Below, one piece after another: positions 1 through 64,000 of a stretch of 64,000 nucleotides of DNA. The notes below the pieces were generated by a model. It worked only from the letters and a program-made list of their open reading frames with translations, was not told where the DNA came from and did not search any database. The stretch is from Acidimicrobiia bacterium (lineage in GTDB: Bacteria > Actinomycetota > Acidimicrobiia > Acidimicrobiales > Bin134). The stretch is from positions 4,513 through 68,512 of the forward strand of contig JAJECA010000010.1 in NCBI GenBank assembly GCA_022822265.1. The letters run 5' to 3'. A program made the position numbers and the translations under genes. Positions within the stretch are counted from its first letter, which is position 1; every line of letters begins with the position of its first letter.

Positions 1-301
1 GGTCGGCTAGGCGGGCGGCTAGTTCTAGGGCTAGCTCCAGGTCGGTTTGGTCTTTGTCGGGGGGGTGGCGTTCGACGCGGGTTCCGGACTGCTCGGCGGC
101 GGCTAGGGCTTCGGGTGAAACGGAGTCCATGTCGCCTACTGCCACCGCCACGGTCAGGCCGGCGGCTATCGCATGGTCAAGACCGTGGTCGGCGGCTACT
201 ACTACTGGGTTGGCGGGGAGGCGGGCGATCTCTTCTGGGGTTGGGGGGTCGCCGCCGGCTACCACCACCACGGTGACACCGGGCTCGGTTGGCGGTGTCA
301 T
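1..301 (-). CDS. thiamine pyrophosphokinase, N-terminal part (gene runs off the left edge of the window)
   Basis: Hand translation of the minus strand from ATG at 299-301 gives MTPPTEPGVTVVVVAGGDPPTPEEIARLPANPVVVAADHGLDHAIAAGLTVAVAVGDMDSVSPEALAAAEQSGTRVERHPPDKDQTDLELALELAARLAD. It contains the TPK hallmarks GDxDS and KDxTDxELAL. It is absent from the ORF track because it has no stop in the window. Its ATG overlaps the TGA of the upstream gene (ATGA). Confidence 0.7.
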   Translation of the reverse strand, partial: MTPPTEPGVTVVVVAGGDPPTPEEIARLPANPVVVAADHGLDHAIAAGLTVAVAVGDMDSVSPEALAAAEQSGTRVERHPPDKDQTDLELALELAARLAD

Positions 302-1347
302 CAGAACGGGCGGGTGATGGCTCGGGTGGGGCCGAAGTTGTGGAGGCCGCCGGCGTGGAGGTTGCCGAGGCCGCCGGCGCACATCACGATCACGTCGGTG
401 GGGTGCTCCACGATGTAGGCGGTGCCGTCGGAGCTGATCCGGTCGCGCTCGGCCAGCCACTGCTTGTGGGTCTCGGGAAAGTCTGCCACCTTGTGGCAGG
501 CGTTTTGCCACAGGGCCTCTTGCACGTCTTCGATGGTGGGGTATGCGGCGGCCAACATGTCGGCCCAAGGCGGGGGCACCACCACCATGACCTCGGCCCC
601 CCAGTGGGAGATGTAGGCATTGGTGCCCACATAGGCCAGCGACTGGCCGATGACCCAGGCCAGCGATTGGCCGTTGTCGGCCGCGATGTCGGCGATGTCC
701 ATGGTCCCGATGGTGCCGTAGACGGTGACCGCGTCGCCGCTCTCCCCCCGGCGCTCGGCCAGCGGCGCCCACGGGGAGCGCTCCTCCCACTCCCCCATCA
801 CCAGGCCCACTACCCGAGCAGGCTGGCCCAGCACGCACTTGGACGTCTCCCCGGCCACTTGGCCGCCCACGTTTCGCATCACCAGCCTGATGGCCCGCCC
901 GATGGCCGGCCCTGCCCCGGCCGCCCCGCCGAAACACCCGGCCTGGTAGGGCAAGTCCAGCCGATCTCGCGCCGGGCCATTCACAAACAAGCAGGGCACC
1001 ACCGAGCTAGTGGTGGTGTTGAGGGCGAACAGATCGAACGGCCGCTCGGCCATGGCCTCCAACGCGGCCATCATCAGCGGCATGGCCTCGGGAGCGGCCC
1101 CGGCCATGCACGCGTTGATGGCCAGCTTCTCCACCGTGCACCAGGCGTTGGCCGGTGGCACCTCCAATAGCACCGAATCGGCCGGGCGGCCAGCGGCGGT
1201 GGTGAACTGGGCCACCCGCTCTGGCGTGGGCGGGATCAGCGGAAGGCCGTCGCCCCAGCCCTGAGCGGTGGCCCAGGCCATGAACTCCACCGGGTCATCG
1301 GGGGCCTCGACTTGCCCCTCGGCAATGGCGTCACCGTCAGGGGCCAT
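301..1347 (-). CDS. conserved hypothetical protein (348 aa), tightly coupled partner of the UGSC-motif gene
   Basis: Long ORF with non-repetitive, globular-looking composition. Its start ATG (1345-1347) directly abuts the TAG stop (1348-1350) of the upstream gene, and its stop overlaps the next start. I recognise no family. Confidence 0.75.
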   Translation of the reverse strand: MAPDGDAIAEGQVEAPDDPVEFMAWATAQGWGDGLPLIPPTPERVAQFTTAAGRPADSVLLEVPPANAWCTVEKLAINACMAGAAPEAMPLMMAALEAMAERPFDLFALNTTTSSVVPCLFVNGPARDRLDLPYQAGCFGGAAGAGPAIGRAIRLVMRNVGGQVAGETSKCVLGQPARVVGLVMGEWEERSPWAPLAERRGESGDAVTVYGTIGTMDIADIAADNGQSLAWVIGQSLAYVGTNAYISHWGAEVMVVVPPPWADMLAAAYPTIEDVQEALWQNACHKVADFPETHKQWLAERDRISSDGTAYIVEHPTDVIVMCAGGLGNLHAGGLHNFGPTRAITRPF

Positions 1348-1881
1348 CTACGACGGCACTCCCAGCGAATCCAATAGCGACGACCAGAAGTCGTGGGCGA
1401 TCTGGCGCACTTCCGGTTCGGGACGGGTGTCCAGCGGATAGGGCAGCACGCACAGCCGCAGCCCCGGCCGCTCCATGTTGCGGGCCATGATCTCGGCCAG
1501 CGGCACGAACTCCTCGGTTACGACGGCGACCGCCGTCTTGCCCTGGGCCGCCACCGCAACTGCGTCGTGGACGGTCCAGGACGTGCAGCTGCCTCAATTG
1601 CCCAAGCCGACGATGGCGATGTCCACGTCGGTGGCGAAGCCGTCCAATTCCTCGAGCACCGCGTCCTCGAGCTTCACGTCCTGGCGGGACTCCGAGCACC
1701 ACGGCACCACCTCGGCCCCGGCCGCCTCCAGCTTGCGGGTCCACTCATCGGTGGTCCACAGGAAAGAGCGCCAGGTGAGGTCGTAGCGGATGCCCACCCG
1801 CTTGCCGTTCAGCGGACCGGCATCGGGGCCCCGATCAGGGTCGACCAGCGGCGGAACAGCCGTCGGATCAAGTACCAACAT
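1348..1881 (-). CDS. UGSC-motif protein, probable selenoprotein (in-frame TGA at 1594-1596 read as Sec)
   Basis: Track ORFs 1594..1881 and 1348..1554 are in the same frame. They are separated only by the TGA and then uninterrupted sense codons. Read-through gives ...DIAIVGLGN-U-GSCTSWTVHDAVAVAAQGKTAVAVV..., so the TGA falls at the U of a U-G-S-C motif. A short imperfect hairpin lies at 1563-1583, 10 nt after the TGA. Confidence 0.65.
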
Positions 1882-1928
1882 GGGTGCAGACTACCGGCCG
1901 GTGCCACTGAGACCGGTGTGAGTAGTGC

Positions 1929-2738
1929 CTACCGGCCGGTGAAGTCGGGGGGACGGCCCTGTCGGCGGGATTCGGCCCACTCTCGGAAGTCGGCAGAGCG
2001 CGACGACAACTCCATGGCGAACGCCTCTTCGCTCATGTGGGCCTCCAAGCTGCGCTCCCTACCCCGCTGGATGAGCGCCTTGGTCAATCCGACGGCAACG
2101 GAGGCCGAGGAGGCCAACCGGTGGACCACGTCGCCAGCTTCGGCATCCACTCGGTCATCGGGCACTGCTCGGTATATCAGTCCCCAATCGGCGGCCTCGG
2201 CCCCGGACGCCTCCTCACCCAGTATGAGCATTTGCTTCGCCCGGGCCACACCGGCCAGGCGGGGCAGCAACCACGACGTTCCGCTATCAGGCGTGATGCC
2301 CATCGACGTGAACGGGGCCCGCAATCGGGCACCGTCGGCGACCACCGCGAAATCCGAGGCCAGCACCAGGCTGAAGCCCAATCCCACCGCCCAACCCCGC
2401 ACCGCGCTGACGATGGGGATCTGCACCTCCAGCATCACCGGGATGAGCCGATTCACCAGATATGGCATACGCCGGGAGATGCTGCCCGGCCGGGGCCGAG
2501 AACCGTCGCCGGTCCGTTCCGCCAAGTCGAAGCCGCTACAGAAGTTCTCGCCCGTTGCGTTGAGCAAGATCGCCCTGATTTCCTCATCGGCGCTGGCGGC
2601 TTCCAGGGTGTCAATGAGCGCCAGCACAATGTCGTCGGTCAACGCGTTGCGACGATGGGGCCGGTCAAGGGTGAGGGTCAATGTCGGCGGAGCCGAGACC
2701 ACGTTCAGCCCTTCGGGCGGTGTTGGGTAGGGCTTCAT
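1929..2738 (-). CDS. enoyl-CoA hydratase/isomerase (crotonase) family protein
   Basis: LTLDRPHRRNALTDDIV...ILLNATGENFCSGFDL is a typical crotonase fold signature. Size is 269 aa. Confidence 0.9.
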   Translation of the reverse strand: MKPYPTPPEGLNVVSAPPTLTLTLDRPHRRNALTDDIVLALIDTLEAASADEEIRAILLNATGENFCSGFDLAERTGDGSRPRPGSISRRMPYLVNRLIPVMLEVQIPIVSAVRGWAVGLGFSLVLASDFAVVADGARLRAPFTSMGITPDSGTSWLLPRLAGVARAKQMLILGEEASGAEAADWGLIYRAVPDDRVDAEAGDVVHRLASSASVAVGLTKALIQRGRERSLEAHMSEEAFAMELSSRSADFREWAESRRQGRPPDFTGR

Positions 2739-2754
2739 GCCCGGCCCACACTAA

Positions 2755-3564
2755 TCAGCTAGTTACTAGCTCGGCAGCGCCGAACACCACCGAGAACCTC
2801 ACGCACCAGATCACCACGGTGGAATAGACGTCGAGGTCGAGGTCGCGGGGGATCTCGTAATTCTGCGAACCGACATTCCCTTTGAGATCTCCGAGGTCGA
2901 CATAGACGTCGGTGAACTGGCCGACGGGAGCATCGGGGGGAGCCGCGCTCAGGTAGACGTCCAGGTCTGGGCCGTTATCGGTTCGGAAATCCTCAAACCG
3001 CAGGAACCGCTGGCCGGTGCCGTCGCCCAGCACTTCTACCTGTCCCTGCGTGGGGTGGCTGCGGCTGATGAACTCGCCCGATGCCTCCACCTGTATCTGG
3101 GGCATCTCGGGCATTGTCTCCTCTACCGGTTGCTCCTCAGGCATGCCGAGCTCTTCCATGGCCTCGTCCATCTCGGCGATGAGCTCCTCCGACAACTCGT
3201 CGCCCGGCATGGGGCCCGCGGCAGGCGCGGGGGCGGCGGTATCGGTATCGGGGGCCGGGGCTGTCTCGTCGGGCGCCGCCGCGGTTGGCTCCGCATCCGG
3301 GGTAGCAGGACCGGCCGCCGTGGGATCGGGTCCGGCTGGCTCGACAGCCGGGGTTCCTGCCACCGCGCCGCTGTCGAACACCGGGCCAGCCTCATCAACT
3401 TTGTCGTCGATGAAATAGGTCTGGAAGGCAAACCAGAAGAACACCAACCAGATCAACACACCCAGCAGGGCGGCCAACACTACGGCGATGAGCACCTTGG
3501 CTCGGGTCGGCAGCGCCTTCAACCAGCCCCACAAGCGGGATATCAGACGTTTCATACCCCTCAA
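2755..3564 (-). CDS. membrane-anchored DM13 domain protein
   Basis: N-terminal TM helix (VLIAVVLAALLGVLIWLVFFWFAF), then a Pro/Ala/Glu-rich linker. The C-terminal region GEFISRSHPTQGQVEVLGDG...FRTDNGPDLDVYL...VVIWCVRFSVVFGAA matches the DM13 pattern. Confidence 0.75.
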   Translation of the reverse strand: MRGMKRLISRLWGWLKALPTRAKVLIAVVLAALLGVLIWLVFFWFAFQTYFIDDKVDEAGPVFDSGAVAGTPAVEPAGPDPTAAGPATPDAEPTAAAPDETAPAPDTDTAAPAPAAGPMPGDELSEELIAEMDEAMEELGMPEEQPVEETMPEMPQIQVEASGEFISRSHPTQGQVEVLGDGTGQRFLRFEDFRTDNGPDLDVYLSAAPPDAPVGQFTDVYVDLGDLKGNVGSQNYEIPRDLDLDVYSTVVIWCVRFSVVFGAAELVTS

Positions 3565-3648
3565 TTTACGGGGATAAATCCAAAATCACAGATGATGACC
3601 CTCCCCAACGACGGGGCATCTTTGGGAGTACCGCGACAAACTGGCGAG

Positions 3649-4452
3649 ATGGGCTACGAGACGTTGATCGTGGAGCGCAAGGGCCGGGTGGGATGGCTGA
3701 TCAACAACCGGCCCGACCAGCTCAACGCCATGAACTCCAAGATGCGCGAGGAGTTCGCCGATGCGTGGCTGGAGCTGGACCGAGACCCGGAGGTGCGGGT
3801 GATAGTCCACACCGGGGAGGGGCGGGCCTTCCAGACCGGGGTGGATGTGATGGAACTGGCCACCGACGGGCAGGGCATGGAGCGCTACCGGGAGTCGGTG
3901 GAGAACTTCGACATGCACTTCACCTCTTGGCATCAGAAGGTGCGCAAGCCGGTTATCACCGCGGTGAACGGCATCTGCTGCGGGGGCGGGTTCCACTGGG
4001 TGGCCGACGCCGACATCGTGATCGCCGCTTCCGATGCCCAGTTCTTCGACCCCCACGTGTCGGTGGGCCAGGTGGTGGCGCTGGAAGCCATCGCGCTGTT
4101 GAAGAAGATGCCGGCCGAGACGGTTATGCGAATGGCGCTGATGGGGGCGCATGAGCGGATGGGCCCCCAGCGGGCCTACGAGCTGGGCATGATCAGCGAA
4201 ATAGTGGACCCGCCCGAGCGCCTGCGGGAGCGAGCCGGCGAGATAGCCGAAGCCATCGCTCGCAACTCCCCCGCGGCCATGGCCGCCACCAAGAAGGCCT
4301 TGTGGGACGCCATGGAGCACGGCCTAACCGAGGCCAGCAAAACCGGCGCATTCCACATGACCGGCATCTGGGGCCACCCCGACCAAGTAGAGGGCCCCGC
4401 CGCCTTCGCCGAAAAACGCGAACCCCAATGGGAACCCCTAGACCCTGCTTAA
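3649..4452 (+). CDS. enoyl-CoA hydratase/isomerase family protein
   Basis: MGYETLIVERKGRVGWLINNRPDQLNAMN...HTGEGRAFQTGVDV. I use the internal ATG at 3649 of track ORF 3055..4452 (alternative ATG at 3592). The upstream part of that ORF is antisense to the DM13 gene. Confidence 0.9.
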   Translation: MGYETLIVERKGRVGWLINNRPDQLNAMNSKMREEFADAWLELDRDPEVRVIVHTGEGRAFQTGVDVMELATDGQGMERYRESVENFDMHFTSWHQKVRKPVITAVNGICCGGGFHWVADADIVIAASDAQFFDPHVSVGQVVALEAIALLKKMPAETVMRMALMGAHERMGPQRAYELGMISEIVDPPERLRERAGEIAEAIARNSPAAMAATKKALWDAMEHGLTEASKTGAFHMTGIWGHPDQVEGPAAFAEKREPQWEPLDPA

Positions 4453-4518
4453 GGCAGATAGGTACCCCTGGGAACAATCGCCACCGCCGGCCCCGACCCC
4501 CAGCTTTCGAGTGTCTGT

Positions 4519-4941
4519 TCAGCGGTAGACGGTGAACGCCCGGCCCAAGCCGGGGCCATAGCGGTACACGGCGAAGTCAGCGTCGAATGAGACCGCCTCC
4601 TGGATGCCGTATCGCTCCATTACTGCCCAGCTCGTTCGGTCGACCATCGAGAACGCCTGATCGCTGAACCGCTCGCCGATCGCCAAAGAAGTCGCAATGT
4701 CTTGGGGCGTTGCCGTCAGGACATCGGCGAGATTCCGGTTCAGAATGGTCGTCACCAACTCATCGGCCGCGACACGGTGGTGGCGGCTTCTGGCAATCGC
4801 CCACGTCTCCACCAGCACATGATCGGTGGTGGCCAGCCGCCCGGCATGCTCGCTGAGCAGCGCAACGGCCCGATCATGGGACAGGTCGGTGTTCGCGCCG
4901 AGGGCGTACCACGCTCCGGTATCCACAAAGACCCGCGTCAC
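4519..4941 (-). CDS. vapC: PIN-domain ribonuclease toxin (VapC-like)
   Basis: VFVDTGAWYAL ... TTDHVLVETW ... VSFDADF gives the acidic PIN residues in the expected order. There is a 4-nt overlap with the upstream small gene. Confidence 0.85.
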   Translation of the reverse strand: MTRVFVDTGAWYALGANTDLSHDRAVALLSEHAGRLATTDHVLVETWAIARSRHHRVAADELVTTILNRNLADVLTATPQDIATSLAIGERFSDQAFSMVDRTSWAVMERYGIQEAVSFDADFAVYRYGPGLGRAFTVYR

Positions 4942-5219
4942 TCAACAGCGCTCCTGGCTCGAAGCTTCCTGTCGAACTCACCGCCGTACGCTACGTCAAT
5001 CATTTTGTGCTTGTCGCGGGCTATATCGGAAGGCCCATCCCCGCTGCCCAAGATCCCGATGAGCGGAGTGATATCGCAATGCGAGGCGCGGGCTGCGGCA
5101 TCGTCAGAGCGAATCAGCTCCCGGATGTAGGCCGACACACTCAGCCCAAGCTCATCGGCACGACGCTTGGCCACCGCCCGCAACGACGGATCCAACAAGA
5201 CATTGGTGGGCTTCGTCAT
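4938..5219 (-). CDS. vapB: ribbon-helix-helix antitoxin (VapB-like)
   Basis: 93 aa. LLDPSLRAVAKRRADELGLSVSAYIRELIR is RHH/CopG-like. It lies upstream of, and overlaps, the PIN gene. Confidence 0.75.
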   Translation of the reverse strand: MTKPTNVLLDPSLRAVAKRRADELGLSVSAYIRELIRSDDAAARASHCDITPLIGILGSGDGPSDIARDKHKMIDVAYGGEFDRKLRARSAVE

Positions 5220-5317
5220 ACCCTAATGGTAGCCGTGTTGCGCAACATGCGCAGCACAATATCCATATCAAGCGTCGGCAGACCCCTAAGCCACCGTAAC
5301 CGCTGGTGGGAGCACGA

Positions 5318-5368
5318 CCCATGGGAATGATTGTCATCACCGGATCAGCAGGCGGTATCGGCCAAGCC
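5318..5368 (+). repeat. 51-nt direct repeat, copy 1: orphan duplicate of the 5' end of the SDR gene at 11068
   Basis: cccatgggaaTgattgtCatcaccggatcagcaggcggTatcggccaagcc versus 11065-11115. 48 of 51 positions are identical. It encodes MGMIVITGSAGGIGQA and then diverges into sequence with no SDR similarity. Confidence 0.85.
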
Positions 5369-5397
5369 TTCAGTATCGCTCGAAGCGGCAACCCAGC

Positions 5398-7647
5398 TCA
5401 CGGCATGTTGAGTTGGCCGCGGCTGAAGTCGCCCCAGCATTCCAGTGTCCTGTCGAGGCGAAGCCCGCAGGTGTGGAATATGCCCCTGGACACGGCGGTG
5501 AATACTCCGGGAGGTGCGGAGTCGGTGGGGGCGTACTCGTGGAATGCAGCTGAACTGCTGCATCCGAGTATTCCGTCGTTGAGGATCCCGCACCTCCAGT
5601 GCAACCCGATGGAGTAGTCCACCAAACCAGTCAATACATCTGGGGGACTAAGGCCCTCTATATCCGTTGGCCAGCACACGATGGCCCGGTCGGTGCGGTG
5701 CGCGCAGGTGTCCACTACCCACGCTTTCACTGAGGCGAACTCGCCTTCGGGCGCATTGGCCCGGCCGTACTCGTTGTTGCCCCAGCACTCCAACGCTCCG
5801 CCGACGCGCACCCCGCATGTATGCGTGCCTCCCGCGGCAACCGAGATGAACTCGCCTCCGGGCGCCTCTATTTGGCCGAAGGCGTTGTCGCCCCAGCACA
5901 CCGCGGTCCCGCCGACCCGCAGCCCGCACGAGTGCGTGCCGCCGGCTGAAACGGCTGTGAACTCGCCCCCAGGAGCGTCTGTTTGGCCGAAGGCGTTGTC
6001 GCCCCAGCACACCGCGGTCCCGCCGACCCGCAGCCCGCATGAGTGGTAGCCGCCCGAGCATTGGACGCTGGGCCAAGGCGTCCACGTGCAGGTGTGGTCC
6101 ACACCCGCCGACACCGAGATGAACATGCCGTCCGGTGCGTCAGACTGTCCGAAGGCGTTGTCGCCCCAGCACGCCGCGGTGCGGTCGGTCCTGATGGCGC
6201 AAGTGTGATGGCCGCCCGCCGACACTGCCGACCACAGGCCCGACGCGAGATTCCCCGCCAAATTGAATGACGCTGGTACGCCGTTCCTGCCGTCCACATC
6301 AATCCAACACTCAACGGCTCCGCCCTTGCGCACTCCGCACGCCAGCCAACCCCCCACCGACACCGACTCGAACTCCCCATCCAATCGACTGACGTACTGG
6401 CGCCTCGTGTCGGGAAGGGGCCCGCATTCCACGGCACGATCAGTACGCGTCCCGCAAAATACATATTCCCCACCATTGATCTCCTCGTAGCCGCGGTCGT
6501 CTACGCCCGTTCGGGACTCGTACATCCCCCAGCACTCCACCGAGCCATCGGCGCGTAGCCCACACCAGCCGTCTCGGCTCGTAGCAACCGCCGTGAACTC
6601 CCCCCTGGACCCACCCCCGTGCCACTCCCCCACCGCGTCGCCCCAACACACCCTTGCCCCGCCAACCCGCAGCCCACACATCTGAGGCCAGCCATAGTCC
6701 ACCACGATGAACTCGCCATCAGGCCCAAGCCCGTGCCACTCCCGCACCGCGTCGCCCCAGCACACCACGGCCCCGTCTGACCGAAGCCCGCAGGTGTGAT
6801 GCCAGCTGGCGTCCACCGCCACAAACTCGCCGCCAGGCGCGTCCAACAGCCCATAACGCTGCAAGCCCCAGTACACCACCGTGCGATCAACCCGGATAGC
6901 GCACGAGTGGAACCTGCCCGCGTCCACCGCAGCAAACTCGCCACTAGGGGCGTCCAACCTCGAATAGAAGTGGTCCCCCCAGCACTCAAGCGTGTGATCG
7001 ACTCTGATCCCGCACGAGTGCGTCGCTCCTGACGCAATCGCGGTGAACTCCCCCTCCGGCACATCCAGCTGCCCAAAGGAATTCTCAAAGCCATACCAGT
7101 GCCCATCCACTTGCCAGCGTCCACCCCAACAATCCACCTCGCCCCCAACCCTGATCCCGCAGGCGAAGTCCCACCCCGCCGACACCGCCGCGAACTCGCC
7201 CTCAGGAACCTCTTCCACATCCACCTCCCACACCGACTCCCCAGGAGCAACTGGCACCGCAGTCGGAACTGCACCAGGCGAAGGCACTGACGTTGCAACC
7301 GGCGTCGACGTCACAGTCGCAGATGCTGCCTCAGTTGGCAACGGACCTGGAGTTGCAGTCGCAGACAGTGCCGCAGAAGGAATGGGGTCGCCGCCGCGTT
7401 CTACTTCCGGCGTCGGAGAAGAAACTGATTGGGTAGTAGATGCCGCAGCATCTCCTGGGTCCGATTCGGCGACTGCGGTCTCGCGGCCAAGTGAACTCGG
7501 ATCAGCGCTCTTTTGACCATCACCGCTGGAGCAAGCCACCGCGGTCAGGGCAACGACCAACACCAGACCGCCCCAACGTTCGCCCCCAGTGCTCAACTCC
7601 CTTACGGCTCCGCGGTACTCATGAAAGGTGGCAAGGTCAAGATGCAC
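5398..7647 (-). CDS. RCC1-like repeat (beta-propeller) lipoprotein
   Basis: Lipobox LTAVAC-SSG after a hydrophobic segment, then a Ser/Thr/Pro/Ala-rich linker. More than 10 repeats of the type GxxHxCGxRxxGxxxCWGxNxxGQxDAPxGEFxxVSAG follow. Its start overlaps the stop of the upstream gene by 11 nt. Confidence 0.85.
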   Translation of the reverse strand: MHLDLATFHEYRGAVRELSTGGERWGGLVLVVALTAVACSSGDGQKSADPSSLGRETAVAESDPGDAAASTTQSVSSPTPEVERGGDPIPSAALSATATPGPLPTEAASATVTSTPVATSVPSPGAVPTAVPVAPGESVWEVDVEEVPEGEFAAVSAGWDFACGIRVGGEVDCWGGRWQVDGHWYGFENSFGQLDVPEGEFTAIASGATHSCGIRVDHTLECWGDHFYSRLDAPSGEFAAVDAGRFHSCAIRVDRTVVYWGLQRYGLLDAPGGEFVAVDASWHHTCGLRSDGAVVCWGDAVREWHGLGPDGEFIVVDYGWPQMCGLRVGGARVCWGDAVGEWHGGGSRGEFTAVATSRDGWCGLRADGSVECWGMYESRTGVDDRGYEEINGGEYVFCGTRTDRAVECGPLPDTRRQYVSRLDGEFESVSVGGWLACGVRKGGAVECWIDVDGRNGVPASFNLAGNLASGLWSAVSAGGHHTCAIRTDRTAACWGDNAFGQSDAPDGMFISVSAGVDHTCTWTPWPSVQCSGGYHSCGLRVGGTAVCWGDNAFGQTDAPGGEFTAVSAGGTHSCGLRVGGTAVCWGDNAFGQIEAPGGEFISVAAGGTHTCGVRVGGALECWGNNEYGRANAPEGEFASVKAWVVDTCAHRTDRAIVCWPTDIEGLSPPDVLTGLVDYSIGLHWRCGILNDGILGCSSSAAFHEYAPTDSAPPGVFTAVSRGIFHTCGLRLDRTLECWGDFSRGQLNMP
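5871..6045 (-). repeat. near-identical intragenic tandem repeat (two adjacent RCC1 blades, period 111 nt)
   Basis: The 64-nt blocks 5871-5934 and 5982-6045 differ at one position (c/t). Confidence 0.8.
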
Positions 7648-10198
7648 CTCCTATCCATATCTGGTTGGAATGAAAGGTCTCGTCATCATCTTCACTTTCC
7701 CTGGGCCAGACTAAGAGCATCTGCACGGTTTTGGGAGTCCACACATTTGGCACGGGGATTGCTTCGACAGGCAAAAGGCGACGCCTATTGGGATTTAGTG
7801 GCGAATAGACGGATGTAAATGGTACTAGTTCTAACACGTCTACAACCTCCATATCAGAATTGAAGATAGCGCGATATACGTGCAATTTATCAATGACTTG
7901 AGCATCGATTTTACTATCCAGACTTGGGTGTGAATCAGCAGACACAATACTTGCATAAATCTCAGAATAACTGAATCTGCTGGCGTCGATTCCGAAAACA
8001 GAAGTTACAACATCTGAATACAGTCTCTCAAACTCACTCCAAAGGAGATAGTTGCGATGCTGCCAAAAGATATGGTAGTCCTTATAGTCACCAGGGTTTT
8101 CATTTTGGTACTTTTCTCTATCGTATAACTCCCTCGCGCTTTCCCTATATACATTTCCGAAGTTTCTGGACCCTTCTATTCGGAATGCACGACTGATATC
8201 GATCTGCTCTGAGAAGGAAGCGGACACCTCAAAATCAAAGCTATCTGAATCGGAGACACCAGCCCAGCCCGCTATTTCGAACGGGGCACGCTCGCCAGGC
8301 TGTACGGTCAAGGGCCAATGCCAACTAGCGCTCTTTCCATTTTCAATTCTTGGAACCACAGTAACGCTGACATCCCGAGCAAACTTGTCGGAAGAGAGAT
8401 TGTGTACCAATCCTCTAATAACACCATCGATTACTGTAACCGTTTCATCTTCCACAATAATATTGTCGATCAACTCTTGGGATGGCTCGAACGCGTCGAA
8501 TGTCCCAACATACCCCATCGGTATATTGAACACCTGGCCTGCTACTCCACTATTGCTTTGAATCGCAAAGTCCTGTACAGCCAAACCACCTGATAAATCG
8601 CACGTGCCGCGCGGAACGCCTCTCTCCTCCATGCCTGAACTCGATGCTTGAGACGTATCCTGTATGTCTGCAAACGGATCTCCTTGTCCGGCATTACCGA
8701 TCCATATCCGTGAACCATAACCCCAAGATCCATAGGGACCGTCTATTCGAACTGGTTTCGTAACCCGAATGTAAACTGGCGTAGAAAAGCTTGAGTTGTA
8801 GTTTTCAAATCGTGTTACTGGAGTCATAATGCGCCCCATGATGTTCCCATTGGAATCAATTTCTTCTACAACTGTATGAGGTATAAGTTCTCTCACATCT
8901 AGAACTACATCTTGCCGTACAATCGCCTGGTACACCTTAACGTTTTCAGCTATGTTGTCATTCGCCGAATCATAAAAATCTGGATATGATATCCCTGGGG
9001 TCTTGTTTCGAAGGCTCGGAGGTGATATTTCCGGCGTATAGTAAATGTCAGTAAAATCATACGTCCAAAAATCAGACAAGATGGGATCAAGGTTATTGCT
9101 TATTACAAAATGAGCTGGGTAAATGGATTCAAATCTAGCTCGGTGCAAAAGGCTGTAACTGCGACCACCTCGATATGTGTAATCATACCAGTCTTCACTC
9201 TCAAACAATCGATCATCGTACACCAGAAAATCATGGGATGATTGATACAAATTATAGCCTTCAGTGCGATCCGCATTCCACGAAAAAGAGCGAGAGACAT
9301 CAGGCTCGTCAGACAGGTTTGCGGTGATTGAGTGCCGTATATCTCTCCAAGATTGCTGCGCTCGTTCATATGGATCCCCCCAAGCAGATCCAGGCGGAGT
9401 ATTTTCGGCTAATTCCTTGCGCGTCCAATTTATATTGATTTCAAAGGGCGCTTGCTCACCGGGTAGCATCACCAGCGGCCAATGCCAGCTAGCATTCTTG
9501 CTTCCATCTGGTGATTCGATAGTCAACACAACGTCTCTGGCAAAGAGCTTGTCAGACTGATTGCGTAACATCCCCCGCATCACGCACTCTCTCACGGTAA
9601 ATGATTCGATCACTACTACATCCTCAGCTTGTGGCTGGGATTCTGGATCGGACAACGGCAGAGTCTCTTCGCCGACATTTTCTTCATCTGAAGGGTCGCT
9701 CTCCGGAATTGCTGGAGGCGGTGTCGAATCTTCTCTCTCTGCACTCTCCTCCGACCCATCATCGTCTGAGTTCTCCTCTGCCGTCGGAGTAGCAGAAGCC
9801 ACAGGGGTTCGATCGTCTCCTTCCTGGCGATCTGATTCGCGAGGCGCTTCTGTTTCTGCGGTTGACGAGGACGAAGTAGCAGGGGCAACAGTCGCGGTAG
9901 GAGTAGGGGCACCTGTGGGGGTAGCGGAAACACCCGTTGGTTCCGCTGTTTCGACCGTAGAGTCCTCTGCTTCAACTACCTCCGTAGCCGTCAGCGTCGC
10001 CGTGGTCGTGGCTCCTGCTGTCGATTCATCCACAGAATGGTCACCTGACTCGCTCCCGCACCCACCAGCCGCTAACGCCAACGCCAGCCCAATGCTGGCC
10101 CCAAGATGAAGCCGCCGGAACCGCCAGACCCCTCTCCCCTCGATGCATCCACCTAGCCAACAGCTCACTACATCATCCCCAATTGTGATGCGACGCAA
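7637..10198 (-). CDS. large AT-rich lipoprotein of unknown family with two internal ~300-aa modules
   Basis: 853 aa. Lipobox LALAAGGC-GSESG, then a Thr/Ala/Glu/Ser/Asp-rich linker. Two paralogous modules start with ...RGMLRNQSDKLFARDVVLTIESPDGSKNASWHWPLVMLPGEQAPFEI and ...RGLVHNLSSDKFARDVSVTVVPRIENGKSASWHWPLTVQPGERAPFEI. They end in IWIGNAG and IWIGGAS. G+C is 23/60 at 8761-8820. Confidence 0.8.
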   Translation of the reverse strand: MRRITIGDDVVSCWLGGCIEGRGVWRFRRLHLGASIGLALALAAGGCGSESGDHSVDESTAGATTTATLTATEVVEAEDSTVETAEPTGVSATPTGAPTPTATVAPATSSSSTAETEAPRESDRQEGDDRTPVASATPTAEENSDDDGSEESAEREDSTPPPAIPESDPSDEENVGEETLPLSDPESQPQAEDVVVIESFTVRECVMRGMLRNQSDKLFARDVVLTIESPDGSKNASWHWPLVMLPGEQAPFEININWTRKELAENTPPGSAWGDPYERAQQSWRDIRHSITANLSDEPDVSRSFSWNADRTEGYNLYQSSHDFLVYDDRLFESEDWYDYTYRGGRSYSLLHRARFESIYPAHFVISNNLDPILSDFWTYDFTDIYYTPEISPPSLRNKTPGISYPDFYDSANDNIAENVKVYQAIVRQDVVLDVRELIPHTVVEEIDSNGNIMGRIMTPVTRFENYNSSFSTPVYIRVTKPVRIDGPYGSWGYGSRIWIGNAGQGDPFADIQDTSQASSSGMEERGVPRGTCDLSGGLAVQDFAIQSNSGVAGQVFNIPMGYVGTFDAFEPSQELIDNIIVEDETVTVIDGVIRGLVHNLSSDKFARDVSVTVVPRIENGKSASWHWPLTVQPGERAPFEIAGWAGVSDSDSFDFEVSASFSEQIDISRAFRIEGSRNFGNVYRESARELYDREKYQNENPGDYKDYHIFWQHRNYLLWSEFERLYSDVVTSVFGIDASRFSYSEIYASIVSADSHPSLDSKIDAQVIDKLHVYRAIFNSDMEVVDVLELVPFTSVYSPLNPNRRRLLPVEAIPVPNVWTPKTVQMLLVWPRESEDDDETFHSNQIWIGGAS

Positions 10199-10325
10199 TC
10201 ATCATATGTACACAAGGTGAGCATTTGGTGTCGCCCCTCCCGCCTTCATCACCTCCCACCGGCAGGACCACGGCCCATTGGAACAATCGTCACCACAGGA
10301 TCAAATGGCAGATTCGGCTAGACGT

Positions 10326-10679
10326 TCAGTAGCGCTCAAAGCGGGCGTTGAGTTCTGACATGTCTTCGTGGTCTGTGGTGAGGATGAATGTGCCCAGGCT
10401 CTCTGCGACCACGGTGAGGTGGGCATCGACCACGTCTGAAGTTCCGGATTCTGCGAGTCTGAGGCCCACGCTCACGGACTCGTCGAGAGGGTGGACATCG
10501 AAATAGCGCAGCGAGCGCGACAAGTTTGCCTGCCTGGCCGGATCTCGCCAGACCTGGGCGAGCACCGGATGGGTGGTGTGCAGATCATTGCCACGTTCGG
10601 TCGCCCGCTTGATCAGTGCCCACAGCCGGGAGTTCAGATTCTCACTGTCGAGAATCAGCGGTCCGGCGTCAACGATCAA
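10326..10679 (-). CDS. PIN-domain toxin (VapC family-like)
   Basis: MIVDAGPLI... and ...FILTTDHEDM supply the N- and C-terminal acidic PIN residues. 117 aa. There is a 4-nt overlap with the upstream antitoxin-like gene. Confidence 0.7.
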   Translation of the reverse strand: MIVDAGPLILDSENLNSRLWALIKRATERGNDLHTTHPVLAQVWRDPARQANLSRSLRYFDVHPLDESVSVGLRLAESGTSDVVDAHLTVVAESLGTFILTTDHEDMSELNARFERY

Positions 10680-10921
10680 CGATCCACTCCCTGCCGGTCT
10701 AGAACTGCATCAGCCCATTCGAGATGCTCGGGGCTGATTGGACCCTCATCTGCCTCCCACGAAGCGATCATGTCGAGCATCGCCTGACTGCGGCGCCGGC
10801 GTTTCACCTCGGCAAGCAGAGACCGCTTGATGGCCAGCGTCTTGGTGCCGTCCAATGCCACCAGTTCGGAAAGAGCGGCCTCCATCTCCTCATCAAGGTT
10901 GATCGTTGTCTTCACTACCAT
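10676..10921 (-). CDS. VapB-type antitoxin (TTINLD... class)
   Basis: MVVKTTINLDEEMEAALSELVALDG. I use the ATG at 10921; the track ORF extends to 10945. It has the size and position expected of an antitoxin upstream of the PIN gene. Confidence 0.65.
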   Translation of the reverse strand: MVVKTTINLDEEMEAALSELVALDGTKTLAIKRSLLAEVKRRRRSQAMLDMIASWEADEGPISPEHLEWADAVLDRQGVDR

Positions 10922-11064
10922 ATAAATATGGTAATTAATCCACATTTGTACGGCAAGTTGGGATGGTTCGGTCGCAGGAACTCCTGACAGAAATCTATTC
11001 AGGCTACGAATCCAATTTATTCACAAGGAAGCTGAACCCAGTTCGACCCTGCTAATGATTAGGG

Positions 11065-11115
11065 CCCATGGGAACGATTGTTATCACCGGATCAGCAGGC
11101 GGAATCGGCCAAGCC
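11065..11115 (+). repeat. 51-nt direct repeat, copy 2 (start of the intact SDR gene)
   Basis: See copy 1 at 5318-5368. Confidence 0.85.
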
Positions 11116-11865
11116 ACTAGGGAGCGGCTCTCCCGGGACGGCCACGAGGTTATCGGGGTTGACATCCGTGACGCCGAGGTCATTGCCGATCTCTCAACTC
11201 CTGAGGGGCGCACCGAGATGATCGGCGCGGTGGCCGCCGCTACTGGGGGCCGCATCGACGGCCTGGTGGCCGGAGCGGGGATCACCGGCCCCGATCCGCA
11301 GCAGGTGGTGTCGATCAACTACTTCGGGGCAGTGGCCACCGTGGAGGGGCTGCGGCCCCTCTTGGCCCAGGGCACCGACTCCTCGGCCGTGGCCATCAGC
11401 TCCAACTCCAGTACCACGTTGGTCGCCCTGCCCGAAGGACTGGTCGACGCCTGTCTCAATGACGACGAAGCCCAAGCTCGAGAGCTGGCCGGGGCCGATC
11501 CGGGCACGGCTTATGCCACCAGCAAGCTGGCGTTGGCCCGCTGGACCCGGCGCACCGCCATCGGCGACGATTGGATCGGCTCGGGCATCCGGCTCAACGC
11601 GGTGGCCCCTGGCCTCATCGACACCCCGCTGGTGGCCGACAACATCGACATGATCATGAACCTGGGCGACGTGTACCCCATCCCCCAGAACCGCCCCGGC
11701 CGGCCTGCCGAGGTGGCCAACCTGCTCGCGTTCCTGCTCTCCCCCGACGCCAGCTTCTTCTGCGGCTCAGTGGTGTTCATGGACGGAGGCAGCGACGCCG
11801 CCCTCAACGCCGACGCCTGGCCCACCACCAACACCACCGCCGAGCGCTGGCCAGTCGGCGATTGA
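11068..11865 (+). CDS. SDR family oxidoreductase (hydroxysteroid-dehydrogenase-like)
   Basis: ITGSAGGIGQA Rossmann motif, YATSKLAL catalytic YxxxK. 265 aa. Confidence 0.9.
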   Translation: MGTIVITGSAGGIGQATRERLSRDGHEVIGVDIRDAEVIADLSTPEGRTEMIGAVAAATGGRIDGLVAGAGITGPDPQQVVSINYFGAVATVEGLRPLLAQGTDSSAVAISSNSSTTLVALPEGLVDACLNDDEAQARELAGADPGTAYATSKLALARWTRRTAIGDDWIGSGIRLNAVAPGLIDTPLVADNIDMIMNLGDVYPIPQNRPGRPAEVANLLAFLLSPDASFFCGSVVFMDGGSDAALNADAWPTTNTTAERWPVGD

Positions 11866-11890
11866 TCGCCGCCCTTTCGGGCCTCAACCC

Positions 11891-13594
11891 CTACTTGCCC
11901 CTTTGGCGTTTTTGGATGCGGGCCCATTCGTCTCTTAGGCCGACGGTGCGGTGGAACAGGTCGGGGGTTTCGGGGTCGCGGGCGAAGTAGCCGAGGCGCT
12001 CGAACTGGACGACTTGGCCGGGGGCGATGTCGGCCATGGCGGGTTCGAAGCGGGCGCCTTCAATGAGCTGGGCCGAGTTTGGGTCGAGCGAGTCCATGGG
12101 GTCGGTGCCGTCGGCGCCGGGGTGGGGGTCGGTGAACAGGCGCTCGTAGAGGATGGCCTGGCCGTCCACCGCGTGAGCGGCTGATACCCAGTGGATGGTG
12201 GCCTTGACTTTGCGGCCGTCGGGGGCCTGGCCTGAGCCGGTTTCGGGGTCGTAGGTGCAGCGCACCTCGGTCACGTTGCCGTCGGCGTCGGTGTCCACCC
12301 CGGTGCAGGTCACGAAGTAGCCCGACCGCAGCCGCACTTCCCGCCCAGGGGACAACCGGAAGAACTTGGGCGGTGGATCGAGCATGAAGTCGTCCTGCTC
12401 GATATAGAGCTCCCCCGAGAACGGAACTTGCCGGGCGCCGGCCGATGGATCCTCGGGGTTGTTGCCCGCCTCTCGCATCTCCACTTGGCCCTCGGGGTAG
12501 TTCTCAATCACCAGCCGCAGCGGGTTGAGCACCGCCATACGGCGCAGCGCCGTGGCATTGAGCTCCCGACGGACGAACGACTCCAGCAACTCCACTTCCA
12601 CGGTGCCGTCCACTCGGGCCACACCGATGTGGCGGCAGAACTCCCGGATGGCTTGGGGCGGGAAGCCCCGGCGGCGCAGTCCCCGCAAGGTGGGCATGCG
12701 GGCGTCGTCCCACCCGTCAACATGGCCCTCGTCCACCAGCTCCAACATTCGGCGCTTGGACAAAACGGCGTGGGTGACGTTCAAGCGGGCAAACTCGGTC
12801 TGGCGAGGGCGGTCGCCGGGCAGGTCGAGGTGGTCCAAGAACCAGTCGTACAGCGGGCGGTGAGCGTCGAACTCCAGGGTGCAGATGGAGTTGGTCACCC
12901 CCTCCACCGCATCGCTCTGTCCGTGGGCCCAGTCGTAGGTGGGGTAGATGCACCACTGGTCCCCGGTGCGGTGGTGGCTCGCGTGGCGGATCCGATACAG
13001 CACCGGGTCGCGCATGAGCATGTTCTCGTGGGCCATGTCGATGCGGGCCCGCAGCACCCGCTCGCCGTTGGCAAACTCGCCGGCCGCCATCCGCCGAAAC
13101 AGGTCGAGGTTTTCCTCGGGGGTGCGGTCGCGCCACGGGCTGTCGGTGCCCGCCTCGGTGAAGCTGCCCCGGTTCTCAGAGATGGCCTCGGCGTCCTGGT
13201 CATCCACATAAGCCAGCCCGGCCCGAATGAGGTCCTCAGCCCACTGGTAGAGCTGCTCGAAGTAGTCGGAGGCGTACAGGGTGCCCCGGTCGGACTGGTA
13301 GCCCAGCCAGGCGATGTCCTCCTCAATGGCGGCCACGAAATCGGCCCGCTCGGTCTCGGGGTTGGTGTCGTCGAATCGCAGGTTGCAGGTGCCGCCGAAT
13401 TCGGCGGCCAAGTCGAAGTTCAAGCAGATCGACTTGGCGTGGCCGATATGGAGGTAGCCGTTGGGCTCGGGCGGGAACCGGGTCTGCACGCGGCCGCCAT
13501 AGATGCCATCGGCGATGTCTTGGCGGATCAGGCTGCGGATGAAGTCGCTGCGCTCGCCGGGCTCGTCTCCTCCCAGGTTCCCGGCGTTGCTCAT
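11891..13594 (-). CDS. glnS: glutamine--tRNA ligase
   Basis: RFPPEPNGYLHIGHAKSICLNF (HIGH motif) followed by CNLRFDDTNPE, which is GlnRS-type. I use the ATG at 13594, which is preceded by AAGGA 8 nt upstream; the track ORF starts at 13636. Confidence 0.9.
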   Translation of the reverse strand: MSNAGNLGGDEPGERSDFIRSLIRQDIADGIYGGRVQTRFPPEPNGYLHIGHAKSICLNFDLAAEFGGTCNLRFDDTNPETERADFVAAIEEDIAWLGYQSDRGTLYASDYFEQLYQWAEDLIRAGLAYVDDQDAEAISENRGSFTEAGTDSPWRDRTPEENLDLFRRMAAGEFANGERVLRARIDMAHENMLMRDPVLYRIRHASHHRTGDQWCIYPTYDWAHGQSDAVEGVTNSICTLEFDAHRPLYDWFLDHLDLPGDRPRQTEFARLNVTHAVLSKRRMLELVDEGHVDGWDDARMPTLRGLRRRGFPPQAIREFCRHIGVARVDGTVEVELLESFVRRELNATALRRMAVLNPLRLVIENYPEGQVEMREAGNNPEDPSAGARQVPFSGELYIEQDDFMLDPPPKFFRLSPGREVRLRSGYFVTCTGVDTDADGNVTEVRCTYDPETGSGQAPDGRKVKATIHWVSAAHAVDGQAILYERLFTDPHPGADGTDPMDSLDPNSAQLIEGARFEPAMADIAPGQVVQFERLGYFARDPETPDLFHRTVGLRDEWARIQKRQRGK

Positions 13595-13665
13595 ATCCAC
13601 CATCCTTGACTGAATTTCGATTGACCGGCAACGCATTATGCGCTCGGTTGGCGCGAAACTGGGAC

Positions 13666-14808
13666 ATGGCCTATTCGATCATCGATGTCGACACCCATAT
13701 CACCGAGCCGGCCGACACCTGGACCAGCCGGGTAGCCGCCCGCCACCGCGAGCACGTCCCCAGGGTCGAGGAGATCGACGGCCGTCAGATATGGCTGTTG
13801 GGCGACGACCGCGTCGGTGCGGTGGGCCCGACTGCCCCCGCCGGTTGGTCGAAGCCGATGCCCGACTCGCCCGCCGGCTACGACGAGGTGCATCCGGCGG
13901 CCTTCGACGCCCAGGCCCGCCTCGAACTGATGGACCAGCGAGGAGTGTGGGCCGAGGTGCTGTATCCCAACGTCGGGGGGTTCGGCGCCCAGAAGTTCTT
14001 GTCGATCGACGACGCCGAGCTGAAGTACGAATGCGTCCGGGCCTACAACGACTTCCTCTCCGAATGGTGCAGCGCCGATGACCGCCGCCTCATCCCGTCG
14101 ATGGCCACCCCGTTCTGGGACGTGGACAATGCGGTGGCCGAGGTGCAGCGATGCGCGGCAATGGGCTACCGGAGTGTGAACTTCACCGGCGAGCCCCAGG
14201 TGTTCGGCCTTCCCTATCTGGGCGAGCCGCACTGGGATCCGTTCTGGTCGGCGGTGTGCGACTGCGACATGGTGGTGTCGTTCCACATCGGCAGCGGCGA
14301 GTTCAACTGGGACCACAACCGGGTGGAGCGTCGGGGCTTCGCCGAGGCCTACGCCCTGCAATCGGTGGACCTGTTCACCAAGAACGGCATCCAGGTGTGC
14401 GACCTGCTGCTGTCTGGTGTGCTCCCCCGCTACCCCAAGCTGAAGGTGGTGTCGGTGGAGTCGGGAATCGGCTGGCTGCCCTTCATGCTCGAGGCGGTGG
14501 ACAACCAGTTTGTGGAAGGCGGCGGCATGAATGACCGGCCCGAGTTCGACCGGCTGCCCAGCGAGTACTTCACCGGGCAGGTGTACACCACGTTCTGGTT
14601 CGAGGAGTCCGCCCCCCAGGACTTGCTCGGTGGCCGGATTCCTCTCGAGAACGTGCTGTTTGAGACCGACTTCCCCCACCCAACCTGTCTCTACGACAAC
14701 GTGGAGGAGAAGATCGCCGCCAGCCTCGGACACTTCTCCCCTGAAGAGCGCCACCAGCTCCTCTGGGGCAACGCCGAAAAGCTGTACCGGGTGGAAGTGC
14801 CTGCCTAA
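13666..14808 (+). CDS. amidohydrolase-2 family protein (ACMSD-like metal-dependent hydrolase/decarboxylase)
   Basis: MAYSIIDVDTHITEP..., ...ETDFPH near the C-terminus. Internal ATG at 13666 of track ORF 13606..14808. Confidence 0.85.
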   Translation: MAYSIIDVDTHITEPADTWTSRVAARHREHVPRVEEIDGRQIWLLGDDRVGAVGPTAPAGWSKPMPDSPAGYDEVHPAAFDAQARLELMDQRGVWAEVLYPNVGGFGAQKFLSIDDAELKYECVRAYNDFLSEWCSADDRRLIPSMATPFWDVDNAVAEVQRCAAMGYRSVNFTGEPQVFGLPYLGEPHWDPFWSAVCDCDMVVSFHIGSGEFNWDHNRVERRGFAEAYALQSVDLFTKNGIQVCDLLLSGVLPRYPKLKVVSVESGIGWLPFMLEAVDNQFVEGGGMNDRPEFDRLPSEYFTGQVYTTFWFEESAPQDLLGGRIPLENVLFETDFPHPTCLYDNVEEKIAASLGHFSPEERHQLLWGNAEKLYRVEVPA

Positions 14809-14834
14809 GCAGTCGACCCACTACATTCCCGGCC

Positions 14835-16271
14835 ATGAGCAATGGATGGGACAGAGAAGCTGATGTGGTTGTTTTGGGGATGGGCGCGGCGGGGTGTGCG
14901 GCGGCTATCTCGGCGGCTGATGCGGGGGCTTCGGTCTTGTTGCTGGAGAAGATGCCTGAGGGGCGTGAGGGGGGCAATACCCGGATTTCGGGGGGGATCT
15001 GGTACAACAGCTTGGACCGCGACGGAATGGCCACCTACCTGCGGTCGCTGTGCGGGCCCTACACGCTGCCTGAGGACATCGTGCAGGTGTGGGCCGACGA
15101 GACCTACAAGAACACCGAGTGGCTGGAGGGCCTGGGGGTGACACCGGGTGTCCACGCCGACTACAAGCCCGAATATCCCGAGTTGCCCGGGGCTGAGTTC
15201 TATGGCGGCTACCTGGGGGTCAACGGGGAGATGGGCCAGCAGTTGCTGTGGAGGGCCCTTTCTGCTGCGGTGCGGGACAAGGGCGTGGAGGTGTTGTTGG
15301 ACACGCCCGCCAACGAACTGGTGACCAACGCCGACGGCGCAGTGGTTGGCGTGGCGGCCACCTCTGGCGGCCAGCCGCTGCGGGTGGGCGCCCGCCGAGG
15401 CGTGGTGCTGGCCACGGGCGGCTTCGAGAACAACCCCGACATGGTGCGCGACTACTTGCAGCTTCCCGGCTCTCCCGTGTGGGGCTCGCCGGCGGGCACC
15501 GGCGATGGCATCAAGATGGCCCAGAAGGTGGGGGCCGACCTGTGGCACATGGACAACATGATGGCCGCCCTTGGTTTCGCCGCCGATGGCTTCGAGGCCG
15601 GGATGTACGTGATGTTCATCTATTCGATGGGGTTCATCTGCGTGGGCAATGACGGCCGTCGGTCTCACAACGAGATGCCGCCCCAGGGTCACGGCCACGC
15701 GCTGATCGACGGCGACTACGAGCTGTTCCAGCGCCGGCCGCTGCATGTGATCTTCGACGAGGCCACCCGCCAGGCCGGGCCCATCTCGCCCCCTCGGGAG
15801 ATCCTGCCCGTGGGGTGGAACCTGCTCATGGAAGGCTATGAGTGGAGTGCCGACAACTCAGCCGAGATCGAGAAGGGGTGGATCCAACAGGCCGACACCC
15901 CCGCCGAGCTGGCCGAGATTCTCGGCATCGACCCCGATGGTTTAGAGGCGGCGGTAGCCGATTGGAATGAGGTCTGCTCCGCCGGCCACGACCCGCTGGG
16001 CCGTCCCGGGGCCACCCTGGCACCTCTGGCCACACCCCCCTACTACGGGTTCACCTCAGCCCCGCTACTGGGCTGGACCAACGGCGGCCCCCGCCGCAAC
16101 GAGAAGGCCCAGGTGCTGGACCCCTTCGGCGAGACCATCGGCCGCCTTTACGCCGCCGGCACCGTCAGCTCCACCTACAGCCGATGCAAAGACGGCGGCT
16201 TCCACATCGGCGACGCTCTTGCCTTCGGCCGAGTCGCCGGCCGCAACGCGGCGGCTGAAACACCCCAGTAG
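14835..16271 (+). CDS. FAD-dependent oxidoreductase (fumarate reductase / ketosteroid dehydrogenase-like flavoprotein)
   Basis: DVVVLGMGAAGCAAAISAADAGASVLLLEK dinucleotide-binding motif, GGNTRISGG, and C-terminal LYAAG... Confidence 0.85.
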   Translation: MSNGWDREADVVVLGMGAAGCAAAISAADAGASVLLLEKMPEGREGGNTRISGGIWYNSLDRDGMATYLRSLCGPYTLPEDIVQVWADETYKNTEWLEGLGVTPGVHADYKPEYPELPGAEFYGGYLGVNGEMGQQLLWRALSAAVRDKGVEVLLDTPANELVTNADGAVVGVAATSGGQPLRVGARRGVVLATGGFENNPDMVRDYLQLPGSPVWGSPAGTGDGIKMAQKVGADLWHMDNMMAALGFAADGFEAGMYVMFIYSMGFICVGNDGRRSHNEMPPQGHGHALIDGDYELFQRRPLHVIFDEATRQAGPISPPREILPVGWNLLMEGYEWSADNSAEIEKGWIQQADTPAELAEILGIDPDGLEAAVADWNEVCSAGHDPLGRPGATLAPLATPPYYGFTSAPLLGWTNGGPRRNEKAQVLDPFGETIGRLYAAGTVSSTYSRCKDGGFHIGDALAFGRVAGRNAAAETPQ

Positions 16272-16289
16272 CTCCTGGCTTACAGCCGC

Positions 16290-16694
16290 TCAGGGCCAGG
16301 AGCGCCAGGCAGTGATGTTTATGGCGATAACCGGGCCGGGTGGACGGGTTTTTCGGTACTGGGGGTATTTGGCGGCTAGCAGGTCGATGGCGTGGTCGCG
16401 CTCGTCGCCATCGACTAGCACTCGGGCCGTGCCGTCCACTCGGATCCACCACAGCTTCGACCAGTCGTCGTCATAGCGATCGACCAGCAAGCAGGCCGTG
16501 GGATTGGCGGCCAGATTGTCCAGGCGCCGAAGCGCCAGGGTGGACTTGGGCTTGGCATCTACCGCCGAATAGACCACATCGCCCTTGAGGAAAAAGCAGC
16601 ACGGTACGGCGTGAGGCTGGCCTTCCGCTGACACAGTGCTGAGCACTCCTGAGCGAGCCTCCCCCACCCGCTGCCGCATCTCGCCCTTATCCAT
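16290..16694 (-). CDS. PPOX-class (pyridoxamine 5'-phosphate oxidase-like), probably F420-dependent enzyme
   Basis: 134 aa. GVLSTVSAEGQPHAVPCCF...DDWSKLWWIRVDG is typical of the PPOX split-barrel family. Confidence 0.8.
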   Translation of the reverse strand: MDKGEMRQRVGEARSGVLSTVSAEGQPHAVPCCFFLKGDVVYSAVDAKPKSTLALRRLDNLAANPTACLLVDRYDDDWSKLWWIRVDGTARVLVDGDERDHAIDLLAAKYPQYRKTRPPGPVIAINITAWRSWP

Positions 16695-16780
16695 GCCTGC
16701 ACTCTAGGAATTCAACAGAAGATGACGCGGGCTACTTGGCAAGGGAACCGCAAGCCAGGGCGTTGGGGGGATAGAACACA

Positions 16781-17671
16781 GTGGTGGTCCGAGTGCCCCG
16801 ATCTGAGTCGGTTTCCCCCGAGCCGCTGTTTGTGGTGGGGGCGGTGTCGCAGTATCTGGGCGCGGCGGTAGCTGTTCACCTGTTCGACGAAATTGCCCCG
16901 GCTGGGGTGGCGCTGGTGCGGGTGCTGGGAGCAGCGGTGATGATCATCCTGCTGCGCCGCTCCTGGCAGCGCCGATGGAAGGCCAGCGACCTGGCGTGGG
17001 CCTCGGCCTTCGGTGTGGCGCTGGCGGCCATGAACCTGTCGATCTATCTGTCCATTGATGAGCTGCCACTGGGCAACGCGGTGGCCATCGAGTTCACCGG
17101 CCCGATACTGGTGGCCGCGGCCTTCACTCGCACCCTGCGGTCGGGGGCTGCCCTGCTGCTGGCCGCGGGCGGCGTGGTGGTGCTGGCCGGAGTGGAGGCC
17201 GAGGGCACCATGCGGGGAGTGGGGTTCGCCCTGCTGGCCGGAATGTTCTGGGCCGGCTACATCGTGCTCGGCCACCGGGTGGCCCGAGGTCCGGCCGCAG
17301 TTGACGGGTTGGGCCTGGGAATGCTGGCCGGCGCGGCGGCCATCAGCGGATTCGGCGCACCAGAGCTCGGGCCAGCCCTGGATTCGCCGCTGGTGCTGCT
17401 TTTGGCCCTGGTCACTGGGTTGTTGTCCAACGTCATCCCCTACTGGATCGACCAATTGGTGATGAGGCGCATCACCCAACACCGCTTTGCCCTCCTTCAG
17501 GCGCTGCTCCCGGCCACCGCGGTGCTGGTGGGCATAGCCGTGCTAATCCAGGTGCCGAGCACTCGAGAATTGTTTGGCATCGCCTTGGTGATCGCCGCTA
17601 TCTTGCTCAGCCGCTCCGTTAAGGGACCCGGCGGCACTGCGGCCGGGACGGGCATACGGGCAACGGATTAA
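16781..17671 (+). CDS. EamA/DMT family transporter
   Basis: About 10 hydrophobic segments in two EamA-like halves. 296 aa. GTG start. Confidence 0.8.
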   Translation: MVVRVPRSESVSPEPLFVVGAVSQYLGAAVAVHLFDEIAPAGVALVRVLGAAVMIILLRRSWQRRWKASDLAWASAFGVALAAMNLSIYLSIDELPLGNAVAIEFTGPILVAAAFTRTLRSGAALLLAAGGVVVLAGVEAEGTMRGVGFALLAGMFWAGYIVLGHRVARGPAAVDGLGLGMLAGAAAISGFGAPELGPALDSPLVLLLALVTGLLSNVIPYWIDQLVMRRITQHRFALLQALLPATAVLVGIAVLIQVPSTRELFGIALVIAAILLSRSVKGPGGTAAGTGIRATD

Positions 17672-17729
17672 TCGAGATTGATCGTCAATTCAGTCTCCCC
17701 AATCAGTCTGGACACCCAAAAGCCCCAAA

Positions 17730-18146
17730 ATGCGCCCATTTCGCTTGCTTGGTTTTCTCGCCCTGTCCGGGTTCATCATGGTTGCCTCCAGCGGCCGGAT
17801 CGACAGCTTCGATGTCCACGATGTTGAGCAGTGGCGTCCGCTGGTGGCCGAGATTTTCCCGGCCGATGAGGTAGACGACGTTCTCACGGTGATGGCTTGT
17901 GAGTCGGAGGGCAATCCCGGCACCCGCTACATGGAGGAATGGGGAGTGGAATCGGTAGGGCTAATGCAGATCAACGAGGGCTGGCTAACCGGCTGGAGCC
18001 GCCCGGAATGGTCGATCCTCTCCCACAACGGCCAACCCGTCGACCTCACCGATCCGGCCACGAACCTGCAAGCCGCCAAGTTCATCCGGTTCTTCGAGGA
18101 CTCCACCGACCAAGAACCATGGTCGCAGTGGGCCTGCCAGCCCTAG
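17730..18146 (+). CDS. secreted lysozyme-like / transglycosylase domain protein
   Basis: N-terminal signal or anchor (FRLLGFLALSGFIMVASSG), then ACESEGNP...VGLMQIN, which resembles the catalytic Glu-Ser and GLxQ motifs of SLT/Rpf-like domains. Confidence 0.65.
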   Translation: MRPFRLLGFLALSGFIMVASSGRIDSFDVHDVEQWRPLVAEIFPADEVDDVLTVMACESEGNPGTRYMEEWGVESVGLMQINEGWLTGWSRPEWSILSHNGQPVDLTDPATNLQAAKFIRFFEDSTDQEPWSQWACQP

Positions 18147-18167
18147 ACCCAGGATTGGCCGGTACCC

Positions 18168-18524
18168 TTGAGCGTGTCGTTCTTAGGCATTTACGACGCC
18201 GACGGGGGACTCGGCGGGGAGTTGCGGTATGTGGCCGGCAAGCTGCTGGGCCGGGGCAAGTGTGCTCTGTGCGACATCACCCACGGCTGGAACCCCATGG
18301 GATCCAAGAGCTGGAAGCAGGCCTGCGCGGTGTCAGAAGTCGAGTTGGAGCTCTTGCATCGAAATGAGGTCACCGCTGAGCAACTCGCCTCCACCACCGG
18401 GCTGCCCGCCATCCTGCGCATGGACGACGACGGACTGTGGAGTGAGGCAATCCCGGCGTCAGAGCTATCCCAGTACGTGGGCGCCCCCGACGCACTGCTG
18501 GAACGCCTGGAACAGCTCTCGTAG
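18168..18524 (+). CDS. hypothetical protein (118 aa, CxxC-containing)
   Basis: ORF with coding-like composition in an otherwise empty gap. It contains GKCALCDITHGW. The start is uncertain (TTG at 18168 or GTG at 18174). Confidence 0.5.
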   Translation: MSVSFLGIYDADGGLGGELRYVAGKLLGRGKCALCDITHGWNPMGSKSWKQACAVSEVELELLHRNEVTAEQLASTTGLPAILRMDDDGLWSEAIPASELSQYVGAPDALLERLEQLS

Positions 18525-18533
18525 TCGCCGCGC

Positions 18534-19709
18534 TCAGTTGGTGGAGAACGGCAGGTACTCGTAGCGGCGGGTCGACCAGCCGCCGGCGAAGCGGGCGGCG
18601 TCCTCGTCCACCGAGTAGTCCGGAAACCGCCGCAGTATCTCTTCGAGGGCCACCCGGCACTGGAGCCGGGCCACGGACGCACCGAGGCAGTGGTGGGCGC
18701 CGTAGCCCAGGGTAACGATCTTGTCGATCTTGCGCTTCACGTCGAGCTCTCCGGCGGTGGGTCCGAACTCCCGCTCGTCCCGGTTGGCTGAGGCGAAGAG
18801 CAGCAGCGCCTTCTTTCCCTCGGGAATGGTGACCCCGTGCAGGGTCACATCGCGGGTCAGCGTGCGGGCCAGGTTCTGCACCGGGGAGGTGAGCCGCAGC
18901 AGCTCCTCCACCGCGTTGGGAATCATCGTTGGGTCGTCGATGAGCATCTGGCGCTGGTCCCGATGGCGGTCGAGCAGCACCGTGGAACTGCCGAGCATGC
19001 CGGTGACGGTGTCGTTGCCCCCGGTGATCATGGTGAAGATGAACCCCACGATCCACATGGCCGATGCCACATCCTCGCCCTGCTCAACCAGGCCGGTCAC
19101 CAGATCGTCGCCGGGATCGGTCTTGCGGCGCTCGATCAGCCCGGTGGCGTACTCGAACAGCTCCAAAAACGCGCTCTGGTCCTGGCCGTAGGCCGCGGTG
19201 GACTCGGCGGTGGCCTGCACGATGCGCTCGGTCCAGCGGTCGAACAGCACCCGGTCTTCGGGGGGGACGCCCAGGTAGTGGGCCACCAGATAGCTGGGCA
19301 GGGGCTTGAACAGCGCCTGGATGATGTCGACGTCGCCAGCGTCGGCCACCGCGTCGAGTTTGTCGGTGATGAACTCCCTAACCAGATCCTCCACCGGGGC
19401 CACCTGGCGGGGGGTCATCGGCCGGCTCACCAGTCGGCGCATGGCGGTGTGCTCGGGCGGGTCCATCATCACGATGGGGCGGGCCTTCTCGTCGAAGCTG
19501 GCCATGTCGTCGGGTGCGGTGGTCAGGCCGTTGGCCGACGAGTAGGTGGCGGTGTCGCGGGCAGCAGCGAACACGTCGTCGAACCGGGACAGCACCCAGA
19601 ACTCGCCGTCGCCCACCTCGTGCACTGGATCCTCATCGCGCAGGGCCCGGTAGTCGTCCCACGGCTCGGCCCAGGTGTCGCCGCTGCGATAGGCGAATTT
19701 GACGGCCAT
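18534..19709 (-). CDS. cytochrome P450
   Basis: Heme-binding loop GYGAHHCLGASVAR, EELLR (ExxR) motif. 391 aa. Confidence 0.9.
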   Translation of the reverse strand: MAVKFAYRSGDTWAEPWDDYRALRDEDPVHEVGDGEFWVLSRFDDVFAAARDTATYSSANGLTTAPDDMASFDEKARPIVMMDPPEHTAMRRLVSRPMTPRQVAPVEDLVREFITDKLDAVADAGDVDIIQALFKPLPSYLVAHYLGVPPEDRVLFDRWTERIVQATAESTAAYGQDQSAFLELFEYATGLIERRKTDPGDDLVTGLVEQGEDVASAMWIVGFIFTMITGGNDTVTGMLGSSTVLLDRHRDQRQMLIDDPTMIPNAVEELLRLTSPVQNLARTLTRDVTLHGVTIPEGKKALLLFASANRDEREFGPTAGELDVKRKIDKIVTLGYGAHHCLGASVARLQCRVALEEILRRFPDYSVDEDAARFAGGWSTRRYEYLPFSTN

Positions 19710-19713
19710 GGGC

Positions 19714-21516
19714 TCAGCTCAGCTCGAGGCCTTCGAGGGACCCCTCTTCGCGCCACGCCTTTAGGAGCTTGAAGAACTCCTGGGCACCACCGCCGTAGGT
19801 GCCACCGAACCAGCCGGGGCCATCGTCGGGCTTGCCCTCGTTGTTGTAGTAGCCGGGGGTGCACGACTCCAGGAAGCCGGCCCGGCGATAGGCCGACTCC
19901 ATGATGACGCGCACCCAGTCGGACTCGGCCTGCTCGGTGGGCTCGACAACGGTCGCCCCCGCAGACAGTCCGCGCTCGACGATGTAGGCCACGTGCTGGC
20001 TCTGCTCGTTGTAGAGCTCGGTGAAGTTGGGCGAGACCCCCGACTGGATGCCGCCCATGTGCAACAGGTTGGGGTATCCCCGGCTGACCACCCCGTGGAA
20101 GGTGGACATGCCATCGGCCCAACGCTCGCTCAGCGTCACGCCGCCCCGGCCGTAGATCTCGCAGTTGGCCCGGTGGGAGTAGTCGGTGCCCACCTCGAAC
20201 CCGGTGGCGAAGATGATGCAGTCCAGCTCGTACTCCTGGCCTCCGGCCATCACGCCCCTGGGGGTGATGCGCTCGACGCCTTGCCCGTCGGTGTCCACCA
20301 GGGTGACGTTGTCGCGGTTGAAGGTGGGCAGATAGTCGTCGTGGAAGCACGGCCGCTTGCAGAACTGCCGGTAGTAGGGCTTGAGCGCCTCGGCGATGGA
20401 CGAGTCTTCGATCAGCTCGTCTACCCGGCTGCGGATCTGCTCCATCTTCTGGAAGTCGGCCATCTCCATGGCCTCGGCGATCTCCTCGGGCGTGCCCAGA
20501 CGGGCACCCTCGCCCAGCGCGGTGAGGTTGCGCAGGATGTCGGTCCAGCCGTCACTGACCAGGTCTTCCTCCTGCATACTGCCGGCCACGATGTTGCCGA
20601 AGTTCTCAATGCGGTTCTGCTGCCAGCCGGGCTCCAGCGACATGGCCCACTCCGGGTCGGTGGGGCGGTTGCCCCGCACGTCGATGGACGACGGGGTGCG
20701 CTGGAACACGTACAGGTGCTGGGCGGCTTCGCCCACATGGGGGATGCACTGCACCGCGGTGGCGCCGGTGCCGATCACCCCGATCACCTTGTCGGACAGC
20801 TTGGTCAGGTTCCCGTTGGTGTCGCCGCCGGTGTAGTCGTAGTCCCACCTGCTGGTGTGGAACGAGTGGCCCTCATAGGTGTCGATGCCGGCGATGCCGG
20901 GCAGCTTGGGCCGGCTGAGCGGCCCAATGGCCATGATCACGAAGCGGGCCCGCATCCGGTCGTTGTGGTTGGTGTGCAGCACCCAGCGGTGGTCGGCGTC
21001 GTCCCAGTGCATCTCGTGTACCCGGGTGCCGAAGCACACGTCGCGGTACAGGTCGAAGTGGCGGCCCAGCTCCTTGCAGTGCTCCAGGATCTCCGGGCCG
21101 TAGGAGTACTTCTCCTTGGGCATGTAATCGAGCTCTTCCAACAGGGGCAGGTAGATGTACGACTCGATGTCGCACTGCACGCCGGGGTACTGGTTCCAGT
21201 ACCAGGTGCCGCCGAACTCGGCCCCGGTCTCGATCATCCGGATGCTCTCCACCCCCATCTGGCGCAGCCGGGCCCCGGCCAGAAGCCCGCTGAACCCCGT
21301 GCCGATGATGGCCACGTCAACCTCGTCGGTCAGCGGCTCCCGGACGATGCCAGCTTGCGATGGATCGTCCAGATAGCGGGAGAACTCCCCGTCCATGGCG
21401 ATGTACTGGTCGTTGCCGTCGGACCGCAGGCGCTTGTCCCGTTCCTCGCGATACTTCTCCCGGAGAGCGTTGGGGTCGAAGTCCATCCCGGTGTCGGAAG
21501 AGAGAGTGTCGGTCAT
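19714..21516 (-). CDS. Baeyer-Villiger (flavin-containing) monooxygenase
   Basis: GTGFSGL and GTGATA dinucleotide motifs, GGTWYWNQYPG, and a BVMO fingerprint-like YEGHSFHTSRWD. 600 aa. It ends 4 nt upstream of the P450 start. Confidence 0.9.
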   Translation of the reverse strand: MTDTLSSDTGMDFDPNALREKYREERDKRLRSDGNDQYIAMDGEFSRYLDDPSQAGIVREPLTDEVDVAIIGTGFSGLLAGARLRQMGVESIRMIETGAEFGGTWYWNQYPGVQCDIESYIYLPLLEELDYMPKEKYSYGPEILEHCKELGRHFDLYRDVCFGTRVHEMHWDDADHRWVLHTNHNDRMRARFVIMAIGPLSRPKLPGIAGIDTYEGHSFHTSRWDYDYTGGDTNGNLTKLSDKVIGVIGTGATAVQCIPHVGEAAQHLYVFQRTPSSIDVRGNRPTDPEWAMSLEPGWQQNRIENFGNIVAGSMQEEDLVSDGWTDILRNLTALGEGARLGTPEEIAEAMEMADFQKMEQIRSRVDELIEDSSIAEALKPYYRQFCKRPCFHDDYLPTFNRDNVTLVDTDGQGVERITPRGVMAGGQEYELDCIIFATGFEVGTDYSHRANCEIYGRGGVTLSERWADGMSTFHGVVSRGYPNLLHMGGIQSGVSPNFTELYNEQSQHVAYIVERGLSAGATVVEPTEQAESDWVRVIMESAYRRAGFLESCTPGYYNNEGKPDDGPGWFGGTYGGGAQEFFKLLKAWREEGSLEGLELS

Positions 21517-21536
21517 GGCTCACTACGATACGGCCC

Positions 21537-21995
21537 ATGACCTTTGAGGCTCGATTCGACCTGAGTGACGTGGACTGGACCCATATGGAGGGTGGCCCGG
21601 AGTTCGACTATCCCATCGAGTTCGACGTGGCCGTGCTCGGCTCCCAGGCCGACCTCGGCACGCTCGACTTGCTGGTGCGCTTCGCCCCCCACTCCCACTG
21701 TCACTTCCACCGCCACGTGGCCACCACCCGCACCCTGGTGCTCCAGGGCGAGCACCATGTGTTCGATGTGGGTTCCAACGGCGAGACCGTCCACAAGATC
21801 AAGCCCGCTGGCACCTACAGCCAGAGCCCCGCTGGCGAAATTCACATGGAGCGGGGCGGACCCGATGGGGCCATCGTGCTGTTCAACCTGCACACCCCCA
21901 CCGGTGTGCTGTTTGAAACCCTCGACGCCGACCACAACGTGTTGGCCCAATCCACCATCGAGTCGATGTCTGAGGGTCCCTTGATGGGGGCTTGA
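21537..21995 (+). CDS. cupin-like domain protein
   Basis: HSHCHFHRHVATTRTLVLQGEH...GEIHME is a cupin metal-site-like pattern. Internal ATG at 21537 of track ORF 21360..21995. It is divergent from the BVMO gene. Confidence 0.6.
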   Translation: MTFEARFDLSDVDWTHMEGGPEFDYPIEFDVAVLGSQADLGTLDLLVRFAPHSHCHFHRHVATTRTLVLQGEHHVFDVGSNGETVHKIKPAGTYSQSPAGEIHMERGGPDGAIVLFNLHTPTGVLFETLDADHNVLAQSTIESMSEGPLMGA

Positions 21996-22448
21996 TCCAA
22001 TTTCAATGAACAATTCGTCCTAGCGTCGCTCTCGTTTACCCCTGTCTATGTAATACAACAATGCAAGTCCCCTGACCACTCCTAACTCGTCATGGCCAGA
22101 GTGGACTATGGGGTCGTCCTAGACCATTAGACTTCCTTGTGTCTCTATTCCCTAGATTTGTTTCGAATCTCATTGCTAGGCAGAACGCAAACACGACACT
22201 GGTAAACCACAGAGAACACCATCGATCGCATCGTCCAGCTGGAGAGGGTAGGTATCGCCGGCTCTTTTGACCCGCGCCTAGCCCCATACGGCCTGCGTGG
22301 CGATGGAACCGCGTAGCGGAGTGCATGAAACTTGCCCCAGGCCAACAATCACAGCCCACAGTCAACCATGACCTCTCCCTCTTTGCCGCGCCCAGCCTCC
22401 TCTGCTATCATTAGTCCGCTTCACGACGTCCAGATTCAAGGTTCACTG

Positions 22449-22877
22449 ATGAACGACACTATACAAAAATTCGGATATCCAGAGTCCCTAATCTTAGAAA
22501 CCTCCCATTGGGTGGTTCTCCTCCGAGCGAAACAAGTCACCATTGGTTCATTAGTCCTTGCATGTAAAGGTCCAGCGCAAACGCTCGCAGAAATTTCAAC
22601 TGAAGCTGCGAAGGACATGCCTCTCGCTGTCAAACTTCTCGAAGACATCCTACAAAAGTCCTTCTCCCCCAACAAGATCAATTATCTTGCCCTTATGATG
22701 GTAGATCCGCATGTACACTTCCACGTAATACCGAGGTATTCGTCCGAAGTCGAATTAGAAGGAACACTCTACAAAGATACAGGCTGGCCAAAACACCCCG
22801 CAATGACCCAACCGCTAGAACTGACTACTACCCAACTCGACTACGTCAAGTCCCGTCTTCTGGCCAATTCTCCATAG
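22449..22877 (+). CDS. HIT (histidine triad) family protein
   Basis: DPHVHFHVIPRY is a histidine-triad HxHxHxx motif. About 142 aa from the ATG at 22449 (the track ORF begins at 22332). It lies in the low-GC island. Confidence 0.75.
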   Translation: MNDTIQKFGYPESLILETSHWVVLLRAKQVTIGSLVLACKGPAQTLAEISTEAAKDMPLAVKLLEDILQKSFSPNKINYLALMMVDPHVHFHVIPRYSSEVELEGTLYKDTGWPKHPAMTQPLELTTTQLDYVKSRLLANSP

Positions 22878-22903
22878 CTGTCAGGGAACACTAACGCCTC
22901 AGC

Positions 22904-23659
22904 ATGAATATAACGCCAGTAATTTTAGCGGGCGGCCAAGGCACCCGTTTGCAACCCCGAACCCTGCACCTACCCAAACCTCTACTTCCAATCATGCGGA
23001 AGCCTTTAATTGGCCACATCCTTGACTTTCTAGACCATTCCCGCGCCCGCCGACCTATCATTGTGGTAGACTACCTCGCACCAATCTTGGAATCTTATCT
23101 GGTTGGCGAGAACATAAAAGTCCTGCGTTCTTCTAATGCCACCATGGCCGAAAACTTTCTTATAGCCACCTCTGAAGAACCCAACGCGGAATTCTATTGG
23201 GGGTTAAGCAGTGACGTTCTCATCCCTACCCGAATAGCCCCCATGGTAGATGACCTCTGCAATAATACAAATGAGTCTTTTCTCATACTCGCCGAATTAC
23301 CTTCGTTGGGCCACAAGAGATGGAAATACGTAGAACAAGATGGGTATCTTGTCGACATTGTTATCCAAACAAATCGCACATCAACTGAACGGGCTAGCCT
23401 TGTTCTCCACGCAGAAGCTATCTCATTACTCAACGAAACCCTATCAAGGCCGATAACCGAAGTGCCCTCTGATGACCAAATGGCCGGTTACCAAACAGGC
23501 TGGACATTCCTGCTCAAACATCTTGCCATCCGCAATCATCCCATACGAATATTGCGGTCCGGTCTGCCCGTCTACAACATTAATGTGCCAACTGATCTTC
23601 CTGGGGCCCAGAGCTTCATCAGGGACCACTTCACTCACGCGCTTCCGACAAATCCATAA
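22904..23659 (+). CDS. sugar-phosphate nucleotidyltransferase (NTP_transferase family)
   Basis: MNITPVILAGGQGTRLQPRTLHLPKPLLPI is the canonical GxGTRL...KPL N-terminal signature. 251 aa. Confidence 0.85.
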   Translation: MNITPVILAGGQGTRLQPRTLHLPKPLLPIMRKPLIGHILDFLDHSRARRPIIVVDYLAPILESYLVGENIKVLRSSNATMAENFLIATSEEPNAEFYWGLSSDVLIPTRIAPMVDDLCNNTNESFLILAELPSLGHKRWKYVEQDGYLVDIVIQTNRTSTERASLVLHAEAISLLNETLSRPITEVPSDDQMAGYQTGWTFLLKHLAIRNHPIRILRSGLPVYNINVPTDLPGAQSFIRDHFTHALPTNP

Positions 23660-23718
23660 GACTTGTAACTAGATCTTCCTGAATACACTACCCGCCGACC
23701 CCCAGAGCAGCGCGTTTG

Positions 23719-24447
23719 TCAACATTTGTCCGTCCGTTTGGCAATAAACACATGGTGGCTCGAAACCAATCCACGATCTATCATATCATCGCGTGCTTGT
23801 TGGGAATATCCCTCAAAATAAGCGCTCTCCGTAGGTACGCACTTCTCATCTATCCGATGATGTACAACAGCAAATTGAGGTTCCAATAGGTCAATCAATT
23901 GTGCAAAGGAAAAGAAGACATGTTGAATACCTTTCTCAGGCCCATCAAGAGGTTCATACACTAACTTGTCAACTCGTTTGCCTTGAACCAACCTAAAATC
24001 GTTGTCTGTTGCCACATATAAGAACAGATATCCTCCTCTATTGACCAACCTGCTCAATGACAATAGGGCCGCCTTGACATCTTCCACCGACCCGTGATTC
24101 AAGGAGCGAACAGCCAACACTCCGTCATACATTTCACCGTCACGCGCCAACGCCTCAGTGTCCCGAGGATCTATGCAACAAATGCCATTACGAAGTGAAC
24201 ATATGAGAACGTCTCTAGCGACGCGATCCGGTTCCGCCGCCACAACCCTTATGCCTTTGCCCAGAAATAAGTTGGTCAGTTCTCCAGAGCCAGCGCCCAA
24301 ATCTAAAATGACAGGATCACACTGATACCGTACTATCATATTTTGAAACGTGGCTAGGTCATTTGCGAAGGAGGAATAGGACAACCTACCCCCTCCAATA
24401 GAATAAAAGGAATGCCATTCGGATGACACCTGATTTGTAAGCGTCAT
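23719..24447 (-). CDS. class I SAM-dependent methyltransferase
   Basis: VILDLGAGSGELT (motif I) followed by VVAAEPD (acidic motif II). There is a 4-nt overlap with the upstream gene. Confidence 0.85.
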   Translation of the reverse strand: MTLTNQVSSEWHSFYSIGGGRLSYSSFANDLATFQNMIVRYQCDPVILDLGAGSGELTNLFLGKGIRVVAAEPDRVARDVLICSLRNGICCIDPRDTEALARDGEMYDGVLAVRSLNHGSVEDVKAALLSLSRLVNRGGYLFLYVATDNDFRLVQGKRVDKLVYEPLDGPEKGIQHVFFSFAQLIDLLEPQFAVVHHRIDEKCVPTESAYFEGYSQQARDDMIDRGLVSSHHVFIAKRTDKC

Positions 24448-26327
24448 CGTTCTATCAGTGTTTTCAAATGAGTCAGGGATGGTGTTATACCCAAGATTGG
24501 AGTGCGCGCCTTTAAATCAATGTGTTGGGCATACGGATTCAATTGTATTGCCTTCATGCCTAAAATCAACCCTCCAAGAATGTCTGTCCTCAACTTGTCC
24601 CCAACTACTACTGCTTCTTCCGGATTCAATCCAAAATGGTCGAGAACAGCCATAAAGATCCGAGGGTCGGGTTTCAGGAAGCCTGTATGGCAGGAACTCG
24701 TTATCAAGTCTACTGCTCCTCCTAGACCTAACTCTTCAACCACCTGAAGAGAAGGGTTAACTGTATTCGTGACAATAGCTATTCTCAGGCCACTATCTGC
24801 TAACTCTTCGATCGATTCAAATGTGTTTGGCAAAATTTGAACGTGGCGCAAATAGTCCCCCCAGATCGTCAGAAATGTTGATTTGTGCTCAGCGGAGACA
24901 GGGTACCTAGCATTTGGTATGCCCATCTTCAATAGGACTTCAAAAAACCCTTCCTCGTCTATATCGTTTCGCGTCATCCAATTAGCGCGCATTATATCCC
25001 TGAATTGATTCTCATTGGTCAAACCGAAGAGACGTACAATGCGGGGATAGGGATTCACACTTTGTGGAACTTTGATAAGGGTATTCCAGAGGTCCATGAT
25101 TACCAGTTTGACGGTTGAATTGTCTACGTTCGATCCACGATTAATAGTTCGTGGGCGGCGGTTTGGCGGTGATTCCGACCTGGACGAGATTGTCAGTTTA
25201 TGCATCAATCGATTTGCAGCTATGGGTATCCATTGTTCAACTGAAGCTATAGCTTCCTCAAGTGTGCACGGTCTTGGCGCAGATAATTCAATAGCATCTA
25301 TGCCATTGTAATAGTAGAGATCGGAATCATCTGCAACGCCCCCCGCTATTACCACCACTGGTTTGTTGTATTTCTTAGCGTATAGAGCTATGTTGCCAGG
25401 CAGTTTACCTGAAATGCTCCTACGATCTAACACTCCTTCACATGTTATCACCAAATCGCAATCAGCCAATTTGCAATCCAAATCTAGGTAACTGCGCAGT
25501 ACGTCGAAGGAGAACTTTATGTTGGCACCCAGAAGAGCATAAAGCATACCGGCAATTCCCCCGCCGCCCCCCAAACCAGGTATACCCTTCAACATTGTTG
25601 ACAATTGTTCTTCCATCAACGTAGTAAACGACTCGACACCGGCAACTATAGTTTCGAGATCGTCACCGTCCGCCCCCTTCTGAGGGGAGTAGACCCTTGA
25701 CATACACTCACTAGTTCCTAATATGGAAGTCGGGTTGCATGCTACCTCTAAAGAGGCCTCACGGGCTATAAGTTCTGCTAACGGTGATACAATGATTCGG
25801 CGAATGTCCCCCAGGAATCCCCCAACAGGCGGAACTGGCATGTCAAAGGCATCTAGAAATTGTACCCCTAGAGCTGATGCTAGCCCGACCCCGCAATCAA
25901 CAGTTGACGTATCCCCGGTTCCTACTATTATCTCCCTGGCTCCTTCATTGAATGCGTGTTCCACTAGCTGACCTAGTCCGAAGGAGGTTGTGCGAATTGG
26001 ATTCCGTTCTGTTTCCGCTACTAATTCTATGCCCACGGCAGTAGCTGACTCTATTACACAGCGACTATCATCTAGCCACCCTATGCTCCCCATGATCGTT
26101 TCATTGTGCAGGGGATGTAGCGGATGTCTAATCGGAACTTTTTGGATTCGTCCACCTACGGACTCCACTAGGATCTGCGTCAACCCGGACCCGCCGTCTG
26201 CTAACGGAAATTTAACTACATCTAAATTTGGTTCCGTTATTCGCCGAAGGCCCCTCTCTATTAGATCGCACACTTCTCGCGGACTTGCGCTTTCCTTCAT
26301 TCCACCGCTAGCAATAAGGATCTTCAT
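24444..26327 (-). CDS. glycerate kinase fused to a C-terminal HAD-superfamily hydrolase domain
   Basis: The N-terminal ~385 aa read MKILIASGGMKESAS...FPLADGGSGL...GGGGGIAG...VITCEGVLD, which is glycerate kinase class I. After a basic linker come HAD motifs DLWNTL (I), VTNT (II), KPDPRIF (III) and VGDKLRTDILGG (IV). I use the ATG at 26327; the track ORF starts at 26363. Confidence 0.85.
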   Translation of the reverse strand: MKILIASGGMKESASPREVCDLIERGLRRITEPNLDVVKFPLADGGSGLTQILVESVGGRIQKVPIRHPLHPLHNETIMGSIGWLDDSRCVIESATAVGIELVAETERNPIRTTSFGLGQLVEHAFNEGAREIIVGTGDTSTVDCGVGLASALGVQFLDAFDMPVPPVGGFLGDIRRIIVSPLAELIAREASLEVACNPTSILGTSECMSRVYSPQKGADGDDLETIVAGVESFTTLMEEQLSTMLKGIPGLGGGGGIAGMLYALLGANIKFSFDVLRSYLDLDCKLADCDLVITCEGVLDRRSISGKLPGNIALYAKKYNKPVVVIAGGVADDSDLYYYNGIDAIELSAPRPCTLEEAIASVEQWIPIAANRLMHKLTISSRSESPPNRRPRTINRGSNVDNSTVKLVIMDLWNTLIKVPQSVNPYPRIVRLFGLTNENQFRDIMRANWMTRNDIDEEGFFEVLLKMGIPNARYPVSAEHKSTFLTIWGDYLRHVQILPNTFESIEELADSGLRIAIVTNTVNPSLQVVEELGLGGAVDLITSSCHTGFLKPDPRIFMAVLDHFGLNPEEAVVVGDKLRTDILGGLILGMKAIQLNPYAQHIDLKARTPILGITPSLTHLKTLIER

Positions 26328-26329
26328 TG

Positions 26330-27055
26330 TCAAGAGTGTCTTTCTCTGCTGTGGTGTTCCCAAATGGAGTTGAAATGTTCCAGGTATCGCAACCAGACAG
26401 ACGATTTAACGGCAAATTTGAATATTGGGAGGTTCTCCCCAACAAATTCTTGATCTCTATATATTCTTGGACAATGAGGCTCGAAATACACTGCTGATTC
26501 TGTCATTACCATCCATCTCAATATTGGATAGAATGTGCAGAGCTTTACTTCCGTGTGTCTTCTACGGCTCGCGAGGGCTGATGCAGTTTCCACACCGTGA
26601 GCTAGGTCAAGGTATTTTCTAGTAACATTATATTGCTGTTCCTCATGGATTTGCGAATTTATCTTTAGTTCGGTTTGCCGGGACTGTGGGTCTTGTAACA
26701 GGATCTGCAAAGTTGCGCTTGTAGGGGCAACTGAAAGTACTTCAGCGCCCCAACCATCTCCTGTAAGAAAATCCAAAAGAGTTACTCCATATAGGCGGAT
26801 ATGTTGGGCTTCTTTTATGTGGCTCGCCAATTCCAAATGGAAATTGTCCGAGTATCTTGAACTGTAGGTAGCCTGCAAGCCAAGAGAATCCGTGTCCACA
26901 GAATTCGTCCTTAACCTCCTTTCAGCTATGTTCTGCAGAGAAAGGCCCGCTGACGATGCGGTGGCCTTGAGTTCAGCGTGCAGCTCAATCGGAACTCGTA
27001 CATGGATCAGCTGAGTCGGCCCGGGCATTCGGGGAGTGTAGCAGAGTTGTAGCAT
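26330..27055 (-). CDS. putative regulator: N-terminal ribbon-helix-helix plus C-terminal domain of unknown function (tentatively DUF5919-like)
   Basis: IHVRVPIELHAELKATASSAGLSLQNIAERRL is an RHH-like beta-alpha-alpha segment. The assignment of the C-terminal ~170 aa is from memory only. Alternative start at 27028 (MPGPTQ...). It is the first gene of the minus-strand unit. Confidence 0.55.
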   Translation of the reverse strand: MLQLCYTPRMPGPTQLIHVRVPIELHAELKATASSAGLSLQNIAERRLRTNSVDTDSLGLQATYSSRYSDNFHLELASHIKEAQHIRLYGVTLLDFLTGDGWGAEVLSVAPTSATLQILLQDPQSRQTELKINSQIHEEQQYNVTRKYLDLAHGVETASALASRRRHTEVKLCTFYPILRWMVMTESAVYFEPHCPRIYRDQEFVGENLPIFKFAVKSSVWLRYLEHFNSIWEHHSRERHS

Positions 27056-27072
27056 AATGCTAGTTCTGCTAC
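27038..27072. promoter_or_regulatory. nested inverted repeats at the regulator start (candidate operator)
   Basis: GTAGCAGA-N19-TCTGCTAC with an inner TAGCAT-A-ATGCTA. A further CCTGCT-N6-AGCAGG lies at 27078-27095. These sit at or just upstream of the two possible start codons of the RHH gene. Confidence 0.3.
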
Positions 27073-27753
27073 ATTGTCCTGCTTGATCTAGCAGGGATCA
27101 CCAGATGTCCCGGTCTCCGATGCGCCTGCTGATATTTGAGACCCTACCGTTGCTGGTCATGCTGCCCATTGATATTGGCAGCAGAGGTCGCGGTCGGGTG
27201 TTGGTTGCATGACTGTGGGATGAGGAGGCAGCCTGGCACCCTGGTCAATGCGACGATTCGCCGGTTGGGGTAGATGATGCCCAGACCTAGCGACTCATCG
27301 CGGGGTGCTACGGAGGCGGCTGCGGAGTGGCTCGTCCTTGGCAAAAGCAAATTTGGTGGCCCAGTCTCGAGTCTTCGGATGTCGGCGGGCCGCTTGGGAC
27401 GGTGTGCAACAAGAGCGCGATCGGTTTGTGTGACCCAGGCGCCGTGTAAGGCAGTGACGCTCTAGGTGGTTGCGCAGCTTGATCTAACCGAACGCCTTGA
27501 TGGCCGGTCTTGGGGCCATCACCAAGTTTTGGCTCTGGGTTGACAAGACTGCGGCTCTAGAAGTTTCCAGCACCTGGTGATCAAAGAGGTCGAATGCTCA
27601 AGAGATCGACTTGACACTAAGACGTCTGCGGGACACCGCCTGCCGAGCATGGGACCAGAACCAGCTATGCAACAAGGTCAGAAGCGACGGAGGGGGGGAG
27701 AGCAGAGGGCGATCTGGAAACTGAGGATAAGGAGGAAATTGCATGTAAACTTG

Positions 27754-27827
27754 TGGACCGTACTGGACTTGAACCAGTGACCTCTCGCGTGTGAGGCGAG
27801 CGCTCTGGCCATCTGAGCTAACGGTCC
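27754..27827 (-). tRNA. tRNA-Val (anticodon CAC)
   Basis: The reverse complement GGACCGTTAGCTCAGATGGCCAGAGCGCTCGCCTCACACGCGAGAGGTCACTGGTTCAAGTCCAGTACGGTCCA folds as a 74-nt cloverleaf. The anticodon stem is CTCGC/GCGAG with loop CT-CAC-AC, and the T-loop is GGTTCAAGTCC. Confidence 0.9.
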
Positions 27828-27890
27828 GGGGGTCGTTCAGGATAGCTCAGGCCACGTTGGCGGGGCGAAGAGATAGGGCTCCGCTGGCCT

Positions 27891-29279
27891 TCAAGCTGCC
27901 GAGGGCCACATCGTCGGCGCGAACACCTCTTCGCAGTAGGCCATGGCCTGGAGCACCCGCACATCGCTGAGCTGCGGACCCACTAGTTGGAGCCCCACCG
28001 GCATGCCGTCGGCGGCGAAACCGGCCCTCACGCTGCCCGCGGGCAGCCGGGTCAGGTTGTACGGGTAGGTGTGGCGGATCCAGTTGTCGACCAGCTCGCC
28101 GTTTACCAGCCCCTGGCCCCCGCACTCGGGAAAATGGCCGGCCACGGTGGGGGTGAGCAGCAAATCGGCTTCGGCCAGCACACCGTTGAGCGTCTCGGAC
28201 ATCTCGTAGAAGATGTCGAGCGCCCGGTTGAAATCAGCCACTTGGGGACTGGTGGACAGCCCGAAGTAGTAGCGCAACCCGGGGGTGATCTGCTCCATCT
28301 GCTCGTCGGTCAGCTCGCCCAGCTCGCCCGATACCGCGTTGGCCGACAACAGCACGTACTCCCAGATCGGGTCGTTGAACAGGCCCTCTTCCCGCACCTC
28401 CACGGCCACGCCGTCTGCCTCCAACTGGGCCACCGCGGCCTTGCACACCGCCACCACCTCGGCATCGGAAGGCTTGCCGTCGGGTGCCGGGCACCACACC
28501 GCCCGCTTGGGCTGCCAGCCCTCGTCCAGCGCCTGGCGCCATGAACGATCGGGACGGGGCAGGGAGTCGAGGTCGCGGGGCGACGGCCCCATCACCAGAT
28601 CTTGGACGAAGGCGATGTCGGCCACCCGCAGCGCCATCGGCCCGTGGACCGAGAGGGGCCACAGCCGGTAGGTCCCCTCCACCGGCACCCGGCCCAGACT
28701 GGCCTTGAAGCCGCTGAATCCGCAGGCCGCGGCGGGAATGCGGATGGAGCCTCCTCCGTCGGAGCCGGTACATAACGGCACCAAACCGGCCATGAGCGCG
28801 GCCGCAGTGCCACCCGACGATCCGCCCGGTGAGCGCTTTGGGTTCCACGGGTTGCCGGTGGCCCCGAACACGGGGTTGTAGGTGTCGCCGGTCCAGCCGA
28901 ACTCCGGGGTGTTGGTCTTGCCCATCACCACGCAGCCCGCGGCCCGCAGCCGCTCCACCAGAACGCTGTCGGCCTCCGCCGGCGGGTCGCCTGCGTGCAA
29001 AAACGAGCCCTGCGAGGTCACATACCCGGCGGCGTCTTCCAAGTCTTTGACCCCGAACGGAATGCCGGCCAGCGGCCCGACCTCGGCGCCGGAGGCGAGT
29101 CGGGCGTCGATCACGTCGGCCTCGGCCAACGACCGCTCGGGGTTCATGGCCACGAAGGCGTTCAGCTCCTGCTGGGCGTCGATGGCCGCCAGCGAGCCCT
29201 CAACCATCTCCCGAGCCGACACCTCCCGATTGCGCACCGCTGCGGCCCATTCCTGCACCGACCGCTCACGAAAGTCCAT
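27891..29279 (-). CDS. amidase (amidase-signature family)
   Basis: GGSSGGTAAALMAG...GSDGGGSIRIPAAACG is the AS signature with the Ser-cisSer-Lys region. I use the ATG at 29279; the track ORF starts at 29324. Confidence 0.9.
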   Translation of the reverse strand: MDFRERSVQEWAAAVRNREVSAREMVEGSLAAIDAQQELNAFVAMNPERSLAEADVIDARLASGAEVGPLAGIPFGVKDLEDAAGYVTSQGSFLHAGDPPAEADSVLVERLRAAGCVVMGKTNTPEFGWTGDTYNPVFGATGNPWNPKRSPGGSSGGTAAALMAGLVPLCTGSDGGGSIRIPAAACGFSGFKASLGRVPVEGTYRLWPLSVHGPMALRVADIAFVQDLVMGPSPRDLDSLPRPDRSWRQALDEGWQPKRAVWCPAPDGKPSDAEVVAVCKAAVAQLEADGVAVEVREEGLFNDPIWEYVLLSANAVSGELGELTDEQMEQITPGLRYYFGLSTSPQVADFNRALDIFYEMSETLNGVLAEADLLLTPTVAGHFPECGGQGLVNGELVDNWIRHTYPYNLTRLPAGSVRAGFAADGMPVGLQLVGPQLSDVRVLQAMAYCEEVFAPTMWPSAA

Positions 29280-29348
29280 CTCCGCCTCCTCCGTCGACCA
29301 AACCCCGACAGTACATCCAGCCAATGCCGCTGTGAGCCGCGGCCAGCC

Positions 29349-30647
29349 TCAGCCTTCGACCAGCGCAGCGGCCACTGCTTCTAGGCCAGCGGCGCGGCTG
29401 GCCTTGACCAGGACGGCGGTGTCGCCTTCGAGTGGACCAAGAGCTGCTACCGCGGCGGCGGCATCATCCACCGGGGCCAGTCCGTAGTCGGCAGTGGCTA
29501 CGGGGATGACCTCGATGCCCAACTCTTGGGCCAAGGCGCCGATGGCGGCGTGTTCGGCTGCGGTCCGGTCTCCCAATTCGGCCATGACCCCCAGCACCGC
29601 CACTCGGCGGGGTCGGTCCACGGCGGCCAGTGAGCGCAGCGCGGCGTCCATCGACATGGGATTGGCGTTGTAGGAGTCGTTGATGAGCACCGCCCCCGAG
29701 GCCAGCTCGGCCACCTCCATGCGCCACGGCGACAGTTGAGCCGAGCCCAATCCGGCGGCGATGTCTTCCAAACCCACTCCTACGGCCAATGCAGCCGCGG
29801 CGGCCGCCAGCGCGTTGTCCACCATGTGCTCGCCGCACACCGACAAGGCCACATCGGCCTGCCCATCGGGTGTCTCTAGCCGGAATCGGGGACGCAGCCT
29901 GCCGTCCAGGCTCACCCTCGAGGCATGAACTTCCCCCATGACGCGGCCAAAGGTCAGCACCGCAGCCTCGGTCCGCTCGGCCATGGCCGCCACCAAGGGC
30001 TGATCGGCGTTGAGCACGGCAACGCCCGAGCTGTCCAGCGACTCCACCAACTCGCCTTTGGCCTCGGCCACGGCCTCCACGGTCCCAAACAACTCGGTGT
30101 GGGCCGCCCCGACAGACGTCACCACTCCGACGGTGGGCCGGGCCAGCGAGCAGAGCCAGGCGATATGGCCCATGCCCCGAGCCCCCATCTCAACCACCAC
30201 CGCCTCGGCGCCCCCCGGCCGATTCACCAGGGTGAGGGGCACGCCCAGTTCGTTGTTGAACGACATTGGGCTGGCGTGGGTCGGTCGGTCCGCCCCGATG
30301 GCCGCTGAGGCCATGTCCTTTACCGAGGTCTTCCCCACCGAACCCGTGATGCCCACCACCGGGCCGTTGAACCGGCTGCGGGCGTGGCGGCCCAACTGGG
30401 CCAGGGCGGCGGCGGTGTCGTCCACTACCACTGCGGTGGCTCCTTGGGGGGCCTCAGCGGTCAGATAGGCCGCTGCCCCCGCGGCCAAGGCGTCGTCGAT
30501 GAAGTCGTGGCCGTCTCGCTCGGCCACCACCGGCACGAACAATTCGCCTGAAGCCACCGTCCTTGAGTCGATGGAGAATCCCGACAGTTCGACATCGGGA
30601 CCCACCAGCCGGCCCCCCACCGCCTGGGCCACCTCCGATGCCGACAT
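29349..30647 (-). CDS. murF: UDP-N-acetylmuramoyl-tripeptide--D-alanyl-D-alanine ligase
   Basis: MSASEVAQAVGGRLVGPDVELSGFSIDSRTVASGELFVP..., GITGSVGKTS P-loop, DSYNANP. I use the ATG at 30647. The longer track ORF (to 31160) is antisense to ddl. Confidence 0.85.
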   Translation of the reverse strand: MSASEVAQAVGGRLVGPDVELSGFSIDSRTVASGELFVPVVAERDGHDFIDDALAAGAAAYLTAEAPQGATAVVVDDTAAALAQLGRHARSRFNGPVVGITGSVGKTSVKDMASAAIGADRPTHASPMSFNNELGVPLTLVNRPGGAEAVVVEMGARGMGHIAWLCSLARPTVGVVTSVGAAHTELFGTVEAVAEAKGELVESLDSSGVAVLNADQPLVAAMAERTEAAVLTFGRVMGEVHASRVSLDGRLRPRFRLETPDGQADVALSVCGEHMVDNALAAAAAALAVGVGLEDIAAGLGSAQLSPWRMEVAELASGAVLINDSYNANPMSMDAALRSLAAVDRPRRVAVLGVMAELGDRTAAEHAAIGALAQELGIEVIPVATADYGLAPVDDAAAAVAALGPLEGDTAVLVKASRAAGLEAVAAALVEG

Positions 30648-30683
30648 TCGCACACGCTTAGCCTCCCACTGTCGGGGCAATCG

Positions 30684-31742
30684 GTGGGGTACCGTCGGCC
30701 TGTGGGAACCCGCACCCGCTTGGTGCTGCTTTTTGGCGGCCGGTCGGCCGAGCACGACGTGTCGTGCGTGTCGGCCCGCCATGTGGTTGCCGCGGCCGAC
30801 AAAGAACGCTTCGAAGTGGTGGCTCTGGGCATTACCCGGGACGGGCAATGGCGGCTGGCTGAGCTTTCCGAGCCCCTTCCCGACCAATTGGATGCCGACG
30901 GACTCGCCGTGGCCCCAGCCGAGATCTTCGCCGAGCCCGACACGGTGGTGTTCCCCCTGGTGCACGGCCCCATGGGCGAGGACGGCACCATTCAAGGACT
31001 GCTGGAAGTGGCCGACGTCCCGTACGTGGGATCGGGGGTGCTGGCTTCTGCGGTGTGCATGGACAAGGCCATGGCCAAGCTGGTGTGCGCCCGGCACGGG
31101 CTTGCCCAATGCCACTTCCGGACGGCATCGTCCGACGACCGCCCCGAAGCGGTGGCCCAACAGGCCATCGCCGAGTTGGGGCTGCCGCTCTTTGTCAAGC
31201 CGGCCAACATGGGCTCATCGGTGGGGGTGAGCCGGGCTAACACCGAATTCGAGACGGTCAAAGCGCTGGAGGCCGCCGCCCAATACGACCAGACGCTGAT
31301 CATCGAGGAGGCCGTCGCCGGCCAGGAGATCGAAGTGTCGGTTCTGGGAAACCGCGATCCCGAGGCATCGGTCCCCGGCGAGATCGTGCCCGGCGCCGAG
31401 TTCTACGACTACGCCGACAAGTACCTAACCGACGGCGCCAAGCTGCTGGTTCCCGCCCAGATTTCGGAAACTGCTGCCCAAGAGGCCCAGCGCCTGGCGA
31501 TCGCCGCCTACCGCGCCCTGCGGTGCGAGGGCATGGCCCGGGTGGACTTCCTCTACGAATCCGACGGCCGGGGAATGCTGCTCAGCGAGATCAACACTAT
31601 TCCCGGCTTCACTCCCATAAGCATGTATCCCAAGCTCTGGGAGGCCAGCGGCCTGCCCTACCCCCAGCTCATCGAAACCCTGGTCGACCTAGCCGTAGAA
31701 CGCTACGAGCGCCGCCGCCAACACCGCCGCACCGACCGCTGA
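30684..31742 (+). CDS. ddl: D-alanine--D-alanine ligase
   Basis: LVLLFGGRSAEHDVSCVSA..., LFVKPANMGSSVGVS, EINTIPGFT. GTG at 30684 or 30702. Confidence 0.9.
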   Translation: MGYRRPVGTRTRLVLLFGGRSAEHDVSCVSARHVVAAADKERFEVVALGITRDGQWRLAELSEPLPDQLDADGLAVAPAEIFAEPDTVVFPLVHGPMGEDGTIQGLLEVADVPYVGSGVLASAVCMDKAMAKLVCARHGLAQCHFRTASSDDRPEAVAQQAIAELGLPLFVKPANMGSSVGVSRANTEFETVKALEAAAQYDQTLIIEEAVAGQEIEVSVLGNRDPEASVPGEIVPGAEFYDYADKYLTDGAKLLVPAQISETAAQEAQRLAIAAYRALRCEGMARVDFLYESDGRGMLLSEINTIPGFTPISMYPKLWEASGLPYPQLIETLVDLAVERYERRRQHRRTDR

Positions 31743-31826
31743 GCCGAAGGTCCAACACCGCGGCAATCGACCACTGAGATAGCGAGTGGGCTGGGGAAAA
31801 GTGGCTGGGTTTGGTAAAACACTGCG

Positions 31827-34139
31827 GTGATCTCTGATGCGCTGGCCGGCAAGCGGCTGGCGATCACCGGCACGACCGGTTTCCTGGGCACCGCTCTCGT
31901 GGAGCGGCTGTTGCGCTGCGTGCCCGAGGTGGAATTGGTGCTGCTGGTGCGTCCCGGCCGCCGAGGGGCAGAACAGCGCATTCGGCGGGAGATAATCCGC
32001 AACGACGTCTTCGACCGGCTGCGCGACGACATGGGCACCGACGAGTTTGAGCGGCTGTGCCAGGATCAAATCACCGGCGTGGCCGGCGACGTGGGCGTCG
32101 ACGGCCTGGGGCTGGACGACGCTGGCCGGGAGCTGATCGCCGGCTGCGACATCGTCATCCACTCGGCTGCTGCGGTGGCCTTCGACAACCCGCTGGACAC
32201 CGCGGTGGAAGTCAACCTCATGGGGCCGGTTCGGCTGGTGAACATGCTCAACGAGATGGGAGCGTCCCCCCACTTCATCGCGGTGTCCACCTGCTACGTG
32301 GCCGGCAGCCGCCGGGGGAACGCCCCCGAGGAACCCCTGGCCGACGGCCCCATGTACGTGCCGGTGTCATGGCAGGACGAGGCCGACGCCAGCCGCCGCC
32401 GGCGCATCACCACCGAGACCGAGAGCCGCGACCCCGCCCGCCTGGAGGAGTTCCGCAGCCGGGCCCGCCACGAGCTGGGCGCGGCCGGCACCCCGGCGCT
32501 GGCGGCCAAGACCGAACAGCTCCGCAGCCGCTGGGTCCACGACCAGATGGTGGAGGCGGGCCGATCGAGGGCCGCTTCGCTGGGCTTCCCCGACGCCTAC
32601 GCCTTCACCAAGGCGCTGGCCGAGACCGCGGTAGCCGAGACCAAAGGCGACTTGAAGGTCTCCACCGTGCGGCCGTCGATCATCGAGTCGGCCTATGCCG
32701 AGCCCTTCCCGGGGTGGATCCGGGGCTTCCGCATGGCCGAGCCCATCATCATCGGCTATGGCCGGGGGCTGCTCACCGACTTCCCCGGCATCCCCCAGGG
32801 GGTGCTGGATGTGATTCCGGTGGACTTGGTGGCCGCCGCCATCTGCGCGGTGGCCGCCCGGGGCCACGACCCCGACCAGCCGGTGATCCAGGTGGCATCC
32901 GGCGCGGTCAACCCGTTCCGGCTCAACCAGCTGGTGGACCTGGCCCACGGCTGGTTCAGCGAGAACCCCATCTACGACGACCGCGACCAGCCCATCCCGC
33001 CGCCCAACTGGACCTATCCCGGCCGGGGCCGGGTGGTCCGCCAGCTCAAGAGGCTAAGAACCGGGCTGAACGCCGGTGAGCGGGTGCTGGGGCGGCTGCC
33101 CATCCGGGGCCGCCAAGCCGAGATCACCGCCGATCTCGACGAGCGCCGCGATCAGGTGGAGCGGGCGCTGGGCTACGTGGAGCTCTACGGGGCCTACACC
33201 GAGTGCGAGGCACTGTTCGGGGTGAACCGGCTGCTGGAGCTGTGGGACAGCCTGGACGACGAAGACAAGGAGCTGTACTGCTTCGACCCCCGGATCATCG
33301 ACTGGCCCCACTACGTGGTCGACATCCACTTGCCCACCGTGGTGGCCCAGGGCCGGGTCAAGACCGCCCCGTCGGGACGCTCGGGTCCATCCCGCAAGGT
33401 CCGCCAGCGAACCCAGATCCTCTCCCCCGACCGGCACATGGCGGCCTTCGACTTGGAGAACACCGTCATCGCCGCCAACGTGGTCATGGCCTACGGCTGG
33501 CTGGCCACCCGGCGGCTGCCATTGGATGAGCGGGCCCGACTGGTGGCCAAGATATTGCTGGAGGCCCCGTCGCTTCTGGCCCTGGACCACCGGGACCGCA
33601 GCGACTTCCTCCGCCACTTCTACCGCCGCTACCAGGGAGCGCCGATAGAGCAGATGGCCGAGGACTCCGGCGAGATGTTCAGCGACTTGATCCTGACCCA
33701 GTCGTACCCCGCCGCCATCCGCCGGGTGCGCCAGCACCGCGCCGCGGGACACACCACCGTGCTGATCACCGGCGCGCTGGACTTCATCGTGGAGCCGCTT
33801 CGCCCGCTGTTCGACCACATCGTGTGCGCCGAGCTGGCCCATGCCAATGGCGCCTACACCGGGCAGCTGGCCGAAGTGCCGCCCACCAGCGAGTCGCGGG
33901 CCGAGGTGCTGCGGGACTTCGCCAACGCCGAGGGGCTGCTCATGTCGGAGTCGGTGGCCTATGCCGACTCGGCCAGCGACCTGGCCCTGCTGGAGGCGGT
34001 GGGCTACCCGGTGGCGGTGAACCCCGAGCCCAAGCTGGCCATGCTGGCCCGCAAGCGGGGGTGGCTCATCGAGTACTTCGACAAAGCCCCCGGCGGCCCC
34101 CGCAAGCTGCTGCCCATCGGATCCAGGAAGGCATCATGA
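31827..34139 (+). CDS. fatty acyl-CoA/ACP reductase (extended SDR, NAD_binding_4-like) fused to a HAD-IB-type hydrolase domain
   Basis: N-terminus: LAITGTTGFLGTALVERLL...VLLVRPG...IVIHSAAAV...YAFTKALAE. C-terminus: AAFDLENTVI (HAD motif I) ... VLITGALD ... YADSASDLALLEAVGYPVAVNP. Confidence 0.85.
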   Translation: MISDALAGKRLAITGTTGFLGTALVERLLRCVPEVELVLLVRPGRRGAEQRIRREIIRNDVFDRLRDDMGTDEFERLCQDQITGVAGDVGVDGLGLDDAGRELIAGCDIVIHSAAAVAFDNPLDTAVEVNLMGPVRLVNMLNEMGASPHFIAVSTCYVAGSRRGNAPEEPLADGPMYVPVSWQDEADASRRRRITTETESRDPARLEEFRSRARHELGAAGTPALAAKTEQLRSRWVHDQMVEAGRSRAASLGFPDAYAFTKALAETAVAETKGDLKVSTVRPSIIESAYAEPFPGWIRGFRMAEPIIIGYGRGLLTDFPGIPQGVLDVIPVDLVAAAICAVAARGHDPDQPVIQVASGAVNPFRLNQLVDLAHGWFSENPIYDDRDQPIPPPNWTYPGRGRVVRQLKRLRTGLNAGERVLGRLPIRGRQAEITADLDERRDQVERALGYVELYGAYTECEALFGVNRLLELWDSLDDEDKELYCFDPRIIDWPHYVVDIHLPTVVAQGRVKTAPSGRSGPSRKVRQRTQILSPDRHMAAFDLENTVIAANVVMAYGWLATRRLPLDERARLVAKILLEAPSLLALDHRDRSDFLRHFYRRYQGAPIEQMAEDSGEMFSDLILTQSYPAAIRRVRQHRAAGHTTVLITGALDFIVEPLRPLFDHIVCAELAHANGAYTGQLAEVPPTSESRAEVLRDFANAEGLLMSESVAYADSASDLALLEAVGYPVAVNPEPKLAMLARKRGWLIEYFDKAPGGPRKLLPIGSRKAS

Positions 34140-35749
34140 AGGACCGGGTTCGGCCCACCCCCCGTCCGGGCATGGTCTTGGAGGTAGATCGCTCCACCCC
34201 GCCCATCCTGTTCCACCACGGCGAGGGCTTCCGCACCGAGAAGCTGCCGGCAGGGCGCAGCCGGGTGATCTACCCGGCCGAGCCGCTGCTGGGCCTGGCC
34301 GATCCCGAGGGCGCAATCCGCCGTGCGCTGCTCAACCCCATAGACCAAGATCCGCTGCCCGCCCAGCTCCGCCCGGGCATGAAGCTCACCATCGCCTTCG
34401 ACGACATCTCGCTGCCGCTGCCCCCCATGCGCCGCCCCGACATCCGCCAGATGGTGATCGAGCAGGTGCTGGAGATGGCTGCCGCGGCCGGGGTGGACGA
34501 CGTTCACATCATCGCCGCGCTGGCCCTGCACCGGCGCATGACCGAGGACGAGCTGCGCTACTGCCTGGGCGACCGCACCTACGACGCATTCGCCCCCTCG
34601 GGCTGCCTCTACAACCACGACGCCGAGGACCCCGACGGCATGGTGGTGCTGGGCACCACCCCCCACGGCGAGGAGGTGCAGTTCTCCAAGCGCGCCGCGG
34701 AGAGCGATCTGGTGGTGTACGTGAACATCAACCTGGTGGCGATGGACGGCGGCCACAAGAGCACCGCCACCGGCCTGGCCGGCTACCAGGGGCTGCGCCA
34801 CCACCACAACGTCAAGACGATGCAGGAGTCCCGCTCGTTCATGGACCAGCACCGCTCCGAGCTGCACGCCTCCAACTGGCGCATGGGCAAAGTGCTGCGC
34901 GACGCCGGGGTGAAGATCTTCCAGATCGAGACCACGGTCAACAACAACACCTTCGGGGTGGACGGGCCGCTGGCCATGCTCCAGAAGCGGGAGTGGGAGT
35001 GGACGGCCAAAGACCGGGCCGCCTTCGTGGCCATGACCACCGGGCTGAAGTACGCGCCGCCCCAGATGGCCCGCCAGATCTTCCAGTCGTGGCGGGCGCC
35101 CTACGAGCTGACCTCGGTGCAGACCGGCGAGGTGGAGGCCGTCCACAAGGTGACCACCGAGAACGTGTACGCCCAACACCTGGTGCCTGTGGAAGGCCAG
35201 ACCGACATCTTGACCATGGGCCTGCCCTACATCTGCCCCTACAACGTGAACTCAGTGATGAACCCGATCCTGGTCATGTGCCTGGGGCTGGGCTACTTCT
35301 TCAACCTCTATCGGGGCCGCCCGCTGGTGCGAGAGGGCGGCGTGGTGATCATGGGCCACCCCACCCGCTGGGAGTTCCACCCCGTACACCACCCCAGCTA
35401 CATCGACTTCTTCGAACAGGTGCTGGCCGACACCACCGATCCCGTGGAGATCGAGGCGAAGTACGAGCGCCAGTTCGCCACCGACGAGTGGTACATCCAC
35501 CTGTACCGCACGTCGTACGCCTACCACGGCGTCCACCCCTTTTACATGTGGTACTGGGGGGCGCACGCCCTTCAGCACCTAGGCGAGGTGATCATCGTGG
35601 GCGGCGACACCCGGGCGGTTCAGCGCATGGGCTTCCGCCCCGCCTCCACCCTCCAAGACGCCCTGGAGATTGCCAGCGACACCGTGGGCCGCCAGCCCAC
35701 CGTCACCCACCTTCACAACCCCCCCATCCTGATGGCCGATGTCAGCTAG
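34136..35749 (+). CDS. LarA-like (lactate racemase / DUF2088 domain) protein
   Basis: 537 aa from the ATG at 34136, which overlaps the upstream TGA (ATGA). The architecture is LarA-like, with VNINLVAMDGGHKSTATGLAGYQGLRHHHN resembling the GGGK...PG cofactor-lysine region. Confidence 0.75.
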   Translation: MKDRVRPTPRPGMVLEVDRSTPPILFHHGEGFRTEKLPAGRSRVIYPAEPLLGLADPEGAIRRALLNPIDQDPLPAQLRPGMKLTIAFDDISLPLPPMRRPDIRQMVIEQVLEMAAAAGVDDVHIIAALALHRRMTEDELRYCLGDRTYDAFAPSGCLYNHDAEDPDGMVVLGTTPHGEEVQFSKRAAESDLVVYVNINLVAMDGGHKSTATGLAGYQGLRHHHNVKTMQESRSFMDQHRSELHASNWRMGKVLRDAGVKIFQIETTVNNNTFGVDGPLAMLQKREWEWTAKDRAAFVAMTTGLKYAPPQMARQIFQSWRAPYELTSVQTGEVEAVHKVTTENVYAQHLVPVEGQTDILTMGLPYICPYNVNSVMNPILVMCLGLGYFFNLYRGRPLVREGGVVIMGHPTRWEFHPVHHPSYIDFFEQVLADTTDPVEIEAKYERQFATDEWYIHLYRTSYAYHGVHPFYMWYWGAHALQHLGEVIIVGGDTRAVQRMGFRPASTLQDALEIASDTVGRQPTVTHLHNPPILMADVS

Positions 35750-36641
35750 GCGGGTCATCTCGAAGCTGGAGTTCCCCTATCGGGCGGCTCGGCCGCCCGC
35801 GGGGGTGCCGCCGGCGCCCGACATCAAGAACCGGGGGGCCGACTACGACACCGACTGGGCCCGCAAGCCCGCGGCCCGGGCCGCCCGGCGGATCATTACC
35901 GAAGTCGTGATGCAGCCGGCCATGGCCGCCCTGGCCCGGCCCCAGCGCCGGGGGCTCGACCGGCTGGAGCGCATAGAGGGGCCGGTGATCTTCGCCGCCA
36001 ACCATCACAGCCACATCGACACCCCCTTGCTGTTCACCTCTATCCCTCCCCGGTGGCGCAACCGGCTGGTGGTGGGGGCGGCGTCCGACTACTTCTTCAC
36101 CGGGGCAATCACGTCGGCGGCCTCGGCCCTGGTCATCGGAGCCATCCCCATCGAGCGCTCCAAGGTGGGGCGGCGCTCGGCCCGGCTGGCCGCCTCGCTC
36201 ATCGAAGACGGTTGGAGCCTGCTCATCTTCCCCGAGGGCGGGCGCAGCCCCGACGGCTGGGGCCAGCCCTTCCTGGGCGGCGCCGGCTACCTCGCGGTGC
36301 GCTGCGGCGTGCCGGTGGTGCCGATCCATGTGGAGGGCACCGACCGCATCCTGCCCAAGGGCCGCAACGTGCCCAAGGTGTCGGCCACCACCGTGACCTT
36401 CGGCGATCCCCTGGTGCCCACCGAGGAGGACAACGCCCGCCGATTCGCAGCCCGCATCGAGGTGGCGGTGGCCACCCTGGCCGACGAGTGCGCCACCGAC
36501 TGGTATCAGGCCCGCCGCCGAGCCCACGCCGGAACCACCCCCGGCCTGACTGGCCCCAACGTGTCCCCTTGGCGCCGGGCCTGGGCCCTCGGCGACCGAT
36601 CCCCCCGCTCCCGCCGCCAACACCGCCGCTGGCCCAAGTAG
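35739..36641 (+). CDS. 1-acyl-sn-glycerol-3-phosphate acyltransferase family (lysophospholipid acyltransferase)
   Basis: FAANHHSHIDTP (HX4D motif) and FPEGGRS motif. There is an 11-nt overlap with the upstream gene. Confidence 0.85.
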   Translation: MSARRVISKLEFPYRAARPPAGVPPAPDIKNRGADYDTDWARKPAARAARRIITEVVMQPAMAALARPQRRGLDRLERIEGPVIFAANHHSHIDTPLLFTSIPPRWRNRLVVGAASDYFFTGAITSAASALVIGAIPIERSKVGRRSARLAASLIEDGWSLLIFPEGGRSPDGWGQPFLGGAGYLAVRCGVPVVPIHVEGTDRILPKGRNVPKVSATTVTFGDPLVPTEEDNARRFAARIEVAVATLADECATDWYQARRRAHAGTTPGLTGPNVSPWRRAWALGDRSPRSRRQHRRWPK

Positions 36642-36740
36642 GACCCCTCGGTCAACACCGCCGCTGGCCCAAACAAAACCCCTCATTCGGCCAATTCCGC
36701 GACAAGGCCATTTTGCCGGAAAGCCCGTAGGATCGGAGGT

Positions 36741-39014
36741 ATGCCGGTAGCCGCTTCCACCCCCATTGAGCTGATCGAAAACGTGTATTCCACCCTGGCC
36801 GAGCGGGTTGACGCCGCCCGGGAGCGTTTTGGCCGGGAGCTCACGTTGGCCGAGAAAATCCTGGTCAACCACCTAGACGACCCCACCGTCACCCCGGAGC
36901 GGGGAGCAACCTACGTGGATCTGCGCCCCGACCGGGTGGCCATGCAGGACGCCACCGCCCAAATGGCCTGGCTCCAGTTCATGACCGCCGGGCTGAACGA
37001 GGTGCAGGTGCCCACCACCACCCACTGCGACCACCTCATCTCGGCCCGCATCGACGCCCAGCGCGACCTGGCCACCGCCCTCGACAACAACGAGGAGGTG
37101 TACGACTTTCTGGAGTCGGTATGCGCCCGCTACGGCGCCGGATTCTGGAAGCCGGGCTCGGGGATCATCCACCAAGTGGTGCTGGAGCAGTACGCGTTCC
37201 CCGGCGGCATGATGATCGGCACCGACAGTCACACCCCCAACGCCGGCGGCCTGGCCATGGTGGCGGTGGGCGTGGGCGGCGCCGACGCGGTGGACGTGAT
37301 GACCGGTTTCCCCTGGAACGTGCGCTGGCCCAAGCTCATCGGCGTGCACCTCACCGGCGAGCTCGACGGCTGGGCCGCCCCCAAAGACGTGATCTTGAAG
37401 GTGGCCGAGATCCTCACCGTGGCCGGCGGCACCGGGGCCATCGTGGAGTATTTCGGGCCCGGCGCCCACTCCCTTTCGGCCACCGGCAAGGCCACCATCT
37501 GCAACATGGGGGCCGAGATCGGCGCCACCACCTCGCTGTTCGCCTACGACGACGCCATCGCCCGCTACCTCAAGGCCACCGGCCGCGAGGCCGTGGCCGA
37601 CGCGGCCAACGCCTGCGCCCACAACCTGCGAGCCGACGACGCCGTGCTGGACGACCCCGGCGGTTACTTCGACCGGGTGGTGGAGATCGACCTGTCCGAG
37701 CTGGGACCGCACATCAACGGACCCCACACCCCCGACCGGGCCCGCCCGGTGGCCGATCTGGGGTCCGAGGCCAAGCTGAACGGCTGGCCCCTGGAGGTGA
37801 GCGCCGCGCTGGTGGGATCGTGTACCAACTCGAGCTACGAGGACATCACCCGGGCGGCCAGCATCGCCCGCCACGCCGCGGCCCACGGCCTCACCGCCAA
37901 GTCGCCCCTCATGGTCACCCCCGGCTCCGAGCAGGTGCGGGCTACCATCGAGCGCGACGGCCTGCTGGCCGACCTGGAATCCATCGGCGCCACCGTGTTG
38001 GCCAATGCCTGCGGTCCCTGCATCGGCCAGTGGAGCCGCGACGACGTGGCCGACGGCACCCCCAACAGCATCGTCACCAGCTACAACCGCAACTTCCCCA
38101 AGCGCAACGACGGCTACGCCTCCACCAACGCCTTCGTGACCTCCCCGGAGACGGTGGTGGCCCTGGCATTGGCCGGCACACTGGACTTCGACCCGGCCAG
38201 CGACACCATCACCGCCCCCGACGGCACCGAGGTGGCGCTCATGGTGGGGCCGGGCACCGAGCTTCCCGACCAGGGCTTCGACCCCGGTGCCAGCGGGTTC
38301 TTGGCCCCGCCCGACGACGGCAGCGGCGTGGATGTGCGTGTGTCGCCCGACTCCGAGCGGCTCCAACTGCTCGAGCCCTTCTCCCCGTGGGACGGCCAGG
38401 ACCTCACCGATCTGCCTGTGCTGCTCAAGGCCCAGGGCAAGTGCACCACCGACCACATCTCCATGGCCGGACCGTGGCTGCGCTACCGGGGCCACCTGGA
38501 GAACATCTCCGGCAACCTCTACCTGGGGGCGGTGAACGCCTTCACCGGGGCGGTGGGCGAGGGCAAGAACCAGCTCGACGGCTCCACCGGGTCGTTCCCC
38601 GACGTGGCCGCGGCCTACCACGCCGCCGGGCAGCGCTGGGTGGTGGTGGGCGACCGCAACATCGGCGAGGGATCGTCCCGGGAGCACGCCGCCATGGAGC
38701 CCCGCTTCCGGGGGTGCGCGGCGGTGATCGCCCGATCCTTCGCCCGCATCCACGAGACCAACCTCAAAAAGCAGGGCGTGCTGGCCCTCACCTTCGCCGA
38801 CCCCGACGACTACGACCGCATCGACGAGGACGACCGCATCTCGGTGCTCGGCCTGGCTGATCTGGCTCCGGGCGCGCCGGTGCAGGTGCAGGTGGCCAAG
38901 CCCGACGGGACCACGGTGGACATCACCGCCGAGCACACCCTGTCGCTCGACCAGATCGAGTGGTTCCAGGCGGGCAGCGCATTGAACCTGATCCGCCAGC
39001 GGACCATGGGCTGA
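36741..39014 (+). CDS. acn: aconitate hydratase (757-aa, mitochondrial-type architecture)
   Basis: [38 protein letters not shown], and [12 protein letters not shown] Fe-S ligand regions. Confidence 0.9.
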
Positions 39015-39073
39015 TCACCCGCCGAGAGCCGTCATGGACATCCGCCCTTCCTGTCGATCGTAGATTTACGGCC

Positions 39074-39976
39074 ATGGACATCCGCCAGCTCGATGCCCTG
39101 TTGGCGATAGCCGAGCACAAGACGTTCTCCAAGGCCGCCCGGTCGCTGCACACCGTGCAGTCCAACGTGTCCAAGCACATCGCCAAGTTGGAGGAGGAGC
39201 TGGGCGCCATCCTGGTGGACCGCGACGCCGGCACCCTCACCGAGGAGGGGGAGGCGGTATTGGCCCGAGCCCGGCGCATCCGGGCCGAGACCGACGCCAT
39301 CACATTGGACATGGCCGCCATGCGCGACGACATCTCCGGGGTCACCCGTCTGGGCACCATCGACTCCACCGCCCGGTGGCTGATCCCCATCGTTCTGCCC
39401 GCCTTGGAGGCCCAATACCCCAACATCCGCCTCGAAGTGCTCACCGCCACCACCACCAGCCTCCTCCCCCAGGTGATCGCCGGAGACTTGCACAGCGCGG
39501 TGGTGAACCTGCCCCTGCGCGACTCTGAGATCCGGGCCGAGGAGCTGTTCGCGGAAGACCGCCTGCTCATAGCCCCGCCCGACCATCCGCTGGCCCGCAA
39601 ATCGTCGGTGACCCCGGCCGAGCTGACCCAACACGAGTTGCTGCTGCCCCCTCCGGGCACTGCCTTTCGAGACGAGATCGATTCCGAGCTCAAGAACCAA
39701 GGTGTGGAGCTCACCACCCGGGCCGAGATCGACGGCATGAGGATGATCGCCACCCTGGTGCTTACCGGGTTCGGGGCCGCTATCTTGCCGGCCACCGCCG
39801 CCCCCGACGACGGCCCCTGGCGGCGCATCCCCATCACCGGGCTGGTGCGGCGCTCGGTGGGCCTGATCGTCAGCCGCCGGGTGGCCCCATCGGCGGTCAC
39901 CCGAGCGGTGCGAGACGTGATCTTCGAAGTGGTGGGCACCCACGGCTACGACCAAGCCGGGGTGTACCCCAGCTGA
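39074..39976 (+). CDS. LysR family transcriptional regulator
   Basis: MDIRQLDALLAIAEHKTFSKAARSLHTVQSNVSKHIAKLEEELG is a wHTH. Internal ATG at 39074 of track ORF 38960..39976. Confidence 0.9.
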   Translation: MDIRQLDALLAIAEHKTFSKAARSLHTVQSNVSKHIAKLEEELGAILVDRDAGTLTEEGEAVLARARRIRAETDAITLDMAAMRDDISGVTRLGTIDSTARWLIPIVLPALEAQYPNIRLEVLTATTTSLLPQVIAGDLHSAVVNLPLRDSEIRAEELFAEDRLLIAPPDHPLARKSSVTPAELTQHELLLPPPGTAFRDEIDSELKNQGVELTTRAEIDGMRMIATLVLTGFGAAILPATAAPDDGPWRRIPITGLVRRSVGLIVSRRVAPSAVTRAVRDVIFEVVGTHGYDQAGVYPS

Positions 39977-40004
39977 GCACGGCGCGAGACTGACAGCACT
40001 GCCT

Positions 40005-41384
40005 ATGACCGACGCCATAACCGCCACCGGCAACCGTCCCGAACGGGTCCCGCTGCGAGCCGGAGCACCGGGATCGGCCCGAGCCTGGCTCGACTCCTAC
40101 GACGGCCGGGAGTGCGTGACGTTCGAAGTGGAGGACAACGAGGCCGACCGGGGGGCGCTCAGCCCTGCCGACAGCGAGACGCTGGAGCGAGCTGCCCAAG
40201 AGGCCCTTCTGCGCCGTGTGCCCCTGGTTGGGTTCATCGCCTCATCGGGCGCCGACATCGACTCTGGCATCGCGGCCACCATGGGCTGGGGCCGGGTGGC
40301 CAAGTCGGTGGTGGACTGCTCGGGTCAGGTGCCCACCATCTTCTGCGCCACCGGCCCGGCGGTGTCGGGGCCGGCCCTGCTGCTGGGCCTGGCCGACATC
40401 GCCATCGCCACCGAGGACAGCTACGCCTTCGTCACCGGCCCCCGCATGGTGGGCCAGTACACCGGCGAGGTGATCAGCAACCAGACCCTGGGCGGTGCCG
40501 GCCAGCTCTCCCGGCGCAGCGGGGTGGCCGCCTTCTTGGTGGACGACAAAGACGCCGCTTCCGACCTGGTGGGCGCGCTGTTGAGCCTGCTACCCGCCCA
40601 CGCCGACGAACTGCCGCCCCGGTATCCGGTGGACGACCCGGTGGACCGCCCCACCCCCGAGCTGCGCGACATCCTGCCCGAATCCCCGCTGGGCAGCTAC
40701 GACGTTCGAGACGTGGCCCGGGCCGTGGCCGACGACGGCGACCTGCTGGAGTACAAGGCCGACTGGGCCGCCAACCTGGTGTGCGCCTTCGCCACCGTGG
40801 CCGGACGCCCAGTGGGGATACTGGCCAACCAGCCCCAAACCCTGGCCGGAACGCTCGACATCGCGTGCAGCCAGAAGGGGGCCCGGTTCGTGTCGTTCTG
40901 CGACGCCTTCAACCTGCCGCTGGTCACCTTTGTAGATACCTCGGGCTTCCAGCCGGGCAAGGACCTCGAGTGGCGGGGCATCATCCGCCACGGCGCCCAG
41001 CTGGCCTTCGCCTACGCCCGGGCCACCGTGGGCCGAGTGAACGTGACCCTGCGGAAGTCCTACGGCGGGGCCTACATCGTGATGGACTCCCGCCACATGG
41101 GAAACGACATCGCCCTGGCCTGGCCCTCGGCGGAGGTCGCGGTGATGGGGGCCCGGGGCGCAGTGGAGATTGTCCACCGCCGGTCGAGCCCCGAGGAGCG
41201 GGCCGAGCTGGAGGCCGCCTACGAGGAGCGCTACCTGAACCCCTACATCGCGGCGGAGCGGGGCTCGATCGACGCGGTGATAGACCCGGCCGACACCCGG
41301 GCCGAGGTGGCCGCCGCCCTGGATCTGTTGGAGTCCAAACGGGAGGCCCTCCCCCACCGCCGCCACGACAACACCCCGCTGTGA
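40005..41384 (+). CDS. acyl-CoA carboxylase carboxyltransferase (beta) subunit family protein
   Basis: Two crotonase-like carboxyltransferase halves. GGAGQLSRRSG, ...LRKSYGGAYIVM..., AWPSAEVAVMG. Confidence 0.8.
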   Translation: MTDAITATGNRPERVPLRAGAPGSARAWLDSYDGRECVTFEVEDNEADRGALSPADSETLERAAQEALLRRVPLVGFIASSGADIDSGIAATMGWGRVAKSVVDCSGQVPTIFCATGPAVSGPALLLGLADIAIATEDSYAFVTGPRMVGQYTGEVISNQTLGGAGQLSRRSGVAAFLVDDKDAASDLVGALLSLLPAHADELPPRYPVDDPVDRPTPELRDILPESPLGSYDVRDVARAVADDGDLLEYKADWAANLVCAFATVAGRPVGILANQPQTLAGTLDIACSQKGARFVSFCDAFNLPLVTFVDTSGFQPGKDLEWRGIIRHGAQLAFAYARATVGRVNVTLRKSYGGAYIVMDSRHMGNDIALAWPSAEVAVMGARGAVEIVHRRSSPEERAELEAAYEERYLNPYIAAERGSIDAVIDPADTRAEVAAALDLLESKREALPHRRHDNTPL

Positions 41385-41470
41385 CCAGGGGTAACACTCT
41401 CTCTGGGGCGAAAGCGACAACCTGAGGTAAGCTGCGGCAGCGCCGGAGGGAGCAGGGAAAGGAGCCGTGC

Positions 41471-42742
41471 GTGCCTGAATCCATAACGATCACCGACAAT
41501 CGGACCGGTGAGCAGATAGAGGTTCCGATTGTCGACGGTGGTGTGGATGCCGCAGCGTGGCGAAAACTACTCCCCAACGTCTGGTTCTTAGACCCGTCCT
41601 TCAGCACTACCGCGGCCACCACCAGCGCTATCAGCGAGGTGGACGGCGAGAACGGCATCTTGCGCTATCGGGGCTACCCCATCGAGCAGCTGGCCGAGCA
41701 CTCCACCTTCCTCGAAGTGGCCTACCTGCTGCTCCACGGCGAGCTCCCCACCCCCGGCGAATACGACGTGTGGGTACACGAGATCACCCACCACACCTTC
41801 ATCCACGAGCGCTTCCGCAAGCGGTTCATGGAGTCGTTCCTCCACGATGCCCACCCCATGGGCATGTTCGTGTCCACCATCGCCGCGCTGTCCACGTTTT
41901 ATCCCGAGGCCAAAGAGATCGAAGACCCCGAGAACCGCATGCACCAGATCGTGCGGCTCATCGCCAAGGTGCCCACCGTGGCCGCCGCGGGCTTCCGGTT
42001 CAACACCGGTATGCCGTTCGTCTACCCCGACAACAACCTGGACTTCGCCACCAACTTCCTGTCGATGATGTTCAAGATCGCCGAGCCCACCTACCAGTGC
42101 GACCCGGCCTTCGCCCGAGCGCTCGACCTGCTGCTCATCACCCACGCCGACCACGGCCAGAACTGCTCCACCAGCACCGCCCGGGTGGTGGGAAGCGCCC
42201 ACACCGACCCCTACTCGGTGATCTCCGCGGCCGCTTGCTCGCTGTACGGCCCCCGCCACGGCGGAGCCAACCAGGCCGTGATGGAGATGCTCGACGAGAT
42301 CGGCAGCTACGAGAACATCGACCCGTTCATCAAGGCAGTAAAGGCCGGCGAGACCCGCCTGATGGGGTTTGGCCACCGGGTGTACAAGAACTACGACCCC
42401 CGGGCCCGCATCATCAAGCAAGCCGCCTACGACGTGTTCGAGGTGACCGGCTCCAACCCGCTGCTCGACATCGCCCTCAAGCTCGAAGAGGTGGCCCTGG
42501 CCGACGACTATTTCGTGAGCCGCCGCCTGTATCCCAACGTGGACTTCTACTCCGGGCTCATCTACCAGTCGATGGGCTTCCCCACCGACATGTTCACCGT
42601 GCTGTTCGCCATCGCCCGCACCGCCGGCTGGCTGGCCCACTGGGTAGAGCTCCTAGAACAAGACAGCCGCATAGCCCGCCCCCGCCAGGTCTACACCGGC
42701 TCCACAGAACGCACCTACACCCCCATAAACCAGCGCTCCTAG
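41471..42742 (+). CDS. gltA: citrate synthase
   Basis: GILRYRGYPIEQL, HADHGQNCSTSTAR, GFGHRVYKNYDPRA. GTG start preceded by GGAAAGGAG. Confidence 0.9.
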   Translation: MPESITITDNRTGEQIEVPIVDGGVDAAAWRKLLPNVWFLDPSFSTTAATTSAISEVDGENGILRYRGYPIEQLAEHSTFLEVAYLLLHGELPTPGEYDVWVHEITHHTFIHERFRKRFMESFLHDAHPMGMFVSTIAALSTFYPEAKEIEDPENRMHQIVRLIAKVPTVAAAGFRFNTGMPFVYPDNNLDFATNFLSMMFKIAEPTYQCDPAFARALDLLLITHADHGQNCSTSTARVVGSAHTDPYSVISAAACSLYGPRHGGANQAVMEMLDEIGSYENIDPFIKAVKAGETRLMGFGHRVYKNYDPRARIIKQAAYDVFEVTGSNPLLDIALKLEEVALADDYFVSRRLYPNVDFYSGLIYQSMGFPTDMFTVLFAIARTAGWLAHWVELLEQDSRIARPRQVYTGSTERTYTPINQRS

Positions 42743-43485
42743 CTGGTAGCAGTCAAGCCGTCGCGGAGGGCGGTTAGGAGGGCGGCTGTGGTTATGGCCG
42801 CGGTTTCTGAGCGGAGGACTGAGGAGCTGATGCGGATGGCGTCTAGTTGGCGGCGCTCGGATTCGGACCAGCCGCCTTCGGGGCCGATTAGGACGGTGGG
42901 GTGGTCGAGGGATGGGGGGTTTCCGGTGATGTCGGCTCGGATGGCGCCGGGGTAGGTGGCCAGGGTGGCGAAGTCGGTGGGCTCGCCTATCTCGGGGAGG
43001 CGTACCTGGCGGCTCTGCATGGCGGCTTCCCGGGCTACGCGGCGGAGACGCTCGGTGTGGCGGGTTGCCCGGTCGGCCTCCCAGCGGACCACGCTGTGCT
43101 CGGCGGTGAATGGGACGATGGCGTCCACGCCCAGTTCGGTGAGCTTTTGCACCACTAGCTCGGGGCGGCCGCCCTTGATGAGGGCGAAGCCAATGGTGAG
43201 CTTTGGACTGGAAGCCTCGACGAACACCACCTCGCCGACAGCCTCAGTCTCGGCTTCGGGGCCTGACCCCAGGCGGCAGATTCGCCACGAACCCGCCCCG
43301 TCGGAGGCGGTGAAGGTGTCGCCAGGCCGAAGCCGCAGCGACCGGGTTAGGTGATGGCGGTCTTCCTCGCGCAGCTCGGGGTGTTCCAGGTCATCGACGA
43401 AGACGTGGGGGCCGTCACCGCCGCCGGGCTTCACGGCGTCGCTTCCTAGTGGTGGGCGCCACCTCTTCGCCCCGCAGTTCGGCAA
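42739..43485 (-). CDS. rsmE: 16S rRNA (uracil1498-N3)-methyltransferase
   Basis: HVFVDDL...[15 protein letters not shown] (PUA-like N-terminus) and [12 protein letters not shown]...LRSETA SPOUT C-terminus. The start is uncertain (ATG at 43485 or GTG at 43434); both overlap the dnaJ 3' end. Confidence 0.8.
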
Positions 43486-44542
43486 GCTGGTGGAGCAGGT
43501 CGATTTCCTCGTCGCTCAAGCCGGTGGGCGTTTCCACCATGGCCTGCACCAGCAGATCGCCCCGGCCTCGGCCCTCCAGTCGGGGCACGCCCCGGCCTCG
43601 GATGCGGAACACATCGCCAGTCTGGGTGCCGGCAGGTATCTCCAGATCCTCCACGCTGTCGAGCGTCTCGTACTTGAAGTTGGCGCCAAGAGCGGCTTGG
43701 ACCATGGTCAGATCCAGCCGGTCCACCAAGTTGTCGCCGTCGCGCTGGAAACGGGGGTGGGGCCGCACGTCGATGTGCACGTAGAGGTCGCCAGAGGGAC
43801 CGCCCCGAGGCCCGGCCGCGCCCCGGCGGGCCACCCGCAGCGTGGACCCCTGGCCCACGCCCGCCGGAACGGTCACCGTGTAGTCCCGGTCTCCCACCAC
43901 CCGGCCGTCACCCCCGCACTCACGGCACGGGTCGGCGATCACCTCGCCGCTGCCCGAGCAGGTGTCGCATACCGTGCGAGTAACCATCTGGCCCAGAATC
44001 GACTGGCGCACCCGCTGCACCTGGCCCATGCCGTCGCACGTTCCGCAGGTAACCGGCTGGGTGCCTTCGGCTGCGCCCCGGCCGTCGCACGATTCGCACA
44101 CCGTGGCGGTGCGCACCGTCACCTCGGCGTCGGCGCCCAGCACCGCGTCCTCAAACTCGAGGGTCAGCACAGCCTCCAGATCGGCGCCTCGCTGGGGACC
44201 GGTTCGAGTCCGCCCGCCAGCGGTGCCGAACGGACTGCCCCCAAACGGGCTTGATCCTCCAAAGAATGCGTCGAAAATGTCGCCCAGGTTCATGCCCGAG
44301 AACGGGTCGCCTCCACCGGCTGCCCCCGGCGCGGTGCCGAAGCGGTCGTAGTGGGCCCGCTTCTGGGGGTCGCTCAGCGTCTCATAAGCCAGCGCGATCT
44401 CCTTGAAGCGGGCCTCGGCATCAGCGTCGTCGGGGTTGGCATCGGGGTGGTACTGGCGGGCCAGCTTGCGGAACGCCTTTTTGAGATCGTCCTCGGTGGC
44501 GTCTCGGCCCACGCCGAGCAGCTCGTAGAAGTCAGAAGACAT
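43415..44542 (-). CDS. dnaJ: molecular chaperone DnaJ
   Basis: FYELLGV...YHPD J-domain, Gly-rich region, and four CxxCxGxG zinc-finger repeats. Confidence 0.92.
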
Positions 44543-44545
44543 CTT

Positions 44546-45559
44546 CTAAGGGGCCGACAGTCTGTCGCCCAGGTTCTGGCTCACCACCGCCACCGCGGCC
44601 AGCGCTTGGGGATAGTTCATGCGGGTGGGGCCCAGCACCCCGATGGAGCCCACCGGCTGGCCGGCCACCTCGTAGGGGGCCACTATCAACGAGCACTCGG
44701 CCAACGGCGCCACTCCGGTCTCTGAGCCGATGGCCACCGTGAGGCCTCGATCCAGAATGTCTCTCACCAAAGAGACAACCACCAACTGCTTCTCCAGTAT
44801 TCCCAGAACCGACCGAACCGTCTCGGTGGCGTCGAACAGCCCGGCCACGCTGGCCGCCCCGCCCACGTAGAGCTGCTCCTCGGCATCGCCCAGGTCGGCC
44901 AGCGAATCCAGCACCCGGGCCGCCAGCGGAGTCACGGCATGGGCCAGCCTGCGATCTCGCAGGGCGCTGGCCGGGCTTCCCGCCAGCAGGTCGGTGAGCT
45001 GGGTGGACGCCCGCGCCATCTCCACCGGGTCGGCGGGCCGGTCCACCTCGATGGTGCGCTTGTCCACCGATCCGTTCTCGTACACCACCAGGGCCATCAC
45101 CAGCCGCTCCGACAGGTCCACCAAGCTCACCGACCGGATGGTGGCGGTGGAGTGCTGGGGGGCCACCACCAAGGCGGCATAGGCGGTGAGGTCGGCCAGA
45201 AGGGCGCTGGTGTCGGCCAGCATCTGCTCGAGTTCGCTGTGGGTCGTGTCGAAGAAAGCTCTCACCTGCTGGCGCTCGGTGCGGCCCAGAGTGCCGGACA
45301 CGTCGGAGAGGGTGTCCACGAAATGGCGATAGCCCTTCTCGGTGGGAATGCGGCCCGCACTGGTGTGGGGCTGGCTCAGGTATCCGGCCTGCTCCAGGGC
45401 CAGCATCTCGTTGCGGACCGTGGCCGGTGAGACGCCCAGATCGGCGATCTCAGAGACATGGGAGGAGCCCACGGGCTGGGTGGTGGAGATGTAGCCCTCC
45501 ACCACGGCCCGCAGCACCGCGGCCTTGCGGGCCGAAAGCGTCTCGCCCTGGGTTCCCAT
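44546..45559 (-). CDS. hrcA: heat-inducible transcription repressor HrcA
   Basis: LSARKAAVLRAVVEGYISTTQPVGS..., GPTRMNY. It lies upstream of dnaJ. Confidence 0.9.
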   Translation of the reverse strand: MGTQGETLSARKAAVLRAVVEGYISTTQPVGSSHVSEIADLGVSPATVRNEMLALEQAGYLSQPHTSAGRIPTEKGYRHFVDTLSDVSGTLGRTERQQVRAFFDTTHSELEQMLADTSALLADLTAYAALVVAPQHSTATIRSVSLVDLSERLVMALVVYENGSVDKRTIEVDRPADPVEMARASTQLTDLLAGSPASALRDRRLAHAVTPLAARVLDSLADLGDAEEQLYVGGAASVAGLFDATETVRSVLGILEKQLVVVSLVRDILDRGLTVAIGSETGVAPLAECSLIVAPYEVAGQPVGSIGVLGPTRMNYPQALAAVAVVSQNLGDRLSAP

Positions 45560-45620
45560 AAGGCTTGAATACTACTGGCCTGGCCCGATGTGCCACCCAG
45601 CAGACTTCGTCCGGGCGGTC

Positions 45621-47405
<1,785 letters not shown>

Positions 47406-47488
47406 GGGAACCGAGTAACGCTACCGCCCTTATTCCCTAGGTTCCCATGTGGTTACCAGGGTTTGGGGGACGGTAGAGTTGTCATTCT

Positions 47489-47758
47489 GTGGCAAACATC
47501 AAGAGCCAGATAAAGCGCAATCGCCAAAACGAGAAGCGCCGCCAGCGCAACCGGGCCGTGCGATCCGAGATCATCACCCGCACCCGGACCGCGGAGGCCG
47601 CCGCGGAGCATGGCGAAGCCGAGGAGACCGCCGAGGCGGCCCGCATGGCCATCAAGCGCATCGACAAGGCGGCCAGCAAGGGCGTGCTGCACCCCAACAC
47701 CGCGGCCCGGAAGAAATCCCGCCTGATGAAGCGCTTGGCGCGACTCCAGGCTGAGTAG
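47489..47758 (+). CDS. rpsT: 30S ribosomal protein S20
   Basis: ANIKSQIKRNRQNEKRRQRNRAVRSE. 89 aa. GTG start. Confidence 0.9.
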   Translation: MANIKSQIKRNRQNEKRRQRNRAVRSEIITRTRTAEAAAEHGEAEETAEAARMAIKRIDKAASKGVLHPNTAARKKSRLMKRLARLQAE

Positions 47759-47779
47759 CCCCAGTCCAATCCTCAACCT

Positions 47780-48793
47780 CTAGCGATTGAGCTGGGTTAG
47801 GCGGGCCACCAGCACCTCCAGCACCGCTTCGGAGGGCACCGCAGTGGCACCCCGGAGATCCAAATCGGCTTGGGCCAATAGCTCGATCGACCGGGCGACC
47901 TTCTTCGGTCCCAGCTTTCGGGCCTGACGCAGTGCCTTTCGGGCCGGGAAGGTGGAGCCTTTGAGGCCCAGCAGCTCGGCGGCCTCCTTCTCGTCGGCCG
48001 CGTCGGCGCCGTCGAGGCGCAGCAGCCGGTTGTGGTGGTTGTAGAGGGTGGACAAAACCTGCATCTCGTTGCGGCCTCCGGCATGGAGCATGCGGCGCAG
48101 TTTGTCCAAGGCGTCGGCGATGTTGCCCGACTCCACCGCATCGGTCAGCTCCCAGGGGGGCACCGATCCGGCCTCCCAGATGAACGGGGCCACGTCGTCG
48201 GCCTCCAACGCCCGATCCGGGCCATAGGCCGACGCCAGAGTGGTGAGCACCGCGGGCAGGCGGCTCATGTCCTCCCCCAGGTGGTCGGCCAGCAGCCGCT
48301 TGGCCCCGGCCCGCAGCCGGAGCCCCGCGGCGGCTACCTGCGTGTCCATCCACTTGGCGGCGCCGTCGCGGCCCCGGGGAATCCCCGCGCCGACCACCTC
48401 ACCGCCTGCTTCGGCCACCGCTTCCGACAGTCGTTTGGGCACCGCGTTCAGCCGCTGGAGCGCTGGCCCCTTCTCCCACACCAGCACCAGATCGGTGGTG
48501 TCCAGCGGTTGCTCCAGATATCCGAGCAGTGGGCTTAGCGAATCGACGGCGGAGAATCGGCCCATCTCCCGGCCCACCACCACCCGCCGCTCGGTGAGGA
48601 ACGGCGGGGTCTGGGCGGCGTCCACCAGCGGGGCGATGTGGTAGTCGTCGTCCTCCAGGTAGGCGGCCTCGGTCAGCTCGGCCACCATCAGCGACCGGTC
48701 GCCGTCGCCCACCAACTGGGCCACCTGGTCGCGCACCGCGTTGGACAACAGCACCTCGTCGTCGCCGTGAAACAGAACCACCGTCGCGCTCAT
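47780..48793 (-). CDS. holA: DNA polymerase III delta subunit
   Basis: 337 aa, with a HolA-like N-terminus (VVLFHGDDEVLL) and C-terminal helical domain. It has the conserved position next to rpsT and comEC. Confidence 0.8.
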   Translation of the reverse strand: MSATVVLFHGDDEVLLSNAVRDQVAQLVGDGDRSLMVAELTEAAYLEDDDYHIAPLVDAAQTPPFLTERRVVVGREMGRFSAVDSLSPLLGYLEQPLDTTDLVLVWEKGPALQRLNAVPKRLSEAVAEAGGEVVGAGIPRGRDGAAKWMDTQVAAAGLRLRAGAKRLLADHLGEDMSRLPAVLTTLASAYGPDRALEADDVAPFIWEAGSVPPWELTDAVESGNIADALDKLRRMLHAGGRNEMQVLSTLYNHHNRLLRLDGADAADEKEAAELLGLKGSTFPARKALRQARKLGPKKVARSIELLAQADLDLRGATAVPSEAVLEVLVARLTQLNR

Positions 48794-49632
48794 GAGTGAT
48801 TCCGCCGGTGTTGGAGGAGGTCGCTCATGAAGTCGGCCACCCGGCGGGTGCCGGCCACGTCATGGGCCCGAAGAATCCGGCTGCCCAACCCCACGCCCAA
48901 GGCATGGGCCGCCAGCGTGGCCTCGCGCCGGTTGCCCACCTCGGTTCCGGTCAGCTCCCCCAAAAAGCCCTTGTTCGACACCGACAGAAACACCGGATAG
49001 CCCAGATCCGCCAGCTCCTCAGATCGGCGAAGCAGCTCGGCCGACATCTCGGGGGTCTTGCCCAGGTCGTGTCCGGCGTCAAGCATGATCCGCTGCGGGG
49101 GGATCCCCGCGTCCACCGCCCACTGGGCCCGCTCCGACAAGAACCGGCTCACCTGGCCCACCAGGTCGTCGTACACCGGATCGGGGTCGGCCACCCTGGG
49201 GGCCAGGCGCACATGGCAGGCCACCACCGAGGCCCCCGCTTCGGCGGCGGCGCACAGGAAGTCGGGGTCGGCGAACCCGCTGATGTCGTTGCCCACCACC
49301 GCCCCGGCGGCATAGCTCTCCCGGGCCACCGAGGCCCGCCAGGTGTCCACCGAGATGGGCAGATCGAATCGCTTGCGCAGCGCCTCGATGGCCGGCACCA
49401 CCCGATCCATCTCCTCGTTTTCGGTCACCTCGGGACCGGGACCGGCCTTCACCCCGCCAACATCCAAGAAGTCGGCCCCCTCGGCCACCAGCTCCTCCGC
49501 TTTGGCCAAGAAGGTGTCAAAGTCCCAGTACTGCCCGGCGTCATAAAACGAGTCGGGCGTGCGGTTCAAAATCCCCATGACCAGAGCCCGGTTGGTCACG
49601 TCATAGCGATGCGGCCCCAGCTCCACGATCAC
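48790..49632 (-). CDS. folP: dihydropteroate synthase family protein
   Basis: ALVMGILNRTPDSFYD...ADFLDVGGVKAGPG...ISVDT. There is a 4-nt overlap with the holA start. Confidence 0.8.
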   Translation of the reverse strand: MIVELGPHRYDVTNRALVMGILNRTPDSFYDAGQYWDFDTFLAKAEELVAEGADFLDVGGVKAGPGPEVTENEEMDRVVPAIEALRKRFDLPISVDTWRASVARESYAAGAVVGNDISGFADPDFLCAAAEAGASVVACHVRLAPRVADPDPVYDDLVGQVSRFLSERAQWAVDAGIPPQRIMLDAGHDLGKTPEMSAELLRRSEELADLGYPVFLSVSNKGFLGELTGTEVGNRREATLAAHALGVGLGSRILRAHDVAGTRRVADFMSDLLQHRRNHS

Positions 49633-49642
49633 GCAGGCGACG

Positions 49643-51430
49643 CTACACCGCGCCGGTGACGATTTGGGATGCCAGCGGAGTGACCGCCACTGCCAGGCGA
49701 GGGTCGTGGGAGGTCACCTCAACGACGAGGCTGCCGACCAGGATCTGCTGACCCGTTCGGACGGTTCGGGCCCCTCCTATGCGGTGGGTTGGTGGGGCGA
49801 TGATTGTGCCTATGTGCATGCGCTCTTGCAGCGATCGGATCTGGTCGCGCTGGGCCCGGGTGCCCCGGTCGGCCACTGCCAGGTCTACCGCGCCGACTCC
49901 GGCCCGGCGGAGGTCTTCCAGCAGCCGCTCGGTTGACCGGTTGGGGCCGAGCACGACCACCACAGTGTGGTGGTGGCGCCACACCTCGACTCCGGAGTCG
50001 AGCACGGTGTGGAATGGCGGGTCGGCAGTCCGCAGGGCCACCGCTGGCACCAGCAGCGCGGCGGCCAGCCCTACAGCGGCCGCGGCGCGCAGCAGGCGGC
50101 GCCGGGCCAGCCACCAGACCCCGGCGCCGATGGCCACCGCGATCAAATGGGGGGTCCGCAGTTCGCCGAGCCGGGCTGATGCCGACCAGCCGGCCACCGC
50201 CTGGATCCAGCCAATGCCCAGGTCGGTGGGCCAGTGGATGGCCTGGGCCAGCGGGCCGCCCGCCAGCCCGGCCAACAGCCCCGCCGACAGGCTCCACATC
50301 ATGATCGGCCCGGCCACCGGGGCGGCCAGCAGGTTGGCGGGCAGCGAGGCCACCGCAACACCGCCGAATGTGGCGATGAGCAACGGCGCCACGGCCAACT
50401 GCGCCGACACGGTCACCGCCAGCGCGTCGGCCAGCAGCCGAGGCCCTCGCAGGCGCTCGGCCAAACGGGGTGCCCACAGGATGATGCCCGTCGAGGCGGC
50501 CACCGACAGCCGAAACGCCACCGAGTGCACCAGCAGCGGATCAACCAGAACCAACAGGGCCACGGCCAAAGCCAGCACCCGGCGGCTGGACGCCTCCCGG
50601 CCCAACAAGGTGGCGGTGGCCGCGATGGCCGCCATCACTGAGGCCCGAAGCACTGAAGGCTCGAACCGGGTGACCAGGGCGAAGAAGGCGATGGCCCCGA
50701 GGGTGAGCACCCAGCGGCCCCGGTAGTCGAACCGCTCGATCAGGGGGCGGGCCAATATGAGAACGAAGGCCACGTTCTGTCCCGACACGGCCAGCAAGTG
50801 GGTGAGGCCCGCGGCCCGGAAGTCGTCGGACACTACCGGCGACTGGTGGCGGTCGTCGCCGTAAGAAAGCCCGGTGAACAGAGCGAGGCGGTCGCCATCC
50901 AGGGTTTGAGCGCCTCGGGCGATGGTGCGTCGCAGCCAGTTGGCCAGCCGATAGGGAGCAGCCCCTTCCCGGTAGCCGTGGACGCGGTCGATGTTCAGCC
51001 GGTTGGCAACGTGGCGGGCCGCTTGGTAGCTGGGCAGCGGCAGGATCGGGCGGATGCTTCCGGTGACGCTGATGCGGTCCCCGGCCAGTCGGTCGCCCAG
51101 GTCTCGGGCGGCGCGCCCGTAGGCCCACGCCTCATAGCGCCGTCCCTCCGCCCGCACGAACACCCGCATTCCCTCGCCCACCGGCACCGGATCGGACACC
51201 AGGGCGGCTTCGCCCTCGAAGGCTGCGGGCTCCAGCGGATCGAGGCCCGCCCAGGCCCTCGCTCCCAGCGACGAGCTGAGCAGCAGCACGCCAACTACCA
51301 ACAGCCACGGCTTGCGGACGGCCAAGGCCACTGCCGCCAGGGCTATCCCCGGAACTAGAGGCACGCCCGCCGACCACCAGGCGCCGGCCATGGCCGCCAC
51401 CGCCAGTGCCACCGCGTGGCGGTCGCTCAC
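49643..51430 (-). CDS. comEC: ComEC/Rec2 family DNA internalisation channel protein
   Basis: Polytopic membrane protein with the competence domain motif (FRAAGLTHLLAVSGQNV). 595 aa. There is a 4-nt overlap with comEA. Confidence 0.85.
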   Translation of the reverse strand: MSDRHAVALAVAAMAGAWWSAGVPLVPGIALAAVALAVRKPWLLVVGVLLLSSSLGARAWAGLDPLEPAAFEGEAALVSDPVPVGEGMRVFVRAEGRRYEAWAYGRAARDLGDRLAGDRISVTGSIRPILPLPSYQAARHVANRLNIDRVHGYREGAAPYRLANWLRRTIARGAQTLDGDRLALFTGLSYGDDRHQSPVVSDDFRAAGLTHLLAVSGQNVAFVLILARPLIERFDYRGRWVLTLGAIAFFALVTRFEPSVLRASVMAAIAATATLLGREASSRRVLALAVALLVLVDPLLVHSVAFRLSVAASTGIILWAPRLAERLRGPRLLADALAVTVSAQLAVAPLLIATFGGVAVASLPANLLAAPVAGPIMMWSLSAGLLAGLAGGPLAQAIHWPTDLGIGWIQAVAGWSASARLGELRTPHLIAVAIGAGVWWLARRRLLRAAAAVGLAAALLVPAVALRTADPPFHTVLDSGVEVWRHHHTVVVVLGPNRSTERLLEDLRRAGVGAVDLAVADRGTRAQRDQIRSLQERMHIGTIIAPPTHRIGGARTVRTGQQILVGSLVVEVTSHDPRLAVAVTPLASQIVTGAV

Positions 51431-52110
51431 ACTGCGACCAAATCGCGGATCTGCTCCAGCTTGGCCGGGCCGATGCCGGACACGGCCAGCAGCCCGTCTA
51501 CCGAGGCAAACCCGCCGATGCGCTGGCGGTGGTCGATGATGGCCGCAGCGGTGGCCGGCCCCACCCCGGGCAGCGACTCAAGCTGCTCGGCAGTGGCGGA
51601 GTTGAGGTTCAGCGGCCCGGAATGGGCGGTCGCACCACCGCCCGCCGATCCACTCCCGCCCAGAGGCGCGGGTATTGCCGTCTGGCCGAGCCGGGGGAAG
51701 TACATCCAGAGTCCGTCCGACAGCGGGGCGGCCAGATTCACCCGATCGTGGTCGGCGTCGGGCGCCAGCCCCCCGGCTGCCTCTACCAAGTCGAGCACCC
51801 GGGCCTCGCCCCGAAAGAGGTACACCCCGGGAGCGCGGACCGCGCCAGCGGCGTGTACCAGTATCGGCGCCGCCTCGGCAGCCGGGGTCGAGCGGGCGGG
51901 CAGCGGCGTCGCCATGGGAATCACCGCCTCAGGCCGCGGAGCGCTGCTGGCCCCCGCCATCAGATAGGCCGCCACCGCAATGGCGGCCACCAGTCCACCG
52001 CCGACCATCAACAGCCGGGGCCCGGTGATCAAGTGCCGGTAGTCATCCACTATCTCCCTGACCCTCTCTGCGGGGGTCAGCCGGGGAGGCGGCAATGAGG
52101 AGTCTTCCAT
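51427..52110 (-). CDS. comEA: ComEA family DNA-binding protein (SLBB + helix-hairpin-helix)
   Basis: LNLNSATAEQLESLPGVGPATAAAIIDHRQRIGGFASVDGLLAVSGIGPAKLEQI. Confidence 0.85.
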   Translation of the reverse strand: MEDSSLPPPRLTPAERVREIVDDYRHLITGPRLLMVGGGLVAAIAVAAYLMAGASSAPRPEAVIPMATPLPARSTPAAEAAPILVHAAGAVRAPGVYLFRGEARVLDLVEAAGGLAPDADHDRVNLAAPLSDGLWMYFPRLGQTAIPAPLGGSGSAGGGATAHSGPLNLNSATAEQLESLPGVGPATAAAIIDHRQRIGGFASVDGLLAVSGIGPAKLEQIRDLVAV

Positions 52111-52224
52111 TGGCCCGTCCGGGCGCGGCGCGCCATGCCATTGGCGGGGGAAGCGGCTTCAGAGTATCAGCCGAAAATCAGAATCGACAGGGCCAGCGCC
52201 CTGTGCCCGCCCGAGTGCGGGCCC

Positions 52225-52929
52225 TCAGTAGAGCTGGGTGGTGAGACGACGGCGGTAGACGGAGGTGCGGGGGTCGTCGGAGCCCATGATCTCCAACAGG
52301 TCGACGAACTCCTGGCGGGCGTCAGGATCGGCCTTCACCCGGCCCAGCAGATCGTCGAGCCGGGACTCGACATCCCCATTGTCGGCCTTGCTGCCGGTAC
52401 GGGCCAGCGCAGCCACCCGGCGGACCTCGGCGGTCTCGGGAATCCGCTCCAGCAGCTCGAGGGCCTCCTCGCCCCGGCCATCGGCCACCAGCAGGTCGGC
52501 CAGCCCCACCACGGCACCCTCGTGGTCGGCGTCCAGCTCCAATGCCCGCCGCAGAGAGGCCTCGTCGCCAGCGGCCACCAGAGCCTCCACCTCGCTCTCC
52601 TGTTCGGTGGGAATCAGACCCTGCACGAACTCGGCCACCGCGGCCTCGCCCTGGGCGCCGATGAACCCGTCGACCACCTTGCCGTCGCGCATGGCGTACA
52701 CCGCGGGAATGCTCTGCACCTGAAAGGCCTGAGCGGTCTGGGGGTTGTCGTCCACGTTGACTTTGGCCAGCTCCACCGCCCCGCCGGTGGCCGCCACTGC
52801 CTGCTCCAGAATCGGCCCGAGCGTTTTGCACGGCCCGCACCACGGCGCCCACAAGTCCACCACCACCGCCACGGTGTGGGAGCGCTCGACCACTTCGGTG
52901 GTAAACGTCGCATCAGTCACATCGGCCAT
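52225..52929 (-). CDS. thioredoxin-domain protein with TPR-like C-terminus (YbbN/CnoX-like co-chaperone)
   Basis: VVVDLWAPWCGPCKTLGP thioredoxin motif, followed by a helical Ala/Leu/Glu-rich C-terminal half. Confidence 0.85.
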   Translation of the reverse strand: MADVTDATFTTEVVERSHTVAVVVDLWAPWCGPCKTLGPILEQAVAATGGAVELAKVNVDDNPQTAQAFQVQSIPAVYAMRDGKVVDGFIGAQGEAAVAEFVQGLIPTEQESEVEALVAAGDEASLRRALELDADHEGAVVGLADLLVADGRGEEALELLERIPETAEVRRVAALARTGSKADNGDVESRLDDLLGRVKADPDARQEFVDLLEIMGSDDPRTSVYRRRLTTQLY

Positions 52930-52976
52930 CGGCTACCTCTCATCGAACCAGATTGAACGCTAGCGTGACCTCTCGC

Positions 52977-54011
52977 ATGGACCACATCCGAGGCATCCAG
53001 CACGACGCCGTCAGCGCGTGGTTCGAAGCCAACGTGCCGGGCGCTGCCCTGCCGCTGACGTTCGAGCTGATTGCCGGCGGGCATTCCAACCTCACCTTCA
53101 AGGCCACCGGCGCCGACGGCCAGACCTACGTGCTGCGCCGGCCGCCGCTGTACCAGGTGCTGGCTACCGCCCACGACATGGGCCGAGAGCACAAGATCAT
53201 CGCCGCCCTCGCCGATACCGACGTGCCGGTGCCCCAGGCCTTCGGGTTGTGCGAGGACGAGCAGGTAAACGAACGCCCCTTCTACGTCATGGACTTTGTG
53301 GACGGCAAGGTGGTGCGCAACCGCAAACAAGCATCTGAGCTGGCCCCTGAGGTGCGCTGGAAAGCCTCCAAGTCGATCGCCGAGACGCTGGCCCGCATCC
53401 ACGCGGTGGACGTAGACGAGGTGGGGCTGGGCGATCTAGGGCGCAAGGAGGACTACATCGCCCGCCAGCTCCGGCGTTGGCTGCGCCAGTTCGAGGAGTC
53501 CAAAACCCAAGACCGCCCCCAGATCCAGGAGGTCCACGACCATCTTGTGGCCCGCATCCCCGAACAGGGCCAAGCCGGCATCGTCCACGGCGACTACCGC
53601 TTGGACAACTGCATGCTGGGCGATCAAGGCGAAGTGCTGGCCGTGCTCGACTGGGAGCTGTGTACCCTGGGCGACCGCAACGCCGACGTGGCCCAACTCC
53701 TGGTGTATTGGGCTGAGCCAAACGACTCTGAATTCGCGTTGGACGATCCCCCCACCGGCGAGGCCGGATTCGCCAGCCGAGCCGAGATGTTCGACCTCTA
53801 CTCGGAGGCGTCGGGGCGCGAAATCGACAACTTCGAGTACTACATGGCCTTCGGCTACTGGAAGCTGGCCTGCATTCTGGAAGGCGTCTACAGCCGGTAT
53901 GTGGGCGGGGCCATGGGCGACAAGGCGCCGCCGCAGGGGGCCGACAGCTTTGTGGCCCGGGTGGACGCGCTGGTTGAGATGGCCACAGCAGCCGCGGAGC
54001 AAGTGGTATGA
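52977..54011 (+). CDS. phosphotransferase (APH/choline-kinase-like) family protein
   Basis: YVLRRPP..., IVHGDYRLDNCM (Brenner motif HGDxxxxN), DWELCTLGD. Alternative starts at 52953 (TTG) and 52965 (GTG). Confidence 0.8.
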   Translation: MDHIRGIQHDAVSAWFEANVPGAALPLTFELIAGGHSNLTFKATGADGQTYVLRRPPLYQVLATAHDMGREHKIIAALADTDVPVPQAFGLCEDEQVNERPFYVMDFVDGKVVRNRKQASELAPEVRWKASKSIAETLARIHAVDVDEVGLGDLGRKEDYIARQLRRWLRQFEESKTQDRPQIQEVHDHLVARIPEQGQAGIVHGDYRLDNCMLGDQGEVLAVLDWELCTLGDRNADVAQLLVYWAEPNDSEFALDDPPTGEAGFASRAEMFDLYSEASGREIDNFEYYMAFGYWKLACILEGVYSRYVGGAMGDKAPPQGADSFVARVDALVEMATAAAEQVV

Positions 54012-54877
54012 GCAGCGATCTGGTCACCGTGCACCGAGAACTCGACTTGGCCGATCCCGTGCTCGTGGTGGCCTTTGACGGATGGGTGGATGCCGGTTTC
54101 GGCATGCGCAACGCCACCGAGATCATGTTGAAGGCCGACGACGCCGATCTGGTAGCCAGTTTCGACGCCGATCTGCTGGTGGACCACCGAGCCCGCCGCC
54201 CCACCATGACCGTTCGAGAGGGCCGAGTGGACCACATCAGCTGGCCGGCCATCCGCCTCCAACAGGTGAGCGATCTGGACCAGCGGGCGTTCCTGCTGCT
54301 CCACGGACCCGAACCCGATTTTCGCTGGCAGGCGTTCTGCGCGGCCGTCGATCAGCTGGTGCAGCAGCTGGGGGTAGCCCGAGTGGTGTCATTGGGGGCG
54401 TACCCGGCTGCGGTGCCCCACACCCGACCGGTGCGGCTGTCGGCCACCGGAACCTCCCAGGATCTGATCGAGCGGTTCGGCTCACCCGGGGGCACCCTGG
54501 AGGTTCCCGCCGGGATCAGCGCGGCATTGGCCAAGCGATTCGAGGCCGCCGGAATTGAAACGGTGTCGGTCTGGGCTCAGGTGCCCCACTATGCGTCCGG
54601 CTCCCCGTTCCCGGCCGCCACCGCGGCGCTGTTCCAGGGCTTGCGGACCGTGGCCGACCTGCGGTTCGACCCCGCGCCGCTGATCGCCGAGGGGCTGGAG
54701 GTGTCCCGTCGGCTCGACACCATGATCGCCCAGAACGCCAGCCACAAGCGCCTGCTAGGCCAACTGGAAGGCGCCTACGACACCAGCATGGGAGAGTCGG
54801 GTGAGGAGATTCCCACCGGAGACGAGCTGGCCGAAGAGCTGGAACAATTCCTGCGCGACCAGGACGAATCCAAGTGA
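54008..54877 (+). CDS. PAC2 (proteasome assembly chaperone 2-like) family protein
   Basis: PVLVVAFDGWVDAGFG..., LLLHGPEPDFRW. There is a 4-nt overlap with the upstream gene. Confidence 0.75.
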   Translation: MSSDLVTVHRELDLADPVLVVAFDGWVDAGFGMRNATEIMLKADDADLVASFDADLLVDHRARRPTMTVREGRVDHISWPAIRLQQVSDLDQRAFLLLHGPEPDFRWQAFCAAVDQLVQQLGVARVVSLGAYPAAVPHTRPVRLSATGTSQDLIERFGSPGGTLEVPAGISAALAKRFEAAGIETVSVWAQVPHYASGSPFPAATAALFQGLRTVADLRFDPAPLIAEGLEVSRRLDTMIAQNASHKRLLGQLEGAYDTSMGESGEEIPTGDELAEELEQFLRDQDESK

Positions 54878-54905
54878 CCGTGATCATCACCCGAGAGGAC
54901 AGAGC

Positions 54906-55958
54906 ATGAAGCTAGATGGAGGCCTCGTTACCAGAGCAGCCAGGAAGGGCTCGGTTGGACCCCTAGGGGATGCCGCCGAAAACGCCCGGAATCTGGAAGC
55001 CGCCGGCTACGACGGGATCTGGTCGGCCGAGCTCGATCACGATCCGTTCCTGCCGCTGGTTTTGGCTGCCGAGCACACCACCCGCATTCAGATCGGAACC
55101 TCGATTGCGGTGTCGTTCGCCCGCAACCCGATGATCTTGGCCAACTTGGGATGGGACCTTCAGGCCTACTCCGGCGGGCGCTTCATTCTCGGCCTGGGCT
55201 CGCAGATAAAGCCCCACATCACCAAGCGATTCTCCATGCCCTGGTCTCACCCCGCGGCCCGCATGAAGGAGATGATCGACGCCGTCAAGGCCATATGGGA
55301 TTGCTGGGAGACCGGTGAGCGGCTGAGCTTTCGGGGCGAGTTCTACCAGCACACCCTCATGACGCCGATGTTCAGCCCCGGCGCCAATCCCTTCGGACCT
55401 CCCCCCATCCACCTGGCCGCAGTTGGCGACCTCATGACCGAGGCGGCCGGCGAGAGCGCCGACGGCTGGATCAGCCACGGATTCACCACCCCGAGCTACG
55501 TGCGGGAGGTATCGCTACCCGCCCTCGAGCGCGGGGCCGCCCGAGCGGGCCGCGATCCCATAGACATCGAGGTCTCGATGCCCGTGTTCATTGTCACCGG
55601 CGAAACCGAGGAGGAGATGGCCTCGGCGGCCCAAGCGGCCCGCCAGCAACTGGCCTTCTACGGTTCCACCCCCGCATACCGCCCGGTGCTCGAGCACCAC
55701 GGCTGGGGCGACGCCCAAGACGAGCTGAATCGCATGTCCAAGCAGGGCCAATGGGTTGAGATGGCCGACGTGATCGACGACAACATGTTGGGGACCTTCG
55801 GCGTGGTGGCCGAGCCCCAGGACCTGGCCAGCGGCGTGGCGGCCAGCTACGGCGGGCTTATCGACCGCATGTCGTTCGGCCAGGGTCTCCGGGCCGACGG
55901 ACCGTGGGGCGAAGTGCGCGAGGCGCTTCGAGCCATTCCGGGCCGTTCACATCATTAG
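54906..55958 (+). CDS. LLM-class (luciferase-like) F420-dependent oxidoreductase
   Basis: LEAAGYDGIWSAELDHDPFLPL...IQIGTSIAVSFARNPM...GRFILGLG. Internal ATG at 54906 of the track ORF. Confidence 0.85.
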   Translation: MKLDGGLVTRAARKGSVGPLGDAAENARNLEAAGYDGIWSAELDHDPFLPLVLAAEHTTRIQIGTSIAVSFARNPMILANLGWDLQAYSGGRFILGLGSQIKPHITKRFSMPWSHPAARMKEMIDAVKAIWDCWETGERLSFRGEFYQHTLMTPMFSPGANPFGPPPIHLAAVGDLMTEAAGESADGWISHGFTTPSYVREVSLPALERGAARAGRDPIDIEVSMPVFIVTGETEEEMASAAQAARQQLAFYGSTPAYRPVLEHHGWGDAQDELNRMSKQGQWVEMADVIDDNMLGTFGVVAEPQDLASGVAASYGGLIDRMSFGQGLRADGPWGEVREALRAIPGRSHH

Positions 55959-55996
55959 AGGCGCCGCAATAGGGTTGCCCGAATAGGGTTGCACCC

Positions 55997-57184
55997 GTGG
56001 AGACAAACGATCCGTCCGACTTCCACGAGGGTCTGGCCCAGGCCGAAGAGGCCGCCATCAACCCCCACAAGGAATGGGATCGGGGCCGGGCCGAGCCCCC
56101 GGAGGTGCGCGATGACGGTTTCGGCGGGCGCATCTTGAACCTGTACCGCCGGAACCACACCGAGGCGGTGCTGCGCAACAGCGCGGTGTTCTCCACCCGG
56201 GTGGTGGCCGAGTCGATGACCCCGTTCATGGGACCGCTGTTGCTGGGCATGGACGGCGATGAGCACACTGCCTACCGGGGGCTGGTGTCCAAAGCGTTTC
56301 GGTCATCGGCGCTGGCCCGTTGGGAGACCGAGCTGGTGGCGCCCATCGTCAACGAGCTGCTCGACGGCATCGCCCCTCGGGGGCGGGCCGATCTGGTGGC
56401 CGAGCTGACCCAGCGGTTCCCCACCCGGGTGATCGCCGGGATCATGGGTGTGCCGCTGGACGACGCCGACCAGTTCCGGCTGTGGTCCGAGCAGGTAAGC
56501 GCAGGTCCCCTCTATCCCGAGGCCGGCCACCAGGCGTCACAGGCCATGCGCGACTACCTCTACCCCATTGTGGAAGACCGCAAGCAAAACCCTCAAGACG
56601 ACCTGATCAGCGACATCATCCATGCCGAGATCGACGGCCAGCGCCTCGACGACGAGCACATCTACGGCTTTTTGCTGCTGTTGATGCCCGCAGGGGCTGA
56701 GACCACTTCCCGCGAGCTGGGCATCGCCTTGACGGCGCTGCTGACCGACGACGGCTGGCTCAACCGGCTCAAGGCCGACTGGTCACTGCTGGATCAGGTG
56801 ATCGAGGAGACCCTGCGGTGGGAGAGCTCTGCCCCCTTAGCCACCCGGGAGGCCACCGAGGACACCGAGGTGGATGGCTGTCCCATCCCGGCCGGCACTC
56901 GGCTGATGATGACCATGACATCGGCCAACCGCGACGAGCGGGTGTATGCCGACGGCCACCGCTGGAATCCCGACCGCGACCAGCCCGTACCCCACATGGC
57001 GTTCGGCTGGGGGCGGCACCTGTGCTTGGGCATGCACTTGGCCCGCCTGGAGATGCGGGTGGCGCTGCCGGCCATTCTCGAACGGCTGCCAGGGCTGCGC
57101 CTCGACCCCGACGCCGAACCGCCGGTTATCCGGGGGGTGGCGTTTCGCGGCCCCGAGGAGCTTCACGTGGTCTGGGACGTCTGA
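55997..57184 (+). CDS. cytochrome P450
   Basis: EETLRWE (ExxR) and FGWGRHLCLGMHLARLE heme-thiolate loop. Confidence 0.9.
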   Translation: METNDPSDFHEGLAQAEEAAINPHKEWDRGRAEPPEVRDDGFGGRILNLYRRNHTEAVLRNSAVFSTRVVAESMTPFMGPLLLGMDGDEHTAYRGLVSKAFRSSALARWETELVAPIVNELLDGIAPRGRADLVAELTQRFPTRVIAGIMGVPLDDADQFRLWSEQVSAGPLYPEAGHQASQAMRDYLYPIVEDRKQNPQDDLISDIIHAEIDGQRLDDEHIYGFLLLLMPAGAETTSRELGIALTALLTDDGWLNRLKADWSLLDQVIEETLRWESSAPLATREATEDTEVDGCPIPAGTRLMMTMTSANRDERVYADGHRWNPDRDQPVPHMAFGWGRHLCLGMHLARLEMRVALPAILERLPGLRLDPDAEPPVIRGVAFRGPEELHVVWDV

Positions 57185-57225
57185 GCGGCGTTATTGGCAG
57201 GCCGCTAGACCACCACATTCACCAG

Positions 57226-57241
57226 GACGCGGGAACGCGTC
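57226..57241. terminator. candidate hairpin between the convergent P450 and leuS genes
   Basis: GACGCG-GGAA-CGCGTC is a perfect 6-bp stem with a tetraloop. There is no U-tract. It overlaps the leuS stop codon. Confidence 0.25.
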
Positions 57242-59711
57242 AGACCACCACGTTGACCAGTTTGGGCGGGCGGGCGATGACCCGTCGGGGCTCGCCGCCG
57301 TCCAGGTAGGCCTGCACCCTCTCTGATGCCAGCGCCAGCGCCTCGGCCTCGGCCTCGGCGATATCGGCGGCCACCTCAATGCGGTCGCGCACCTTGCCGT
57401 TCACCTGCACCACCATGGTCACCGTCTCCAGCACCAGCTTGTCCTCATCGGCAGCCGGCCACGGCTCGGCGTGGATGTTCCCGCCCCGGCGCATCTCCCA
57501 CAGCTCGGCACAGATGTGGGGCACCATCGGCGCCATCACCAGCAGCAGAGAGTCGATGGCAAAGGCCAGCGTCTCGTGGTGGGGGCCGACGTCACGCTGC
57601 ACATAGCGGTACAGCTCGTTGGTGAACTCCATGCAGCCGGCCACCGCGGTGTTGTCCGCCCAGCGGTCGAACTCGGCGGTGATGCGGGGGATGTGTCGGT
57701 GGGTTGCCGCATCGATGGCCTGCACGGCTTCGGAGACAGGGCCGGAGCGGGCCGGGTTGGCCCGCTCCGCGGTGCCAGCGGCCAATCGCCACAACCGGCC
57801 TAGGAAACGGGCGCAGCCCTCGAGGCCGAAGTCCTCCCAGTCCACGTCCTCGGCGGGGGGCTTCACCTGCAAGATGGCCAGGCGCAGGGCATCGGCGCCG
57901 TGGGCGTCGATGATGTCCTCAGGGGCCACCAGGTTGCCCTTCGACTTGGACATCTTCCCCCCGCCCATTCGCACCATGCCCTGGGTGAACAGCCGCTGGA
58001 AGGGCTCCCGCAAACCGGCGGGGGCCACCCCCAGGTCTGACAGCGCCCGGGTGAAGAACCGGGCGTACATCAGGTGCAAGATGGCGTGCTCAACACCGCC
58101 GATGTACTGGTCCACCGGCAGCCACCGCTCTAGCGCCTCGGTGCTGAACGGCAGCTCGGAATTGTGGGGGTCGGCGAAACGCAGGAAATACCAGGAGGAG
58201 TCCACGAACGTGTCCATGGTGTCGGTCTCCCGGCGGGCCGGGCCGCCGCAGGCGGGGCACTCAGTGTGCAAGAAGCCGGGGTGGTCCACCAGAGGCGAGC
58301 GGCCGGTGGGCATGAAGGCCACATCGTCGGGCAGGCCCACCGGCAAGTCCTCGTAGGGCACCGGCACGGCCCCGCACGCCTCGCAGTAGACGATGGGGAT
58401 GGGGCAGCCCCAGTAGCGCTGGCGGGACAGCAGCCAGTCGCGCAGCCGGTAGTTAACCTTGCGCTCGCCGATGCCCCGATCTTCCAGCCAGTCGATGGCC
58501 GCGGCCTTGGCCTCTTCCATCCACAGTCCGTTGAGCCAGTCGCTGTTGATCGACGGCCCGTCGCCGGTGTAGGCCTCGCCGTCGAAGTCCTCGGAGGGTT
58601 CCACGGTGCGGATGATGGGCAGGCCGTAGGCGGTGGCGAAGTCCCAGTCGCGCTGGTCCTCGCCGGGCACCGCCATGATCGCCCCGGTGCCGTAGGTGGT
58701 GAGCACGTAGTCGGCCAAGAACAGCGGGATGGGCTGGCCGGTGAACGGGTTGACCACCCGGGTGCCGGTGTCCACCCCCCGCTTGTCGGCGGGGCCCTCG
58801 GCCGACAGACGCTCGAATTCGCTGCGCTCGCCCACCGCCGCGATGAACGCCTCCACCTCGGCTCGGCGATCCTCGGTCACCAGCTCGGGCACCCGGGCGT
58901 GTTCGGGGGACATCACCGCGAAGGTCATCCCGAAGCTGGTGTCGGGCCGGGTGGTGAACACCGCAATCCCGTCGACGTCGTCGCGGGGATTGCCGTCGGC
59001 ATCGGCAATCGGCAGGGTGAAGTCGGCACCCTCGGAGCGGCCGATCCAGTTGCGCTGCATGGTCTTGACCCGGTTGGGCCAGTCCACGCCGTCAAGACCC
59101 TCCAGCAGCTCCTCGGCATAGGCGGTGATTCGGTAGAACCACTGCTCCAGCTCGCGTTGCTGGGCCAAGTTGCTGCAACGCTCGCAGGTGCCGTCGCCCA
59201 GCACCTGCTCGTTGGCCAGCACCGTCTGGCAGCCGGGGCACCAGTTCACCGGAGCCGTGGCCCGGTATACCAGGCCCGCCTCGTAGAATTTCAGGAAGAT
59301 CCACTGGGTGAAGCGGATGTAGTCGGGGTCGTGGCTGCTCAGCGTCCGGCGCCAGTCGTACACCGCGCCGATGCGGCGCAGCGACGACGACAGCCGCTCA
59401 ATGTTGGCCTCGGTGTGCTCTCGGGGGTGGGTACCGGTCTTTATGGCCGCGTTCTCGGCCGGCAGGCCGAAGCTGTCGAAGCCGATGGGCGACAGCACGC
59501 CGTCGCCCTGCATAGTGCGGTAGCGCACCAGCAAGTCGCCGAAGGTGTAGTTGCGGACGTGGCCGATGTGGGCCGGGCCGCTGGGATACGGGTACATGCT
59601 CAGCACGTAGTACGGCGGCCGGGGGTCGTCGTTGTCGATGTCGTAGGTGGCGTCGTCAACCCAGCGCTGCTGCCATTTGGGCTCGATAGCCGCCGGGTTG
59701 TAGCCGTCCAT
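57240..59711 (-). CDS. leuS: leucine--tRNA ligase
   Basis: [31 protein letters not shown] (HIGH), KMSKSKGN (KMSKS). I use the ATG at 59711; the track ORF starts at 59747. Confidence 0.95.
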
Positions 59712-59803
59712 CGCCGCTAAATCTACCGAGCTTCCGCACAAGGCCAATAACCGTTATCCCATGTGGGTCGGCCCATTGACGGCTGGTAAAGTTCCCTCTT
59801 CGC

Positions 59804-59877
<74 letters not shown>

Positions 59878-60091
59878 CCGCTTGTTCGGACGCCTGCCCC
59901 GTTTTTGTGCGCTGAAGCAGTCAATTTCATAAGTAGCATCGTGTTATTTCAGTATATTTGTAACTCTTTTTTTCAATTCCCTTAATTTTACTGACAGTTT
60001 GTAATAAGACTTCTGATTAGGGATAGACAGCTCAAGTCCTTCTCCCAGGACAGGTGTTGTTTAGGTTCCCTACTCCTTCTCGGAGGTCCCC

Positions 60092-62197
60092 ATGTCGTTC
60101 TCGCTGATCCGCAAGTTCGTCGCGCCCGCTCTCGCCCTCATCGTGCTCACTGCCGGTCTGGCATTCGCCTCGGCCAGCGCCGGCGCCCAGGAGGGCGGGG
60201 CCGAACTGCGGATCTCAGCCCGGCGGCTAGATGACGGTCGGCTGGAATTCGCCCTTAGGCAGCGAGAAGACGGCACCTGGAGCGAGCGCCTGAGTCCCGA
60301 CCAGCGCCACTTGCCCGCTGATGCCGCTACCGGACAGTGGCTGGACAGTTCCGCGCTGACCATCGACTCGATCGGCTCGGTGCGAATCTCAGCTCGCCTG
60401 GGCGCAGACGGGCGGGTGGAGTTCGCCCTCCAGCAGCAGCTGGCCGACAGCTCTTGGGGCGAGCGCCTCCTGCCTCAACAGCGCTTCTTTCCCGCAGACA
60501 CTGCGGCGGGCATTTGGCTGACCACCTCTCCGCTCACCGTCATCGCCCCCTCCCCTACTGCGGATCCGGAGGCCGACAACCAAGCCGAAGTATCAGGCGA
60601 AGAAACGGCGTGCCTCGCGGCCGAAGGCGACGAGGCATGGACGGTCGCCGGACCCAATGAGTCGCCGTTCCAGCACCGCGCGCTAAACGGCGGGGGCAAC
60701 AACCTGGCCAACCCATCTTGGGGCATGGCAGGCACAGCCCTCTTGAAGTTGGCGCCAGGGTCCTATGAGGACGGCGTTTCCACGCCACCAGCCTCTCGCC
60801 CCAACGCCCGTGCCATCAGCAACATCGTGTTCGCCCAGGATGGTTTGGTGCCCAACTCCTCGGGGGCCAGCGACATCACATGGCAGTGGGGCCAGTTCAT
60901 CGACCACGACATCACCCTCAGCCTCGACAACACTGACGAGCCCTTCCCGATTCCGGTCCCCCGAGGTGATTCGGTGTTTGATCCCCGCGGGACAGGCACC
61001 GCGGAGATCCACCTCGATCGCTCCGTGTCCGACCCCGACACCGGTACCGATCAGAACAACCCCCGGCGACAGGTCAACGCCATCACAGCGTTCATCGACG
61101 GCTCCCAGGTCTACGGCTCAGATGAAGAGCGAGCCCTGGCCCTTCGCACCAACGACGGCACGGGGAAGCTCAAGACATCCCACGAGGGGCGACTGCTGCC
61201 CTACAACACCGAGGGACTCGAGAACGAAGGGGGCAGCCACCTCACGAACCTGTTCGTCGCCGGCGACCTGAGGGTCAACGAGCAGATCGGGCTCATCTCG
61301 ATGCACACCCTGTTCGTGAGAGAGCACAACCGGCTGGCCGAGCTCATCGCCAACTGGCACCCCAGTTTGAGCGGCGATGAGATCTACCAGTTGGCCCGCA
61401 AGCTCGTCGGCGCCCAGATCCAAGCCATCACCTTCAACGAGTTCCTGCCACTATTGCTGGGTCCCGACGCCATCGGCCCGTACTCCGGCTACGACCCCGC
61501 AGTGAACCCGACCATCGCCAGCGAGTTCTCCGCCGCGGCCTACCGGGTGGGCCACACCCTGCTCTCCCCCAACCTGCTGTTGGTGGACGCCAACGGGGAG
61601 GCCGGCCAGATCAGCCTGGCCCGGGCCTTCTTCAACCCCACCGTCGTCGAAGACCTAGGAATCTCGGCGATACTGCTTGGCCTCGCCTCTCAATCGGCCC
61701 AAGAGGTTGACTCGCTGGTCATCGACGAAATCCGCAACATGCTCGTCCGAGGTCCGGGCGGGCCGGTTTTCGACTTGGCCGCCCTCAACATCCAACGAGG
61801 CCGCGACCACGGTGTGGGCGACTACAACACCGTGCGCCTGGCGTTCGGACTGTCCGCGGCGGAGAGCTTTGCCGATATCTCCTCCGACCCCGCCGTGCAG
61901 CAGGCACTGATGGAGGCGTACGGGAGCGTGGATGATCTGGACCTCTGGGTCGCGGCCCTGGCCGAAGACCACGTGGCCGGAGCGTCAGTGGGCGAGACCC
62001 TTCAAGCCGTAATCTCCAATCAGTTCCGCCGCTTGCGGGCCGGCGACCGCTTCTGGTTTGAGCGCGACCCGTTCTTCTCGGCCAACCCTGGGCTTCTCGA
62101 AGAGATCGGCAGCATTACCCTGGCCAACGTCATCCGCTGCAACACCTACCTGGAAAGCGAGATCCAAGACAACGCCTTCATCGTCAAGGAGAGCTGA
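60092..62197 (+). CDS. secreted animal-type heme peroxidase family protein with N-terminal tandem repeat
   Basis: Signal peptide ...GLAFASASA-GAQ. Two ~55-aa repeats (LRISARRLDDGRLEFALRQREDGTWSERL... and VRISARLGADGRVEFALQQQLADSSWGERL...). The peroxidase core follows: NNLANPSWG, WGQFIDHDITLS (distal His) and TLFVREHNRLA (proximal His region). Confidence 0.85.
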   Translation: MSFSLIRKFVAPALALIVLTAGLAFASASAGAQEGGAELRISARRLDDGRLEFALRQREDGTWSERLSPDQRHLPADAATGQWLDSSALTIDSIGSVRISARLGADGRVEFALQQQLADSSWGERLLPQQRFFPADTAAGIWLTTSPLTVIAPSPTADPEADNQAEVSGEETACLAAEGDEAWTVAGPNESPFQHRALNGGGNNLANPSWGMAGTALLKLAPGSYEDGVSTPPASRPNARAISNIVFAQDGLVPNSSGASDITWQWGQFIDHDITLSLDNTDEPFPIPVPRGDSVFDPRGTGTAEIHLDRSVSDPDTGTDQNNPRRQVNAITAFIDGSQVYGSDEERALALRTNDGTGKLKTSHEGRLLPYNTEGLENEGGSHLTNLFVAGDLRVNEQIGLISMHTLFVREHNRLAELIANWHPSLSGDEIYQLARKLVGAQIQAITFNEFLPLLLGPDAIGPYSGYDPAVNPTIASEFSAAAYRVGHTLLSPNLLLVDANGEAGQISLARAFFNPTVVEDLGISAILLGLASQSAQEVDSLVIDEIRNMLVRGPGGPVFDLAALNIQRGRDHGVGDYNTVRLAFGLSAAESFADISSDPAVQQALMEAYGSVDDLDLWVAALAEDHVAGASVGETLQAVISNQFRRLRAGDRFWFERDPFFSANPGLLEEIGSITLANVIRCNTYLESEIQDNAFIVKES

Positions 62198-62211
62198 GCG
62201 CGCCTCCCCGA

Positions 62212-64000
62212 TCAGTCGCTGAGGTGTACCTCAGCGGCGTGGACGAGGTCGGCGCTGGAGCGGGCTATCCACACGGTGTAGGTGCCGGGGTCGACGTACC
62301 AGCCAGGATCGGTGCGCTTTTCGGATTCCCCGGCGGGAACCGGATTGCCGATCTCCAAGCCCGGAGGCGACTGGTCGCCGGGGTCGTAGTAGGCAAAGGA
62401 CCGCCGGTTGAGCACGATGCGAGCGGTGGTGCGCTCGCCGGGGGCCAGATGGACCTTGGCGAACCCCTTGAGCTCTCGCACCGGGCGGTGCAGCAGTGAC
62501 GGCGGTGGCTCCACGTACAACTGCACAACGTCGCTGCCTGCCCGGTCGCCGGTGTTGACCACGTCCACCTCCACGATCACTGGGTCGGCCACCTCGGTGT
62601 CGCCCCCTCCCGACACTCGGGGCGCCGACCACTCGAAGGTGGCGTACGACAGGCCATGGCCGAAGGGCACGGCCGGATCGATGGCCCGGGCGTCGAACCA
62701 GCGGTGGCCGATGTACAGGCCCTCGCCGTAGCGCACCACCCCGTTCTCGCCGGGATAGTTCAGATACGCCGGGCTGTGCTCATAGCGGGCCGGCACGGTC
62801 ATCGCCATGCGCCCGCCGGGGTCGGCCGCGCCGAACAGCACGTCGGCCACCGCGTAGCCCATCTCCTGGCCGCCGAACCCGGCCACCAGCACCCCGGCGG
62901 CCTCCTCCGCCCAGTCCAGGTTGCACGCTCCCCCGGTGTTCACCACCACCACGGTGTTCGGGTTGGCCGCCGCCACCCGGCGGATCAGCTCGGGCTGGTC
63001 GCCGGGCAAGTCGAACCAGTCGCGGTCGCGCCCCTCGGTCTCCCAGTCGGCGTTGGTGCCCACCACCACCACGGCCACGTCGGCGGCGGCCGCGGCCTCC
63101 TCAGCCTCGGCGATCAGATCCCGATCCACCTGTGATTTCAGGCCCACCCGGGCCCCGCACAACATGAAGCTGTCGCGGCTGGAGTACTCGATGACGATCG
63201 GCGTCTCCTGCCCGGCGGTGAGCTGCACCGGGGCGGAGATCACTTCCGAGCCCATCCCGAAGAAATCGTCGCCCCGGTCGTAGTCGCCCTCGGTGGCGTC
63301 CAGCACCACCTCGCCGTCGAGCAGAACTCGGCAGCGACCGAGCTGAACCAGCCCCAGGGTATGCTCCCCGGTGTCCTCGGCCACCAGAACTCCCGATGCC
63401 CGCACCGAGAACGCCTCAGGGTTCACCCCCGGTCCCGGCTCGCCGAAGAACACCATCTCACCTGAGGCCGACTCGCGGGTATGCACCACCGGGCCCGACC
63501 AGTCGTGGCCGTTGAAGTACTCCATTGTGAGCTTGCCCTCCAGCATCGGGGCCGACAGCGCGATCAGCGAGCGCTCGATGTCACATCCCTGGGCATAGCG
63601 GATGTCGAGATCGGGGTACTCGTCACCCAGAGCGTCCATCAAGCTCACATTGCGATACGCCTGCACGGTGGCCGAACCCCCTCCCATGATCTGGGCTTTG
63701 CGGGCGTTGGGTCCGATCACCGCCACCGACCCCGCCGAAGTCGGGTCCAGCGGCAGCACGCCGTTGTTGGCCACCAACACCGTTCCCGCCGCGGCCGCCT
63801 GGCGGATCAGCGCTCGGTCCTCGGGACGGTCCAGCCCGTGTTCCTGACCGGGCTCGCACCCGTCGTCGCCGTCCAATGCCCCGGTGCGCTCCAGCAGGCG
63901 CAGCACGTCGCCGGCAATCCGGTCGAGATGGCCCTCGTCCATCTCCCCCGCGGCCAGCGCCTCGCCGATCGGGCCGCGGTTGTACCACTGGCCCGGCCCG
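62212..64000 (-). CDS. glycoside hydrolase family 3 beta-glucosidase, C-terminal part with PA14 insertion (5' end beyond the window)
   Basis: The reading frame stays open upstream of the track Met to the window edge (...GPGQWYNRGPIGEALAAGEMDEGHLDRIAGDVLRL). It contains the GH3 C-terminal domain, a PA14-like insert (MEYFNGHDWSGP...) and a Fn3-like end (VEVDVVNTGDRAGSDVVQLYV). Confidence 0.85.
   Translation of the reverse strand, partial: GPGQWYNRGPIGEALAAGEMDEGHLDRIAGDVLRLLERTGALDGDDGCEPGQEHGLDRPEDRALIRQAAAAGTVLVANNGVLPLDPTSAGSVAVIGPNARKAQIMGGGSATVQAYRNVSLMDALGDEYPDLDIRYAQGCDIERSLIALSAPMLEGKLTMEYFNGHDWSGPVVHTRESASGEMVFFGEPGPGVNPEAFSVRASGVLVAEDTGEHTLGLVQLGRCRVLLDGEVVLDATEGDYDRGDDFFGMGSEVISAPVQLTAGQETPIVIEYSSRDSFMLCGARVGLKSQVDRDLIAEAEEAAAAADVAVVVVGTNADWETEGRDRDWFDLPGDQPELIRRVAAANPNTVVVVNTGGACNLDWAEEAAGVLVAGFGGQEMGYAVADVLFGAADPGGRMAMTVPARYEHSPAYLNYPGENGVVRYGEGLYIGHRWFDARAIDPAVPFGHGLSYATFEWSAPRVSGGGDTEVADPVIVEVDVVNTGDRAGSDVVQLYVEPPPSLLHRPVRELKGFAKVHLAPGERTTARIVLNRRSFAYYDPGDQSPPGLEIGNPVPAGESEKRTDPGWYVDPGTYTVWIARSSADLVHAAEVHLSD

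Follow-up and report, generated by a model that had tools for sequence, protein, structure and literature searches.

Islands that target tRNA and tmRNA genes, like the tycheposon arrays of Prochlorococcus, have att repeats that duplicate the end of a gene, and they accrete in tandem. Chromosomal integron cassette arrays are rich in toxin-antitoxin (TA) pairs and have intI and attC sites, which are imperfect palindromes with a GTTRRRY core. In the minimal mobile elements (MMEs) of Neisseria and in integration hotspots, homologous recombination in the flanks swaps the cargo; classical replacement through the flanks is not known to duplicate gene ends. The C-terminal displacement of rhs genes, the orphan cdiA-CT/cdiI modules, and the orphan immunity arrays of the Vibrio cholerae T6SS are displacement arrays of polymorphic-toxin loci (Kirchberger et al. 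2017, PMC5361080), a subject for which PMC5361080 cites Jackson et al. 2009. Sequential displacement arrays have been attributed to homology-facilitated illegitimate recombination (HFIR) (PMC5361080), and they are the published analogue of the locus described here.

The locus belongs to Ca. Poriferisocius, a sponge symbiont of the Acidimicrobiia for which a literature search gave just two incidental mentions. An SDR gene lies there between ECH and GlnRS, with spacers of ~20 and ~30 nt. In the window, which is the whole stretch of 64,000 nucleotides that was analysed, positions 4465-11115 are best read, with a probability of roughly 0.6, not as one island but as recombination scars layered at a hotspot that varies between strains, formed by serial gene-end displacement through homologous and illegitimate recombination. 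The features are listed below by position in the window, strand, and description.

3670-4452, plus strand: ECH (enoyl-CoA hydratase; Pfam ECH_1, 4e-43), the conserved left flank of the hotspot
4432-4464: native copy of the duplicated junction unit, the last ~20 nt of ECH with the spacer
4465-4490, plus strand: c1, the original SDR start, now dead (ATG to CTG), with its first ~26 nt kept
4491-5299, minus strand: VapBC1 cassette, with VapC1 (PIN) at 4519-4941 and VapB1 at 4938-5219
5301-5310, plus strand: 10-nt scar CCGCTGGTGG, equal to SDR codons 187-190
5318-5368, plus strand: c2, a "fresh" dead SDR start, 48/51 to c4
5369-5388, minus strand: 3'-terminal remnant (20 nt) of a toxin gene of the tox2 type (..RFERY and stop)
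5389-10255, minus strand: RCC1-p853 block of 4.9 kb, absent in haplotype L058
5398-7647, minus strand: RCC1-repeat lipoprotein
7637-10198, minus strand: p853, an AT-rich orphan lipoprotein of 853 aa, in the RCC1-p853 block
10274-10324, plus strand: c3, an old decayed SDR-start stub (ATG to ATT, internal TAG)
10326-10945, minus strand: tox2 (10326-10679) and anti2 (10676-10945), a TA-like cassette and old resident
10990-11033, no strand given: upstream-end remnant of the Y (PDC-S01 ATPase) cassette, including a degenerate palindrome with GAATCCAATTTATTCAC
11034-11064, plus strand: H', a displaced ECH 3' end with spacer, directly 5' of the live SDR
11065-11115, plus strand: c4, the live SDR start; the SDR gene is at 11068-11865
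11891-13636, minus strand: GlnRS, the conserved right flank

The SDR 5' end occurs four times, as c1, c2, c3, and c4, and only c4 is live. The 51-nt direct repeat described in an earlier note was found again by self-comparison of the window, as an ungapped 48/51 match between 5318-5368 and 11065-11115, and its 20-mer core ATCACCGGATCAGCAGGCGG has exactly two occurrences in the 64 kb (0.03 expected by chance). The right copy was rightly called the true start of the SDR gene, as c4 opens an SDR of 265 aa that matches Pfam adh_short and adh_short_C2, and the left copy is the orphan 16-codon stub it was said to be: c2 opens an ORF of 98 codons in which similarity to the SDR is gone after codon 16. 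Compared with the consensus live SDR start, c2 matches at 49/51 positions, while c3 matches c2 at 35/51 (P ~1e-8 at fixed position) and c1 matches the SDR start at 19-21/26. The window at 4301-4490 is collinear with the ECH-spacer-SDR arrangement of L002, L004, L008, and L019-21 through SDR nt 23, and because this collinearity with empty sites runs into the SDR, c1 is identified as the original start. Each of the dead copies c1-c3 adjoins the stop codon, or a stop-codon remnant, of a PIN-type toxin gene, and c3 is orthologous to stubs adjoining tox2 in L016, L017, and L058. The c2/c3 bracket forms an 89-nt imperfect direct repeat (5300-5388 and 10256-10344, 65/89), whose 18-nt extension (5300-5317 and 10256-10273) did not reach significance against shuffled sequence under free local alignment and is supported at fixed position only (12/18, P ~0.001). 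Although c2 is much fresher than c3, the two have an identical junction with tox2. A further step is required to account for this difference in freshness; it could be an exchange with a live SDR start or the contribution of a donor haplotype that had diverged.

The displaced ECH end is marginal within the window alone, where 52/1000 shuffles reach the score of H', and is clearer in L058 and L001 (GAACCCCTCTGGACCCCGCTTAGG). The sequence gaaaatgaaaatatg, found 5' of the SDR in filled loci, was considered as a 45-nt decayed ECH end and rejected, as L008 identifies it as the right-hand terminus of Y; the ECH stub is therefore only ~24-34 nt. When the SDR start of each relative was compared with its own locus by blastn-short, almost no extra copies were found, because the stubs have decayed too far or have internal deletions. 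The stubs of the relatives were located by direct inspection of junctions and by approximate matching of the 3' end of tox2.

Among the 26 loci of the clade holding both ECH and the SDR, window included, ten are empty sites in which ECH is followed by the SDR ATG after 18-24 nt. Empty sites had been predicted for related genomes and do exist, but in the form ECH-SDR (10 genomes) and not VapBC-SDR. Since relatives run directly from ECH to the SDR, the insert starts after c1 and includes VapBC; the VapBC pair had been taken as the left flank and instead lies inside the insertion, the true left end being c1 at 4465-4490. As read from these alignments, the inserted tract in the window is ~4491-11064 (6.6 kb). 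The filled loci (n=16, window included) have at least seven distinct cargo combinations, consisting of TA pairs, the PDC-S01 ATPase, and surface repeat proteins (fn3, RCC1, and pentapeptide). Empty, intermediate, and filled haplotypes coexist, some of them in one sponge sample. Stub end-points vary among insertions, at about codon 16, at codon 8, at codons 3-4, or at the ATG. The presence of alternative cargo between two core genes according to strain, without mobility genes, is shared with the Neisseria MMEs and hotspots; what differs is that illegitimate joints here leave a readable stack of scars.

An intermediate haplotype is found in L058, a co-occurring strain with the order VapBC-copy-tox2/anti2-SDR. 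It is without the RCC1 and 853-aa genes and lacks 5389-10255 only, which means that c2 pairs with c3 and not with c4. The earlier note was correct that the repeat marks an insertion duplicating the SDR gene start, with accessory cargo, but 5318-11115, the segment bracketed by c2 and c4, is not the unit: the L058 indel is 5389-10255 and corresponds to the c2/c3 pair. A single decayed island at 5318-11115, once with its own integrase and inserted in one step with c2/c4 as attL/attR, would account for c2/c4 being the best-conserved pair, for the accessory nature of the enclosed genes, and for the deviant composition of p853. It is nevertheless very improbable, and is judged already refuted by L058, in which c2 stands directly before tox2, and by the ECH-SDR empty sites. 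In addition, tox2/anti2 is old and diverges together with its flanks, the true insertion also contains two further stubs and VapBC1, which the proposed island leaves out, and the window has no integrase remnant.

VapC1 has a Pfam PIN match (5e-12) and VapB1 overlaps VapC1 by 4 nt, so that VapBC1 has the gene layout of a predicted type II VapBC toxin-antitoxin module. Positions 4504-5307 of the window are 95-96% DNA-identical to a cassette 3' of the SDR in L003 and L005. The alignment with L005 extends to 5307, where L005 continues into an old SDR 3' fragment, and the scar CCGCTGGTGG appears to have been carried along from an L005-like cassette position inside the SDR 3' part. A metagenome scan with VapC1 found one 79% relative, at an unrelated locus without SDR stubs; the other matches are generic VapC proteins of ~50% identity. 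The enclosed genes had been listed as an RCC1 protein, an AT-rich 853-aa protein, and a PIN/antitoxin pair. The first two stand and the small gene pair is present, but its toxin, tox2, is only weakly PIN-like (Pfam PIN E = 0.056, below the cutoff) and anti2 has no family match. In its two-gene layout and its 4-nt overlap the pair is consistent with VapBC. The pair is found in L007, L011, L012, L016, L017, L022-24, and L058 at 84-92% DNA identity, and as this identity tracks the divergence of core and flanking genes, c3 to c4 is a separate, old layer. Intact Y lies between anti2 and the SDR in L016, L017, and L023, and the remnant at 10990-11033 indicates that Y was once there and was later deleted. 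The p853 gene has 48.8% GC, compared with 64.8% for the whole window, and no Pfam match; its product from the called start is 843 aa, and its closest homologues (64-66% aa identity) are directly downstream of the SDR in L059-L061. NCBIfam and PADLOC searches gave no assignment for tox2, anti2, p853, RCC1, or VapBC1. Selection against losing a TA pair is the probable reason why these modules persist.

The SDR-GlnRS spacer, which is empty and 25 nt long in the window, is a second hotspot in relatives, with SDR 3' stubs in L005 and L008 and a GlnRS 3' stub in L008. Other insertion points are SDR codon 187, the last 35 nt of the SDR, and the GlnRS 3' end. Two cassettes occur on both sides of the SDR, VapBC1 (window versus L003/L005) and Y (L001 versus L008), and the SDR 3' side of L008 has received a piece of the ECH/SDR spacer, next to Y. 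L025 has a tandem-repeat spacer of 146 nt, with a 41-nt tandem repeat (4 copies) at the ECH/SDR junction, and in L040 the 3' end of the SDR contains a tandem duplication. These last observations, together with the moved spacer piece and the cassettes on both sides, are what would be expected if the locus had been produced entirely within the genome, by local tandem duplication and unequal crossing-over of ECH-SDR-GlnRS followed by deletions, with the stubs as leftovers of the duplicates. Such an account leaves the new cargo unexplained, including p853, whose GC content is 46-49% although that of the genome is 65%, and the many cargo genes of unrelated kinds in the different strains, and it does not fit the transfer between strains described below for tox2. 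It is unlikely as the full explanation, and intragenomic duplication is probably a contributing process rather than an alternative.

The statement that no integrase, recombinase, or transposase is present holds for the 64-kb window, on the basis of Pfam and gene tables, and no recombinase was found in the hotspot cargo of ~30 related genomes. A tRNA scan and Rfam gave no RNA gene or fragment able to serve as an att site in the window and the hotspots examined, and self-comparison of the window showed no inverted repeats at cassette boundaries. Xer/dif-like or attC-like sites inside the 51-mer were considered and rejected, there being no convincing inverted repeat. An IS or transposon with target-site duplication was likewise rejected (no transposase or terminal inverted repeats; duplications of 26-89 nt and variable length), as was an integron array (no intI or tyrosine recombinase, no boundary inverted repeat, and repeats between cassettes that are copies of the SDR start). 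The locus does resemble integron arrays in its one-directional, compact, mostly single-operon cassettes, including TA pairs, and in the recurring repeat between cassettes beside a fixed chromosomal point, but it is without intI, attC-type palindromes, or the GTTRRRY core, its repeats copy a neighbouring gene, and its cassettes are read in the direction leading away from the SDR, each from a promoter of its own.

The geometry had also been compared to attL/attR. Direct repeats of a gene end, element-borne sequence that restores the gene, empty sites, and serial accretion giving a row of partial target copies are all shared with att-repeat islands. The differences are that no copy here has an integrase, the junction position is not fixed, cassettes carry bits of the previous flank, and the target is the start of a protein-coding gene, plus its 3' end and the ends of its neighbours. 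The attL/attR interpretation is not supported, as stub ends vary, the same geometry is present at the SDR 3' and GlnRS 3' ends, VapBC1 and Y cassettes occur on both sides of the SDR, and the hotspots of ~30 genomes are without a recombinase. The fallback offered with it, insertion through an element encoded elsewhere, is not favoured. In its fullest form this would make the SDR 5' end an att site for integrase-less cassettes, moved in trans by a tyrosine, serine, or Xer-type recombinase into an integron- or IMEX-like tandem array, with c1-c4 as hybrid att sites. Direct repeats with a restored gene start and the empty sites of relatives are consistent with this, as are the three stubs that each have a toxin stop codon 1-3 nt further on, the exact tox2 junction nucleotide shared by c2 and c3 despite unequal decay, and compact cassettes (~0.8 kb) recurring at more than one site. 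However, the stub ends differ by cargo type (ATG, codons 3-4, codon 8, codon 16), and the stub-tox2 junction is orthologous across genomes, which indicates a single event rather than a site used again and again. The same cassettes are found at the SDR 3' end beside unrelated target sequence, and the 10 nt of previous flank carried by VapBC1 indicate imprecise ends. With boundaries that have no inverted repeats or attC-like palindromes, and no recombinase in 64 kb or in ~30 related hotspots, cassettes mobilised in trans are improbable. Ordinary recombination by the host is the most likely source of the scars, rather than a mobile element that carries an integrase.

Recent recombination tracts mark exchange between strains. 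The tox2 gene is 353/354 identical to that of L058 (99.7%) while the flanks are ~92% identical, 14 SNPs between two samples cluster in VapB1, and the L058 stub is a mosaic in which the left 29 nt equal the live start exactly and the right part has the derived changes of the old stubs. ComEC, encoded at 49643-51430, suggests a possible capacity for DNA uptake. L052 and L053 are short-read metagenome scaffolds with an N-gap inside the RCC1 repeats in each, which might suggest a chimera formed at a repeat, but they are independent assemblies from different samples, each bridges the gap of the other, and all four junctions are identical base for base. The same VapB1-stub-tox2 junction is present in L058, and complete long-read chromosomes of relatives include filled sites with stubs. 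The 51-mer encodes the conserved TGSAGGIG motif, so c2 might instead be a remnant of a paralogous SDR sharing the Rossmann GxxxGxG; c2 is, however, 96% DNA-identical to orthologous SDR starts, including synonymous sites and the 3 nt before the ATG, while other SDR paralogues in these loci have <31% aa identity. Artefact or coincidence is thus extremely improbable.

Under serial gene-end displacement, new DNA would have entered next to the SDR several times, each entry displacing the older gene end past the cargo, where it decays. The flanking genes would remain intact after each event because incoming or duplicated DNA gave a replacement gene end. As far as the order can be read from the scars, the old tox2/anti2 cassette (with the Y ATPase) may have come first, producing c3 and the ECH 3' stub H', with Y deleted later. 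VapBC1 may then have arrived from the hotspot on the SDR 3' side, keeping 10 nt of SDR codons 187-190 and leaving c1. In a third layer the RCC1-p853 block would have joined 20 nt inside a tox2 gene, and it may have brought or retained a second stub-tox2 junction, giving the c2/c3 pair. The enzymology suggested by these scars is host homologous recombination anchored in the SDR, tox2, or the stubs, with an illegitimate joint at the opposite end, acting on DNA exchanged between co-occurring strains. HFIR of linear DNA is one possible route; single-crossover integration of a circle with a gene-end fragment and unequal exchange between chromosomes are equal options. The stubs could then act as short portable homologies for more shuffling.

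Several findings are of the kind expected from HFIR. The anchor SDR is intact with older partial copies beyond each cargo layer (c1-c3, and the 3' stubs of L005 and L008), illegitimate joints are variable and cargo carries bits of earlier flanks (the CCGCTGGTGG scar and the L008 spacer piece), and there is homologous exchange between strains (the tox2 tract, the VapB1 SNPs, and the mosaic L058 stub). Displacement arrays are similar in that a conserved gene stays intact while incoming modules push away older gene-end fragments and small partner genes, leaving a stub array homologous to the live gene, without an integrase and with strain-variable content. They differ in that the toxin 3' tip is displaced, whereas here it is the 5' end of a metabolic SDR; the stubs here have no useful coding content, the cargo (TA pairs, a defence-candidate ATPase, and surface repeat proteins) has no relation to the anchor, and both ends of the anchor and its two neighbours carry stubs. 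Counting against a reading of the HFIR type, measured rates of HFIR are low (PMC5361080), and the duplications spanning the ECH|SDR and SDR|GlnRS junctions look regular enough to leave a dedicated mechanism some probability. It is also conceivable, though improbable, that the ends of the SDR and its neighbours are reusable docking sites of "portable homology". Small cassettes carrying a copy of the target gene end would then excise as circles by stub-stub recombination and re-integrate into naive genomes through host RecA only. If true, this would be a recombinase-free cassette-accretion system, integron-like in function, that would spread TA modules, defence candidates, and host-interaction proteins (fn3, RCC1, pentapeptide) among sponge-symbiont strains. 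In another version of this idea, the gene ends might be att sites of an unrecognised trans-acting recombinase.

As a layered recombination scar the locus is an ordinary kind of feature, yet an instructive example. Where no integrase accompanies it, what looks like a good attL/attR pair can be the scar of recombination, and pairing the two best-conserved repeats can give the wrong boundaries. The cargo classes of the hotspot (TA, the PDC-S01 ATPase, and eukaryote-like RCC1, fn3, and pentapeptide proteins) are thought to be relevant to phage resistance and host interaction. For the symbiont, the locus records with unusual legibility the way in which the compact genome of an uncultured organism may gain and reshuffle accessory genes without mobile-element machinery, every event having left a dated scar in the form of a decaying gene start.

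The feature is real and is more elaborate than the earlier note described. The direct repeat reported there, 5318-5368 and 11065-11115, aligns without gaps at 48 of 51 positions, and a 20-mer common to both copies has exactly two occurrences in the window, where chance predicts 0.03. The right copy is indeed the start of a gene, which encodes a 265-aa short-chain dehydrogenase (SDR), and the left copy is a stub in which similarity to SDR is gone past codon 16. The repeat family has four members, c1-c4, two beyond the reported pair.

Copies of the SDR gene start and neighboring genes
3670-4452, plus strand, enoyl-CoA hydratase gene (ECH), left flank
4465-4490, c1, ATG changed to CTG, about 26 nt of SDR kept
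5318-5368, c2, 49/51 against the consensus live start
7637-10198, minus strand, gene for an 853-aa protein (p853)
10274-10324, c3, 35/51 against c2, ATG changed to ATT
10326-10945, minus strand, toxin/antitoxin-like pair tox2/anti2
11065-11115, c4, live SDR start (SDR gene 11068-11865)
11891-13636, minus strand, GlnRS gene, right flank

Every dead copy adjoins a PIN-type toxin gene, whose minus-strand stop codon lies 1-3 nt past the 51-nt register. This gene is VapC1 after c1, a 20-nt remnant encoding ..RFERY* after c2, and intact tox2, with the same ending, after c3. In c1 the SDR-derived part of the register is just its first ~26 nt, and the VapC1 stop follows ~28 nt further on. The array thus reads ECH, c1, VapC1-VapB1, c2, tox2 remnant, RCC1-p853, c3, tox2-anti2, a remnant of another cassette, an ECH 3' stub, c4-SDR, and GlnRS.

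When species-representative genomes were searched with the SDR protein, about 35 loci were found in sponge-associated Acidimicrobiia (Ca. Poriferisocius and relatives), at SDR identities of 85-97%. In 10 of these, 18-24 nt separate the end of ECH from the SDR ATG. An empty site had been anticipated and does exist, but as ECH followed by SDR rather than as a VapBC pair followed by SDR. The window is collinear with the empty sites over 4301-4490, reaching the first 23 nt of SDR, which makes c1 the original SDR start and the inserted tract approximately 4491-11064. The VapBC pair, previously taken as the left flank, lies within this tract, and the island boundaries of 5318-11115 are wrong. Filled sites were found in 16 loci, including the window, and their content varies.

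Contents of filled ECH-SDR sites
tox2/anti2 alone, 783 bp
Y, a 407-aa AAA_14/DUF4143 ATPase matching the PADLOC candidate PDC-S01
tox2/anti2 together with Y
fn3-repeat proteins
AAA_16 ATPase

No integrase or transposase is encoded in the filled loci or elsewhere in the 64-kb window, otherwise made up of core chromosome (LepA, HrcA, DnaJ, aconitase, citrate synthase, ComEC), and no tRNA genes or Rfam families were found near the inserted tract. Just upstream of ECH, a DM13-domain gene (2755-3564, minus strand) shows 67-94% amino acid identity between relatives, against 93-98% for ECH, and has no match in three loci (L013, L020, L025); it may be a further variable spot.

A second variable site is the spacer of 25-35 nt that separates the convergent SDR and GlnRS genes. 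In relatives it holds RCC1-like, p853-like, fn3, pentapeptide-repeat, and ECF-sigma genes as well as VapBC1, and the same cassettes occur on both sides of SDR. The VapBC1 cassette lies downstream of SDR in L003 and L005, 95-96% identical to window 4504-5307, and in L005 the old 3' part of SDR, from codon 187 onward, comes next. The window cassette ends in CCGCTGGTGG, the sequence of SDR codons 187-190, so its source was an L005-like arrangement, from which it carried along part of the flank. Downstream of SDR in L008 is the Y cassette, bordered on the left by a GlnRS 3' stub and a fragment of the ECH/SDR spacer and on the right by a 35-nt SDR 3' stub. Duplicated ends of all three flanking genes (ECH, SDR, and GlnRS) are the rule at this locus. 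Across both hotspots, cargo in ten loci (L009, L010, L012, L015-L017, L019, L023, L033, L059) is mostly eukaryote-like repeat proteins (fn3, RCC1, pentapeptide); relatives also have an ECF sigma factor there, with an unannotated ORF after it. The fn3, RCC1, and pentapeptide cargo represents typical sponge-symbiont host-interaction genes, strain-variable at one locus.

Some duplications are local. Immediately before the SDR start, L025 (9848-10000) carries four copies of a 41-nt tandem repeat whose unit is the ECH 3' end, the spacer, and ATGGGGA, a slippage-type duplication of the ECH/SDR junction, while L040 (10673-10868) has a ~67-nt tandem duplication inside the SDR 3' end. Intragenomic duplication plus deletion is unlikely to be the whole explanation and is better regarded as a contributing process. 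Further downstream in L040 (12990-13140), a GlnRS-3'-like stub precedes a second tox2-like gene that retains the ECH/SDR spacer and stub (..GAAGTACCATCCGGCC/CTCAGTAG), so that stub and cassette move together.

The layers of the array differ in age. L058, a co-occurring strain haplotype on a third contig, has the order VapC1-VapB1-stub-tox2-anti2-SDR-GlnRS and is without the RCC1 and p853 genes, so the recent indel is 5389-10255. This indel is bracketed by an 89-nt imperfect repeat (5300-5388 and 10256-10344, 65/89 matches), and therefore c2 pairs with c3 and not, as had been proposed, with c4 as a boundary pair. A single decayed island, one of the explanations offered in the earlier note, is thus very improbable. 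The c3-tox2 junction has orthologues in L016, L017, and L058, whose stub-tox2 junctions have derived substitutions in common, and tox2/anti2 divergence is in step with that of core genes (84-92%); the c3-tox2 layer is old.

An artefact, or the remnant of a paralogue, is extremely improbable as a source of these repeats. Scaffold L052, from an ENA sponge metagenome, is 100% identical to the window, and L053, a second assembly from another sample (the one that also yielded L058), has the same architecture with identical junctions. In each, the RCC1 repeats contain a gap of 100 N that the other bridges. The L052 gap, within 111-nt repeats at window 6036/6037, is silently closed in the window; that of L053 is at 5873/5874. 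Because each assembly reads through the gap of the other, the 749-aa RCC1 ORF is probably correct, although it rests on collapsed-repeat short-read assembly.

Several observations suggest that recombination is ongoing. The tox2 gene is identical to that of L058 at 353 of 354 positions (10326-10679), whereas identity falls to 94-95% in anti2, about 92% in SDR and GlnRS, and 71% in the stub alongside, which indicates a very recent exchange confined to the toxin gene. Between L052 and L053, all 14 differences over 4190-12000 cluster in the C-terminal half of VapB1 (4933-5094), which looks like either a short tract of recombination or antitoxin alleles diversifying in one population. The L058 stub is a mosaic in which the first 29 nt are identical to a live SDR start and the remainder carries derived changes of the old stubs. 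Copy c2 is fresh, yet its junction is that of the decayed c3; recombination with a live start, or origin of c2 and c3 from diverged haplotypes, is the best explanation. A ComEC-family competence protein is encoded at 49643-51430 (minus strand), compatible with DNA uptake as a route of inter-strain exchange; however, ComEC is widespread.

The enclosed genes agree with the earlier description: the RCC1-repeat protein, p853, and a small two-gene pair, its toxin being only weakly PIN-like. The p853 protein has no family match. Its N-terminus resembles that of a lipoprotein, it contains an acidic linker of low complexity and two internally repeated domains (..ARDV..SASWHWPL..PGE.APFEI..), and its gene has 48.8% GC against 64.8% for the window. 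Scoring of 8,000 word-sharing candidates from a collection of 5.8 billion proteins gave eight relatives at E <= 1e-10, and those with a placeable source are all from sponge, coral, or marine Acidimicrobiia. This is an orphan family, AT-rich throughout (46-49% GC against about 63-65%). The closest homologues (64-66% amino acid identity) lie directly downstream of SDR in other genomes and are equally AT-rich, and all relatives with context examined (L016, L033, L059-L061) adjoin an SDR gene. A leftover of the upstream end of Y occupies window 10990-11033. In L016, L017, and L023, Y is intact between anti2 and SDR; it was formerly present in the window as well and was later deleted. A perfect palindrome, GTGAATACAATTTATTCAC, is found upstream of the Y gene (L001 ~3985-4003; L008 ~7942-7960) and may be an operator; a degenerate copy is kept at window 11005-11027, between anti2 and SDR, where Y is gone.

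The attL/attR interpretation of the repeats would call for a site-specific system, with one crossover point and a recombinase, neither of which is seen. The left stubs end variously at about the ATG, codons 3-4, codon 8, and codon 16; other insertion points are SDR codon 187, the final 35 nt of SDR, and the 3' end of GlnRS; and cassettes carry fragments of earlier flanks. The earlier note had itself remarked on the lack of integrase, recombinase, or transposase nearby, which holds for the 64-kb window and the related loci. A recombinase acting in trans is therefore quite unlikely. The reading we prefer, at a probability of roughly 60%, is that host recombination built the array through a homologous joint in conserved sequence and an illegitimate joint at the other end. 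Linear homology-facilitated illegitimate recombination (HFIR), single-crossover integration of a circle with a gene-end fragment, and unequal exchange are sub-variants that would appear alike in sequence. Selection would retain only events leaving ECH, SDR, and GlnRS intact, and these would need a duplicated gene end because the spacers are so short; the stubs could afterwards serve as short homologies for more shuffling. HFIR has been proposed for the closest published analogues of the SDR array, rhs C-terminal displacement and the T6SS orphan-immunity arrays of V. cholerae (PMC5361080).

The SDR locus adds one more case to a class of structure already known, the recombination hotspot that is anchored in its flanks and scarred by displaced gene ends. 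It is notable for a scar stack four deep, for being two-sided, and for a sponge-symbiont cargo that combines toxin-antitoxin pairs, a defence candidate, and eukaryote-like surface proteins.

Follow-up and report, generated by a model that had tools for sequence, protein, structure and literature searches.

What does a compact set of five low-GC genes, lodged beside a tRNA-Val gene of an Acidimicrobiia bacterium, do for its host, and do these genes belong together at all? The stretch of contig JAJECA010000010.1 analyzed here (64,000 nucleotides, called the window throughout) carries them on an island whose features are collected in Table 1. The initial annotation had described a HIT protein, a nucleotidyltransferase (NTase), a methyltransferase (MTase), a glycerate kinase fused to a HAD hydrolase (GlyK::HAD) and a ribbon-helix-helix (RHH) regulator. 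This five-gene content and both motifs quoted at the time are present, with Pfam matches for HIT, NTP_transferase, class I MTase and, in one ORF, Gly_kinase and HAD.

Table 1. Features of the island and its borders, in window coordinates
Feature	Coordinates	Strand	Remarks
Low-GC island	21996-27752		Five genes: HIT, NTase, MTase, GlyK::HAD, RHH protein
Left border spacer, non-coding	21996..22448	.	GC falls directly past the cupin stop at 21995
Fhit-like HIT protein, 142 aa	22449..22877	+	ATG 22449; TTG-start ORF begins 22332
NTP_transferase-fold nucleotidyltransferase (NTase), short, 251 aa	22904..23659	+	Founder of a very small family
Class I SAM-dependent methyltransferase (MTase), small-molecule type, 242 aa	23719..24447	-	Last gene of operon
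HAD-IA hydrolase domain of GlyK::HAD fusion	24444..25112	-	Pfam Hydrolase, HAD_2, Hydrolase_like
Glycerate-kinase domain (class I, PF02595) of GlyK::HAD fusion	25200..26327	-	Pfam Gly_kinase 317.7 bits
RHH domain + DUF5919-like C-terminal domain, 232 aa	26330..27028	-	ATG 27028; alternative start 27055
Inverted repeat TGTAGCATAA-n6-TTCTGCTACA	27048..27073	.	20-45 nt upstream of RHH gene start
Spacer between operon and tRNA, ORF-free	27074..27752	.	Intermediate GC, 57%
tRNA-Val(CAC), right border	27753..27827	-	ARAGORN; Rfam 68.7 bits

A foreign island beside tRNA-Val

The 5.7-kb island is of foreign origin, as had been proposed from its composition. In a 1-kb profile, GC drops to 0.465-0.505 across 22-27 kb, from a level of 0.64-0.68, while GC3 is 0.44-0.50 in the island genes (n = 5) and 0.82-0.93 in the flanking genes (P450, BVMO, cupin, amidase, Ddl, GlnRS). 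The earlier base counts (22/60 G+C at 22441-22500 versus 39/60 at 21601-21660) are exact. Foreign origin is supported by this 20-point drop in GC and 40-point drop in GC3, together with a sister strain in which the island is 100% identical, with 0 SNPs compared with 56 in the flanks.

How the island arrived is another matter. The 3' end of the tRNA does face it, as described, with the gene starting one base earlier (27753, not 27754); the classical integration geometry claimed for the locus is thus half present, the orientation being right and the integrase and att repeat missing. No integrase, transposase or glycosyltransferase ORF was found in the island by ORF calling, Pfam or six-frame translation, in keeping with what the ORF list had first suggested. 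A search for a direct repeat of the 3' end of the tRNA was likewise negative (best score against the tRNA 11; shuffles 8.9 +/- 1.0, maximum 13), and no empty site for the island was found. Some 700 nt at the right end (27056-27752; 57% GC) are ORF-free; inspection of the six-frame translation by eye revealed no integrase remnant in the right spacer, and Rfam returned the tRNA as the sole match in spacer plus tRNA. The locus resembles tRNA-associated genomic islands in its sharp compositional break, abutted tRNA 3' end and accessory cargo, and departs from them in that no integrase, att direct repeat or empty site was found; integration at the tRNA is putative.

A second low-GC stretch lies at 7.1-10.2 kb of the same window. 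Composition of this kind being typical of many loci had been raised as a possible objection; the window holds this one other case, so low-GC islands are not unique here.

Within the island, HIT and NTase genes are separated by 26 nt on the plus strand. A promoter-like site (22383-22411, TTGCCG-17-TATCAT with an upstream TG; a consensus match only, from a scan of the left spacer) lies 38 nt ahead of the HIT start codon. The minus-strand genes are tightly packed: the RHH gene comes first and stops 2 nt from the GlyK start, and GlyK::HAD, which probably begins at ATG 26327 (627 aa; TTG-start ORF from 26363), overlaps the MTase gene by 4 nt at 24444-24447, just as first annotated.

The RHH protein was initially described as an RHH regulator. 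Its RHH match is below the Pfam threshold (E 0.0025) and the protein has two domains, but the same match (HicB, FitA or CopG-like) recurs in three of four orthologues. The C-terminal domain is linked by hhalign, at 96.7% probability, to the L022/L023 proteins, the first of which matches Pfam DUF5919; the AF2 model (pLDDT 38) is unusable. Orthologues with 28-31% identity lie between the NTase and GlyK genes at L006 and L013, and a 72% identical homologue at L007 is followed by a GlyK gene. Retention inside the operon at two other loci favors the idea that the system has its own regulator. The RHH-DUF5919 protein is presumed to be autoregulator and sensor; it would repress the operon from the inverted repeat that precedes the RHH gene, a candidate operator surrounded by further TAGCA/TGCTA half-sites.

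A rare gene set that recurs in unrelated loci

The gene set is conserved and not a chance assortment. Co-occurrence outside this genome had been set beforehand as a test, and HIT+NTase and GlyK+HAD+MTase do stand together in unrelated loci. Orthologues of NTase, glycerate kinase, HAD and MTase co-occur at eight other loci (L003/L010, L006, L011, L012, L013, L019, L020 and L007) with 28-53% identity and varying gene order and strand, accompanied there by HIT, an MBL hydrolase, or both. HIT orthologues adjoin the NTase gene at L003 (47.5% identity), L019 (53%), L020 (48%) and a distant variant, L014 (38%), in which NTase and the same HIT subfamily are joined by a non-homologous kinase and phosphatase. 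HAD has a gene of its own at L003, L006, L011 and L019, and MTase orthologues at L003, L006 and L011 show 30-38% identity. Methylation may be peripheral to the module, since the MTase is missing from L019 (not seen on a short contig) and absent from L014. Across the loci there is no conserved transferase, exporter or other gene that would use the product.

The NTase family is very rare: 28 cluster representatives were found at E<=1e-30 among 1.84 billion (1.84e9) proteins, one locus in one species among 185,579 species genomes, and no relatives in viral contigs or JGI metagenome contigs. Neither PADLOC nor the literature searched yielded a description of the module.

Predicted chemistry of the module

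In the NTase, Pfam and NCBIfam match the N-terminal nucleotide loop and nothing more, with MurU and HddC among the weak best NCBIfam matches; Foldseek on the AF2 model of the enzyme (pLDDT 94.8) places MurU first, with LicC, UGPase, GlmU, RmlA and IPCT also among the best matches (15-20% identity). Phosphoglycerate is suggested as acceptor because the family is found fused to a glycerate kinase (P0070, NTase::Gly_kinase) or to a phosphoglycerate-mutase-like domain (P0104, P0113 and P0177, His_Phos_1::NTase), the P0104 domain passing the dPGM subfamily cut-off (TIGR01258, 103.9 versus 81.7). Signature residues K138, W140, E162, R163, G199, N225 and N227 are kept in every fusion protein aligned, while W200 and D231 each differ in a single protein. 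The His_Phos_1 domain could be a phosphatase standing in for HAD and not a mutase, which would weaken this Rosetta-stone argument and still indicate phosphoglycerate-like ligands. Formation of CDP-glycerate from 2-PG or 3-PG is proven for short COG1213-type nucleotidyltransferases (PMC12275187, PMC13228409), a type that may include the island NTase. The island enzyme is predicted to be a phosphoglycerate nucleotidylyltransferase; the nucleotide-linked glycerate derivative first proposed for this locus thus gains from the NTase fusions and the 2025 precedent of CpgD (PMC12275187), its chemistry being inferred.

The kinase domain exceeds the TIGR00045 cut-off (306 versus 168), falls short of the GlxK/GarK equivalog cut-offs, and matches PDB 3cwc with 224 bits; six module-specific substitutions at positions nearly invariant in 25 ordinary glycerate kinases mean that it may act on something other than glycerate. 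The HAD domain (TIGR02253, 78 bits) has intact motifs II-IV and a motif I, DLWNT, that lacks the Asp+2 general acid and agrees with the FDLGNV motif of YihX (PDB 8pno), an active glucose-1-phosphate phosphatase. DLWNT or DLGNT occurs in all five orthologues aligned, so that a phosphatase function is an assumption. The MTase (Pfam Methyltransf_23, _11 and _25) and its orthologues have BioC, UbiE/G, TehB and DVU_1556-type small-molecule enzymes as best NCBIfam neighbors, all below cut-offs, and match nucleic-acid methyltransferases weakly. The HIT protein (Pfam HIT 26 bits, cut-off 21.5) keeps its histidine triad, HVHFHVIPRY; its PDB relatives are the HIT proteins 2oik and 3i24, NitFhit and Fhit, and its nearest characterized relatives are enzymes of the Fhit branch, which cleave NMP-phosphoanhydrides. 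Acting directly on the NTase product, it would be futile unless a modification step intervenes.

We tentatively favor, at somewhat less than even confidence, the view that the island carries a copy of a rare mobile operon, acquired by horizontal transfer and regulating itself, which encodes a small-molecule pathway built around nucleotide-activated phosphoglycerate. We infer all substrates, the order of steps and the regulator's role. The divergent class I kinase would phosphorylate glycerate or a very close analogue; the NTase would join the phospho-acid to an NTP, giving NDP-glycerate and PPi; and the MTase would methylate the nucleotide-bound acid at a hydroxyl or carboxylate. NMP might then be removed by the Fhit-like HIT protein or, at other loci, by the UPF0173-like MBL hydrolase, alone or with HIT, and the remaining phosphate by the atypical, YihX-like HAD that lacks the general acid.

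Biological role and known parallels

An anti-phage or conflict function, possible but rather unlikely, addresses what the module is for and does not conflict with the chemistry just proposed. A nucleotide-phosphoglycerate conjugate, possibly methylated, would act in infection as a toxic antimetabolite, NTP mimic or alarm signal, with HIT, MBL and HAD as off-switch or self-protection; immunity to nucleotide antibiotics is a known function of HIT hydrolases. Legionella SidL adenylates 3-PG to 2-AMP-3-phosphoglycerate, poisoning glycolysis (PMC13431035), and is likewise a source of such a conjugate in biological conflict, although its fold is unrelated (MCF1-SHE/PAP2 superfamily) and it is a secreted effector in a eukaryotic host. 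A defense role is possible because the module adjoins Avs4 or a type I R-M system at two of three other long-flank loci: at L003/L010 its immediate neighbors are Avs4 (361 bits), an NsnA-like DUF262 protein, a DNA methyltransferase and a RelA_SpoT-like gene, and at L011 it is followed by the R-M system. HipBA and a TCAD9 protein are found near the L006 copy, the L019 module abuts a transposase, the window copy is a tRNA-adjacent island, and so patchy and extremely sparse a distribution is what accessory conflict genes typically show. However, the HIT, NTase, GlyK::HAD and RHH proteins match no PADLOC model, a familiar kind of sensor or effector is absent, and only two of four long contexts (the window and three other loci, a small sample) are clear defense islands. 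The lack of relatives in viral contigs is neutral on this point. The defense role that had been left open for this DNA is somewhat strengthened by the Avs4 and R-M neighbors elsewhere, but no defense gene flanks the island itself.

A little less probable still is that the module supplies CDP-glycerate or another NDP-glycerate as phosphoglycerate donor to an envelope lipid or glycan, in the manner of CpgD and ceramide diphosphoglycerate, with the transferase encoded elsewhere and the MTase modifying head group or donor. The NTase fold is closest to donor-forming enzymes of the LicC, MurU and IPCT type; the sole characterized use of CDP-glycerate is as presumed head-group donor, and the same work predicts that a dedicated phosphoglycerate-supplying enzyme may exist, which a glycerate kinase would fit (PMC12275187). 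Yet the nine loci have no conserved transferase, ceramide/sphingolipid gene, glycosyltransferase, flippase or membrane protein, a simple donor pathway offers nothing for HIT, MBL and HAD to do, and an island moving between phyla would need a fitting acceptor and transferase in each new host.

Salvage, catabolism or metabolite repair, with the NTase acting on a sugar-1-phosphate or other phospho-alcohol as in GmhB/HddA/HddC or MupP/AmgK/MurU, seems improbable. Kinase, phosphatase and NTase together do follow the logic of GDP-heptose and MurNAc-recycling routes, the HAD motif I is that of a sugar-1-phosphate phosphatase, active-site positions are altered in the kinase, and MurU and HddC appear among the matches above. 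The sequence matches to sugar NTases are limited to the generic nucleotide loop, however, and the kinase clearly belongs to PF02595 (318 bits), a family known for glycerate only; the dPGM-like fusions indicate phosphoglycerate, and neither an isomerase nor a transporter or glycosyltransferase accompanies the module.

A system that heals nucleic-acid ends or modifies nucleic acids, along the lines of Pnkp/Hen1, with an aprataxin-like HIT and RNase-like MBL protein, is very improbable. RNA-repair toolkits do have a matching list of activities, the L014 kinase weakly matches bacterial Pnkp (E 0.004) and some loci lie in defense islands, but every family falls outside the nucleic-acid type: the kinase belongs to Gly_kinase, the NTase is RmlA-like without a ligase domain, the MTases are small-molecule enzymes and not Hen1, and RHH is the sole nucleic-acid-binding domain present. 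That unrelated housekeeping or decaying genes came together by accident in a junk island, as the missing integrase and att repeat and the commonness of each family taken alone might suggest, is effectively refuted by the co-occurrence data, with the set recurring in shuffled order at eight other loci, all ORFs intact, catalytic motifs preserved, gene ends overlapping or nearly abutting, and members linked by domain fusions.

For the favored phosphoglycerate pathway, the closest known enzyme is CpgD (CCNA_01210) of Caulobacter crescentus, a CTP:phosphoglycerate cytidylyltransferase (PMC12275187; PMC13228409) that makes CDP-glycerate from CTP and 2-phospho-D-glycerate (PMC12275187). Apparent likenesses are the short single-domain architecture of the LicC/Cj1416-like (COG1213) class, the same alpha/beta/alpha fold, a catalytic Arg in the glycine-rich loop, and the phosphoglycerate acceptor, predicted for the window NTase from the glycerate-kinase and dPGM-like fusions. 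CpgD has its own gene in a sphingolipid (ceramide diphosphoglycerate) operon with CpgA-C, whereas the window module has no lipid genes and carries glycerate kinase, HAD, MTase, HIT or MBL, and RHH regulator.

Other parallels are looser. The mannosyl- and glucosyl-glycerate routes (MpgS/MpgP, GpgS/GpgP) pass through a phosphoglycerate-containing intermediate and then a dedicated phosphatase. Depending on the lineage, this phosphatase is HAD-type or His_Phos_1 (PGM-like), an exchange that also sets the L014 variant apart from the main module, but those routes need a glycosyltransferase, present at none of the module loci. The Campylobacter MeOPN pathway (Cj1415-Cj1420; cited in PMC12275187) also applies a kinase, COG1213 cytidylyltransferase, hydrolase and SAM MTases to a small phosphorylated group, and Cj1416 takes phosphoglycerate in vitro (PMC12275187). 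It differs in its glutamine kinase and APS-kinase-like enzyme, phosphoramidate substrate and capsule locus with transferases.

By analogy only, the proposed route recalls fosfomycin biosynthesis, where an NMP is attached as a handle to a small phospho(no)-acid, methylation takes place on the nucleotide-bound form, and the NMP is then hydrolyzed off. The enzymes of this transient cytidylylation are Fom1, through its cytidylyltransferase domain, the methyltransferase Fom3 and the hydrolase FomD; the cobalamin radical-SAM family of Fom3, the DUF402 family of FomD and the PEP mutase that provides the phosphonate are absent from the island. In the favored pathway the nucleotide could be a transient handle, as in the Fom1/Fom3/FomD steps, or methylated NDP-glycerate could itself be the end product, which HIT, MBL and HAD would turn over.

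Recurrence and layout of the gene set

The possibility, raised in the initial annotation, that the five genes never co-occur outside this genome was checked against other loci, and the set recurs in them. A Thermoanaerobaculia MAG (L003/L010) carries a HIT-NTase pair convergent with MBL-MTase-HAD-GlyK; a contig of 70% GC (L006) reads NTase-RHH-GlyK-HAD-MTase-MBL, and further loci read MBL-NTase::GlyK-HAD-MTase (L011), MBL-NTase-GlyK (L012), NTase-RHH-GlyK (L013), HIT-GlyK-HAD-NTase (L019) and HIT-NTase (L020). On another contig (L007), an RHH protein 72% identical to that of the window is followed by GlyK. Pairwise identity between the window proteins and their counterparts in other loci is 28-53%, and Gly_kinase lies in the NTase operon at all loci of sufficient length to judge. 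Thus the set of members is conserved while their order, strand and fusion differ from locus to locus, the hallmark of a functional module. The particular GlyK::HAD fusion is unique to this lineage, since no close relative was found among 5.8 billion proteins, where its best other match is an ordinary glycerate kinase (39% identity); for the NTase there are a few full-length homologues.

All five ORFs, and the motifs quoted for them initially, were found in the window, and Pfam recognizes HIT, NTP_transferase, class I methyltransferase and, on a single polypeptide, Gly_kinase plus HAD. No MBL gene or remnant was found in the window.

Features of the window and of compared loci (window coordinates unless a contig is named)
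Feature	Position	Strand	Remarks
RCC1-like repeat protein, 749 aa	5398-7647	-	beside the 853-aa ORF
Second low-GC stretch	7100-10700		also delimited as 7.1-10.2 kb
853-aa ORF	7637-10198	-	in second low-GC stretch; GC3 0.45; probable signal/anchor sequence
PIN-like ORF	10326-10679	-	beside the 853-aa ORF
ORF antisense to cupin gene	21513-22013	-	called in L001
Promoter-like site	22383-22411		precedes HIT gene
HIT	22449-22877	+	ends 26 nt ahead of NTase
NTase	22904-23659	+	
MTase	23719-24447	-	overlaps GlyK::HAD by 4 nt
GlyK::HAD	24444-26327	-	begins 2 nt past RHH stop
RHH protein	26330-27028	-	leads the convergent unit
Inverted repeat TGTAGCA...TGCTACA	27048-27073		20-45 nt upstream of RHH gene; more TAGCA half-sites around
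ORF-free spacer	27056-27752		~700 nt, 57% GC; between RHH gene and tRNA-Val; no Rfam match
Terminator-like hairpin	27509-27526	+	in the spacer
tRNA-Val(CAC)	27753-27827	-	ARAGORN and Rfam; 3' end towards island
Metagenome contig L001	21393-27782		ends inside tRNA-Val and just upstream of cupin gene
Sister-strain contig L009	20625-34475		
Thermoanaerobaculia defence island	L003 130-9271 / L010		directly upstream of module's HIT-NTase pair
Distant variant of module	L014 397-4039		
Enterococcus phage Planchet, NTase-like N-domain	L017 6001-6666		
Membrane-anchored protein	L022 1191-2090		domain homologous to RHH protein C-terminus
Membrane-anchored protein	L023 709-1557		domain homologous to RHH protein C-terminus

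The RHH protein has a CopG/HicB/FitA-like N-terminus, the remainder forming a domain of ~180 aa; profile searching of the PDB gave a ParD-like RHH and nothing else, and an AF2 model from a two-sequence alignment was unusable (pLDDT 38). Its C-terminal domain resembles the L022 and L023 proteins (hhalign probability 96.7%, E 3e-10), the former of which matches Pfam DUF5919. We infer an autoregulator with a sensor domain, for which the inverted repeat ahead of its gene is a plausible candidate operator. The contigs encoding the two membrane-anchored relatives are ~40% GC and carry no module genes.

The island beside tRNA-Val

The abrupt change of composition described initially is confirmed by two measures, and the G+C base counts given for it proved exact on recount. 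G+C is 46-50% in the island, also put at 0.47-0.49, against a window average of 67%, the fall starting at the cupin stop codon (21995) and running to tRNA-Val, while GC3 is 0.44-0.50 across the five island genes versus 0.82-0.93 in the neighbouring P450, BVMO, cupin, amidase, Ddl and GlnRS genes. The proposed geometry of integration at a tRNA stands in part: the composition break and the adjoining tRNA 3' end are there, and an integrase and a direct repeat are not. The island holds neither an integrase ORF nor a Pfam match to one; six-frame translation of 27056-27752 and 21996-22448, inspected by eye, yielded no integrase remnant, and no significant direct repeat of the tRNA 3' end occurs at the far border, where the best local match to the tRNA (score 11 versus 8.9 +/- 1.0 in shuffles, maximum 13) does not include that end. 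A look-up for an empty site found the island in all three contigs bearing an identical amidase. The spacer next to the tRNA holds a terminator-like hairpin. Given the second low-GC stretch in the window, foreign-looking islands are not unique in this genome.

Three public metagenome contigs (L001, L002 and L008) are 100% identical to the window here. In the sister-strain contig there are 56 differences, none within the 5.7-kb island; all lie in flanking core genes, with clusters in the BVMO gene, in ddl and at 33.5-34.0 kb, a pattern that could be due to recent acquisition, to a sweep or to mixing of strains in the assembly. L001 is an independent assembly, and its break points at both flanks may reflect population heterogeneity there. 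Gene calls differ between these identical copies: the MTase is given as 221 or 242 aa and GlyK::HAD as 579 or 627 aa, the HIT gene is uncalled in L008, and in L001 an antisense ORF is called and the cupin gene itself is not. Database protein lengths for the island are therefore unreliable.

An orphan nucleotidyltransferase family and its predicted chemistry

An exhaustive HMMER profile search (1.84 billion) defines the NTase family as 28 cluster representatives at E<=1e-30; its full-length family hits number about 55. With a four-sequence NTase alignment as query, a scan of 185,579 species, one genome each, returned a single NTase locus, the Thermoanaerobaculia one, and none was found in viral contigs or in JGI metagenome contigs. 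The protein carries LAGGQGTRL, that is, the G-x-G-T-R-L loop with its catalytic Arg, and its AF2 model (pLDDT 94.8) has the standard nucleotidyltransferase fold. Nearest by Foldseek are MurU, LicC, UGPase, GlmU, RmlA and IPCT at 15-20% identity (TM 0.65-0.78 to LicC, MurU and RmlA); sequence matches to known families are confined to the nucleotide loop.

Fusions within the family are informative about the likely substrate. One member (P0070) is an NTase::glycerate-kinase fusion; three (P0104, P0113 and P0177) bear a His_Phos_1 domain N-terminal to the NTase, and in P0104 that domain clears the threshold set by NCBIfam for the subfamily of 2,3-BPG-dependent phosphoglycerate mutases; and in P0107 a dTMP-kinase-like domain is fused to the NTase. 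The family signature residues K138, W140, E162, R163, G199, N225 and N227 are retained in every fusion aligned, W200 and D231 each being replaced in one. P0104 belongs to a distant variant of the module (L014), in which the dPGM-like His_Phos_1::NTase is accompanied by a TPR protein, an AAA_33 P-loop kinase and a HIT protein sharing 38% identity with that of the window, and glycerate kinase, HAD and methyltransferase are absent. It follows from this gene content that a kinase, a phosphatase or mutase, an NTase and this HIT subfamily have come together on two occasions, the kinase and phosphatase of one quartet being non-homologous to those of the other.

The closest biochemical precedent is CpgD of Caulobacter, a short cytidylyltransferase of the COG1213 type, which makes CDP-glycerate from CTP and 2- or 3-phosphoglycerate and for which crystal structures with bound product exist (PMC12275187, PMC13228409); the entries are 10WG-10WK, and Asn90, Asn110, Met147, Lys161 and Ser170 contact the glycerate. 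Together with the NTase fusions, this precedent makes NDP-glycerate the most economical predicted product of the NTase, and we consider phosphoglycerate somewhat favoured as its acceptor.

The companion enzymes belong to recognizable families and have some unusual features. GlyK is clearly a glycerate kinase by family (Pfam Gly_kinase, PF02595, 317.7 versus a cut-off of 23.3; TIGR00045, 306 versus 168), scores below the equivalog cut-offs for GlxK and GarK, the glycerate 2- or 3-kinases (226 versus 686 and 212 versus 625), and keeps 48 of the family's 64 nearly invariant residues. Where 25 ordinary glycerate kinases hardly vary, the module kinases share the substitutions D20G, G151D, D210N, N213S, A266G and G285S (four of them in 5/5 module kinases, two in 4/5), so the substrate could be a glycerate analogue. 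In the HAD domain of each of the five orthologues, motif I reads DLWNT or DLGNT, with the nucleophile kept and the Asp+2 general acid missing; motifs II-IV, V(T/S)N(T/A), LKPDPRIF and VGDKxxTD, are conserved. Phosphatase activity is possible, since YihX, a solved alpha-D-glucose-1-phosphate phosphatase, is active with the same motif I (FDLGNV); it would probably act on a phosphate whose leaving group is good. The HIT protein has an intact triad (HVHFHVI; Pfam HIT 26 bits versus a cut-off of 21.5) and its nearest characterized PDB relatives, NitFhit and Fhit, place it in the Fhit branch. Module methyltransferases resemble the small-molecule enzymes BioC, UbiE/G and TehB, and the MBL of other loci is UPF0173-like (PRK00685, 82-88 bits).

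A general five-step scheme would give every conserved enzyme a role: the kinase would phosphorylate the acid, the NTase would add the nucleotide, the methyltransferase would act on the nucleotide-bound acid, HIT or MBL would take off NMP, and HAD would remove the phosphate last. Alternatively, the end product would be the methylated NDP-glycerate itself, its level controlled by the hydrolases. We put the general scheme forward tentatively, at rather less than an even chance, and the order of its later steps is much more doubtful still. The logic of a transient nucleotide would be the same as in fosfomycin biosynthesis, where Fom1, Fom3 and FomD use transient cytidylylation.

Searches of plasmids and phages by tblastn with the NTase gave distant matches that are not module members, namely, haloarchaeal GlmU-like genes and the N-domain of an Enterococcus phage glycosyltransferase (24-25% identity). 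In phage Planchet this N-domain belongs to a 543-aa "glycosyltransferase", and its alignment covers 95% of the window NTase; phages 9183 and TJE4 carry the same type of protein at 24-25% identity. Its neighbours are genes for thymidylate synthase/hydroxymethylase, dUTPase, polynucleotide kinase and glycosyltransferase, and the cluster looks like a DNA-hypermodification module.

Possible roles and wider meaning

Across the module loci, no transferase, exporter or other consumer of the product is conserved. Three readings remain: a part in defence or conflict, taken up below; a product that is a donor for envelope decoration, as with CpgD; and a salvage operon whose substrate is some other phospho-alcohol. 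Several described pathways can be set aside. Glucosyl- and mannosyl-glycerate synthesis would need a glycosyltransferase, as the initial annotation rightly pointed out, and no GpgS/MpgS or other glycosyltransferase is present at any locus; the F420-type CofC/FbiD plus CofD route has no CofC or CofD match in Pfam or NCBIfam, and 2-O-methylglycerate loading of the aeruginosin/FkbH type has no NRPS or ACP.

A role in defence or conflict is possible, and guilt by association with neighbouring genes is one argument for it. The Thermoanaerobaculia module is flanked by a defence island with an Avs4 homologue (1687 aa, 361 bits), an N6-MTase-like DNA methyltransferase gene and an NsnA-like DUF262 gene overlapping a RelA_SpoT-like gene. 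A type I R-M system follows the module in L011, and HipBA and a TCAD9 protein lie close by in L006; L019 ends in an rve transposase. Of the four contexts that are long (three other loci and the window), two are clear defence islands, and none is at the window, where PADLOC v2 HMMs match none of HIT, NTase, GlyK::HAD and RHH, the sole island match being a weak generic methyltransferase (mad2, 1e-6). HIT proteins are known as immunity factors, which also argues for a defence role, as does the toxic AMP-phosphoglycerate for which SidL is a precedent (PMC13431035). In its specific form, this reading would be an undescribed conflict or immunity system whose effector, a (methylated) nucleotide-diphospho-glycerate, would be made on demand from glycerate and NTP. 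Against an invader the molecule could mimic an NTP or poison glycolysis, or else it could signal alarm. The dedicated Fhit-like HIT, MBL and HAD would provide the antidote or reset, and the switch would be the RHH-DUF5919 protein. Taken as a whole, that proposal is improbable. A nucleic-acid function like that of Pnkp/Hen1 is unlikely, the families here being Gly_kinase, an RmlA-like NTase and a generic small-molecule methyltransferase and not those of Pnkp/Hen1 RNA repair.

No description of the module was found in PADLOC, PHROGs, NCBIfam or the searchable literature. With known folds and a 2025 precedent for the central reaction, it is not categorically new; what is distinctive is the orphan NTase family, the unusual kinase and HAD active sites and the possible link to immunity, all in five genes. 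CDP-glycerate has been known to biochemistry only since 2025, from one enzyme in one lipid pathway. The island suggests that nucleotide-activated glycerate has a second setting, unrelated to the first, in a mobile and compact operon that regulates itself and links a dedicated glycerate kinase and NTase with methylation and with hydrolases of two kinds that cleave nucleotides. A handful of distant bacteria carry this operon, often with anti-phage systems on either side. If the proposed chemistry is true, methylated NDP-glycerates or O-methyl-(phospho)glycerates would form a new class of metabolites, and a function would be at hand for the 28-member orphan NTase family, an orphan HIT subfamily and a DUF5919-type regulator. 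If a defence role is true, the five genes, in 5 kb, would be an immune system that works by producing a small molecule and represents a new chemical type.
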